64,000 nt of DNA from Squalus acanthias (GCA_030390025.1 CM059430.1:44702001-44766000), one strand, 5' to 3'; shown: positions 1 through 64,000, numbered from the stretch's first letter. The notes: generated from the letters alone by a model not told the origin. Translations and numbers: made by a program.

Positions 1-443
1 GCACAGCAGAAGGCCACAGCCAGAGGCCCACCGAAACGTTCCCCGGAAAAGGTAAGTCTAGAGGCGATCATGGGGGCGGGGGGGAGAGCAGGGCAGGGGA
101 GGCCCCAGGTTTCCCTGTGGAGTCCGGAGAGCAATCCTGCTCCTCCTTGCTCACAAGAAAACCATATTAAAAAAGTTAACTTACTTTTTCGGCCCTCTCT
201 GGGCCTGCTGCTTCCTGGCCCCAATTAAATTCTGGCAGGCCCCACACCAGCCGCAAACCTCTCTGAATAAATGTTAAAATGGCGTTGGGGTCTTAATGAC
301 ATCAGACCACGACTTTCACATTTCAAATAGGCCCTCACCTGCCGGAGGTGTGGGACTCAAGAAGCTGTCCGAATTGTGCTGTTAAAAATTGAGTGATGCA
401 GCCCGCTCTTCCTGGACATGTGGGGGGGGCGGTTAAAAACAGG
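1..443. mobile_element. Partial GC-rich non-autonomous element, probably Harbinger-related; similar to the units at 44224-45510
   Basis: Blocks such as 'tgtggagtccggagagcaatcctgctcctcc' and 'aagttaacttactt' resemble 45152-45190 and 44680-44692. The left end lies outside the window. Confidence 0.45.
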
Positions 444-564
444 GTATCTGTCTCCAATGAACCTAATTTTCCCTGAACCGCAGATTATTGGAGTGAAAGT
501 GAGGCAATACATGAAACTAACAAAAATATCACTAGCCCCCTCCAAGACCACAATGGCTGCCACA

Positions 565-609
565 CAACCAGGCCAGTTGGTTACCATCCAACCAGGCCAG
601 TTGGTTACC
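565..609 (+). repeat. Tandem duplication, 2 x 21 bp (period 24)
   Basis: caaccaggccagttggttacc at 565-585 and 589-609. Confidence 0.9.
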
Positions 610-728
610 TTGGTTAGTCAAGGACTAGCAGCCTGGCTATATCTCGTCAATACTTGTCAATGTGGATTCCAATATGAAGTAGGTCCACGCTCACCAAATC
701 AATTGGTTTGCACAGTTTCAGATCGCAT

Positions 729-860
729 GGGGATAATTTTAACTTTGCGCAATAGCGTAAAATGGGTGACTTCAATGGAAATGAAAATCAGGTGAGGTGT
801 ACAACTTACAGCTGATCCGATATTGCCCATTTTACATTATCGGCCAAAGTCAAAATTACA
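729..860. mobile_element. Short MITE-like element with ~35-bp imperfect terminal inverted repeats
   Basis: ataattttaactttgcgcaatagcgtaaaatggg pairs imperfectly with cccattttacattatcggccaaagtcaaaattac. Confidence 0.6.
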
Positions 861-1099
861 ACATAGAGCCCAGAAGCAGAAGATGAATTTTTTCTATAGC
901 CTGCTGCACAGGGTTACTGGGTAGATGTATGCTCTATAGAACACTGAAGCTGCCAGTGGTGACAGCAATGTGCAGCTTTCTTTAAGGAAGGAAGAAAAAG
1001 AATGGGCATTAATGCTCCTCCTAACTCTACAAAAATTGACCCCTGCGATGCCTGAACCTTAGAGGCCCAGCCCTGGGATCACTTATCTAGACAAGCTGT

Positions 1100-1291
1100 G
1101 GAGCCATCAGATTTTCAGCCACCTCCGATCAGCGAGCTGCTAAAAATGTGCGAACAGTTTGCCGACGGTATGGTAATAGGGCCCAGCCAGGAAAATTGGT
1201 TGGGCTTGGACCGCTTCCATTGGGCAAGGGGGGTGGTGCTCGCTGCACCCACCTCCGATCCAGTGGGAGGGGTCACATGAAAATTCACCCC
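1100..1291. mobile_element. Decayed Harbinger-type MITE remnant
   Basis: Ends in aaaattcacccc, the reverse complement of ggggtgaatttt that opens the Harbinger at 15491. Confidence 0.4.
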
Positions 1292-2925
1292 AATGTTTCT
1301 ACTGAAGAGAGTTTACAGCCCTTGCAGCACAGAGGTGGGCTGATAACAGGGTCCAATTTCTGCAACCGAGCACAACCAGAATAAATACTGGAAAGTATTA
1401 AATAAACCATGCAGTGTGAGTGACAGTACAGTTATGCAGCTCCACACTGTACGAAACAGTGTGCCCCATATTACCTGATGCTCTAGGGCTTATTTTCCAT
1501 AATTTACTGTTTCCTGATGGGTATCTTTTGCAAAAGAGGCTATGACTCAAATAAGGATAAATGCTGGATAATCTTAAAACAATTTAGTGTTAATTTTTAA
1601 AATAGCAATTTTTTTTTTTTACAGACACTTTAGCTGAACAGCTCATCATGGCTAATGCATTTATGCATTACAATAACTATTGTACCTGCTCTTTATGAAA
1701 ATTTATCTTTTAGTATATTAAACCTATTTCACTAAATCCTAGATATTAGTAAATTTTCTCAACCTATTCATAGGACTTTTAACAGTACAATTAATATTGA
1801 ACTTAATCACCAAACCTTTAAGTAGCAAGACACCAGAGGGAATTTAGTCTGCATTCTGCAGTTAAATGTGCACAGTGTAGCATTTTTAAATGAACTACAT
1901 TTCAGATAAGGTGAGGCATAATGAGGACATCCTCCATCGGGTTTGCTGGAGTGTTTATAAGAAACAACGAAGAGACAGACATACTGATGAGGTGTCTAAG
2001 CTCTCAACTGATAGACTAATTAGATTGGGGTTTTTTTAATGTGAAATTAACAAAAGCCTAAAAGGTATATATTTATGGAAATTTATCTCAAAGTAGAGAT
2101 GTTTCTTCGGAAAGAATTGCCAAGCTTTCATCATTAAGCATAATACCCATTATAGTAACTTCAAGAGGCTGCTCCAGGACACAAGCCTGGTTTCTTCAGC
2201 AGCTTCTAAACCCCCCATTATTGGGTGCTTTTTCTTACATTTCAGCCGCTTTTCTGAGCACAGCAATGATATGCCATCACAAGCAGGTTTTCATTTGTTT
2301 TACAATGAATGGGTCTGGCATCACTGCTTGTATTTCTACAAAACTACGGCATCTTATCAAAGTCCTTCTATCTGCCCGTGGAAATATCACAGAAATGCAA
2401 TGTTCTACCTTTTCTTGACTTTCCACAGTATTTATCTGATAAATAGGTTTCTAATTTGATAACAAAAACTGAAAGAAGCTTGCTTCTGATAAGAATTTTT
2501 GTTAAATAATAAGCAATACAAAAGGGAATTAATATTTTCACCCAGCCCGCTTTATTTAGTTTCATCAAGGGAACTGCCCGACTGCTAAACTCATTACACT
2601 ATGTGAATATTTTTGCATCTCTTTAACCCGTGATGAACTTTAGTGAAGTGCCTGTACACAGCTGCTATGTGCTTACAACTAATAATGTGTAAGTTGATTG
2701 ACAGAATGCAAGTGTCACTTCCTGTTAAGTGAATAAGCTGTTCGGTATATTTTATGAACCGATCAGGAGTATTCATTTAACAGACTCACAGCTAAATATT
2801 AATATGTATTTTATCAGCAAATATCTGGAGCATTGTTTCACACATTGCAAAATCTATAAAATATAGTAAGTTGTCATATTAAAGAAGCTAGAATTATTAT
2901 TCAAATGTAACAAAATATATTGTGC

Positions 2926-3496
2926 CATAGGAACATTAGAAACAGGAGTTGGCCATTCAGCCCCTCGAGCCTGCTCTGCCATTCAGTTAGATCATGGCTG
3001 ATCTGTACCTCAACTTCATTTACCCGCATTTGCGCCGTTCCCTTGATACTCTTACCTAACAAAAAGCTGTCTATCTCAGTTTTCAAAGCTCCAATTGTCC
3101 TAGCACCACAGCCTTTGGGGGGAGAGATTTATACCAACTTTTGTGTGAAAACGTGCTTTCTGATTTTGCTCCTGATTGGCCTAGTCCTAATTTTAAGTTT
3201 ATGTCCCCTTGTTCCTGATTTCCCAACCAGAGGAAATAATTTCTCCGTATCTACCCTGTTGAATCCTTTTAACATTTTAAACACTTCGATCAGATCACCC
3301 CTCAATCTTCTGCACTCAAGGGAATAAGCCTAGTCAATGCAACCTGTCCTCATAAATTTAACCCTCTAAGCCCTGGTATCATTCTGGTGAATCTGCGCTG
3401 CAGTCTCTCCAAGGCCAATATATCCTTCCTGAGGTGCGGTGCCCAAAGCTGAATGCAGTACTCCAGATGGGACCTGACCACAGCTCTGTACAACAT
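2926..3496 (-). mobile_element. CR1 LINE 3' fragment
   Basis: ORF2 C-terminus (VRSHLEYCIQLWAPHLRKDILALERLQRRFTRMIPGL) plus CR1 3' UTR and tail. Confidence 0.92.
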
Positions 3497-4619
3497 TCTC
3501 CCAAGCAGAAACATGTGACGAGAATAACATGAAGCAGAAAGCATGAGTTTGTACTTTTTGTTAACAATATTATAGTGTCACGGGCAACATATTAATCTTT
3601 ATTTGTAGCAAACATAAATAAGTTTACTCTTTGTAAGTTATGAAGGCCTGGAATTTTACACTTGAAGCCTAATCCCTGACACTGTTCCTCCAATGCTCAG
3701 TGGATAAAAGCTTTTAATCAGAAGGCAGGGTTCCCTTGGTGGCGGGGGAGGAATGGATTTCTGAGAAAATTGTAGGGGTCCCGAAGATAGGATCTTTTGT
3801 GCAGGTCTGTAACACCTTAAATTGTCAGTTCAGCCCTTCTGATGGTATGAAGGGTATTGGTCAAATATCCAGATTACTTGAAAAAGGAAACCAGAGACAA
3901 ACAGTAACAGGTAATTGGACAGAAATCGACACAAACTGCCACAGTTGTGTAGCTGTCGACACATTAGCTGTGGAGATGTTGAAGATTGCAAAATAGGGGA
4001 TCTTTAACTGTTATAACTGTGGCTGCAGCAACAAAGGCAGGAGGGTTATTTTTGGAAATCTGAATTCAATTGGCCAGAAGAGAGATACATATGCACCCAG
4101 TATATTGAATGATTGTTCTACTTATTAAACATTTAGATTCCTTACCGATGGCCAACCATTAGGACTGGAAAAATAACAATTTTGATATTCCTAGATGCAA
4201 TCTTATATATCGAGCACCGAGATAAATCCAGCACCCAAAATAGCTAGTATTTTAGTATACATTTAGTTTCCCCCGATCTTGATTACCAGTCTTTGGGAAA
4301 TGCATGACTTTGACGAACTACACCTGAGCATTCCAATTACTAAGGTGTGTCTTCTTAGGACTGAACACGATTTCTTTACAAGCACAAACGTAATGAAAGC
4401 ATTGTTATATAAAAAGGGACACAGCTAATAAATAGTTCAGAAGTTCTAGGTTTGGCTTTCTCCATCATTGCTGTCAATACTATTTACAATCAAATTATGT
4501 ATTTGTTTGTGATGAACAGCAACAAAAAACTTAATTATTCACAGACATTTATCAAACGTTTGGCAAGCAGGCAAATCTTCACTAACGATGTAACCAGATA
4601 ATATGCAAATGAAATCCGA

Positions 4620-5575
4620 ATGGGATGCATCCTAGGCTGCTGAGGGAAGTAAGGGTGGAGATAACGGAGGCACTGGCCACAATCTTCCAATCCTCCTTAA
4701 AGAGAAAGCCAAACCTAGAGCAGTGCCAGAGGACTGGACGATTGCAAATGTTACACCCCTGTTCAAAAATGGGGAGAGGGATATACCGGGCAGTCAGGCC
4801 AGTCAGTCTAACGTCAGTGGTGGGGAAACTTTGAGACAATATTCTGAGACAAAATTAATTGTCACTTGGAAAAATATGGGTTAATAAATGACAGCCAGCA
4901 CGGATTTGTTAAAGACAAATTGCGTTGGATTAACTTGATTGAGTTATCTGACGAAGTAACTGAGTGGTTTGATGAAGGTAGTATGGTTGATGTTGTGTAT
5001 ATGGACTTTCAAAAGGTGTTTGATATAGTACCACATAATAGACTTGATAGCAAAATTAAAGCCCATGAGATTGAAGAGGCAGTGGCTGCATGGATACAAT
5101 ATTGGCTAAGAGATGGAAAGCAGAGAGCAGTGGTGAACGGTTGTTTTTCAGACTGGAGGGAAGTATACAGTGGTGTTCCCCAGGGGTCAGTATTAGGACC
5201 ACTGCTCTTTCTGATATATATTAATTACCTGGGGTTGGGTATACAGGGCTTAATTTTAAAGTTTGCTGATGGGAACGAAACTCAGAAATGTAGTAAACAG
5301 TGAGGAGGACAGTAAGAGAATTCAGGAGAACATAGACAGACTGGTAAAATAAGCAGAGGCATGGCAGATGCCATTTAACGCAGAAAATGTGAAGTGATGC
5401 ATTTTGGTAGGATGAATGAGGAGAGGCAATATAAACTAAATGGTTCAATTTTAAAGGGGTGCAGGAAGAGAGAGACCTGGGGGTGTAAATACACAAATCT
5501 TTAATGGTGGCAAGACAAGTTGAGAAGGCTGTTAAAAAAGCATATGGGATCCTAGGCTTTATAAACAGAGACATA
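4620..5575 (+). mobile_element. CR1 LINE RT fragment, 5' part; continues at 8992
   Basis: RPVSLTSVVGK, QHGF, VDVVYMDFQK, SGVPQGSVLGPLLFLIYIN and KFAD motifs with stops; the sequence resumes exactly at 8992. Confidence 0.95.
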
Positions 5576-6358
5576 GGGCTGGATTTTGTCTTGGGGTCGG
5601 GTTGGGGTCGTGTAATCCGTATTTCGTGTTTCCCCCCCCGACTCCAGATTAATGTGGATGCCTGATGCAATTTTCACTTAATTGGGCAATTGAGTTGGAG
5701 CATGTGGGAACCCATGAACTAATTAGTGTTTTCAGTCTGAAAGTCGCCTCTGATGATGTCATCATTGCTGACTGCCTAGTCTCAGAGACTGTTGGTGAGA
5801 GAGGACCTGCCTGGCTTGCTTTTGATATGAGTGGACCTGGATGCAAAAATGGGGGAGGGGGAAGAGAGAGAGAGAGAGGAGAGAGGAGAGGAGGGAGGAG
5901 AGAGAGAGAGGAGAGAGAGAATTTTTTTCCAACCAAGTCCTCCCAGGCAGTCTCTGAAGACATTCAATGCAGCAGCATCAGAGGCGACTTTCAGACGTAA
6001 TACTACTACTACCTTCATCACATCTCCGTTGTAATAGTGGACCTGCAGCCGATGGTCAGCTATCCACTTGTGCTCCCGCCAGGTTTCACTGGAGTGTTTC
6101 ACACCAGGCGTGCTTCACATCAGAAAAGGGTTAAACTAGCTAAAACGTTTCAAAATGGCATTACAGAGCCAATTTAGAGCTTGTTAAGGGCTTTAATGGC
6201 CTCTCCCGCCTCTTGGAGGCGGGACGGAGTCGGGAACCCCGCGACTGATTTTGTCAAAATTGCGTGGAGGCGGGATGGAGTCGGAAACCCCGACCCCGCA
6301 AATTTAACCCCCCACACGCCTCCAAACCCGACTCCATGGGTCATTCAAAATCCAGCCC
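5576..6358. mobile_element. Non-autonomous PIF/Harbinger element (MITE), 783 bp, TSD ATA
   Basis: Perfect 12-bp TIR gggctggatttt / aaaatccagccc; ATA at 5573-5575 and 6359-6361. Confidence 0.88.
5860..5920 (+). repeat. Imperfect (GA)n / purine microsatellite inside the MITE
   Basis: gaagagagagagagagaggagagaggagaggagggaggagagagagagag. Confidence 0.9.
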
Positions 6359-6822
6359 ATAGGCCGCAAATTTAATTCTGGAGGCGGGATGGGGGCGGGT
6401 CAGCTGGTCGGCAGCTTTCGGACCCGCTCCCGGATGCCGCCAGCCCGCAGTTCCGATATTTGCTTGATTGGCCTCGTTACGGCTGACGTGCGGGTCCCTC
6501 CAGGCAATGCTTGGAGCATGTCAGTTTCTCGCGTCTGATGAAGTGTTGTTTGAGTAAAAATTTAAAGGGGCCATGTCCCCTCTGCAAAAAATGTAGATGG
6601 GATGGCTTGGTATTATCTAGAAAGGGGAGTTGACAGCGGCTGGTCTGAACACAATTTATTGAATTAAATTGCTGGTCATATTATTCCAGAAACACATTTA
6701 TTATTTTTTAATCTATCAATTTAGTATGTGACTAAGAAATGAAAAATATGCCAGATGTGTTCCAATCATTGGCTTAGTAAAATTAATGCTTTTTTCTCTT
6801 AAAGGTGCTGGATGCTGCAGGA

Positions 6823-7047
6823 ATGGCAGCCCCAAAAACTAAGGCTGCAGCCAGGTTCACTGAGGGCTCCCTCCATGCTCTTGTGGAGGGAGTTAGAGGA
6901 CGTCAGGAGGTCCTCTTCCCTGGAAACAGAAGGAGGAGGCCTCCTCAGCAAACCAAGGCAGCTTGGCTGCAAATTGCTGAGGTGGTGAGTTCGAGGTCTG
7001 TGTGCAGACGCACATGGGTTCAGTGTGGAAAAAGGTTTGTTTTTTGA
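6823..7047 (+). pseudogene. Harbinger Myb/SANT-like (trihelix, MSANTD/NAIF1-like) DNA-binding protein, first coding exon
   Basis: MAAPKTKAAARFTEGSLHALVEGV...TKAAWLQIAEVVSSRSVCRRTWVQCGKRF has the Myb/SANT Trp pattern; a splice acceptor tttttctcttaaag lies upstream at 6804. Confidence 0.85.
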
Positions 7048-7252
7048 TCTGCTGAGATCACCTAAAGTGTGGCCTCTGTGTTCTGGGAAATGAAAGTTCA
7101 AGAGTGAGGGCTCAGGGCGAATGCCATGTAGAATGTTGGTGGCGACACTGAGCGCAAACGATCGTTTAGTAGACAGATGATGCCTGGGATTTTGAGAATG
7201 TCGGACTTATATTCATCTCCATGTGCCAGCCACCTGTGGTTGAAGCATAAGC

Positions 7253-8467
7253 TTACACGAATCTAGCATGGATGAGTGCATCCCTTGCCTGACAGCCAGC
7301 AATGTGGTTGCCTGCTGCTGGATTGGCCACATCCGACCCCGCAAGGAGTCGCTCCCTGTCCTCATCCTCTTCCTCTTCCTCCGAGGGGGCTCTGTGCTGA
7401 GCCACTTGTTCATTCGGCAGCACTAAGCCGCGTTGCTGTGCGATGTTGTGCTGGGCACAGCAGACCATGACGATTCTGGACACCCTGGCTGGTGCATACT
7501 ACAAGGCTCCTCCAGATCTGTCTAGGCATCAGAAGCACATTTTGAGCAAGCCGATGGTTTGCTCGATGATGCTTCTGGTGGAAATGTGGCTCGAATTGTA
7601 CCGCTCCTCAGCATCGTTTAATGGCCTCCTCATCGGTGCCATAAGCCACTTTTTCAGGGGATAGCCCTCGTCACCAAGAAGCCATCCGGAAAGTTGGTTT
7701 GGCGGATGGAAGAGCTGAGGCACAGTAGACTGGCGCAGGATGAAGGAGTCATGGCAACTGCCAGGGTACTTTGCGCAAATATGCATGATGATCTTCCTGT
7801 GGTTACACACCAGCTGGACGTTCAAGGAGTGGAATCCCTTGCAGTTGACAAATACAGCTGGGTTGTGATGGGGTGCCCTAATGGCTACATGTGTGCAGTC
7901 AATGACGCCCTGCACCATTGGCAAGCCTGCCATATTGGCCAACCGCACGCACTGTCACACTTGGGCCATCCGTGGAGAAGTGGATGTAATTGTGCACCTT
8001 TGCAAAGAGGGCATCGGTGACCTGCGTGATGCAGGTGTTTGCGGCCGACTGGGAGATTCCGCTGATGTCTGCAGCTGATCCCTGGGAGGAGCCCGAAGCA
8101 AAGAAGTTGAGTGCAGTGGTGACTTTGACAGCCACTGGTAAGGAGTGTCCACATGCTCTTCTGGGCTCCAGGTGTTGGTGCCGCATTGTGCAGATGTCAG
8201 CGACTACGTCTCTCGAAAATCTCGGCCTCCTTTGACACTGCTGCTCAGTCATGCTGAGGAAGCTGATCCTCTGCCTGTAAACCCTGTGTTGGGGGTATCT
8301 CCTGCAATGAGGTGCAGCCCTGCGCTGAGGCCCTCCACCCTGTGCATCATCAGGTGGGTGAGGAGGAGGTTGGCGCTCCTGGTGCTGGTGCTGCTGTTGT
8401 GGCACTGCCGCAGCTGCTCTTCCTCCGAATCTGATGACCAGGATGAGAGGATATAAATGTTTCCCAT
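7253..8467 (-). pseudogene. Harbinger (HARBI1-like) DDE transposase, frameshifted
   Basis: [36 protein letters not shown] and [10 protein letters not shown] spread over several frames. Confidence 0.93.
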
Positions 8468-8991
8468 CCCGTAGCTATAGATTTCACTTGAGGCAAGAAG
8501 CTTGCAAGCGCACACTAGAAGTGGCCTGAAATTATTCCAATCAGGTCACAGTGCAGATGGCTGTCAGCTTGAACAGTCACAAGGTCAGTAGATTTGCAAA
8601 ATCTGATCCCAAACCTCCAACAACAATGTTGCATTTGAATGTCAGCCATGTTACAGGAGCGCTTTTAAAGTGCTGCACCAATTACTACAAATCATCTCCT
8701 CCAGCAACTCGTCTCCTTGAACCTGGCCTGTTTCTGACAAGACGGGAAACAGGAGCCAGAAGCACGAAAATGGGAAACCACTATCAAAATAGGATTAGCA
8801 AGGCAGTTAACAGGCTGTTAACTGCCTTACCTACCTGTCCCACCGGTTCCAGTCGGGTCAGTTTAGGAACGGCTGACCCGACACTCATGAAAATCACGTG
8901 GGGGTGGGATGGAGACGGGTTGGGTGTCTGAAGCCATTTTTTCTGATTTTTGCTGCCGACCCGCCTCCAAAGGGCTATTAAAATCGAGCCC

Positions 8992-9598
8992 ATAGAGTAC
9001 AAAAGCAAGGAAGTTATGTTAAACATTTATAAATCACTGGTTAGGCCCCAGCTGGAGTATTGTGTCCAATTCTGGAAACCACACTTTAGGAAGAATTTCA
9101 AGGCTTTAGAGAGGGTGTAGAGGAGATTTACTAGAATGGTACGAGGGATGAGGGGCTTCAGTTACGTGGAGAGACTAGAGAAGCTGGGGTTGTTCTCCTT
9201 AGAGCAGAGAAGGTTATGGGGAGATTTATTAGAGGTGTTCAAAATCATGAAGGCTTCTGATAGAGTAAATAAGGAGAAACGGTTTCCAGTGGCAGAAGGG
9301 TCGGTAACCAGAGGACACAGATTTAAAGTGATTGTCAAAAGAACCAGAGGCCAAATGAGGACAAATTGTTTTACGCAGCGAGTTATGATGATCTGGAATG
9401 CACTACCTGAAATGTGGCGGAAGCAGATTTAATGATAACTTTCAAAAGGGAATTGGATATATACGTGAAAGGGAAAAATTTACAAAGCTGTGGGGAAAAG
9501 GTAGGGGAATGGGACTAATTAGATAGCTCTTTCAAAGAGCTGGCACAGGCATGATGAGCCGAATCACCTCCTTCTGTGCTGTATCATGCTATGATTCT
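8992..9598 (+). mobile_element. CR1 LINE 3' part, continuing 4620-5575
   Basis: SYVERLEKLGLFSLEQRRLWGDL...TRGH, 3' UTR, ctatgattcta tail. Confidence 0.93.
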
Positions 9599-11612
9599 AA
9601 TGGCTCCTACTGGAGGCAGTAATCAAATCAACTTCAGCAAACAATTTAGTTTTGTTCTTGTCTTGTTCAGTTGGAGTCAAGCCCAATTTTTCATTTAACC
9701 CCACAAAAGAATTTGTCTTATTTGAACCTATATTCTGCACACAAATTCACTGGGGACAACTTGGGTGGAAAAATGATCTGGCTATGTCCCTCAATGTATT
9801 GAGGAAATCTTGATATGTATCATACCTTATAGCATGGGTAAATGCATAGGACAAGACCGATGTTACAGTAGCCACTAAAGAGTTTTGTGCATGTGCAAAC
9901 AGCATTTACATATTGCACAGAGGGACCTCAGGAGTCAAATTCAGTTAATGAAAATCTCCATTCACTAACAGGCGTTAGTGACCAGCTCAGCCTACTTTAC
10001 AACAGGAATGAATAGTGAATATGAGTGCTCAGCACATATCAGATGACTTTTATACTTAACGCAGCAATCTCAACTGAGAGAGTGCATAGAGAACCTAAAT
10101 ATCAAACCAAAGTGATTAAAAGATGTTACTGTGAATGAGATGTGCCACTAAAATTGACCTTTCTTTCATGGATCAGAAATGACTGCTGACAATATTAGTA
10201 ATGGATGCTTAACCCATTCGTATGACTTTCCTCTGTCCGTTATTTTAGCGAAGGCATTAACCAGATTAATATAATTGCTTCCATTAAAATAACAGAGGAA
10301 TGTCATATAAACATGTTAAGTATTCGTTTTCCTAGCATCAAATATAACAATTTCTACCCTGTTCTGTTACGCTTCATTTGAATGAATGGCCAAAACATAC
10401 TCAATGTTAGATGTGACAAATGAATGGAAATATGTCTGATCACCAAATCTAACATGGAGTTGTAAGAATGTGCCTTTGTCTGGGGGAGATCTCACTGTGA
10501 CTTCACAGTGAAATAAAACAGAATCAGTCGATACATCTCAGTTGCTATAATTGGTAGAATAGTCACATCATTTATAACAACGGTGCTGTTGGAAATGTAT
10601 CTTGGATAAAGCAGAACAGGTTATATTTTTAGACATTTATGAGATTGGGAACAATATATAAGCACCAGTTCATAATGGTCACAGCCTCAGCAAAGCTGTA
10701 ATCTCTAAAGGTCACTTTACTCAAGCTGAACAGTTAATAATTACTGTCTGTCTCAGCTGACAGTAGAAGATCACTGGGAATGTTGTATGAAGTCATAAAT
10801 TATCTGATTTATGTTCTATTTTCTAAAAAGAAATTATGATTACAGTTTGACACTTGCCCAGAGGGACAATATTGGAGTCAGGTTGAGGCAATTTTCACTT
10901 ATAATTTTTTAGTTAGCGGACTAGAGTGAAAAGGATATTCCGAGGTGGTATTGTGGAAAATTCTGCCAGTGTGCAAAATAAATGAGTTATTTGACCAGCA
11001 TTTTACAAGAAAAATATCTGACTTACTACAGTAAGTTGGTGTGTTAAAAGACAAACTGACAGCTGAAAAATATTTAATTATCCCTGACAACATATATATT
11101 ATTACTTTTTTAATGAATGCAAGGTGAAGGGAAACCAGTTATTGGTGTAGTACCTTTGGTCAGGGCCTGAGGGAGAGCTCACACTGCATGGGTAACATGA
11201 TTGGCTGGCTGCCAATGTTAACTGTACTTATTACACTCATCCCATGCAGAACACATCCATCTCATGCTCTGAGCTGACATCCCATTTATTCTTAGATCCA
11301 TTTGTCATGACTGCAATCACCAAAATGAATAGAAACTTTGTGGCATGATAGATTACAGTTCTAATTAGGAACAAAGAAGAGAAGCATACACAAGTTGAGC
11401 GGATATTTTTTGTACTGCTAACAAAAAGTGATCAACCATGTAGTTCAGAAATATTCTCCCTGGCTGTAGGTTTACTAGTGAGGCCTAACTTCAAACTCAC
11501 CCAGCAGGTATATACGAAGGCTACACACTGGTGAGAATTTCGGGAAGGTCAACAACAAAAGTCGGAGGCCTAGCTAGAGTGTACAAGTTTAGTAAAAATT
11601 GTCATCTCGAGT

Positions 11613-11664
11613 AAGCTATTCATAGAGTCATAGTCATATGACTCTATGACTCGATGAATAGCTT
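11613..11664. repeat. Near-perfect 52-bp palindrome
   Basis: aagctattcatagagtcatagtcat / atgactctatgactcgatgaatagctt, one mismatch and one 2-nt gap. Confidence 0.85.
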
Positions 11665-11848
11665 CGGATTCCAGCAACTAACTTCTCTCACCCAATCCAA
11701 ACCTTTAAAAAAAGACATTTCTCAAGTGGTGATCTTATCACTATTTTTTTCAGATCTTAGTGATGGTTTTCTACAAGGGATAAATAATGAATTGAAGATG
11801 CAATGTGACCCAAATAATACCCTTGTAGGATCTTTGTTATTCTTGAAA

Positions 11849-12067
11849 TAAGAACATAAGGAAATAAGAAATAGGAGCAGGAGTAGGCCATTCGGCCCTT
11901 CGAGCCTGCTCCGCCATTCAATGAGATCATGGCTGATCTTCTGCCTCAATTCCATTCACCAGCCCTATCGCCATATCTCTTGATGCCCTTACTAGTCAGA
12001 AATCTATCGACTTCTGTTTTGAATATGCCCAATGACTGAGCCTCCACAGCCCTCTGGGGTAGAGAAT
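11849..12067 (-). mobile_element. CR1 LINE 3' end
   Basis: LPQRAVEAQSLGIFKTEVDRFL...GDRAGEW plus 3' UTR and tail. Confidence 0.9.
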
Positions 12068-12126
12068 GATAACATCCCTTACATATTGTAGGAATTTGTA
12101 CAATCTGGATTTGGTCCATGGGAATA

Positions 12127-12596
12127 AGAAAGAAAAGAAAGACTTGCATTTATATAGCGCCTTTCACGACCACTGGACGTCTCAAAGCGCGTTACAGCCA
12201 ATGAAGTATTTTTGAAGTGGAGTCACTGTTGTAATGTAGGAAACGCGGCAGCCAATTTGCGCACAGCAAGGTCCCACAAACAGCAATGTGATAATGACCA
12301 GATAATTTGTTTTTGTTATGTTGGTTGAGGGATAAATATTGGCCAGGGCACTAGGGATAACTCCCCTGCTCTTCTTCAAAATTGTGCCATGGGATCTTTT
12401 ACGTCCACTCTGAGAGAGCAGACGGGGCCTCGGTTTAACGTCTCATCTGAAAGATGACACCTCCGACAGTGCAGCTCTCCCTCAGCACTGTACTGGAGTG
12501 TCAGCCTAGCTTTATGCGCTCAAGTCCCTGGAGTTGAACCCACAACCTTCTGACTCAGAGGCGAGTGTGCTACCAACTGAGCCACAGCTGACACTG
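12127..12596 (-). mobile_element. Full-length tRNA-derived Deu-domain SINE (SacSINE1/AmnSINE-like)
   Basis: tRNA head with A box tggctcagttgg and B-box-like ggttcaactcc; Deu core gagacgttaaaccgaggccccgtctg; tail aggcgctatataaatgcaag(tctt)n. Confidence 0.88.
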
Positions 12597-13353
12597 TCAG
12601 CAAGAGGTAAATGTGTGATAGGTAACACTTTGTGGCATACTTGAGCCACCTATTTAGTAAATGGCTTTGTTTGGTAGTCTTACCTTTGCAGCTTTGTTAA
12701 GGCGTGCTGTCTTCTTCTGCTTCTGTTCCTACCTCAGGCACCAATCACTCAAACTGAAGGTTCAGCCATTGATTTTTGCCAGCACTTCTTTCCCCCAAGT
12801 CTGCTTTTACACCCATATACAACTACTGTCTGCATAAACAGGATAGGACAACAGAGCCTGAGGGCAGACCATTGCCTGAGCAAATATGACTGACTAGTGA
12901 ACAGACGCACTGCTTGCATAAAGTACACTGGAAGTGAACTCAACCGGCAATGACCTAAATCCATCTGTATTTCCAGGGTCAGGTAATTTACTTAGACCAA
13001 ATAATCCCCTGGTGCAAGCCTGTCCTCCTAGGAGGGCCTAGCACCTGGAAGCAGGGAAGGAACATCAGCTGCTGCTGCAGATTCAAGAATCCAGCAGCTG
13101 TGGAAATGTCCACCAGCAGCAGGGCCTTCTGGCTGTTATCTAAAACCATACAAAATAGCAAAATACCACAAAATAGATCGCTGGCAAGACAAGAGCTTGA
13201 ATCACTGCTCACTGTAATATTGCAGCCAGCATCTGGTCAACAAAGAGGGGCAAAAAAAATGTCGAAAAACCAAGCCCATGACTGCAGCTGAGCTCCGAGA
13301 TAAACCAATCCTACCAAATGCGCCTGGTGACAGGCTTTGAGGGCCACTTGTGC

Positions 13354-13490
13354 TTCTTCTTCTTAGGCAGTCCCTCGGAACCGAGGATGACTTGCTTCCA
13401 CATTAAAAATGAGTTCTCAGGTGACTGATGAGTCCAATGCGGGACCTACAGTCTCTGTCACAGGTGGGGCAGACGGTGGCTGAAAGTGTC
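13354..13490 (-). mobile_element. RTE-clade LINE 3' end with 11-bp TSD
   Basis: (GAA)n tail on the minus strand; gccacttgtgc at 13343-13353 and 13491-13501. The clade call is from recollection of RTE 3' ends. Confidence 0.75.
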
Positions 13491-14387
13491 GCCACTTGTG
13501 CATACATCCTATGATGCCCATACATTCCTACTGTCACTCAGTATCAGCTTCCAGGGCAATTAACTTTCCATAACAAGGCAGGACCTGATCTAGGCTGTAT
13601 TCAATGCATCTATTCTAACCTAAGGGTAAATTCCAAAAGGTTCCCTACACAGATTACACTCCTGTAGCATTCATCCAAAGGGCATAAAAAGACCATTAAA
13701 TATGACAGGCTGTATGATATTTGAAGAAAGGGCACCACACGGGCTATTGGCATGCTAGGAGGAACAGCATTTAACCCCTGTGCCACCCAGGCATTAAATA
13801 CCTCAGTAAATGCAGCACTGATTTCTGTAATACTATTGTGGATGCATCTTTATCATCATCATCCTCCTCAATACTTTCTCTTCATCTTCCTCCATTTTCA
13901 TTTCATCCACAACATACTAATAATGGGGGAAAATAGCTGCAATAAAATCAACCATGTTAGCAACAGACTATCGGAGAGAATTCGTTTATCAATCAAATGC
14001 TGTCGATTACTTGTACCCCAAAACCCTGTAATTCCACCTCCACTGGGGGATTAGACTCCCTGCAATTGTCTCTGCAGATTGAGGACCTGGAGAGCATAGC
14101 ACGGTAGAGAGCGGGTCAAGGATATCATGAACCGCCAAAGTTGTTAAATCTGGATGGTCACCACTCATTGCCTACTCTAGGAAGCAGTCAACAGAATCTT
14201 GCAAAAGAGACAATCTAAAGTGAAGGGAACAGATGGAGACCACCTGCAATGAGGAGAACTCAACTTATTGCTGGACTGTTGAGAAGGGTCTTGATTAAAC
14301 TGGTTGACTGTGGTAAAGAGTCTAAACTAACTTGCTAAGAGCTCACAGGCAACCCATCCTTTTCATTTAGATGTTTACTTCCCAATA

Positions 14388-14694
14388 GAAGAAAGACTTG
14401 CATTTATATAGAGCCTTTCATGAACACCAGACGTACCAAAGCGCTTTACAGCCAATGAAGTACTTTTGAAGTGGAGTCACTGTTGTAATGTAGGCAGCAC
14501 GGCAGCCAATTTGCGCACAGCAAGCTCCCACAAACAGCAATGTGATAATGACCAGATCATCTGTTTTTGTTATGTTGATTGAGGGATAAATATTGGTCAG
14601 GATACCGGGGATAACTCCTTTGCTCTTCTTTGAAATAGTGCCATGGGATCTTTTACGTCCACCTGAGAGAGCAGACGGGGCCTCGGTTTAACAT
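14388..14694 (-). mobile_element. 5'-truncated Deu-domain SINE
   Basis: Close match to 12127-12440; possible TSD ccaata. Confidence 0.88.
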
Positions 14695-15981
14695 CCAATA
14701 CAGGTTAAAGGGCTGAAAGAAGAAAAACTCTCCGCAGCTGAGCTAAAAAGATCACTGGCCCTATCAACAGCTGAGGTAAAATCTCATCCCCTGTATTTTC
14801 AACTGCCCCATAAATGGGGCAAAGCCAACCAGAGCAGACAAGGTCTGTGACAATCCAGAAGTTGACTGATTCGGGGTACTGGTAAGCAATAGGCACTGAG
14901 CTGCTCATCCTGCCCCTTCTTCCTGAGATCAGTCAGCTGGGAGCAATCCAATGCCTCTTGATTTTCTAGATAAATGCCTAAAAATTCCTATTCCAAAGAG
15001 AAGGTAGGCTGGTTCTAACCAGAAGGATCCATCACAGTGTGGCTGGACTTTTTAGTCTTCTTAGAATGTTTCTTAGAGCTTTGACTTTGTCTTAAGTTTA
15101 CCATTTTGTTACTTCTAGGCTACAGAATTTGACTAGGCAAGCTGAAGAAAATTGGCAATTGAACATAGTAGGGAGGCACAATTTGGGCAATTGTCATGCC
15201 CATTTGCAACAGAAAATTGACTGTCACACATCTTGCAGTGGTTTCTTCAAATTAAAAGATGTCTCACTAGATCAAAGCGGTAGAGTTCTGTTAAGGAGAA
15301 GTCACCTCTGCTGAACTTATATGCAAAGGGTCATCTAGAAGACGGAGAATACCATATAAACCAACCTATCAAGAGTTAAAAGCTGTACTTATCTCTCTTT
15401 AAGTTTGCTAAAATCTGTACCTATTTCTCCAGAAGTGATGCTGGGAGCTTAGACAACCTTCTCAATTCTGGGGAAAGGAACTGAACTATTGGGGTGAATT
15501 TTAACTTGCACGTGGGTTTGGGAGCGGGTGGGGGGTTAATAGCATGGAAACTGACAACACGTCAGGAAACCGGCTCCAACCTGGCAACTTCCACATTTAA
15601 CTGCAGCACGTTAGGCTGCGTGCGAGCAATCCCCTCGGGAGAGACGGGTTGTCAATTTTAATATGTTAATCGCTCAATTACAGCGATATTGACATGGCTT
15701 TTGGAATTTAACTGTGGGTGCACAGGTTTCCCGGGCTTCCTGGAACTCGCCAGTGAAAGCAAGGCAAGAACACAGTGGCAATTGAAGGGGCTGAAGACAT
15801 GACAGGGAAATATGCCAATAAGTACTGAAACCTCACAGCTGATTTCTTGCCTAATTGTACGAAAGGCTTTGTTCACAGTACTTGTGCTGAGAGGTTACTT
15901 TCATAATGTTAGAAGTGCCTTTCACAACTTGAGGTTTGTAAGCCTGATCTCCACTTTGGAGCTGTGATCTATCAGATCAGC

Positions 15982-17125
15982 ATGGGTGCCGCTTATGCTG
16001 TTTTACTTTGGACCTCAGATGAGGACCAAGATGACCAGCAGCATCAACAGCACCAGCAGCAGCAGGAAGACCATCAGCAGCAGAAGCAGCACCAGCCTGT
16101 TCCTCACAGACCTACCGCTCCACAGGAGAAAGGGGATGAGCTGAGAGGTGCAGCTTGCAGGAGGCCATACCTGCAACACAGGCAGAGGATCAGCTTCCTG
16201 GATATGTCGGAACACCAGTGTCTCAGGAGGCTCAGGGTCTCGCGTCAGGTGGTGGCAGACATTTGCAGCCTGCTGGAGCAAGACCTGCTGCCAACTGGAC
16301 CTGGTGGCCACGCTTTACCAGTGGCTGTCAAAGTCACCACCGCCCTCAACTTCTTTGCCTCTGGCTCCTTCCAGGGCTCTGCCGGAGACATTTGCAGGAT
16401 CTTGCAGTCAGGCAGCCAGAAGACTGATGGCTTCTTTGCCAGGTCTGGCAATTATGTCAACTTTGCCAGCGATGATGCCAGTGGGCGCTCGGCTTTGCGG
16501 CCCTGGCTGGCTTCCCACAGGTGCAGGGCATCATCGACTGTACGCATGTGGCAATTAAAGCACCCCAGGTCACCCAGGAGTATTCATCAATCGCAAGGGC
16601 TTCACTCCATAAATGTGCAGCTGGTGTGCAACCACAAAAAGATGTATATGCAGGTATGTGCAAGATTCCCAGACAGCTGCTATAATGCTTTCTTCCTGCA
16701 GCAGTCCACCCTCCCTGATCTCTTCACACCTCGAAGCAGACTTACCAGCTGGAGTCAAGGGATACCCACTTAAAATGTGGCTGATGACACCTGTGAGGAA
16801 CCCAACCAATGAGGCCCAATGAAAGCCATACGATGTGTCATTGAGGAAACCATCGCTTCAGGTGCCTGGACAGATCTGGAGACGCCCTTCAGTACGCAGC
16901 AGCCAGGATCTCCAGAATGGTCGTGGTGTGCTGCGCTCTGCACTCTGCACAACATTGCACAGCAGTGAGGTTTGGACCTGCAGGAGGAACAAGGCACAGA
17001 GCACGGAGCCTCTTCAGATGATTCCGAGGAGGAAAAGGAGCAGGAAATGGAACGTGATGTGGCCAAGGCACCAGCAGTGGTGCACATTGGTGCCCGGGAT
17101 GCCCTCATTATTGCAAGGTTCACTT
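15982..17125 (+). pseudogene. Harbinger DDE transposase, frameshifted, Q-rich N-terminus
   Basis: SDEDQDDQQHQQ..., [41 protein letters not shown]. Confidence 0.9.
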
Positions 17126-17439
17126 TGGTTCCACCAGTCCACCCATCTGACAGCCACTTGCAAAAGCCACTTCTACCCCACCCCCATCCCAAACATAAAG
17201 CAGTCCTGCAAACAACCAAGCATCCTTTTCACAGCCCCCCATTGCTCAGCGTCTATTCTTGTCTTACCATTCATCACAAGTGAAAAGGCCACTTGCCAGG
17301 CAGCAACCAAAAATGGGCAACACAGGAAAGTGGTGGAAACAAATAATATTTATGTGGCTCAAAAATGAAACAGAACTTAACAATCTGACAATGTGTAATA
17401 CGCCCATGTGCATACCCTTGTGCAACCACAAATCTTTAC

Positions 17440-19130
17440 TCTGCCTCTTCCTAGCACTTCTACGTGGTGCAACCCCTGTGACTTCAGCAGAGGTAGAAGC
17501 AGGCTGCTCAGATCCCTGCTCTGACTGCTGAGATGCTCTTAGCCAACGTCCTCTGGGTTTTGGAGCCTGTGAGGGACTCGCCAAAGACTGCTCCACCTGC
17601 ACTTGTGCAGGGGCTGACTCGGCCATCGGGACACGAGGCAGCATGTGGCATTCTGACTCGGGGTGGGGGGCAGCAACAGGTGAGAAGTGGTAGTGCCTTG
17701 AGCCGAGTCCCCACTTCCATATCCCCTTTCACCATCATCCCTCTCGTGGCCCACTCACACTTCCCTGCTAGCAATGAGCTGGAGGGCACTTTGCTGCAGG
17801 TCAGTGGGGCAATGAACGGCCAAGGCTCGGGCTTCATGGTGTCATTCATAGTGTGCAAGCCATTGGTGAGGGCCTGCGTACACTCATTTGATTGCCGCGT
17901 TTGCTGCTCCATGCAGGTGGTCACTCTTTCCATGGACGAAGACATTATCGCAAAGGTCTGCGACATCATGCCACTCATGCTTGAGATGGACTCCTCCAAT
18001 CTCTCAGCATGCATGCACCGTGCTCCTGGAAAGCCTGCCAGTACATTGCACATTCTTTGCTGCTGCTCCAGAAATATCCTCTTCATCGATGGCCCCCAAG
18101 GTTCAGGATCTGCGTCCACCTGAGCAGAGCTTGGAGCGTCCTGCAGCCTCCTACTTGGACACTCCACTGCTGTCCCTGTCTCCACCATCTGCTCATGCTC
18201 ACTTATGATGTGTGAGTCACCAGGTGAAAACCCAACTATCTTCCTTACCGGTCCCACTGAAGTGAGTATCTGAGCTGGTGCATGGTCTGCATGAGGCCTG
18301 TGACGGTGCACCCTCAGAGTGAATGACCTCCTTTGAGGAGTCATCATCATCCTCCTGCATCACCTCCTGCGGGATGCTTGAAGGCCCTGTGGGAAATTAA
18401 AGACATAAGTTAGAACTGTCAAGGTAAGAATGTTTTAAGTGATCATTATGCACATGATCATATTTCACTCGCTACTGACATCAAGTCAACATGAGTGAGT
18501 GTTGTATGCCTTGTGGCCATATCTAATTCTGTCACCAGGTAGCTGGGCAGCCCCCCAACTCCGATGGCCAAGCACACCGAGACTCCTCTGATGTCCAGCG
18601 CCTTCCCCTCTGCAGCTGTCAGTTGCGAGATGGCTGGAGAGCCACTCCAGTTCTCTGCCTCTCCCTCATGTTCTGTGCTCTCTTCTCCTGCAAGGAGGGA
18701 AAGAAGAGTGACAGTAATAGCATGTGTTGAACGGATGGATGGAAAGCATTTGTTGAGGGTGATTATGAGGGAGAGGCATGACATTGCATAAAGATGAGGG
18801 TGAGTGTCAGTGGTGGATGGACAGATGGGGATGTGAGGAAGTGCATAGACAGAGAGGGATGGGTGCACCTGCAAGATAAGTTGGTGTGAGGAGTGATGTG
18901 CTGGTGTAGGTGTTAGAAGGCAGAGGGAGGGGGTTGCCATGATACACACATCAGGATGTAGTTGAATTTGCTACTGTACTCACCTTTCCTTCTCTGCTTA
19001 GGTCATTAAACCGCTTTCGGCACTGAAATCAGAAGCATGGCACCACACTCCTGCTGCTGACCTCATGGGCAACCTCCAGCCACACCTTCTTGGTTTCACT
19101 GGCAGGCTTCTTCCTCCCGTCAGTAGGGAA
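17440..19130 (-). pseudogene. Harbinger Myb/SANT-like gene; exons about 19130-18984, 18687-18536 and 18386-17440
   Basis: Exon 1 encodes ETKKVWLEVAHEVSSRS...QCRKRFNDL and is followed by GTGAGT; acceptors ttgcag and cccacag; exon 3 is acidic then coiled-coil-like and ends in the basic RRSARKR. Confidence 0.75.
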
Positions 19131-19535
19131 CCTCGGAGTCAGAAGGTTGTGGGTGCAAGCCCCACGTCAGGAATTGGGCCTATAATCTAGGCTTAAACTT
19201 CAGTGCAGTACTGAGGGTGTACATTGTTTAAAGTGCTGTTTTTCAGATGAGACATTAAATCAAGGCCCTATCTGCTGATCAGGTGAGTGCACAAGATCCT
19301 GTGACATTATTCAAAGAAGTGCAAGGGAGTTCTCCCAGTGTTCTGACCAAAATATATCCCTCAACCAACATCACCAAAACAGGTTATCTGGACTTTTATT
19401 ATCTCATCACTATTTGCGGTCCTTGCTACCACATTTGACTACAAAACAGCAACTACACTTCACAGCCAATTAATTACTTTCGAAGACCTTTTAGGACATG
19501 AATAGCACTGTATAAATATAAGTCTTTCTTCTTTT
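19131..19535 (+). mobile_element. Deu-domain SINE with truncated 5' head
   Basis: gagtcagaaggttgtggg...cagatgagacattaaatcaaggccc...tataaatataagtctttct. Confidence 0.82.
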
Positions 19536-19941
19536 TCTCTCTCTCCCTCCCCCCAGTCAAATCAATGGCATCTAGGCTGACGATTTTGAGGGCCCGCTCC
19601 TCAAATCAAGAGTGAGATTTAGAAAGTTCACTTCCAGTCCAGAGTTTCTCCTGAATTTTCATCCTGCAAGCAGGAATTTCTAATGGGCCCTTTACCTTTC
19701 TGACACTGATAGCTGCTTTAGGGCAGTGTAAGCTGGCAGCACCAAGTTATACTGTCGCTCAGTATCAGTATGCTTGGGCAAAGTGGAGCTCTGTACATGT
19801 TTACTTAGCACATTGCCAGAGCTCCACTGAAGATGCCAGTAACATTTTAAGTGAGTGAAGAGCCAACTTGGCTTTTTGCTAATGTTACAAATGTAGAGGC
19901 TGTTCAGCAGACTGCCGGGGTGCTTTTTACTTTATTCTTGT

Positions 19942-20468
19942 ACAACAACAATAACTTGTATTTATATAGCGCCTTTAATGTAGTAAAACGTCCCAAGGCG
20001 CTGCACAGGAGTATTTTAAGACAAAAAATTTGACACCAATCCACATAAGGATAAATTAGGGCAGGTGACCAAAAGCTTGGTCAAAGAGGTAGGTTTTAAG
20101 GAGCGTCTTCAAGGAGGAAAGAGAGGTAGAAAGGCGGAGAGGTTTAGGCAGGGAATTCCAGAGCTTAGGGCCTAGGCAACAGAAGGCATGGCCACCAAAG
20201 GTTGAGCGATTATAATCAGGGATGCTCAAGAGGGCAGAATTAGAGGAGTGCAGATATCTCGGGAGGTTGTGGGGCTGAAGGAGATTACAGAGATAGGGAG
20301 GGATGAGGCCATGGAGGGATTTGAAAATAAGGATGAGATATTTGAAATCGAGGCGCTGCTTAACCGGGAACCAATGTAGGTCAGCGAGCACAGGGGTGAT
20401 GGGTGAACGGGACTTGGTGCGAGTTAGGACACAGGCAGCTGAGTTTTGGATGACCTCAAGTTTACGTA
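19942..20468 (-). mobile_element. L2-clade LINE 3' end
   Basis: LADLHWFPVKQRLDFK...PKLWNSLP...LKTYLF; tail aggcgctatataaatacaag(ttg)n. Confidence 0.9.
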
Positions 20469-20880
20469 GTTTAGAAAGATAGTTTCAGAGCAGTAACAAT
20501 TGTCATGAATCCTGCATTTACGAGTCTGCAGTTGGTCTCACACAGTTTGCCAAAATTCAATGCATCTAGTTTGGTTGAATTCACTTGAAATTACTTGTGC
20601 TGCAGTTTGTGTATTGGTGCAATATGAAAACTGCATTACATCGATATAGAAAGTACAATATGTAGGTTCATTGATTCACTCCATTCCAGGATGACCAATA
20701 GTATATGTACCGTAATAGATTTATAGCCCCTACAGTTAGACCCCAAAACGAAATTGCCGCAAAATTCATCCAGTCACATATCTTCCATACTCCCTATTCT
20801 ACCCAATGATGGGGTCAGCACCTACATGTCCAGGCACAGACGGTGCTTGGGCCCCTCTTACCTCGGCCTTCGGTCTCTAT

Positions 20881-21553
20881 GGGCGCGATCTTGCCAGCCC
20901 TGGAGAGGCGGGACTGCCGGGAAAATGGCAGAATTTGGGGACGGGTGCCCAACCCGCTTCGTGCCATCTTGCCAGGAGGCGGGTAGCCGTCCCGCGCCGG
21001 GTCCCGTCTCCTTGGAGGCGGGAAGGGGATTACAGCCGCTTAACTGCCTGTTAACAGGTAGTTAACAGGCAGATAAGAGGATTATCCCCATTTTACGCAC
21101 AAAAGTGCAGGCTTCCCGAAGGCTCCGAAACCCGCCAGGGTCACCGAGGCGAGTAGTGGGTCTGTGGGGGTCGGTGGGGTGCAAAAGTGCGCTGTGAAGG
21201 TAAGTGTGGAGAGGTGATTATGTGAGGTAAGTGGAAAGTATTAGAAAAAGTTTACTTACCTTTGTTTCTTCCTGCAGGCTTCAATCATTGGGTATGCGGA
21301 GCGTCTCGCACCTCACTGGCAGAGATGACAGATGGCTGTTGCATTCTCCAATTTTTGACAGATGAAACGTCATACGCTGACGTTCTCTGTAACCGGCTTT
21401 CCCTTAATTGGCCTGCTAAGCCCGCTGGGCGGGCTTAACAAGGTCAATCAAGGGAAAATAGCGTGGGTTGGCCTCAAATCGATGGAGGCAGGACATCGAC
21501 CCGCCAAGCAGCAGTCCCGCCTCCAACGCGCCCCCATTGGCAAAATCGCCCCC
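20881..21553. mobile_element. Non-autonomous Harbinger-type MITE, 673 bp
   Basis: TIRs gggcgcgatcttgcca / tggcaaaatcgccccc match at 14/16; repeated ggaggcggg; flanks TAT/ATT, so the TSD is imperfect. Confidence 0.82.
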
Positions 21554-23207
21554 ATTGTCTCTGGATTAATGGCCCATCCTGCAGACCTTGAAACTAATGG
21601 CTTTACTGACTGCAATCAAGTCTCAAAACATTGTTCTCTAATAATTTAATTAGAGGAATGAATGTTACTGTGGCCTATCAAAGCTAAGAAATTAAATGTA
21701 GTCTACCAAGGCCCAATATTCTAAACTAATTAAAGTTCTGTAAATTGGACAAAGGAATAAGAATTCCATAATACACATGGCTGCGGCTGGGGAAGTAAAT
21801 ACCAAGAAAGCGAGTTTCATACCTCAAGGTTCCTCCTTTGTTTTTCTTAGGAATACTCGTTAGTCTGGAAAACCCGGCTATCAATTGTAGCAGTTTAAGG
21901 TTGATCCACTGTTCCAGGCAAGGCTGCAATTTTTAATTCTCTTCGGCCTGTTTCCCCAAATACCTTCTAAAACCACACGTCTGCAGATTGAAGCCGATTC
22001 TTAATTTTTCAGCGTTGTAACGCTTGCGAATGAGCAGGAAAGTTTCATTCAGTTGAGCCTGCTGACTCTCCATTGTTCAAGCTGCTATGCTGCTAAATGG
22101 CTAATGGTAAAGGGGGAAATATTTAAGTTCTTTACAAAACCCATGACATCAGATTATATGAAATGGAGGCAAAGATAATTAAAAAACACAATCGACAAGC
22201 ATTAAGGGCACTTATAAAATAAAATGAGTTTCTCATAATATTGATCTTGTGCCTATGCTCTCAGCTTTTGGGGCCATGCTGTGGAACTCTGAAATAACCA
22301 TATGTGTGTTTTATAAAGTACATTGATAAGTCCTCATTTTTAAATAGGTGGATTTAGTGGAGAAAGGGGAGGAATGTTGTATAAGTAAAGGTATGAATTT
22401 ATTGTTCTGCACGTTTTCAAAATTTCATGTTGTATAACTTTGTGTCACTTGTGGGAATCCCTTGTTACATCCCTTCTCATTATTTAGGGTGTTCCAGTAT
22501 GAGTGTTGCTCCATATGCTATTTTCAAAACAATATTTCTACTCTGAATGGTTCACTTGCTGTGAAATGGCTGAGCACTGGTTTCATTTTGGCATAAGCTA
22601 TCCCACAAGCATATAAAAGCAAATCTCAGCACACAGGCACATTACTTACCATGGTCACCAGAGGTCTGACTATGTGCTTGTCGGAACAAAAAAGAGAAAG
22701 AGATGCACTCCAGCCCTGAGGGGTGAATTTATTGCCACAGGGTGACATTTCTTGATTTGACAGCAGCACAAGTCTTATGCCATTACTGTATCACTAGATT
22801 TGTGCAAACCTGTACAGGGGGAATCCAAGAGCCATGTTACCAAGAGTAATGTTTTATTTGTGGTTGCAAAGCTGCTTCTGTCCTGACATGCTATGCTACA
22901 AGGTCTTTTCAGATTGCTATCACTGCCCTCTCAGGTATTAGTCCATCTACCATCTTCATATTTGTTAGATAACTGCTGCATTGTTCTCAAGAACAGACAC
23001 CATGTCTCTTTGTATACAATTATACAACAGCAATACTGAGTAAACATGAATACAATACTACAGCGTGGCTTTCAAATGTCCTGGAAGCAACACAATAACA
23101 ATCGAGAATCTCAAGAATTTTAGACAAGTTGTTTGAAAACCATTAACATCCTTTTCTTTAATCTGTTGTTTTTATTTTATAAAGTATTTGATTGTTTAAA
23201 GTGAGTG

Positions 23208-23500
23208 CTAATGGCTCAATGAGAAATGCACTGCCTAGTCTGAGACTCAGCCAGACAGACCAGGAAAGTCCCAGGTTTGATCCCAGATCATATCTCAGCC
23301 AAGGGAGCAGCGTGGCATCACAATTGGCCTCAGTGCTCCCAGGCTGTGGAATGTAAAAAGTGACTAGCATTCCCACTTTTGCCAGTGCCATGTACTGAAA
23401 GTGTATGTGTGTTGTGGGCATGGGGTAAGGGCAGGATCTGACCAAGCTATGATGCTCCCTACAGTACTCACTACCCCAGTTAACATAAAATGTCAGCCCA
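23208..23500 (+). mobile_element. Old SINE-like repeat with a tRNA-like head, family not identified
   Basis: A-box-like tggctcaatga and B-box-like ggtttgatccc; a related stretch lies at ~39218-39310. Confidence 0.5.
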
Positions 23501-23613
23501 TTACCAGGTATAAACCCAAGGAAAAATGGGTAACAACCTACATTGTGGTCCAAAAATAAAAACTCTGCCTGCTGATAACAAACACAACTGTCATACAACA
23601 ATTAAATCCTGGA

Positions 23614-23725
23614 ATAACAACAGAAAACGCTGGAAAAACTCAGCAGGCCGGGCAACATCCGTGGAGAGAGAAAGAGAGTTAACGTTTCAGGTCGAAACCC
23701 TTCGTCGGAACTGAGAGAGCAAGAA
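23614..23725 (-). mobile_element. Short Penelope-type 3'/pLTR insertion with a hammerhead motif and 14-bp TSD
   Basis: TSD aattaaatcctgga at 23600-23613 and 23726-23739; similar to 58571-58701. Confidence 0.82.
23677..23712 (-). ncRNA. Minimal type-I hammerhead ribozyme motif with mutated core (CCGACGA)
   Basis: Minus strand agtt-CCGACGA-agggtttcgacct-GAAA-cgtt-aact. Confidence 0.6.
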
Positions 23726-24027
23726 AATTAAATCCTGGAGATACTTTTAGGATTTTACATATTTTAAATAAATTCTCTACACATTGGCATTGTAATGCTG
23801 TTTGTTACAAACTATATGCAATCTCCACAGCTACATTAAATATCTTGTCAATACCAGGAACTACTGCGACAATGAGGGTTAAATTTATTGAGATTCTACT
23901 GCCCCAAAAATTCTTCTTAAAAATATTTTTTTTTTCTTGTTGCTCAAAATATTTCTGAAAATAAAAGCATCTTTTGCAACCAATGATCTGAGCAGTAATT
24001 GATAATTCTTCACCACAATTTCAGAAC

Positions 24028-25743
24028 ATAAGGAAATGGCAGAAACGTTAAACTAATATTTTGTATCTGTCTTCAGAGTAGAAGACACAAAAAGCATACC
24101 AAAAATGGTGGGGAACCAAGGGTCTAATAAGGGTGAGGAACTTAACGTAATTAATATAAGTAGAGAAAAAGTACTAGAGAAACTAATGAGACTAAAAGCC
24201 GACAAATCCCCTGGACCTGACGGCCTACATCCTAGGGTTCTAAAAGAGGTGGCTGAAGAGATAGTGGATGCATTGGTTTTGATCTTCCAAAATTCCCTAG
24301 ATTCTAGAATGGTCCCAGCAGATTGGAACTTAGCAAATGTAGGGAGAGAGAAAACAAGGAACTACAGGCCAGTTAGCCTGACATCAGTCGTCGGGAAAAT
24401 GCTGGAATCCATTGTTAAGGAAATGGTATCAGGGCACTTAGAAAGCATAACATGATTAGGCAGAGTCAACATGGTTTTATGAAAGGGAAATCGTGTTTGA
24501 CAAATTTATTGGAGTTTTTTTGAGGATGTAACTAGCAGGGTAGATAAAGGGGAACCAGTGGATGTAGTATATTTGGATTTCCAAAAGGCATTCGATAAGG
24601 TGCCACATAAAAGGCTTTTACACAAGATAAGGGCTCATGGGGTTCGGGGGTAATATAGTGGCATGGATTGAGGATTGGTTAATGGACGGAAAACAGAGAG
24701 TAGGGATAAAAGGATCTTTTTCAGGTTGGCAGGCTATAATTAGTGGGGTGCTGCAAGGATCAGTGCCGGGACCTCAGCTATTTACAATCTGTATTAATGA
24801 CCTAGATGAAGGGACCGAGTGTAATGTATTCAAGTTTACTGACGATACAAAGCTAGGTGGGACAGTAAGCTATGAGGAGAACACAGAGTCTGCAAAGGGA
24901 TATAGATAGATTAAGTGAGTGGCAGCAAGGTGGCAGATGGAGTATAATGTAGGGAAATGTGAGGTTATTCACTTTGGTAGGAAGAATAGAAAAACAGAAT
25001 ATTTTTTAAATGGTGAGAAACTTTTAACTGTTGGTGTTCAGAGAGATTTGGGTGTCCTCGTGCAAGAAACACAGAAAGCTAGCATGCAGGTACAGCAAGC
25101 AATAAGGAAGGCAAATGGCATGTTGGCCTTTATTGCAAGGGGGTTGGAGTATAAGAGTAAGGAAGTCTTGCTACAATTGTACAGGGCCTTGGTGAGATCA
25201 CACCTGGAGTACTGTGCACAGTTTTGGTCTCCTTATCTAAGGAAGGATATACTTGCCTTGGAGGCGGTGCAATGAAGGTTCACTAGATTGATTCCTGGGA
25301 TGAGAGAGATTGTGTAGAATGGGCCTATACTCTCTGGGGTTTAGAAGAATGAGAGGTGATCTCATTGAAACATACAAGATTCTGAAGAGGACTGACAGGG
25401 TAGCTGCTGAGAGGTTGTTTCCCCTGGCTGGAGTGTCTAGAACTAGGGGGCATAGTCTCAGGATAAGGGATAGGCCATTTAAGACCGAGATGAGGAGGAA
25501 TTTCTTCACTCAGAGGATTGTGAATCTTTGGAATTCTCTGCCCCAGAGGGCTGTGGATGCTGAGTCTTTGAGTATATTCAAGGCTGAGATAGGTAGATAT
25601 TTGGACTCTAGGGGAATCAAGGGATATGGAGATCGGGCGGGAAAGTGGAGTTGAGGTCGATGATCAGCCATGATCTTATTGAACGGCGGAGCAGGCTCAA
25701 GGGGCCATTTGGCCTACTCCTGCTCCTATTTCTAATGTTCTTA
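24028..25743 (+). mobile_element. CR1 LINE, 5'-truncated, 1.7 kb
   Basis: KSPGPDGLHPRVLKE, NYRPVSLTS, FTDD and RSHLEYC with stops and frameshifts; complete 3' UTR and tail. Confidence 0.95.
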
Positions 25744-26363
25744 GTTAATCTTGGGAAATGTGTCATATCTTTGGAAAAACGCAATTCAAGTAGTATCTAA
25801 CCTGTCGCCTGAACGTACCAAATAATAAATAGCAACTCAAAGATACCTTTCCTACTTACATAAATGTAGTCCTCAATTTAGATTAGGATTTTAAAAATTC
25901 AACAACAAGTATTCAGTAGCGTTTCTACACCCCTCTAATTATTGAAGAGTGTATATGTTTTTTATGAAACTATAATTGAATCAAGGCCTGTCTTTGTCAG
26001 AGAAAAGAGTGGATGATCTATTCAGAATTGATGACTATATAATAATTAATAGGAGGAGAAAGTGTCCATTTTGTGCCCTACTCCTTATACTGAAGGTGAC
26101 AGGTATGATGAATATCATGTCAAACACTGGGTTTATGTTAAAGATGAGGTAATTATACAGTGAATGCAATAGGTGACATCCTGCTTTTATATTGACAGTA
26201 GCAAATAATCAATACAGGGACAGCAGCAATGTCGAGAGACGGTGTTTTCGATTATGCACCCCTTTTATGAAAATGTCCTAAATATTGTTCATTCTGCAAT
26301 ACAAGGATAAAATAAGTCAAAATAAGTAATGCTGGGCAGTCTTAAAATTATGCTTAACTGACA

Positions 26364-26535
26364 ATCTGGTCATTTACTTCATTGCTGTTTGTGGGAGCTT
26401 GCTGTGCACAAATTGGTTGCCGTGTTTCCGGCATTACAACAGTGATTACACTTCAAAAGTACTTCATTGGCTATAAAGTGCTGTGGGACATGCTGAGGTT
26501 GTAAAAAGGTGCCATATAAATGCAAGTCTTTCTTT
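26364..26535 (+). mobile_element. Deu-domain SINE 3' part
   Basis: cattgctgtttgtgggagcttgctgtgcacaaattgg...tataaatgcaagtctttct. Confidence 0.85.
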
Positions 26536-27097
26536 CCCTCTTTAACTAATTGAGACATTTTTGTCTCAAAATATATCAATGATACTTGTTGCTCTCCCAT
26601 GGGGGGGGGGGGCGATTTCCCAGCCCCGAGGAGGCGGGACAGTTGGCAAAAATCGCAAAAAGTGAGGGCGGGTTCGGAACCCGCCTCTGCGCAATTTTGC
26701 CGGAGGCAAGTTTGATGGGTGCGATTCAGTCCCGCCTCCATCAGCCGGGAGAGGTAGTTAAGACCCTTAAATAGTCGTATAATCCTATTTTGACAGGCCT
26801 ATTATTTTGCCACATTTTGTGCGTGTTGCACGACCCTCCTAAACCACGCCAGCTAATCCTGGCGGGTTGACAAGTGGGTGGCCTCCTCACAGCTGCAGCT
26901 CCACCATTAAAACGGAGCTTTCATCAGGGAGCAGTTGCAGGAGGCAGAACGTTTGTTCACAGGTCTTTCAGCACTTTTAGCAGGCCTACCGACGTCAGAG
27001 GTGCTGCAGCTTCTATTTCTCAACTGTGGGACCTCCTTGGAAGACCCTCTCCCAGCTTGGACTGAGCGCTTCCCCAACGGAGGTATCTGCCAGCAGC

Positions 27098-27611
27098 ATG
27101 GGAACCATTTATTTCCTTTCACCATGGACCTCAGATTCGGATGAGGAGCAGCCACGGCAGCAGCAGAACCAGGCAGCTCAGCAGCAACAGCAGCAGGAGC
27201 CCCACCCTCCTGCTCACCCACCTGATGCTGCACAGGGCAGAAGGCATCAGCGCATGGAAGCACGTCGCCACAGGAGATACCCCCAATACAGGGATTACAG
27301 ACAGAGGATGAGCTACCTCAACATGACTGAGCAGCAGTGCCAAAGGAGGCTGAGACTTTCACGAGAGATAGTGGCTGACATCTGTGCACTGCTGCACCAA
27401 CACCTGGAGCCCAGAGGAGCGGGTAGACACCCCTTACCAGCGGCTGTCAAAGACACCACTGCACTCAACTTTTTTGCCTCAGGCTCCTTCCAGGGATCAT
27501 CAACAGACATCAGCGGCATCTCCTAGTCGGCCGCCCACAGTTGCATCACGCAGGTTACCGATGCCCTTTTCGCCAAGGCGCACAATTACATCCATTTCTC
27601 AAGGGATCAAG
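27098..27611 (+). pseudogene. Harbinger transposase, 5' half
   Basis: SDSDEEQ...[14 protein letters not shown]...[13 protein letters not shown]. Confidence 0.9.
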
Positions 27612-27696
27612 ATGCGGAGATGCCGGAGTTGGACTGGGGTGGACAAAAGTGAGAAGTCGCACAACACCAGGTTATAGTCCAACAGTTTTATTTGAA

Positions 27697-27736
27697 ATCA
27701 CAAGCTTTCGGAGCTGCTGCCCCTTCGTCAGGTGAA
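27697..27736 (-). ncRNA. Minimal type-I hammerhead ribozyme in the PLE 3' pLTR
   Basis: Minus strand tcac-CTGACGA-a-ggggc-agca-gctcc-GAAA-gctt-gtga. Confidence 0.8.
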
Positions 27737-28054
27737 GTGAAGGAATACGAATCGGCAAAGCATATATAGACAGAGAACAATGCATGTGTAGCGTACAATG
27801 TCAGACGACTACATTTAATCCTTCTGACTGCCTTTTGTCACACCTCGGAAGAGAAACAATCAGGTCAGCCAGGAAGGCACCACATCAAAGACATAGCAAG
27901 ATACAACTGAGACAATGAGGTGGGGTCACAGGGGGTCTAATGTGTCAAATGCTGCAGTCTGTATGGAAAACCATAAACTTTAAAATTTTTACTTTTTTTT
28001 TAACTGGAAATCACATCTGTGAACAAGCCAACGACGACTCGAGTCTGGATGACT

Positions 28055-29845
28055 CTACGTCATGTAGCGTGACATGAACCCAAGACCCCGGTTGAGGCCG
28101 TCCTCATGAGTGCGGAACTTGGCTATCAGTTTCTGCTCGATGATTTTGCGTTGTCGTGTGTCTCGAAGGCCGCCTTGGAGAACGCTTACCCGCAGATCCG
28201 AGGCTGAATGTCCTTGACTGCTGAAGTGTTCCCCGACTGGGAGGTAACAATCTTGCCTGGCGATTGTTGCGCAGTGTCCGTTCATACGTTGTCTCAGTGT
28301 CTGCATGGTCTCGCCGATGTACCATGCTCTGGTGCATCCTTTCCTGCAACGTATGAGGTAGACAACGTTGGCCGAGTCACATGAGTATGTACCATGTACC
28401 TGGTGGGTAGTGTCCTCACGTGTGATGATGGTATCTGTGTTGATGATCTGGCATGTCTTGCAGAGGTTGCCGTGGCAGGGTTGTGTGGTGTCGTGGTCGC
28501 TGTTCTCCTGAAAGCTGGGTAATTTGCTGCGAACGATGGTACTTCTGAGGTTAGGTGGCTGTTTGAAGGCGAGTAGTGGAGGCGTGGGGATGGCTTTAGC
28601 GAGGTGTTCGTTGTCATCGATGACATGTTGAAGGCTGCGAAGAACATGGCGTAGTTTCTCCACTCCGGGGAAGTACTGGACGACGTAGGGTACCCTGTTG
28701 GTTGTGTCCCGTGTTCGCCTTCTGAGGAGGTCTATGTGATTTTTCGCTGTGGCCCGTCAGAACTGTCGATCGATGAGTCGAGCGTCATATCCCGTTCTTA
28801 CGAGGGTGTCTTTCAGCATCCGTAGGTGTCCATCGCGTTCCTCCTCGTCTGAGCAGATCCTGTGTATTCGCAGGGCTTGTCCATAGGGGATGGCTTCTTT
28901 AACGTGGTTAGGGTGGAAGCTGGAGAAGTGGAGCATCGTGAGGTTGCCCGTGGGCTTGCGGTAGAGTGAAGTGCTGAGGTGTCCGTCATTGATGGAGATT
29001 CGTGTGTCCAGGAATGAAACCGATTCTGAGGAGTAGTCCATGGTGAGTTTGATGGTGGGATGGAACTTGTTGATGTTATCGTGTAGTCTTTTCAGTGATC
29101 CTTCACCGTGGGTCCAAAGGAAGAAAATGTCGTCGATGTATCTGGTGTACAGCGTTGGCTGGAGGTCCTGTGCAGCGAAGAAGTCTTGCTCGAACTTGTG
29201 CATGAAGATGTTGGCGTATTGGGGTGCGAATTTGGTCCCCATGGCTGTTCCGTGTGTTTGGGTAAAAAAATGTTTGTCGAAGGTGAAGACATTGTGGTCA
29301 AGGATGAAGCGGATGAGTTGTAGGATGGCGTCTGGAGATTGGCTGTTGTTGGTGTTGAGTACTGAGGCTGTCGCAGCGATGCCGTCATCGTGGGGGATAC
29401 TGGTGTAGAGTGCCGATACATCCATCGTGGCGAGGAGTGTTCCTGGTTCAACTGGTCCGTGGGTGCTGAGTTTCTGTAAGAAGTCTGTGGTGTCGCGGCA
29501 GAAGCTGGGGGTTCCCTGTACGATGGGTTTCAGGATGCCCTCGACGTATCCAGAGAGGTTCTCACACAGGGTTCCATTGCCTGATACGATAGGACGTCCG
29601 GGTGTGTTGGCTTTGTGTATCTTTGGGAGGCAGTAGAAGTCTCCCACACGGGGAGTACGTGGGATGAGAGCGCGTAGGATGCTTTGAAGGTCTGGATCGA
29701 AGGTCTTGATCAGTCTATTGACTTGGCAGGTGTGTTCTTTGGTCGGATCTGCAGGTAACTGTCTATAGTGTTCCTGGTTGTCCAGTTGTCGGTATGCTTC
29801 TTTGCAATAGTCCATTCTGTTCTGTATGACGATGGCTCCTCCTTT
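28055..29845 (-). pseudogene. PLE reverse transcriptase + GIY-YIG endonuclease, 5'-truncated, premature stop
   Basis: KGGAIV, LPKIHK, GRPIVS, MDVSALYTSI, GTAMG and RYIDDIF; stop at ~28757; PCHGNLCKTC linker; VVYLIRC...WYIGET; GLN end. Confidence 0.93.
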
Positions 29846-31060
29846 GCCAACATCTTCATGCACAAGTTTGAGCAAGACTTCTTCGCTGCACAGGACCTCC
29901 AGCCAACGCTGTACACCAGATACATCAATGACATTTTCTTCCTTTGGACCCATGGCGAAGGATCACTGAAAAGACTACACGATAACATCAACAAGTTCCA
30001 TCCCACCATCAAACTCACCATGGACTACTCCTCAGAATCGGTTTCATTCCTGGACACACGAATCTCCATCAAAGACGGACACCTCAGCACTTCACTCTAC
30101 CGCAAGCCCACGGACAACCTCACGATGCTCCACTTCTCCAGCTTCCACCCTAACCACGTTAAAGAAGCCATCCCCTATGGACAAGCCCTGCGAATACACA
30201 GGATCTGCTCAGACGAGGAGGAACGCGATGGACACCTACGGACGCTGAAAGACGCCCTTGTAAGAACGGGATATGACGCTCGACTCATCGATCGACAGTT
30301 CCGACGGGCCACAGCGAAAAATCGCATAGACCTCCTCAGAAGGCAAACACAGGACACAACCAACAGGGTACCCTACGTCGTCCAGTACTTCCCCGGAGCG
30401 GAGAAACTACGCCATGTTCTTCGCAGCCTTCAACATGTCATTGATGACGATGAACACCTCGCTAAGGCCATCCCCACGCCTCCACTACTCGCCTTCAAAC
30501 AGCCACCTAACCTCAGAAGTACCATCGTTCGCAGCAAATTACCCAGCTTTCAGGAGAACAGTGACCACGACACCACACAACCCTGCCACGGCAACCTCTG
30601 CAAGACATGCCAGATCATCAACACAGATACCATCATCACACGTGAGGACACTACCCACCAGGTACATGGTACATACTCATGTGACTCGGCCAACGTTGTC
30701 TACCTCATACATTGCAGGAAAGGATGCACCAGAGCATGGTACATCGGCGAGACCATGCAGACACTGAGACAACGTATGAACGGACACCGCGCAACAATCG
30801 CCAGGCAGGATTGTTACCTCCCAGTCGGGGAACACTTCAGCAGTCAAGGACATTCAGCCTCGGATCTGCGGGTAAGCGTTCTCCAAGGCGGCCTTCGAGA
30901 CACACGACAACGCAAAATTATCGAGCAGAAACTGATAGCCAAGTTCCGCACCCATGAGGACGGCCTCAACCGGGATCTTGGGTTCATGTCACGCTACATG
31001 ACGTCGAGTCATCCAGACTCGAGTCGTCGTTGGCTTGTTCACAGATGTGATTTCCAGTAA
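29846..31060 (+). pseudogene. PLE RT C-terminal half + GIY-YIG endonuclease; open frame but 5'-truncated
   Basis: ANIFMHKFE, RYINDIF (catalytic Asp changed to Asn), CxxxxCxxC linker, VVYLIHC...WYIGET...RQRMNGH...EHF...IEQKLI...GLN. Confidence 0.93.
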
Positions 31061-31324
31061 AAAAAAAAGTAAAAATTTTAAAGTTTATGGTTTTCCATAC
31101 AGACTGCAGCATTTGACACATTAGACCCCCTGTGACCCCACCTCATTGTCTCAGTTGTATCTTGCTATGTCTTTGATGTGGTGCCTTCCTGGCTGACCTG
31201 ATTGTTTCTCTGCCGAGGTGTGATGAAAGGCAGTCAGAAGGATTAAATGTAGTCGTCTGTCATTGTACGCTACACATGCATTGTTCTCTGTCTATATATG
31301 CTTTGTCGATTCGTATTCCTTCAC

Positions 31325-31364
31325 TTCACCTGATGAAGGGGCAGCAGCTCCGAAAGCTTGTGAT
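31325..31364 (+). ncRNA. Minimal type-I hammerhead ribozyme in the PLE 3' pLTR
   Basis: tcac-CTGATGA-a-ggggc-agca-gctcc-GAAA-gctt-gtga; palindromic AAGCTT stem III; AATAAA follows at ~31369. Confidence 0.82.
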
Positions 31365-31425
31365 TTCAAATAAAATTGTTGGACTATAACCTGGTGTTGT
31401 GCGACTTCTCACTCACGGGATCAAG

Positions 31426-32150
31426 TAAGTGTAACCGTGCATTCAGTTGGCTTTGCAAATATCGCAGGCTTGCCAATGGTGCAGGGCGTCATAGACTGCA
31501 CACATGTGGCCCTTAGGACATCCCATCAAAACCCAGCTATCTTTGTCAACCGCAAGGGCTTCCACTCCCTCAACATACAGCTGGTGTGTAACCACAAGAA
31601 GGAGATTTTGCATGTTTGCGCCAAAATCTGTGGCATTTGCCATGACTCTCTCATCCTGCGGAACTCTAGTGATCCTCTGCTCTTCAATCCACCAAACCAA
31701 CTTAACGGATGGCTCCTTGGTGACAAGGGCTAACCCCTGAAGAAGTGGCTAATGACGCCGATCAGGAGGCCAACTAACAAGGCTGAGGAGCGCTACAACA
31801 GCAGCGACATTTCGACCAGGTCCATCATCGAGCAAACCATTGGCTTGCTGAAGATGCGATTCTGATGCCTTGACAGATCAGGTGGCGCCCTGCAGTATTC
31901 AGCAGCCAGGGTCTCCAGAATGGTCGTGGTTTGCTGTGCACTGCACAACATGGAACAGCGTCGTGGCTTACAGCTTCCTGATGAGCAAGTGGCTCAGTTC
32001 ATAGCCTCCTCAAATGTGGAGGAGGAGGAGGAGGAGTAGGAGTAGGAGGAGAACCGAGCAGCGACGTATCGACCAGCAGCAGTGGCAGCACATGAGCACA
32101 TGGCTGCCCGTGATGCAAGGGATGCACTCATCCTGGCCAGATTTGCATAG
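31426..32150 (+). pseudogene. Harbinger transposase, 3' half
   Basis: [13 protein letters not shown] and LLGDKG followed by a stop; IEQTIGLLK; acidic tail. Confidence 0.9.
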
Positions 32151-32379
32151 GTTGCCCATTGTGACACATGTGCTTGGCTCCTTCTTAACACATGATAGAC
32201 AATGGATATGACTCTCTGGCCTCCTTTCACTCTAACCACGCAAGTGTCGCGGAGCCCGCAATGTAGAGCTGCCTAGGCCGGAATGACAGATGCCATCACG
32301 CCAACAGTTTGTCATCACCTAATTTTGATACATTCACACAGGGATGGCATTTCATTAATAAATAGAAACAATCACCCAA

Positions 32380-32565
32380 TCTGCACACAGATCTGGAGGT
32401 TATATCCCTTGCCAGCTGGACCCACACAGCCTTGGTTTCTTTGGGAGGCCTCTTCCTCCCAGATGAGGGGAAGAGCACCTCCCCGCTAGCTCTCTCCCCC
32501 TCAACCAGCATACCCAGCGCCTCATCCGAGAACCTCGGGGAGGCCCTTGCCTTGGAGCTGGCCAT
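32380..32565 (-). pseudogene. Harbinger Myb/SANT-like ORF, short or truncated
   Basis: MASSKARASPRFSDEALGMLVEG...ETKAVWVQLARDITSRSVCR, homologous to 6823-7047. Confidence 0.85.
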
Positions 32566-32962
32566 TCTTCAAGGAAATAAAAGTTTGGAGGTGGTGCACC
32601 ATCGACCAAAAACCAGTGGAACGAGCCAAGGCAGCAAGCAGCCCTTAAATGAAGCTGGATAAGTGACGTCAGCAGAGGCGAGTTTCAGTCCCAAAAGACT
32701 AATTGGCCCAGGGGAACTCACACCTCTGAAAGTAACTGGCCAATTAGGGGAAAATCGCAAATTTTTCCCACCTGACAGTGGAGGCGAGTTTGGAGCCCAC
32801 CCAAACCGAAACCCGCCTCCAATGGGAAAATCGCGCCCATGGTGTTGGGCACGGGGCATCAAGGCCAAGTGCAATGTTCAGGTGAAGTGGAGTTAGAGGG
32901 TGGCGGATGGTTAATCAAGAATACACTGATGTCATTCAGTCCCCATTTTAAAGTCATACAAT

Positions 32963-33578
32963 GGCCCGGAATTTGCGGTGGGAGGCTTCCCGCGGGGAAA
33001 TGCTTCCGATCCGCAAATAAAATCCGCGCCTACCTGGTGTTCCGGGAGGTACGGAGACTCTCAGTCCTGGGCCTCTCTGGGTACCCGTGGGCAGAGACCC
33101 ACGTATCCCAGGAGCACAGACAGTTCACAAGCGCCCCTGGGATCACATGGGCTGGCCCAATGAATGACAGAAGGGAAACCCCATTCATGCTTATGGTGAT
33201 TCTGTATGTACGGAACTCCAATAAGCATTAATGGGAATACCCCCCAAAATACACCTAGACATCAAATAAATAAAAAAATCACATTTAAAATTACATTTAA
33301 TTAAATATTTAAAAGAAAATATTAATTTTTTGAAAAATAAATTTACATGTTTTAAAGGGGCTAAAAATAAACTAACCTTATTTAACAAGTTTTTAAATGA
33401 TTAAATTATATTTTTCTGTTATTTTAAAACTCTTATGCTGGTAAAAGCAGGCCTTCCGATCTGTTAAGAAAATTCTTGACAGATCGCAAGTTCTGTGTTT
33501 TAGCGCATGCCTAAACCCAGAACTTGCGCGGCGCGTACACACCTCGCACGCACCCGTAAGGGCCGCAAATTACGGCCC
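32963..33578. mobile_element. Harbinger-type MITE, 616 bp
   Basis: TIRs ggcccggaatttgcgg / ccgcaaattacggccc match at 14/16; related to 62541-63897. Confidence 0.8.
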
Positions 33579-34030
33579 ATTATGTCCTTATTTTTGTCTA
33601 ATACTTTGTATATTATTTGTAATTAAATAACAAAACTTAAAAGCATTTTAAGAAGCAGAGATGTTGAGTTAGGTGGAGCATCGGAGTTTTCTTGTAGTAC
33701 AGGCTGAGGAGGTAGGAGATATAAAACTAAGATGCTATAGTGTCACTACTGGTGTGAGGGTGTAATTACAGTGTGAAAAGTGTACAGAGACAGTTTTCAT
33801 TATAAATGTGAACATAGAACATAGATAGAAAAGTTGACACAAAAGTGTGAAACATAACAAGAAGTAAGGTTTTGTAGATGGGAAATGCATGCAAAGGTAA
33901 GATTTTAGTACATTGTTAGTATATTTCCTGTGAATTTGCTCACATATATGAATACAAGCTTTTCTTTATACAGAGGAATGGAGTTGGGAGAGAAACATCC
34001 TCTGAACTACATCATTACAGGCAACCGTTT

Positions 34031-34645
34031 ACAACAACAACTTTCATTTATACTGTGTCTTTAACACATTAAAGCGTCCCAAGGCGCTTCACAGGAATGT
34101 TATCAAACAAAATTTGACACTGAGCCACATAAGGAGATATTAAGCAAAAAGCTTGGTCAAAGAGGTAGGTTTTTATGAATGTCTTAAAAAGGAGGAGAGC
34201 GCGCTAGAGGGTCAGAGAGGGAACCTGTGTTGCATTGTACAATATTACTCAGCCAAAAAATTAGAATTGTAATCTCACATAATATTAGAATACGCTTTAT
34301 ATAAGTGGTTTGCATCATAAGAAAATGATGAACAGTATGACAATCAAAAGGTTAAGTTGGGAGGGAATTCCAGAGCTTAGGGCCTAGGCAGCTGAAGGCA
34401 TGGCTATCAATGGTAGAACGATTAAAATCGGGGATGCGCAAAAGGACAGAATTGAAGGAGCACAGAGATCTCGGAGGGTTGTAGGGCTGGAGGAGGGTTA
34501 CAGAGATAAGGAGGGGCAAGACCATAAAAGTATTTGAAAACAAGGATGAGAATTTTAAAAATCGAGCCATAGGCAGACCGGGAGCCAACGTAGGTCAGGG
34601 AGCACAGGGATGATGGGCGAACGGGACTTGGTACGAGTTAGGACT
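34031..34645 (-). mobile_element. L2 LINE 3' end interrupted by a templated insertion
   Basis: Collinear with 19942-20430 except for 34224-34359. Confidence 0.88.
34224..34359 (-). repeat. Inverted copy of unique sequence 35252-35390
   Basis: Reverse-complement match over ~135 bp with a few substitutions and one small indel. Confidence 0.93.
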
Positions 34646-36586
34646 TCCATTCTAAATGTTTACAGAGGCAGTTTCAAATGTTAAATGTTGACTTAAAGCA
34701 TGACCAAAAATCATGACAAGTTGAACATAAAAGTGTGCATTTACAAGGGCCCCGATTTTACGGTCAGTGGCGAAGGAACGGAATCTGCATGAATTAAATA
34801 TGTGTTAATGGTGTTTTATTGGTTGAATTGTAATGCAAAATTAAATATCAACTTTGTTCTATACTACTCTGTGCCATCACAAACTGCAATGACAGAATTT
34901 ACCCCAAATGATATAAAAAATTGTCAATAAAACTATTTTTACACCAGTGAAATTACAATCTAAAACATACATTAGACACATGACTACTATGTACATAGAC
35001 ACAAAAAACAGATAAAGGATTTGCATATTCTAAAATGTAGAAAAGCAAACTGAAAGTTTCTCAAATATTAAAATGCTTTTACTTACTCAGTGTTAAAAAT
35101 GAAAGTGCAAATATTATACACCAATATAAACCAACCTTCCTGAAATCTGCTTTTAATTTTGTTCAACTGTGCAAATGAATAATTTTATAATATATATACA
35201 CTTCATCATGAGGCTATACAATTACTTTTTTCTGTGGCATCCAGTCTGAATCAACGTAACCTTTTGATTGTCATACTGTTCGTCATTTTCTTACGATGCA
35301 AACCACTTATAGACTAAAGCGTATTCTAATATTATGTGAGATTACAATTCTAATTTTTTGGCTGAGTAATATTGTACAATGCAACACAGGATCTGACTGC
35401 ATACGACTCTCAGGCGCTTGTTACTTTCTCTTTCTCTAATTTTCATATTTCATGTTTTTTCCAGCGGTTGGCTCCATCCTATTACATACCTGTCCATTTC
35501 CTTTTGTGTCAATAACACTCTTGTGCGGCTTTGCAGCTCAGTGGTGCTTACATGTCTCTTCACTTCCACCCTATATTGTTTAAAAACAAGCAGCACTCTG
35601 TATTTTTGCAGCCATGTCAGTAATGTAGCAAATCAAATGCTTCATTTAAAAGTACAGATTGAAAAAGTAATTGTGTCTTGAACTGCACAAAAAGTTTCCA
35701 ACCCTTTCCCTTGTTTAAAACAAATAAAAGCTATAAAAAAAACAGCCGCCAACAGTATTAGTTTAAAAAATCTTCATTTGAAAACATTGTACGATCTAAA
35801 GGATAAGTGAAGAAAACTAGCTCAATTTATATATCGTTCTCTAGCCTGTGAGCCATACAGTTGTCCCACTAAATTTTAAAATCCAACCATTTTAAGAGAG
35901 CTACAAAAATCAAAACACATCGTTAAAATATTTGTTTATATTCTGTCATCTAATGTTTAAATTTTGTGCTTTTCTATGATAATTATATTGACGTAGTGTG
36001 CATTAACTACACTTCTATTTGTAAACTACTGTGCAACCACTCATCTGAGTTGCATATTATTCTGTTCTTTAAGCATTTCAGTCAGCTGCTATATCTGTCT
36101 GTGATCATCACAGTAGTACTTCACTGCTATTAATGTTGCAACTACGCTCAGTCTCCACAGTTATAATGGTATCAGTTACCATTTTTTGTTGCAGAATTGT
36201 TGTATAAAATAACATGCTGCGAAGAGACTTAAAGACTGTAATTCAATCTCGACTTCTGATGTTCATAAACCACTCAAGCTGTGCTCTCATGGTTGATGAT
36301 GTCATCAGAACAACAAAATTGAAATACAACATCCAGTATTCATAGAATCGTAGAAATTACAGCACAGAAGGAGGTCTTTGAACCTATTGCACCGTGCAGC
36401 TGCTGTCTCTCCAGCTGGGGCTATCTACTTCTACATATTTTTCATCCATTCTTTAAAATAAAAAGTTTATTAAACTGTACATACTATAATTAAGCAGTAT
36501 TGAGCCATCACACACAGCCTGCCAAGGATCTGAGCATTGTTAGGCTATCGTGACAGTCCCAGTACGGTACATATGGAAGCTTAGTA

Positions 36587-36986
36587 CAGGAAACTCTTTA
36601 TTAACCGGCACCGACGGGACCGGCGTAGTGCCGGTTTATCGAAAGTATCGGATAACGGAGAGTTATATCTACCGAGGCTATTTTTAACAAAGAAAAATAA
36701 ATAAATCAAGAAATGTGCAGTATACTTCCGACAGCGCCAGGAGGCCGAGTAGTGGCACTTTTGAAAACTACCCCTACTGACTAAATCGGCGTTCGCGGAC
36801 TCGGACTCGGGATCGGCAACATTGCCGGTTATTTGAGAGGAGTTTTCGGAGTACTCGGCGTTCGCGGAGACTCGACTGCGACTCGGCAACATTGCCGGTT
36901 ATTTGAGAGGAGTTTTCGGAGGATGATTTTTGCCGGTTAAGTGAGAATTCCGGATATTTGGGTGCCGGATAAACAAAAGTTTCCTG
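36587..36986. mobile_element. Tc1/mariner (pogo/Tigger-like) MITE, 400 bp, TSD TA
   Basis: TA|caggaaactctttattaaccggcacc ... ggtgccggataaacaaaagtttcctg|TA; internal tandem duplication of ~66 bp at 36786-36921. Confidence 0.85.
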
Positions 36987-37187
36987 TATTCATTTTTTTT
37001 TAAATGATTTAGTATCTGCTTTTTTTGTGTCTGTGAAATATCTTCATGGCAGTCCAGTACATGTGAACTGATGTACTGTACCTACTTGGTACACGCTGTG
37101 GAGGAATAAGGGTCATTTTCATCATGTTGAGATACTCTCAAATTGTACGTGAAAGTAGAGTGTGCGTATGATTAGAGTGCTGCATTT

Positions 37188-37500
37188 TCATAGAATCTTA
37201 CAGCACAGAAGGAGGTAATTCGACCATCGAGCCTGTGCCTGCTCTTTGAAAGCGCTGTCCACTTAGTCCCACTCTCCGGTCTTTCCCCATAGCTTCCTCA
37301 TTTCCCCTCTGGTATTTTTGCCAATTAGCTTAAATCGGTGTCCTCTCACTAGCGGAAACAGCTTCTCCTTATTTACTCTATCAAAACACCTCATAATTTT
37401 GAACATCTCTATTGAATCTCCTCTTAACCTTCAGCTTCACTACATAACTGAAGTCCCCTTCCCGGTACCATTCTGGCAAATCTCCTCTGCACCCTCTCCA
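37188..37500 (-). mobile_element. Decayed CR1 3' end
   Basis: catagaatcttacagcacagaaggagg tail and 3' UTR, similar to 9200-9598. Confidence 0.8.
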
Positions 37501-40489
37501 GTGTTATTTGGGCATAATCAATTATGTATTCACTTTATACTAACATTCATACATCATAACCAATAACAACTTCTGCCTCAAATGTGTTGCAGAACAACAA
37601 CAGTGGTGGTTATGGTACTGGACAGTATACTTGGAATAAGAATTATGTTACAGGAGCGCTGAGGCCTCAATGATATAATTTTACTAAAATACACTTAACA
37701 AAGAAACAATGGCATGGCTCCCCAGAAGACAACTAGTTGCAGAGTGTTCGGCCACACAAAGAAACAACAGATAAAACTTTAAAGGAGAAAAGGCTTCTGT
37801 GGTGAATGCACTGGTTTCATCACTTGATAAATTGTGCTACCAGGTCTATAATGCTAAACTTATTCCTGTTGCAATGTGGTTGGATATTATACTGCAAACA
37901 GTGTGTATGTTGCTGTAAAAAAGATTGTTAGCTGGGTTTTGTTAAATATATTGCTGCCACCGTACTCGGAAGATGTACACGTGACATTATTATATATTAA
38001 AACTGGTCATGTGTAAAACTAAAGAAGCACATTTTAAAAATAATTAGCAATGATTTTATTCTTTTATCCTATCCATTCCATCGCAAAAGTGTTTCAGTTA
38101 CACATCTGAGGAGTGAAAAGGCATCAATAAGCAGTGAACAATTATGTACAATAAAATATAAGCTAGTAGTCTAATTAGTAGCTACTGTGTGAGTAAAGGA
38201 TGATACATTTAGCACCATAATCTGTCATTTTATTTTTAAAACAAGCTTTCCCAGTCTCTCACAAGTGGAATTAAAATAAAGGTTCTATCGGGGTAAGCAA
38301 TACTGTGATATCAGTATTGTAGTGGTATATTTACTGCAAGAAGGTTTCATTTAAATCTATCACACAATATGAGAAAATCAGAATTGATTTCAGCAATATC
38401 AATGCTGCATACTTATCCAAATCCCAGATGAACCCATTCAAGTAAACTAAAATGGCAAAATAATTTCTTCACTCAGTTTCTAAGATGCACATTTAAGGGT
38501 TTAAAAAAAATAAATACCGAGAGCTTCATGCTGCCCTCCCCTGGAGAAAGAAGACAGTGCAGTTCCAAAGCAGCTACACACACACGACCCTTCCACATGG
38601 TGTTCTGGATTTTTGGGGGTGAACCAGTACTTGTCTGGGGCAAGATAAGTACTGTTACACTGAGGAGAGATTTTGTTTTCATGGGCTAACTTGATCAGAT
38701 AGCCCACCAGCACTCATGAACAAACTGTTAATGTTAATGCACAGCTGTTTACAATTGCTGTCAAGCCAATGTCAGTCAGAACTCGCCATTCTATATGAAG
38801 GCAAGATTCTGAATTTTCTAACATCTGCGAGAGCTGTCATAGCCAACCCTACTTTCACGATGTACTACTCTAATACATTTCATAAACATGCACTGCAAGA
38901 GCTTTTTTCTTTGCCTGCTCCACATATACAAAGTTGTGTTGCATTTTACAGACGGGGCATTTCAGTGTATTTGCACAGATTTGGCTTCGATCAGCAGATC
39001 AAGATGTCTACATTGCTGCTTTTACCAATTTTTCATGACAAAACTACCGATTGTACAAACTCAAAATAAGTGCATACCATTTACAATTTCATCGTCCGAA
39101 TAGGAAGGAATTGTGATCTAAACCACTGTCTGATCCTATCACTTTAGGTTGCCACTTATTAGATTACGAAATAATTGTGGCTTAAATTTGTGATTAAGTG
39201 ATATATAATCCCTTTGGCCCAGCAGTACTGAGCCATATAGGCCAGGAATGTCCTTGGCTTGATCCGTGTTCTGTGCTGAAATAGCTCATCTCAGCAAAGG
39301 CAGTGTTATGGGCTTAGCCAGGAAACTGCAGGGGTTTTTGAAATTTCTATTCCTAGCCATTTTCTGAATGCACAACTTCATCAGCTGGCTGATTAAGATG
39401 GCAACTCAGAGACTGCTAAATTGTCACAAACTTTTGATGAATCAAAAATGATTAATCACTCCGTATTAATTATGGTATTACATGACTTTCACTTAATTAA
39501 TATTTGTCCCACAACTTTGGATGTACTGCCTCTGTTATTTTAATGCTTTGCAACAAGTCACAAACAGCAGATTGCCTGAGGCATTTCACAACTATATAAT
39601 CTTTTGCAGCACCTTTATTAATTCTCCATTTATTAATTCCCACAGCCTATTTCTCCTTCTCGCTTGTAAGCAAATCATAAGCCAATTAATCTTAGCCAAT
39701 TAATTTTCTAGTTAAGATAAAAAACAATCACAGCTAAACCAAACTCTGGCTGCCTGGAGAAATGGATCCGAGTGGTAAGGGACGTTCTGTCCAAAGAGAC
39801 AAATTGAAAGGCCAATGAAAAGGTCCTACCAAATAATATTTGGAAAATCTTCCAGAGCAATACATACTCACTCAGAACTGTGTTCTAAGTCATTGATTGT
39901 GTTAACACTGTGACTATGAAATACATAACTGCCATAGAAATGCTGTAAAATAAAGTTTGCAGCTAATTATCACAACTAGCATTTCAACATAGTTTAAATC
40001 TTAAAAGGTTGCGATGGTTTGCCATTTTTTTCCATTTAGAAACATCAGGTATATTTTTCCAAAATGTATTATGATACACGGTGGTTAACAATGGTCAACA
40101 ACTTTCAGTGCAATAACTCAGTGCCCGAGTTATTAACTGCACAAATTGGGGTTCCACACCCTGAAAAATCTAGTCAAAATATCTTGTCTTCAAACAGATT
40201 TTGGTACGTTTTTAAAAAAATCTTCCAAAGACTATTCTTGTTCCTGTAAATGCCCAAATATTCCCTTCCTTCAGCACATTCTACTTTATGACTATGAGGA
40301 TAGGCATGTAACCTCTCCAAGGCCTCTGCCAATATCTCGACTACCATGGCAAATGGTTATCATGACAGATTGAGACACCCTCCCTTCCTGTTGGAATCCA
40401 TTTTTGTTCAGCGCCTTTTCCTGAAAACTCAGCTAATCTTCTAATCTTTTCTATAGCTTTGAAAGAAGGTTCTGTGTTTTATAGTTAAG

Positions 40490-40860
40490 CCCCACTCTAG
40501 TATTCAGGCACATAACCTAGACTGACAATTCAGTGCACTACTGAGGTGGTACTGCATTGTCTTAGGAGTGTCATCATTCAGATGAGATTTTAAACTGAGG
40601 CCCCATCTTTCCTCTTAGATGGATGTAAGAGCAAGGGAGTTCTCCTAGTGTCCGGGCCAACATTTATCCCTCAACCAACATCGCTAAAATATGATTAACT
40701 GGTCATTGATCTCATTGTTCTTTGTGGGACCTTGCTGTGCATAAATTGTCTCCCACATTTGCCTATGAAACAATAGTGACTACACTTCAAAATTAATTAA
40801 TTGGCTATAAAGTGCTTTGTAACATCATGATTATGTGAACGGCACCAAATAAATGAAAGA
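40490..40860 (+). mobile_element. Decayed Deu-domain SINE
   Basis: cagatgagattttaaactgaggcccc...catttatccctcaaccaaca...gaccttgctgtgcataaattg. Confidence 0.8.
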
Positions 40861-41169
40861 TACATATATAGATGTCCCTATGGGATAACAAGAGTCTTTA
40901 GCCACTAAACAATGACTATTGCAGTTTTGGGAATGAAAATGTGCCTAGGTGGTCTGCTGCCAGGCTGCTGTGAATGCCTCTGTTTAATGGGATGTGTATG
41001 GGAACAGCAGTATTTCAGTCCTGTTCTGATTCTCCCTCCTCTGTCAGAAACTGCCTCTGCTCCGAAAATCCAACTGCAATCAAGATCATTGACATGAAGT
41101 CTAATATTGAATAGTTTAGTAAACGAATATTATGGTTTTCCATTTTCTCGTACATTTCAATTAGAATGA

Positions 41170-41273
41170 TGCCCTTGTCCTTCTAGGTGGTAGGAGTCGC
41201 GGGTTTGGGAGATGCTGCCGAAGAAGCTTCGGCAAGTTGCGGCGGTGTATCTTGTAGATGGTACACACTGCAG
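41170..41273 (-). mobile_element. LINE fragment from the same family as 41331-42308
   Basis: Matches 41587-41690. Confidence 0.8.
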
Positions 41274-41330
41274 GTTATGTTTTTATAATGGTGAATACCC
41301 TTTACACCAGGTGATATAGTTTAATCATTT

Positions 41331-42308
41331 TTTTTCATTCATGGGATGTGGGCATTGCTGGCAAGGCCAGCATTTATTACCCATCCCTAATTGCCCTTGA
41401 GAAGGTGATGGTGAGCCGCCTTCTTCAACCGATGAATCCGTGTACTGAAGGTACTCCCATAGTGCTGTTAGGGAGGGAGTTCCAGGATTTTGACTGAGTG
41501 ACGATAAAGGAACGGCATATTTCCAAATCAGGATGGTGTGTAACTTGGAGGAGAACTTGTAGGTGATGGTGTTCCCATGCGCCTACTGCCCTTGTCCTTC
41601 TATGTGATAGGAGTCAGGGGTTTGGGAGGTGCTGCCGAAGAAGCCTTGGCGAGTTGCTGCAGTGCATCTTGTAGATGGTACACACTGCAGCCACGATACG
41701 CCGGTGGTGGAGGGAGTGAATGTTTAAGGTGGTGGATGAGGTGCCAATCAAGCTGGCTGGTTTGTCCTGGATGGTGTCGCGATTCTTGAGTGTTGCTGGA
41801 GCTGCACTCATCCAGGCAAGTGGAGAGTATTCCATCACACTCCTGACTTGTGCCTTGTAGATAGTGAAAAGGCCTTGGGGAGTAAGGAGGCGAGACACTC
41901 GCTGCAGAATACCTAGCCTCTGACCTGCTCTTATTGCCACAGTATTTGTGTGGCTGGTCCAGTTAAGTTTCTGGTCAACAGTGACCCCCAGTATGTTGAT
42001 GGTGGGGGATTCAGCGAGGGTGGTTAGACTCTCGCTTGTTGGAGATAGTCATTGCCTGGCACTTGTGTGGCGCAAATGTTACTTGCCACTTATCAGCCCA
42101 AGCCTGAATGTCGTACAGGTCTTGCTGCATGCAGGCATGGACTGCTTCATTATCTGAGGAGTTGCAAATGGCACTGAACACTGTGCAGTCATCAGCGAAC
42201 ATCCCCATTTCTTACCTTATGATGGAGGGCAGATCATTGATGAAGCAGCTGAAGATGGTTGGGCCTAGGACACTGCCCTGAGGAACTCCTGCAGCGATGT
42301 CCTGGGGC
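41331..42308 (-). mobile_element. CR1/L2-group LINE 3' part with 10-bp TSD
   Basis: MFADD, WADKWQVTF, YKAQVRSVMEY; TSD ttaatcattt at 41321-41330 and 42309-42318. Confidence 0.9.
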
Positions 42309-42779
42309 TTAATCATTTAGTTTAATATAATTTTTTCTGAGTACTGTGCAGCGCATACTTTCCCCAACATGGAGTTCACTAAATACTTTTCCTCTGCATT
42401 GTGTTATTTCACTATATATTCCTACAAATGCAAAGTACATTGTTTGTTTTTTCCTTTAATTTAAAATCTTGATCTGTACCATGGAAGAGGCGGTTACTAC
42501 AAAAATATTACACAGGCTTCTAAACACACGGCTGATTTGCCACCTCTAGAGGGAAATACTGTCCTAAAATAATATTCTCCACTGTTCAAAACCACACAAA
42601 TACATCTATATCCATGTACAGAAGTAAAGTTAACTATGTAAAATTTAACATTGAGGTGCAACTATCAGCTAACAACATCAAACTGCTACTAAATCTATGT
42701 AGTTGAACCTCTTTCCATTTGCAGCTTCAATGACAGATATGTGTGCCCACTGGTACAGTTCTTATTGTGCCTTTTCATT

Positions 42780-42793
42780 CCAGCAGAGGGAGC
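42780..42793 (+). promoter_or_regulatory. Candidate CTCF motif
   Basis: CCAGCAGAGGGAGC matches CCASYAGRKGGCRS at 13/14; motif match only. Confidence 0.35.
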
Positions 42794-42914
42794 CAACATG
42801 TATTTTAGCAACAGTAATGAAGCAAAGTCAGAATTAAGCCAATTTCTACCAGTAATGCTGTATAATTTGCCTTGTCATGGATTCTATCTAATTTATTTAG
42901 CATGCCTACTTTGA

Positions 42915-43390
42915 ACGGGCAGGAATGGTGGGATTGGCACCTGCTCCACAGTTGACCTGTTCTAAAACTGGCTGAGTTTCCTTGTTAAGCTTGATTAGGA
43001 TATTCTGATTGAGCTGCAGGCATGGGTAGCACCTGCAATTGGCAATTTGTGGGAAACACATGCTGCTGCAGGTCCTAAAGGCCTCTCACCCCTTAAAGAG
43101 ACAGTGTGCATTTTTCAGACCAAAGACCGGGAACCACTGTTGCTTCTGCAAGGTGACTACGAGCGGTCATGGGAGTAGCAGGGTGCTAGTTTTCTGATGT
43201 GGTTGTTGAAATACTGGTGCGGCAAGATCAGAAGAGGAGCAGCCTCCTTCTTCCAGTGGATGGGCTCCGTGTCCCACAGCCTGTTCAGGCAAAGGCTTGG
43301 TGGGAGATTGCCAACCATGTTTATCCAATGATCTGGCTGCAGTGCTAAAAAAAAAAAATCAATGACCTCACCAGGTGTGCTAGGTTGGAA
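42915..43390 (+). mobile_element. Old Harbinger remnant with Myb exon 1
   Basis: Degenerate AWWEIANHV...WLQC*KK.NDLTR near 43295-43380. Confidence 0.6.
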
Positions 43391-43477
43391 ACCCCATTCA
43401 CATTTCTCATTAGTTCAACTGTGAAGGACAAGACCCATACCCTCGCCTCCCCTGGAAAATGAACCAGAGGGGAGAGT

Positions 43478-43677
43478 TGCCTGAAAGGGTGGCAGCAGCA
43501 GATTCAATGGTATCTTTCAAAAGGGAATTAGATATATACTTGAGAAGGAAAAAAAATGAAGGGCTATGGGGAAAGAGCAGGGGAGTGGGACTAATTGGAT
43601 AGCTTTTTTTAAAGAGCCAGCACAGACACAATGGGCTGAATGGCCTTCTTCTGTGACGTAAGATTCTATGATTCTAA
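43478..43677 (+). mobile_element. CR1 3' end
   Basis: 3' UTR and attctatgattcta tail. Confidence 0.88.
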
Positions 43678-44223
43678 TCTGTCTGTTCCGTGGATCTTTC
43701 CCATGGTTAAGGGGTGAATCTGCTGCACTTTCCTTGGGCTTTTCCTCACACCCTAAAATTCTGCTTATCCTGACAGTTCCTTCCATTAAGAGCAGGATGT
43801 GCGTTCTTGTAATCGTGCACACTGTAGGCACCAGGCTAATTCATGGTGCAAGCTGAACACCCTCTTACCAGTGTCCAGCACTTAGCCCCTTCGACTCTTC
43901 TTCACCAATATATGACATGTATCAGTAGAAGTGAAAAGTTACTTCACCTTAAAGGTTGCTCTGACTGTTGAATAGGATTACCAACTTCTAAATTGGAGGA
44001 TAAAAGGAGGGTGAGGTCCAGGGTTATAACTGCCTCCCGAACTGAAGGCTGGGAGATTAAGCATTTTTTTCTGAAACTGCTTTTCTCCATCATGCAACCC
44101 TTCCAGACTTTCCCAGCTGTGAATTGCAAAGCACAGCATTCCTCTTCCCCAGTTTTTTGTTCGGTTTACCAGTAAAATCATTTAACGGTGCTTGCATATT
44201 TAATTGAGTCCTCTAAATCCCAT

Positions 44224-45510
44224 GGAGTATATTTTAACTTCCACCACCGGGCAGAAAGCTGGCGGTAGCGGACTGGCTGCCCCTTATACACCCCATCCAA
44301 TTTTCCTTTCCATTTAAATCGTGGGGAAGATTTTCAAGTCGGGTCCAAAACGGGCACAATATTAGCGGTGCGCCCGCAGCACCCACTCGAGGCCACCATC
44401 GGGAGGTCCAGCCCATTTTCAGGTTCAGGCCTCATTCATGTTTTACCAGTGAGCTGCAGGAGCCAAACAGGCACCTTGCTGCAGCTCGCCAATGTGATGC
44501 AGTGAAATAAATGAAGCCGGCTTTTGCAATGAGCTGGCCGGCAGGTAGGGCCCGTTGTGGAGGGAGTGGGGCTGGGACAAGGGGGCGAGAACAGGCCAGC
44601 AGTGGGCCAGAAGATTTTTGTGAGGCCAGAAGTATGAATGCCCCTCCGAGCTCCACAAAAATCTTTTAAAAACGCAAAAAAAAGTTACCTTTTCTAAGCG
44701 GCTTCCAGCGGTCCCTTTAAAGACCGCAGATTAGGCTGCTCATCACGTGGAAAAAGTAGGACAAGCACGCACTTGGGATGCCCTGCCATTTCTCCATGAA
44801 AGCTGCAATCAGATTCCCACAATCGGTGTGGAACCCTGGTTTGCATATTTAAATAGCCTCACGCCCATTTAGGATAGGAGTACTTGGTGCCCATTTAGAT
44901 CTGGCCCAGAAATTGCGCTTACGCACAAAACGGGTGGCAAGTCTGCCAAGCGATTGCTTTGCGTGTTGGTCCCCACTGGTTTGACGCTCAACTGAAATTC
45001 GCTCTCGGGCCTCATTGGTGTTAAACACGCAACCTGCAGACTGAGGGCTGAACCAATTCCTGCCGGCTCCGATGCCGAGCCGGACCACCGGTTGGTCCAA
45101 GGGGAAGAGGGGGGTGGAACAAGCCTGGGCCGCTAGCGGCCCGCAGTATTTTTGTGGAGCCGGGAGAAGCTCCCCTCTTCCTCCTTTCTCCACAGAAATG
45201 TAATGGAAAAAGGTTTTCTGGCTTTTGAGCGGCCTCCAGTGGTCCCTTTAAGAACTGCTGGTTAGGCCACTCAAGACCTGCACGCTCTGCCCATTTGTAC
45301 ACGAATTTCAATCGTGGTTATACAGACGGCATCAGGACCCTGATTTTCATATGCAAGGTGCCTAACGCTTGTTTCGGGTGGATCTAATCTAAAAGTCACT
45401 GGCTGCACTTCTGGGAGTTTGGGCGCAGGAGATCGCGACCTGAAATCCATCCCGCTATTCCTTCATTTTACACCCAAAATGGGGAGAAACAATGTTGTTG
45501 ACTTTCTCCC
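44224..45510. mobile_element. GC-rich non-autonomous element(s) containing two diverged direct units
   Basis: 44580-44740 resembles 45110-45270 (ttttgtgg..., cggc.tccag.ggtccctttaa); ends uncertain. Confidence 0.5.
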
Positions 45511-46896
45511 CTCCTTGTTTTCGAAGTTTGTTGATTGACACTTGCATGGTTTCTCAAACACACCGAGAAAGAAATAAGGAAAAATAATATTTTAAGAAAA
45601 TCAATTGTACCGCCTGAGGGAGACCTGAGCAGAAAGATTGGGAGTGGGACAGAGAGATGCTAAAAAACGTAGACCGAGCCAGAATTACCAGCTTTTCAAT
45701 TCCTTTTCATATGTTGATTCGAAGCTTTGGCAAGCTGCTTGTTCATTCTCCCTGGTGTGACTCTTACGGTTCAGTGACACATTGCACATTTTCATCCTGT
45801 GGTGTCTGTCATCCTCCACATATTCCTATAGATGTTGAAGTAAATTGTGCCAGATGCAACAATAAAATTATTTCTAATACAGGAACATTGCACTTGCACC
45901 ATTTCCAAAGTGTGCATTCAGAAAATGCACTATGATAATGCAAAGCAAAGAGAGTCCATTGGACACATAGCGCCATGCCATGAGAGAAAGTGATCTATAT
46001 GATTACATTATGCCTCCACATATAGCTGCATGTTATCAACATTCATATTTCATTATACATTGTCACATTTTTTTAAAGTGTGGTATTAAAGACAATATAA
46101 TTGTTTGAGAACCCCTGTTGTATAATTCCACTGATACCCTGCCTTGACTGTACTGATCTTCCTAGCTGAAGGCTAGTTCCTGGAAAAGAGAAAATACACC
46201 TTTTCCTTGAATCCTCTGTACTACATGTAATTTTTAAAATTAAGCGCATGGCATCTGATAAAGAAAGCAGCTTAGAATGGAAGAAGGCAGATGCATAGTA
46301 AAACAAATAATAATTTTTGGCTCTGTAGTCAAGACTCAAGAGATTACATGATTCTCAACTGATTAGTTATAGAGACCAGAGGTTACTACTATTAAATCTT
46401 CCTAATCTCCCTCAGTAAAATGTTAATCGCAAAATCTCTCTGTTGAGAAATTGGAAAACCCTTTCTTTCTTGTCCAATATTAAAACTTCTAACACGCACG
46501 TTACATTTTTATGGGGGGGGATACACTTGATACAAGGAGCATCATCCGAGAGCACTGCAGTTCCCAGGTTTCAACGCAGACAATCGCTAAGCTTTTTTCC
46601 ACAAATCAGAAAATGGTTTACTCCACACGAAATCACCTTGGGACCTTTTATTATGTTAACGGCTGCTATATAAATGTAAGTTGTTGTTGCATGTGAGTAC
46701 AAGAAGTTGACATTCTGGCATGCATCTTGTGATGTACCTCTTTATGTCGCATCTTGTTTGCTGAATCACTTGTGAAAAACTCACTGAATTCCAACTAGCT
46801 GGCCAAACTTGGTTCATTTGCACTGCAAAGATCTCTGGTTTACAGTTTTCATATATAGTATGTGTATTAAAAAATTACATTATTTATTTCAGTGTG

Positions 46897-47535
46897 GGGG
46901 TGCAGGAACAGAGAGACCTAAGGGTGTATGTATACAAATCTTTAAAGGTGGCAGGACAAGTTGAGAAGGCTGTTGACAAATCATATGGGACTCTTGGCTT
47001 TAATAATAGAGTACAAAAGCAAGGAAGTTATGCTAAACATTTATAAATCACTGGTTGGGCCTCAGCTGGAGTATTGTGTTCAATTCTGGGAACCACGCTT
47101 TAGGAAGGATGTCAAGGCCTTGTAGAGGGTGCAGAAGAGATTTACTAGAATGGTCCCAGGGATGAGGGACTTGAGTTATGTGGGGAGACTGGAGAAGCTG
47201 GGGTGGTTCTCCTTCGAGCAGAGAAGGTTAAGAGGAGATTTGATAAAGGTGTTCAAAATCATGAATGGTTTTGATAGAGTAAATAAGGAGAAACTGTTTC
47301 CAGTGGCAGAAGGGTCGGTAATCAGAGGACACAGATCTAAGGTGATTGGCAAAAGAACCAGGGGCAACAAGAGGAAACACTTTTTACACAGTGAGTTGTT
47401 GTGATCTGGAATACACTGCCTGAAAGGGTGGTGGAAGCAGAGTCAATAGTGACATTCAAAAGAGAATTGGATAAAAAAAATTGGCACAAACATGATGGGC
47501 CAAATGGCCTCCTTCTGTGCTGTATCATTCTATGA
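46897..47535 (+). mobile_element. CR1 LINE 3' fragment
   Basis: QKRFTRMVPGMRDLSY...RRLRGDLI...RGH and tail. Confidence 0.92.
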
Positions 47536-48769
47536 TTAATAACAGAAATAACTTGTATTTATATAGTGCCTTTAAAACAGAAAAGGACCTCAAGCACTTC
47601 ACAAAGGCATTAATATGCCCTTTATTACAATTCTATATTAAAATGTTCACATTTTTCCACAAAAAAGGTATTGTAATTTTCTTTAATATTTTGAAATGTT
47701 CTAATATATTTTAAAACCTCTGATGCAGATTTAGCACAAAGTATGTCCTTCAGACAGGCAGCCAGAAGTTTGACCTTTCCACGACTATATTGGTTGTGGG
47801 ATGGAAGGTTCATTATATTTACTGTAATAGATATGTAATGCAAGTATGATCAAATCTATATAATTAAGAATCTTACACCTAATGCACATCCATAGGCACA
47901 TGTCAAAGTATCATGTTTATTAAGCATCACACATGCCATGTCTATCACACACCTTACTGGCTTACTATCTATCAAGTTAACCATGTTGATTCACTTAAAT
48001 ACAGACAGGTAGGAAAATCTACTGATCGCAAACTCATTAAGAAAAAGTAAAGAAACCACAAAAAACCCAAACAACCAAATTGCACAATTTTTCCTCATAG
48101 CTATGAATCAGGAATTGTCACAAAATGCATCAAAGCACTCCGAACAATTTTTAAAAATTGGAGTAGCAAACATCAAATAATGGGTACAGTAGCCTAATGG
48201 TTATGGTACTGGCACATTTTTAGGGCGTATACCTGTAAGGCAAGTATCTTTCAGTATCAGTAACTGTACTGTGTTTATTTTGTGCCAGTCATGCATCAGT
48301 AAATTTGTTGTGTTGCAGTGAATGGCAAGCCACTGTTACATGTAGCCTCATGCAAGATTACAGTAAGCATCAGAATCCGAGCTCCAGGTGACAAACTGCT
48401 TGTGAACAATGTCACAGGAGATCGACTGCTATCAAAGAACCCACCTGGTTCAAATGTTGCGAAGATGCTGTGAAGGATATACCTTCTTGTGCCTGATTTT
48501 GTTCCAGTTAATTGGCGTGCTGCCATTTGGTGGAACCTTTGCTAGCTGATCTTGAATTTCAGGGACTTTTTCAATGAAAGTGCTGTTAAGTAATTTCCCA
48601 TCTGAAACAGGCAGGAGCGTCATGAATATATTCAAATCAGGGTCAAGTGACAGCATTACAATGCTGATGCTATTATCTGATATTACCAACTTACTAATGC
48701 CACTTCCTGCTCCCACCCATTAACCATTGGCAATGCAAAATCTTGTGGTGGCTCATTCAAGGGCTCTCG

Positions 48770-50632
48770 AGATGCTCATAATCAACAATGAGCCCAGTAG
48801 GGCCCAGCTGCAGGTTGCAACAACTTGACTGGTCGTCGGGCTGTCTGATCCAACTTACCTTCTGGCAACTGGGTGGGGAAGGGTACAGAAGTGTTATAAT
48901 GAAAGATGGCATCATGTTCCATTCCCATTGCCTAATTCTTCTTGCGACCAGGCTGCAGCTCAGCACTCCTACTAATCTGTGGGAAAGCAGACTTTAGGAG
49001 ATCAGTGATCCGAGTCAAGTGCCTACCATTTGATTTCCCAGCCCATCCAAAGTGGAGATGATTGAGCGCAGAGGGATGCTCAGCTGCAACGGCTGTCAAG
49101 GTGACCACACACTCATGATTGACTGCGGAGTGTTGATGCCATGCGTGAGAGCCCCACACAAATGTGTAATGGACTCCATCATATTATCCCACATGTTTTG
49201 GAAGCTTTGTGGCAGGTAATCCAATGGATTCTGTGTGGCAATTGCTGCTGCACAGAAATCATCATTATTTTTTAAAGGCTGGGTCCCTAAAGTCCTGTCC
49301 TCTTCAGCAGAGCTAGGATGTGAGTTGGCCTTCCTTGCCACCGATAATTTGCTGCTGATAATTTGTGCTCAGTGAATCCCCCAGTGCAGTCCCCTCTAAC
49401 CCACTAAGTCGCATGGGATGCCAATTTCTGTGTCGGTGTTTGGCAGGGTAAGAGCAAGTGATAGTGCAGTGCATTGTCACCATGGTTTTCATCATTAGTC
49501 TGTCGAGTGACCGAGTCTTCTGACTGAACTAGAAAAAGGAGCGAGGGCCAATGGTTAGGATATTGTTGCAAGGGTAAGCACTAGCAGCTCATTGGCAATG
49601 CAATGCAATCTCATGTTTACGAGATTAGCGAGTGCATTTCTGAAAGAGTTAAGTACAAAGAGATGAAGGGAAGATGCCAACAAACCCTATTATTTCAGGC
49701 CTCCAGCTCACCATCTCCAATGATGATTGCTGTTCATTTTCCCCTCAAACTTTGTAGTGTGGTGGGAGCTCCTCCTGTGCTGATCATCTCTCTCTTGTTA
49801 TGTGCCAGCTTCTCCTACAAGAAGAGCGGAAGTGGGTTTATATGCACCCTAGTAAAGGGCTTGCAACCCTTGCCATATATGAGCCATCTTACCATAGTGT
49901 GCATGGTTCAGGAAGAACCAGCAACTGTGGCTTAGAAGAAGTAGCTGTGAGAGCAGTAGCAACTTTTGAGGGTGAGTGCGAGCAGAAAGGAGGTGCAGTG
50001 AAGATTTTCCTGCTGATTTATGGAGAGCTATGTCAAGTGGGGAAGGGAGGGATTGATAGTGCTGAGGCAGAGATAGGGTCCTGTAGGCTTAGCATAAAGT
50101 ATGTGAGATAGGAAGGGGAGTCTTACCTTGGCACTTCTGGTGAGATCATTACATTTCTTTCTCCATGCAGCCAGGTCCTGCAGAAAATGCTGATCACCTT
50201 CATATGTTGTGCCACCTCCTGAATTTGCCTTTACACCCACTGACCATCCAAGGGGAAGAGGACATCCTTTTTATTCTGAATTTGTTAGACCAGCATCTCC
50301 TGGCTGTTTATTAAAACCTCAGGGCCCTGTTGGAACTCTTCTTGCCCCAAGACATCTTCCTGCAGCCTCAGTGTTGCTTCTCTCCTTTATCCACCTAAAA
50401 TGCATCTCTACTTTAAGCCACTGCAGCCCCTTAAGAACCTGCATCAGTGCCTGAACTTCCTGCCTCTTGTGGAGCAAGTTTTGCACTAGCAGCTTGCCTC
50501 AACCTCCCATCATGCGAATTAGGGGTGACCCCAAAATTGGGACAGACCCCCACAGTGATTCTTCCGGGCAGCTGTGGCTCTTGTTCTGCCTAGTTCCTGC
50601 CAGTTACCCGCTGGGAAACCAAAATCTACCCC
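48770..50632 (-). mobile_element. Heavily decayed Harbinger (Myb-gene side)
   Basis: Minus strand AAWRKKCNDLTRSAK then a GTAAGA donor (~50126); terminal aaaatctacccc followed by ATA; left boundary uncertain. Confidence 0.55.
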
Positions 50633-52582
50633 ATACCATTTGGAGCTAATCTCTGATTCATACCTCTGGCAAGTTGATAACAGAATCCTTTCACTTAAGG
50701 AATTAGTTCTCTATTTTTGGATCCCAATCATCGCCATCTAATGAAGCATTTCCACCTTTGGCTAATGGTGATGCAGCACTTCTCTGATGAAGCTATGACC
50801 TGTACCTCAGTAACACTGTTACTTGCCCAGAAGGAGTGCGATGGTGTTCAGCATAAACTATAAACTGGTTTAAGTCAAGATGAAGTCTGGAATTTTTGAT
50901 TGGTGAATTTAATAAAGGGTCAAGGTAACAATCTCATGCTTGAGATCAATTGGCTTGATCATGCAGTCAAACCTTGTACTTAAAGTATATTCCTTTTAAC
51001 TTTCTAAGCACCACAGAGAAGTTGATGAAAATAACACAGAACTGTCCAACATCCCAAAACTCTGCCACATCTAGTGGTGCTGACATGAGAGAAATATATC
51101 TTTTGACTAAAGATCTTGGGTATTTTAAATTAAGCTAGATTTGAATTAGAATATTATTTAACCTATAAATGTACAAGGTAACAAAGGGCACTGAAAAAAT
51201 AAATGCACAGATGATCTCGCATGATGCTTATATAAGTGCTGCTGTAACGTATCTACCATGAACACCAGCTATGTGTAAATGCATTTAATGTTTTTACCTG
51301 TAGAAACTAGTCTCAATAATAATGGATGTTATTAGCTTGCAAATAGGACAGGTGGTGCCTAAAGCTCAGCATGTCTGGACCGTTTCCTTTCCTTTAAGTC
51401 AGTTTAAATTTGAACAAGCATTTCAAGCCTACCCACATTTTTCTGCAATGATAAAAGACTTTTTACCCCTTTATTGCAGCCTGTTATCAATTAAACCACA
51501 ATATTGGTTGCAGATGTCAAATAAGGGAATGGTTTGTTCTTTGACACTTAAGGTGCCAAGGAAATCAACACCTCCTGTTTTGTATAAGTGCTTACAAGGA
51601 CTTCTTTGCACCCTTCTACGAATGAAGGCAAATGTCTGACTGGTGTGGCTGGAAATAATCTGCATGAAACTCTACGCTGTGCCAGTTACTGCTAATATAG
51701 TCAGGCTCCAATATCTCGGCTTGTTGTCTGTCAGGTGATAATTGCATATGTAAGTGGAGGAAGCATAATCTACTAACTGAGAAAAATTCTTACCGACTTG
51801 TAGAGTGGACCTGCTTAGCTTATTCATGTGAACCAAACATGCTACAGTAGCTTTTCCTGTGTTATCCCTTGACTGGCAGTAATTGTATTGGTGTCACTTG
51901 ATCTCTCAAAGGAAGCTGCCTTTGGCCATAATCCTTGAACTATTGCATTAGTTAAAATATAAAACACAATGACTTGTACACTCCCAAAGGATTCTTTCCT
52001 TTACTGAAGCTTTTTAGCTATTTCTGTGTACTTTTTTCATAGGTTTTTGCACTTGATTGGCAGGGCTTATAAAAAAAAACACTTGGTAGTTGCTGTGGAA
52101 GACAGACTTCTAAAACATTACAATAAATATAGGCTTATCACACTAAAACCACAAAACATAAAGATAGCTAGAGTTTATTGAGGTTTAAATGCCCCAGTAT
52201 GTGTATCTTGGTATTCTGTACGATTTAGAGTAGCACTGAAAATTATTTCGTTGAGCAATTTTTACTCCAAGTGAAAAAAATCAGGGGCCATGAAATGATG
52301 CTATAGGATAATAACATCTGAACCCCTAACACATCCGTGTGAAATTCCTTTGGCCACAAGTAATGGGTTAGCACCTCTGCTAAAATAGTGGGCAAAGGAA
52401 CTTCTGACAAAAGCATTCAGGATTAAGCATTCGTGGAGAAATTTATACTATTTACATTTATTGGCATCCAAAGGTCAGAAGAAATTAAAAATTCTGAGCA
52501 GCCCTTCTCTAACTTACCACTACCCTCCTTGATGAATTTGCATTTGTCTAGTGGTTGGAACCAGGGTAGGAATTTACACAGT

Positions 52583-53042
52583 GAAAGAAAGACTTGCATT
52601 TATATAGCGTCTTTCACGACCACCAGACGTCCCAAAGCGCTTTACAGCCAATGAAGTACTTTTGAAATGTAGTCACTGTTGTAATGTAGGAAATGCAGCA
52701 GCCAATTTGCGCACAGCAAGCTCCACAAACAGGAATGTAATAATGCAATGTTTTTGTTATGTTAATTGAGAGATAAATATTGGCCAAGACACCAGGGATA
52801 ACTCCCCTGCTTTTCTTTGAAAGAGTGCCGCGGGATCATTTCCGTCCACCTGAGAAGCAGACGGGGCCTTGGTTTAACGTCTCATCCGAAAGACAGCACC
52901 TCCGGCAGTGCAGCGCTCCCTCAGTACTGCACTGGAGTGTCAGCCTAGATTTTTGTGCTCAAGTCTCTGGAGTGGAACTTGAACCCACAACCATTCTGAC
53001 TCCGAGGCAAGAGTGCTACCAACTGAGCCATGGCTGACACTG
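52583..53042 (-). mobile_element. Full-length Deu-domain tRNA SINE
   Basis: Close match to 12127-12596, with A box tggctcagttgg and B box ggttcaagttcc. Confidence 0.9.
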
Positions 53043-53104
53043 TTCAAACTATATTTTGTATTCTTCCGTGGATTGTTATCTGGCAGTCTTTAATCGCTTT
53101 ATTC

Positions 53105-53190
53105 AAACTACAACAACTTACATTTATATAGCGCCTTTAATGTAGTAATAAAAACAAGGCACTTCACAGGAGCGTTAACAGACAAAATTT
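53105..53190 (-). mobile_element. L2 tail fragment; similar tails at ~46630-46690 (+) and ~47548-47610 (-)
   Basis: caacaacttacatttatatagcgcctttaatgtagt. Confidence 0.7.
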
Positions 53191-53714
53191 GCAAAACAAC
53201 ATTTTTATGGCAGCACCACTTTCATTTGCCTCTGGTCATGGTGCCTGGTGCTTATGTAGATCACTAGCTTACACTCTGCATGAGGCCTCCATTTTCACTA
53301 ATAGTGCTGTCACTTGTGCTCTATTGGCTTCAAACACTTACAGTCTAAGCTGAAATCTAATAGTTCAGTTGTAAAAGATTCTGCTCAGACCTCAGGCTCT
53401 CCTTGTGGTAAGAGCTCCAAATGGAATACCAGAAAACCAGAAGCTCCTCAAAGCAAAAGCCATCTCAAGAGATTACAAGAGGACTGAGCTGAAATGAGAA
53501 TTATTCTAGTATGACCCCAAACAAGCTACAGGTGCTGTTTGATGCACGTACAGGCCTAAGCCCCAGTGCCACTATCATTCAGCAGCCTGAGTGACAGGTA
53601 TTAAATCCCCAGTCAGCATGACTGGTGGCGTTGGATTGGAATGAGCACTCAGGGTTGTAAATTTTGCTGGATTTCTGTACATCTTCCAGACCGCCTTTAG
53701 AGCCACTTTTCTAA

Positions 53715-55400
53715 CTCCTGACTCCCCAAAGCCGATCTACCACCTGCAAGGCACAAGTCAGGAGTGTGTTGGAATTCTGTCCACGTGCCGGATGGTTGGA
53801 GCTCCAACAACAGTCAAGAAGCTTGACAGTATCCAGGACAAAGCAGTCCGCATGATCGGCATCCCATACACTAGCTTAAACATCCACTCCCTCCACCATC
53901 GGTATAACATGCTGCAGTGTGTGCTGACTACAGGAGCAAGAGCAAGAGAAGGGTACAAATGAATTAGGACTGTTGACCAGAAGAAGTGAGGAAGAAGTGT
54001 CTGAGGACAGGGAAGTGGTGGAATTACAAAATTTTACCATTGAAAAAGCACAAGAGGTGCCTGAGTTGAGAGAGGTGTAGAGGGACAGAGCAAATGGAAA
54101 CTGGTAGTGTCACAAGGAAAAGCATCACAGAGCAGCTTAGGAAGCTGAAGATACTTGAGGTTCCAGGCTCTGATAATGTCCATACAAAGATGCTGATGGG
54201 TAAGGAGACTGCAAATCCCATCACTGATATATTCCAAAGCTAATCAGAGTCAGGTAATGACCCAATCTTTGAAAATAGGGGCAAGGAATGAACCCTCAAA
54301 TTACAGATCTGTGAGCCTTACCTTGATTGTGGGAAAAGTGTTTAAGACTTTAATGAGGGATAGCATATAGGATCATCTGGAAGGACAGGATCTGATTATA
54401 AATCGGTATCATGTGTTCAGAAGAGACATGTATCTTACCAAATTACTGGATTTCTTTGAGAAGGTTGCAGCTCTCTTGGATAAGGATAAGGCCGTAGATG
54501 TTGTCTACCTGGATTTGAGGGAATGAAGAAGAAAAAGCCAACCACCTTCTCCTGATCTTCAATGCTGCCAATATTGCCAAGCCCCCCACCATCAACATCC
54601 TGGGGTTGACTATTGACTTGAAGCTTAACTGGACCAACCATATCAACATTGTGGCTACAAGAGCAGGACAGTGGCTGGGAACTCTGTGATAAGTGGCTCA
54701 CCTCATGACCATTCAATGCCTCTCTGTCACATACAAGGCTCAAGTCAGGAGTGTGACAGAATATTCATCACTTGCCTGAAGGGTGCAACCAAAACAGCAC
54801 TCAAGAAGCTCGGCACCATCCAGAATAAATCAGTCCACATGATCGGAATTCCCTATCTACACCATCACTACAAGGACTGCAGTGGTTCAAGGAGAAGGCC
54901 TATCACCATCTTCTTAGGGTACATAAAGTTGAGCAATAAATGTAGCCTAGCCAGCATCACCCACATCCCAAGAACAAAAGTAATTAAAAATTGACACCAT
55001 CCCATATAACAGCCTACTTCATAAGATGTTTGCTTATGAGATAGATAGCAAAGTAATAGGCTGGACTGGTGAGTGGCTGAGAGTAGACAACAAAGGATGG
55101 TGATGTGTGGGGAGGAGCCAGAATGGAAACCAGTTGCCAGTGGTGTCCCATAGGAATCAGTTTTTGGGGGTGACGTTCTCTATACTTTGTGTAAATGATG
55201 TACAAGATGGAATATTGCCTAAGATATCTAAATTTGCAGAGGACACCAAATTGGGTGCAGTGGCCAATGATGCTAACAAACATGATAATCTAAAGGAATC
55301 CAGACAAGCTAGTGCAATGGGCAGAGAGGCAGCAGATGGGAATTCAACATGGTTAAGTCATGAAGCTTTATTTAGGCTCACACATGAAAAATGGGAAATT
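53715..55400 (+). mobile_element. Cluster of decayed LINEs: CR1/L2-group piece (53715-53925), old CR1 (53960-54520 and 54995-55400), nested LINE (54555-54985)
   Basis: Degenerate RT motifs (YRSVSLT, DVVYLD, SKFAEDTKLG); similarity to 41331-42308. Confidence 0.7.
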
Positions 55401-57264
55401 GGGTGAGGTATTGGAGTGTGATTAGTGCCCCAAAAAGGGAAAAGTGATTTGAAAAAAGAAAAAAAACTATATTTTGACAAAAGTTGATGATGTTTTATTA
55501 ATTTTATCTCTTCAACATTCCATGCTGTCAACTGATACTTTTCTCTGACCATTATGGATATTATTTCTGAGAAAAAGTACATGGGCTCAATAAACTGGGC
55601 AAGCCTGTCCAGTAGTGAGCCTCTTGACTGATTTTATTCGCAGCTCCTTTTCTTTCTGTCTCATAGCAACATACACCTTCATTTTCCAATCATGTTATCA
55701 TGTTAGATATCCCTGTAGTCTTACTTCTTAATTGGAAACAGAATGCAAACAGAAATAAAACAGTCCCATTGTCTTTTTCTCACGTTTATCTTTATGCTCA
55801 ATTTTTGGCATTTTCTCTCAATTTAATGACTATAATGTTAATTGGAACGAATCTACTAATACATACATGGATATACATTTAAAACATTTTACTCATGAAT
55901 TCCATTGTAGGAGTTCCACTTTACAAATTTTTGTTAGGTTAATACAATTTTATATGAACTTTCCTCTATTACTAACTAAAATTAGTAATATTCATCTTGT
56001 ACTTCACCTTTGTTCAAAATGTTGTCTCTCCTCCCTCTTCTCATTGTCTTTCCTGTTTGTTCAGTGTATAATTTCTCAAGACTTGAGTTCAGCAACTCTA
56101 TTTCCAAACTGGGGCTGGGTGATCTTAACACCTGTAGACTTCTGCTGTAGTGAGGCATAATCACCTTGAAGTTGTACCTTCGGAGGACTGAAGCCTCTAG
56201 AATATCTGATAGCTTGAGTGCAAGAAATATAAAACATCAAAGCCATTTTGACATCAATGGTATTTAGTTTACATTTCCGCCCTGCTTTATATTCTAATGC
56301 AACGTATCAGGTTGTAGAGGTTCACTCAAACTGAACAGAGAAACATCATTAAGCATAAACTCAGGTGAAGGACACTAACTTGCTCCCCTCCCCCCCTATC
56401 CTTTTGCCTTTAAAAAAATGTCAGTCAATAAAGACCTGCAAGCTCCCTTATACACCTGGCATAGAGGCTAATAGGAGGATGCAGTTGAAGCTCAAAAGAT
56501 CTTATGCTAGATTTTCTTTGCTTTACTAAGCACCATGGTGCTTAAAAATGTATTTAATTTGGTGACACAAATGGGAGGTTAGTGCAGCCAAATGCATATT
56601 GATAAATTAATTGTCTTGTATTCCACAGAAAGTCCAAGAGGCTGTTTTATCCTCTGGTCATAGCACTGCAAATCAAAGAATGTCTTCTTCATTGAGGTTA
56701 GGGAGAAGTAAATAAATTTTTAATAAATTGGTAGATAGTCAATGGCAGCATAACACCACTTCTACATCAGCTTCAATCTGGCTAATTAACATTCTGAGGC
56801 CAAAGCATATGTGGCATCAACATCTATTTTTATAATGAGATTGGCTGGGCTCCAGTAGCACACTAGTAGCACGTGTCTTCATATATCCATGCTACAAAAT
56901 TTCTGCACTACCACTAATGGCATGGACTGTGTGCTCCTAAATTAATAGCCTAAGTTCTGTAGATCATGGGACTAATACACGTACTGCAAAAAAGTAAAGT
57001 CCCGCAAGAAGTAGAATCTACATGCGGAAAATAAGAACCCACGAGTGTTGTATCAAATTGAGGTTCCACTCGCATCTCTGTGGGATATTAGAATGACCTT
57101 AAACATTTTACCATTTTAGGGTGTAACTCCCAAAAAGTCATGGATTTCCCCTCTCTTTACAATGCAAAGAGCTGAGATTTGAACTGACTTATTATGCTGA
57201 CAGTTAGCCCCTTTGAACGCATATCACAAGTACCGTCTAGATTCTGACCTATAAGTTGACACTA

Positions 57265-57620
57265 GAAAGAACTTGCATGTAAATAGTACAGTTTCTTGTC
57301 CTCGATACTTCCTAAAGTATTTCACAGCCAATGAAATACCTTTGAAGAGCAGTCACTGTTGTTAAGCAAAGAAGTACAGCAACCAATTTGCGCACAGCAA
57401 GGTCCCACAGCAATATTGGTTGAGAAATAAATGTTGGCCAGGACACCAGAAGAATTCTCTGCCCTTCTTCAAATAGTGTCATGGGATCTTTTAAACCACC
57501 TGAACACTCGGTTTAAAATTTCATCTGAAAGGCATCACCTCCAGCAATGCAGCACTATCTCAGTATTGAATTGAACTATCAAGTCCCTGAGTCAGTAATG
57601 AGAGGATTACCACTGAGCCG
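57265..57620 (-). mobile_element. Decayed Deu-domain SINE
   Basis: ccaatttgcgcacagcaaggtccc...atgggatcttt...cactgagcc. Confidence 0.78.
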
Positions 57621-57784
57621 GCAATACTATTAACACTACCAATTAAAAGTTATCCAGATTGTATAATAGAAGGAAAATGTGGATTTTCTTGCAAAATAAG
57701 CAAACTTAGCTTCTTTCTTCCAAGGGGCGCAGACCTGGTGCCCTATTGCTTTAGTCATCCATCACCAGAACCAGTTGTACCAAA

Positions 57785-58475
57785 TCAAGCACTATTGGCC
57801 TCAATCTCCTCTGTCCAAACTGCCCACTACTCCAAGATCATCCTGCCGAGCAAAGATAATCCCCGGCTTCTTTTCTCCATGACCAATTGTCTCCTTCAAC
57901 CCTTCTCCCTCCAATAAGAGCTCTTGGACTTCTTTGTCACTAAGATTGAGACCATCCGTTCAGCTGTCTCTGCTGCTTACCCAGCAAGCCTAACCTTCCC
58001 CCAGGATCCTCCCCCACTGTCCTAGCCTTGATCCCGTGTCTTTGTTTAGTTTCTCCGATCTCCCCTCATGCCCTCTATAAGCTTATCTTGACCATAAGAC
58101 CCACCATCTGCTTCCTTGACACTATTCCCACTAAACTGCTGATCACCAAAACTTCCCTTCCTGGACCCGATGCTAGCTGACAATATAAATGGTTCCCCTC
58201 TCCTCAGGTACTGCCCCCCTTCCCTTTGAAAATTGCCATCATTACCACCCTTCTCAAAAAACCCACCATTGATCCTCCTGTCCTTGAAAACTACTGCCCC
58301 TTCTCCAACCTCCCATTCCTCTCCAAAGTCCTGGAATATGTTGTCATCTCCCAAATCCGTGCCCACCTTTTCCACAGCTCTGTGTCTGAATCTTTCCAAT
58401 CAGGTTTCCGCCCCTACCACAACACTGAAACGGTCCTAAACATAGTCACAAATGACATGCTCTACGACTGTGACT
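57785..58475 (+). mobile_element. L2 LINE ORF2 (RT N-terminal) fragment
   Basis: LKKPTID...NYCPFSNLPFLSKVLE...FQSGFRPYHNTET. Confidence 0.88.
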
Positions 58476-58570
58476 TGCCATCTCTGCAGCTTTTACCATC
58501 TAATTTAATGGGTTAATGATTGTGCTAAAATACTGCACAAAGGAATTTTGAGCAAACATATTAACCAGTG

Positions 58571-58701
58571 CAAAAGCAAAATACTGCGGATGCTGGAAAT
58601 CTGAAATAAAAACAGAAAATGCTGGAAATACTCAGCAGGTCAGGCAGCATCTGTGGAGAGAGAAACAGAGTTCACATTTCAGGTCGATGACCCATCGTCA
58701 G
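58571..58701 (-). mobile_element. Short Penelope-type 3'/pLTR insertion with a hammerhead motif and 16-bp TSD
   Basis: TSD aacatattaaccagtg at 58555-58570 and 58702-58717. Confidence 0.85.
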
Positions 58702-58704
58702 AAC
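58668..58704 (-). ncRNA. Minimal hammerhead motif with degenerate stem III
   Basis: Minus strand gtt-CTGACGA-tgggtc-atc-gacct-GAAA-tgtg-aac. Confidence 0.55.
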
Positions 58705-61700
58705 ATATTAACCAGTGTGCTACCAGAGCAAATTAAACACAATTATTGATGTCATCATTAGTGGAATTGGCTCGCAGTTACTCAATTGTATAATGTAAAA
58801 GATCAGAATGAACATGCATTTAGATTAATGACTGTATTCCCTCATACTGTGAACATCCACAGCTCCTTCAGAATTTGAGTAAGCAAAAAAATCAACAGAA
58901 AGGTGAAAAATAAACAAGTAATTGATGAAGTTAGTGATAACTATAGTTTTGATTTTTCAAAGTGATGTTTAATGATATAGGCGGAATAAATTTTCCAAGG
59001 CCACACTGCTGGTGAGGTAGTTCATTGCCAGTGTAATCTTGGAACGTTTAGGCTACTTTTAAGGACACACATAAGAAACGTGCAACTTCTTGCCGCATTG
59101 TGATACTTAAAATGCTTACGAAACTAAAAATCAATAATAAGGATTTGCATTTATGTGATGCTGGCAAACAAAAAATCACAAATGCGATGAGGGCACAATG
59201 TATTTATCTCAAAGGAGTACAGATTGTGAGATTTAGTAAAATTTTTGTAGCCAGCCTTGGATAAGATTCTGAGTATTATCATACAAATATAAAACAGCTG
59301 CATGTAATATTCAACTAATGTAAATATAAGAAAACTATATTAGTGTTAGCATGCAAAAATTCCAGACATACATCATCTTAATGACCTGCCAAAACTGATG
59401 AGGCAACCTCTATTTTTCGAAAATGATCAGGCAATGTTAAAAGTACTGAAATTGATTTGTTTTGGAAAAAGTTTAAACATGAATCTGAGAACCAGAACAA
59501 GAAATGATAAAGCAGTAACCAAACTATAGTATATGTCTAAATTTCAGTAACAAACAAGGCTGAATGTTCATCCTCTTTAAGCTATGCATAACATTATTGG
59601 TTCTTCCAGGCAAAATAAGGTAACACATAAATGGGATGAAGTACATTTTGCATTTCAATGTCACACACATTGCTTCAAATTAAAGCATATCTTAAAATGA
59701 CACTTCCCTTCTTATATGCATGAATGGAATCTGAAAAATCAATTTTGTATTTTAGCCCATACCATATCTAATTATAATCAGAAAACATATTTTCCACATT
59801 TTTAAATGTAGCCTTCCTTTATTCAAATTAAACTTGTCTATATTGGCAAAAATGAGCAGGTGGCAATCCTGGTTTTAGACTAAAAGGATATTACATAATA
59901 CAAATTACATCCTGAATTTTGTTTTAAAAAACCAGGGTTACAAATGGCCCTATGTACAATGTCTAAAATGTATCATTATTGTAATAATTCCAGAAAAGAA
60001 TTACTTTGCATATACACTCAGCCCTAGCGCGACCTGGCAATATCAAAGATGACACCTTTCTGGAGCTTGAAGAATTCATCTTCATTTTCTGACTGAGCTC
60101 ATCTAATCAACATGCTTTATTTCAACAAAGAGAGCATTGCTGCTGTTAAAATTACTATTGCCAACAAGCCCCACCATTAAGAGATAGCCACCAGTCATCT
60201 GAAAGGAACTGCATGCCAATAACACGCAATCTGAAATGAATTACATGAATGTTTCATTATAAAAGGAAATTAGTAACTTGCTTCAGCAACTCACCAAGTG
60301 GCTGTCATATTTTTATTTTCTTTTTGTAGAGACCATGTAAAACTGCACAATGTTTGAGGGGGGCAATATAAATATTTGCAAGTTATGTTGTATTTCATAA
60401 AGGACAGAGTGAAAATGTTGGTTTGGAGATGAAATGGTAGGTGCCGCACAGGGGAGGCATTTCATGCTTACCTTGTTCTGACAAAATTTCATAGATCAGA
60501 AGCTCTATTGGCTTAGGAGCTAACACTGGGAGATAAAACGTAGCTGGTTCTTGGAAAAATAATCACTTCTGCCTTGTTACCCAGAGATTGAATATGGGTC
60601 AACAGATGCATTTTGAATGTGTACCACTTCTTAAATGATTTAGCACTCTGATCTGGAAACATAGAAAGTAATTTCATACGTCAGTGACATCCAGTACCCG
60701 ATTCCTTGTGCAATTTTCATTCTGTGTTATGTTGTCATAATCATTTGGAGAGGTCAAACATTATCCCTTTTGGAAAAAAAATCATCTGATATATTACTGT
60801 AATATAAAAATAAAGCTCGGATTATATTTTGATACCAGCGCAACCATTCATCTTTACATGAACAAACACAAAACACCTGCCTGGCTTTCAAATATTATCA
60901 TGTGATTAATCTTACTATATACAAATCAAAGATGGCCAGATGGTTAAATTAAAAAACAAATCAAAAATTAATATGTTTTTTTTTGTAGAAGATCAAAATA
61001 TTATTCATAAATGGCAAAGATTATATGTTGGAGTATTAATGTTCTTAGTACAGACAAGAAGTTAATTCCTTTTGGGTTAATATTTGTCTAATGGCATATT
61101 GGGGCCTCAACTAATACCCAGGAAACAATAACGTGTCATTAAACATGTCACTTTATTTCTGCTTTTAATTACAAAATATGATTCCAAAACATTAATGGAC
61201 TTCTCAGAGTTGAGTGTTCAAGAACGATTGATAGCAATGTAACTGTGACGAAAGCAGAGTTTGTGTCCTGCAACAAATGGGGAAAATGTCTTAATTTTAT
61301 GTTATATTGTTCTGAAATAACCAGAGTTCAAATGGAACTTATCTTTCTTCACTGAACTTCAAAATGGAGGCCAATGTCAGGCTGTCTATGGGAAACAAGC
61401 CAGATTTATTGTTCTGGTAAATAAGCAGAAAAGCTGGGCTTTGTTCTACAAGAGGTTCAAAATTTGCATTGTTTAAGACTTTTGAGAGTGTGAGATCCAG
61501 ACAATTGCATATCAAATGACTCATTAGTATACCACGAAATAGTCTTTCATACAGAATATTGTTCTTGGGTGATGGAACCTGTCGTTGGAAACTTGGAAAC
61601 TGTATAAGAGCTGTGGGTTTTTCTGTAATCTTTAGTTCAGTTTAATTTAGGGCTGTGTGCGATGTTTAGGAATTTCACAGCACCCTAGATATTACCAACA

Positions 61701-62540
61701 TGTTGTTGAAGTTCTATGATTGTTTCATCCAAAAGTCTTGTCACATAATGGACTGTGTAAGAATACATTCTAGAAATGGTATTTTAACCCCTTGTAGACT
61801 GATTCAATTATTATTATTTTTCTAAGTATTTGTACCATCTGAATTGTGCTGTGTCTTACCGCTTCTGTGTAGAATGCTACTTGTAAATAAATCTATTAGT
61901 TTTAGTTTGAATGTAACAGTCTGACAGTATGGTATATATCACCTTTCAGAATAGACAGGAGACTGTAGTGAGCGAGCATCCATATGATTTCCAGTGCAAA
62001 TTCCATCAGTAAGGAGTAGTTGTGAGTTCCATGGCATGCTATCCCACTCATGGCACACATAAGATGCAGATTTCAGTTCATAGGAAGTTTGGGCTGCTTA
62101 TGAAACTGCCTTTCTGCTGTGAGCATGAGTGAAAAAATATTGGGAGAAAGCCCAAAATGTAATTACAGGATTAGAACATTTCTGACCTTTGTATGTTTAC
62201 AGATTCAGGAGATATAATTATTCTCCGAGTTACAGCTTACATGTGTGTTAAATATTTTGCAATGTGCAGTAATCTGGGGTATTAGTATTAATAGAGTGCA
62301 TTTTCCCCCATACTCCCAAAATTCCTCCTGGAACAAAACTGGATTAACTCTCAGATTGCCGAGACCCTGTGATAAAATGTTTTTTTTGGTTTGTTAAGCA
62401 CCAACTAAAGGCAAATATCCAAATTTATTCATGCTTGCCTTCAAGCCCACAACACTGTAGTGACACTCACTATAAAGGTAGAGTTATGGTAACGGGGGAG
62501 AATTGGGCGAGGTCCAGTAAAGAGCGGAGCAGAAGGCATT

Positions 62541-63897
62541 GGCCCTGAATTTGCGGTCTGCGGCATAGCTAAGGAGTATGCTGCTGATATTGCAAGGAAA
62601 TCCAGACTTACCTCGTGCGAACACCCCTTTGAGAACTTGCTTTCAAACACTGCAGAGTTGTGTGCAGCGCTAGTGCCCCATGGAGCCCAGGATTGCACCG
62701 TTGTGCGTACGCAAACCTGGGATCACATGGGGCAGTGCTCCTTTCACTTCCTGACTCTTAGCCAATTGCCAATCCAATACTCCCAAAGTGAAATTCTGGG
62801 TAAACGGGTAATACGACCAGTGTGGTGTTCATTGAGCAAACTTTTTATGTTGGAAATATCACTATCATACAATATAAGATCTATTTGTTAGGTTGAAGTG
62901 GTAATTTAATTTTTTAATTGGTTAACATAGAAACTCTAGGTGACTGTAGCCAGTGTTTAAGGCACACTGAATAGATCTGAAAAGGGTTTCCTGCAATGCA
63001 AAATATAGTGGAGGTTTTTTGTAAAAGTGTATGTCACTAAAATCAACTTCTAAAAGTAACTGTTTTGGAATAATATATTTTTCCAGTAAATTAGAAGAAA
63101 ATGCCTGTTGTTTGATGTGGGATATGGAAGTGAAAGTTTACGTACGGCCACTTGTAAAGGGGTTTATATCAGGGGTGCTGTAAATATTCAGAGGCAACAA
63201 ACTGTATTTTCTACACAGAGATGTTGAGACATATTGGTGTAGAATAGGTAGGTCCATGGTTTAAAATGAAAAGCTACACCTATCCAATGGCAGCAAATAA
63301 TTGAACATACACATTTACCTATTGTACGGCACCAGTTAACAATTTGGATTTAATGGGATGTGAAATGGAGCTAGTTGTCTATTACTTATATCACCATATC
63401 CTCATTTCGTCCCCTTGTCCCAGTTCTCTTTTTCTTTCTTTTTATGAGGTTTGTTTTTTTAAAAGTCACTGCCTTGGTCATCCAATATGTGCATGAAAAC
63501 ACTGCAGTTTATTCACTTTAACGAAATCAACCATCGACATTAAACTGTTAGGGTTAACCAAATGGAAAATGATGGTAAAGATAATGGACAGCTAATGAAA
63601 CAAGAATACCGATCCCCTTACACTGTGCAACAGGCTTCCTGCGCCTGTTTGCACCAGACTTAAAAATTTTCAGTGTAATTACCTCAGAGTGGGTGGGCAA
63701 TAAGCCCAACTTTTCGCCTGAATGTTCATTTGTATGAGGAGGTGAAAGACGCAGTGAAGCCTATGTGCAGTCGGAACTTGACAGATCACAAGTTCGGGAT
63801 TTAGCGCATGGAAATTCCGAACTTGCGGTCAGTTTCAAAGGCGGTATGGCGACGTACTCTGAGAGTACGCCGTCATACTGACCGCAAATTCAGGGCC
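62541..63897. mobile_element. Non-autonomous Harbinger-type element, 1357 bp, TSD ATT
   Basis: Perfect 18-bp TIR ggccctgaatttgcggtc / gaccgcaaattcagggcc; ATT at 62538-62540 and 63898-63900. Confidence 0.9.
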
Positions 63898-64000
63898 ATT
63901 GTAAACAAGTCCACACAACAGCAATGGTGCATTAGCAAGTCTCACTTTGCTGGATGTTACAAGTTTTGGGTCTGCTTTATATATTCTCTTGTGTACAGCA

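Follow-up and report, generated by a model that had tools for sequence, protein, structure and literature searches.

A head-to-head pair of Penelope-like copies in Squalus acanthias: one more case of its family's usual insertion form, with a possible origin in double priming

Results

Within the window, the 64,000-nucleotide stretch of Squalus acanthias DNA that was analysed (GCA_030390025.1 CM059430.1:44702001-44766000), a DNA transposon is interrupted by a single insertion of two 5'-truncated Penelope-like copies with both 3' ends facing outward (Table 1). Alignment to a natural full-length copy bears out the back-to-back arrangement described in an earlier note on this DNA, which had seen a (-) copy of about 2.2 kb and a (+) copy of about 1.57 kb. 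The inverted arms (27648-29215 and 29846-31413) are 1,568 nt long each and align with 35 mismatches and no gaps (97.8% identity), and the 36-nt 3' tail is, as that note had also stated, found on the left copy alone. We take the PF13359 domain of the interrupted transposon to mark it as Harbinger-type. Pfam matches in 20 further long reading frames of the window are to transposon domains only, and none is to a host gene, in a search that could miss short exons.

Table 1. Features of the paired insertion and of its host transposon, numbered from the first base of the window.
Feature	Position	Strand	Basis or remark
Host DNA transposon, presumed Harbinger-type, 5' part, interrupted by the insertion	27098..27597	+	Collinear with a copy at 7260-8467
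Left target-site duplication, 14 nt	27598..27611	.	Its final base also matches the next base of the element
Left 5'-truncated copy, tailed arm, 2,235 nt	27612..29846	-	Alignment to natural full-length copy
Tail, 36 nt	27612..27647	-	End of the 5' leader in full-length copies, 1 base before the ATG of the ORF
Predicted minimal hammerhead, left arm, approximate bounds	27698..27735	-	CUGANGA, stem II, GAAA, palindromic stem III
Partial ORF, residues 297-892	28055..29845	-	RT PF00078, E 3.9e-9; CX4CxxC linker; GIY-YIG PF01541, E 1.6e-4
Spacer, 630 nt	29216..29845	-	Portion of the left copy absent from the right copy
Head-to-head junction	29846..29846	.	1 base common to both copies
Right 5'-truncated copy, untailed arm, 1,568 nt	29846..31413	+	Alignment to natural full-length copy
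TATA-like run and initiator-like motif	31293..31327	+	Predicted start site 31323, mirror 27738
Predicted minimal hammerhead, right arm	31326..31363	+	Read from the sequence
Right target-site duplication, 14 nt	31412..31425	.	1 mismatch at 31416; first 2 bases are the arm's last 2
Host DNA transposon, presumed Harbinger-type, continuation	31426..32143	+	PF13359 DDE_Tnp_4, E 2.8e-11

A 14-bp target-site duplication with one mismatch surrounds the whole unit, in agreement with the first description. Searching with the right flank gave 40 scored copies of the host transposon among 3,854 candidates, and in all of the nine best besides the window (9/9) the duplicated sequence is present only once, so that it is a true target duplication produced by one event. 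At the mismatch position, eight of these nine host copies carry the base of the left duplication and none of them (0/9) that of the right, and the mismatch may be a short stutter at priming instead of a later mutation. Because bases at the edges of the duplication also fit the element (two on the right, one on the left), the true stagger at this locus may lie anywhere from 11 to 14 nt. The changed base at 31416 makes the start of the right duplication repeat the last four bases of the arm.

The earlier note had also remarked that the stop of the right copy resembles the target. The likeness is real, the empty site matching the end of the element over 8 nt, but it does not cause the arm to end there: the actual junction uses 2 nt, in a different register. 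We rejected a target-directed end on finding that nearly all untailed arms of the family end within the same ~10 nt whatever the target. The right arm shows the family's ordinary untailed end, with no site-specific stop.

The 35 differences between the arms comprise 15 derived on the left, 19 derived on the right and one derived on both, and 22 of them are CpG transitions. That the palindrome is a fold-back artefact of assembly is hardly credible: the differences are about evenly split, the arms are unequal, the tail is confined to one side, and the duplication is a true one flanked by the correct host sequence at both ends. We reject the artefact on those sequence features; in its favour, a contig mapping of 29300-31800, which returned mainly other family copies, gave no junction-spanning piece among the matches listed. 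The two arms differ by 2.2% and each differs from its nearest other copies by 1.8-2.3%. They are thus as different as separate copies and have aged independently, and homogenisation of the arms by gene conversion is not needed to account for them. Both halves of the insertion are dead, each with ~1.1% of drift since, chiefly CpG decay. The 13 non-CpG differences hold no A-to-G excess (2 A-to-G, 1 T-to-C) and no signature of editing scars.

The same distances could be read as two independent insertions, or a later rearrangement, that set the copies back to back, given that the arms are no closer to one another overall than to their nearest other copies. This is very improbable, as one duplication surrounds both arms with none at their junction, both arms carry a rare haplotype, and the layout recurs at 49 of 80 sampled loci (see below). 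The haplotype is a combination at four sites that both arms share and that occurs in 0 of the other 24 copies listed. At a site whose alleles are split 51:64 genome-wide, 10 of 11 pairs are concordant and the window is the only discordant one; its right arm carries a second allele, common in other sublineages, without their linked alleles. Among the comparable copies with this allele (n=11), nearly all have the linked alleles that the right arm lacks. Arms from different subfamilies with separate duplications, which the earlier note had named as an outcome that would overturn its reading, are rejected on the missing linked alleles and the rare shared combination, together with the single pair of duplications. 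Recurrent mutation or a short conversion patch seems the likelier source of the discordant site, and a second, closely related RNA a possible one.

The intact form of the element is represented by a natural copy (L009), with a 3,120-nt unit and an intact 892-aa ORF. This single ORF joins a reverse transcriptase to a C-terminal GIY-YIG endonuclease, as in endonuclease-bearing Penelope-like elements. In the left arm the ORF is interrupted by one stop codon (28757-28759), and its PF01541 match scores 22.3 bits, just below the 22.6 cut-off. The open frame of the right arm corresponds to residues 507-892, with the native stop lost at 31005; it gave no Pfam match at E<=0.001, and its translation is 97.9% identical to the intact family protein. 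Reading the translations by eye, we found the CCHH motif with two cysteines inside GIY-YIG and the DKG motif before the reverse transcriptase. The linker between reverse transcriptase and endonuclease carries CX4CxxC in both arms and in the intact copy, which fits the CX2-5CxxC of Neptune/Nematis; the CCHH, DKG and linker definitions for Penelope-like elements are those given in the consulted part of PMC8557442. Placed by motifs and not by a tree, the family is of the Neptune/Nematis type, and the zinc-finger-like linker motif excludes it from the Penelope/Poseidon clade. Pseudo-LTR partial tandems, with a 3,120-nt period and an upstream partial copy, are present in L009 and others; the window locus has no upstream partial copy, and both of its arms are truncated.

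The predicted hammerhead has the core boxes, stems I and II fold, and there is an extra base after position 9 when it is set against the description of the minimal hammerhead in PMC4209133 (part consulted); an Rfam search gave no match at E<=5. The 5' ends of the family pile up at the predicted start site, with 24 of 102 arms exactly there and 42 of 102 within -3 to +4.

One 23-mer from the 3' end of the family matches the genome exactly 7,157 times. On contig C1, the first 100 of these matches fall into 82 clusters, the first 80 of which, ordered by position, were fetched as a sample of loci. A head-to-head pair with the 3' ends out was found at 49/80 loci, the remaining 31 having one arm or a different arrangement; both arms exceed 1 kb at three (L081, L092 and L110). 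A pair can match the 23-mer twice, 16 of the 49 having matched on both arms, and we estimate the corrected share of head-to-head loci at roughly half. Pairs with both arms above 1 kb extrapolate to ~200 genome-wide, with a wide error. Among copies of at least ~2.2 kb (n=36, being 38 fetched minus two near-duplicates), 15 have a directly adjoining inverted partner, the longest partner (2.4 kb) belonging to a pair with arms of 2.4 and 2.9 kb (L134). Counting inverted structures in this sample, along the lines of the genome-wide count proposed in the earlier note, shows nothing out of the ordinary in the window insertion, which falls at the long end of a continuous size range, and the surprise that the note had attached to the layout falls away: it is the family's usual insertion form and is already in print.

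The junctions of 53 pairs were judged by eye, automatic end-calling being unreliable for at least 12 of them. A target duplication of at least 9 nt was found in 48/53 pairs, and its length peaks at 12-13 nt (24 of the 48 found); when the flanks were shuffled, 2 of 150 pairings gave one that long. The flanks of the family are mostly unique sequence, not microsatellite.

Arm statistics were drawn from 51 pairs, a set that excludes the window and the duplicate L042 and includes three side pairs; the tail status of two borderline arms (L068 and L048) was set by hand. One tailed and one untailed arm were found in 47 pairs, both arms untailed in one (L071), both tailed in none, and three were unscorable. 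The one-of-each rule thus holds in 47/48 scorable pairs (p 1.7e-13 against 50%), with L071 as the exception. The long set has 11 scorable pairs, 10 of which follow the rule; the other, L154, has a tail on both arms, and its partner, only 90% identical, is perhaps older. Seven pairs have both arms extending over 150 nt upstream of the start site, two have one such arm and 42 have none; how far one arm extends 5' is correlated with how far its partner does (Fisher p 3e-7; Spearman 0.44; 51 pairs). Shared minor alleles amount to 0.023 per site within pairs versus 0.0024 +/- 0.001 in 500 shuffles, about nine times more, and within 16 long pairs the arms differ at 45 of 545 informative sites versus ~189 expected. 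Several shorter pairs (L045, L058, L135, L139, L149 and L151) show 3-7 informative differences each, which suggests that templates may at times be mixed.

These counts bear on fold-back self-priming, proposed for inverted Penelope-like copies in PMC3846280 (part consulted), in which one cDNA turns at its 5'-truncation point and copies itself as the second arm. Such a process would give identical arms from one source, and junctions sharing 1-3 bases, as seen in 19/51 pairs (1-5 bases in 22/51, from BLAST ends), would suit it; so would the window locus, where the tailed arm is the longer, as predicted from a tailed cDNA. Over the pairs as a whole, with the window and L042 included, the untailed arm is the longer in 16, the tailed in 10, and the two are about equal in 22. 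An untailed cDNA cannot template a tail, so self-priming is disfavoured by the 16 pairs whose untailed arm is the longer, out of 26 in which the 5' ends are unequal; it would further require a second, precise trimming step removing the tail, and the window junction offers one base of homology. We consider it improbable.

Discussion

The head-to-head layout is already known for Penelope-like elements, and the locus described here is one more case. In the parts of PMC3846280 consulted, the Penelope-like unit has an adjoining inverted repeat, a one-sided tail and a duplication, with head-to-head as the most frequent arrangement; PMC8969392, also in part, gives the same traits. The layout is published in PMC3846280 and PMC8557442, and printed descriptions extend to inverted, 5'-truncated copies that exceed the terminal repeat in length. 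The portion of bioRxiv 10.64898/2026.07.22.740005 consulted holds nothing further on inverted Penelope units. Like Pen2a_Av and others in those passages of PMC3846280 and PMC8557442, the family here combines a head-to-head inverted copy, a 30-40 bp tail at one end and one duplication round the unit with TATA and initiator motifs in the terminal repeat and a reverse transcriptase followed by a C-terminal GIY-YIG domain. Unlike them, the window insertion has both arms 5'-truncated, no upstream direct repeat and a 1.57-kb inverted arm that covers the endonuclease, and duplication lengths cluster at 12-13 nt here, versus 8-10 nt in the rotifer examples given there. From Neptune/Nematis, as treated in the consulted part of PMC8557442, the family differs in its mostly unique, non-microsatellite flanks.

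The closest mechanistic information comes from PAc, a Poseidon of Anolis carolinensis (PMC11167929), the sole mechanistic paper found in the literature from 2023 on. According to the main text of that paper, PAc cuts and extends both strands in vitro, reverse transcription beginning at two RNA sites, one at each end of the tail, with no difference in start site between the strands; no palindromic product is reported in that main text. The family here resembles PAc in having two classes of 3' end, separated by ~36 nt, that correspond to two internal start sites; the terminal repeat of PAc holds a hammerhead, and one is predicted in that of our family. It differs in that the start sites of PAc, as given there, lie inside the ORF (~111-118 nt in), whereas our tail is part of the leader, its end falling on the ATG or a few bases beyond it. 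PAc is a member of the Penelope/Poseidon clade, which is without the linker motif that the present family carries.

The two segments produced by L1 twin priming barely overlap. That process, introduced by Ostertag and Kazazian 2001 as summarised in the consulted part of PMC10760644, shares with the layout here two primings at one target, cDNAs joined via microhomology and one duplication. LINE-1 twin priming, as summarised there, inverts 5' sequence onto 3' sequence, whereas here both arms represent the same 3' 1,568 nt, with both primings placed near the same RNA junction, the 3' region duplicated and no poly(A). Among the marks of LINE-1 twin priming, an inverted 5' segment and poly(A) are therefore absent from the locus, and microhomology and a single duplication are present.

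The account that we favour, and think somewhat better than an even prospect, is one insertion in the family's usual head-to-head form, in which both ends of a staggered cut primed on one RNA. The enzyme would cut both strands ~12-13 nt apart; one DNA end would prime at the downstream start site and give the tailed arm, and the other would prime ~36 nt upstream, at the same repeat-ORF junction, and give the untailed arm. At the window locus the junction used would be the 3' junction of a read-through RNA. Both ends would then copy the same 3' region, the trailing enzyme displacing the leading cDNA, which is an assumed step for these enzymes; copying would stop early, after 2.2 and 1.57 kb, and the two cDNA ends would be joined head to head via one shared base and then repaired. 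Short arms would represent run-off to the 5' end of the RNA from the first junction, and long arms would start from the 3' junction; the 24 of 102 arms that begin exactly at the initiator-like base are as run-off from the first junction predicts. The suggestion in the earlier note that both DNA ends primed near the same RNA junction agrees with this account, on the strength of the one-of-each tails and the correlated 5' extents. Several observations speak against the account: the discordance of the window arms at the 51:64 site, the shorter pairs with 3-7 informative differences, the exceptions L071 and L154, the 31 of 80 loci without a head-to-head pair, and, for PAc in vitro, the like start sites on both strands and the lack of a reported palindromic product.

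Its further suggestion of two RNAs fared less well against those same two regularities and the rare shared haplotype, and sequence variants leave one RNA and two RNAs of one source locus indistinguishable. A specific form of it is an asymmetric enzyme dimer holding two RNAs of the same source locus, each DNA end copying its own RNA from one start site each. The main text of PMC11167929 predicts that the anole protein forms a dimer, and the arrangement would avoid two enzymes on one template and would fit both the sublineage that paired arms share and the sites at which they are occasionally discordant. It needs an extra rule for the use of the same junction, seven of the nine long-arm pairs being long on both sides, and of 15 partners of copies of at least 2.2 kb just one starts at the predicted start site, the family's commonest 5' end. 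We therefore regard the dimer as unlikely, though less so than self-priming.

On the broader proposition, that this family integrates by default through double priming on one RNA, with the ends of a 12-13-nt cut assigned to sites 36 nt apart, the trailing enzyme displacing the leading cDNA and the products joined head to head, our judgement is evenly balanced. The family counts favour the double-priming model with modest support. If it is true, one rule would cover the inverted repeat, the one-sided tail and the mini-palindromes of 90+127 nt that end at the predicted transcription start. No published one-RNA, two-site rule for Penelope-like elements was found in open-access main texts, and a literature search for Penelope with twin priming gave none on the head-to-head mechanism by title or abstract.

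If the window locus were transcribed through, its arms would form a duplex of 1.57 kb containing 24 perfect runs of at least 21 nt, and the same would hold for many sister loci; the small-RNA or editing role raised in the earlier note is a hypothetical one for such a hairpin. The locus itself is a dead insertion of little importance, its size class having an estimated few hundred members. How tandem and inverted Penelope structures form is described as still unexplained in the consulted part of PMC8557442, and the steps after priming were left unvalidated in the main text of PMC11167929. Both the rule of one tailed arm per pair and the correlation between arm lengths bear on how inverted Penelope structures arise, and they yield predictions that are testable in the existing in vitro system.

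Arm 5' ends and the predicted transcription start

Using the 51 head-to-head pairs of the Penelope-like family at the 80 fetched loci L031-L110, we compared arm 5' ends with the initiator-like base of the terminal region. This base is the exact 5' end in 24 of 102 arms, and 65/102 arms begin no more than 15 nt from it; the majority of family insertions at these loci are therefore 90+127-nt mini-palindromes. These likely mark the transcription start.

In L067, L089 and L137, later insertions interrupt the 3' end of one arm at a common point that lies +55 to +58 relative to the predicted start and may be favoured as a target. Neighbouring sites with identical insertion structures were also observed (L041/L042, L150/L152, L149/L156 and L163/L165), likely segmental duplications or uncollapsed haplotypes.

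Arm composition and neighbouring repeats

In four pairs (L045, L139, L151 and L135), 3-7 informative sites separate the two arms, a pattern that would fit copying from two haplotypes, whether these were two tandem units of the source or two RNA molecules. The inverted internal fragments at three long copies stop short of the element 3' end and more closely resemble products of L1-type internal second priming. Within the window, the 1.17-kb unit resembles either a non-autonomous DNA transposon or a further head-to-head insertion. The three Harbinger-type copies share 66-83% pairwise identity, and their family has 3,854 candidates genome-wide.

Coordinates of family features and other repeats
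Feature	Position	Details
Inverted internal fragments	L133:5758-5978; L145:4021-4062; L170:3034-3238	adjoin 5' end of long family copy
Initiator-like base	window 31323	~24 nt downstream of TATA-like run; pile-up point of family arm 5' ends
Diverged family relatives	L036:7466-8282; L069:5714-7285; L092:3660-4441; L154:5330-6926	head-to-head
1.17-kb unit	window 34221-35393	inside another repeat; inverted ends 142 nt, 95% alike
Harbinger-type copies	window 7260-8467 (-); 15978-17045 (+); 27094-32143 (+)	n=3
Near-perfect palindrome	window 11613-11664	52 nt

Age of the head-to-head layout

A palindrome bigger than the window insertion, from the same family, occupies L134:2351-7638, and its 2.4- and 2.9-kb arms show 0.9% divergence. 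The head-to-head insertion habit of the family is old, since its older and more diverged relatives (80-92% identity) share this layout.
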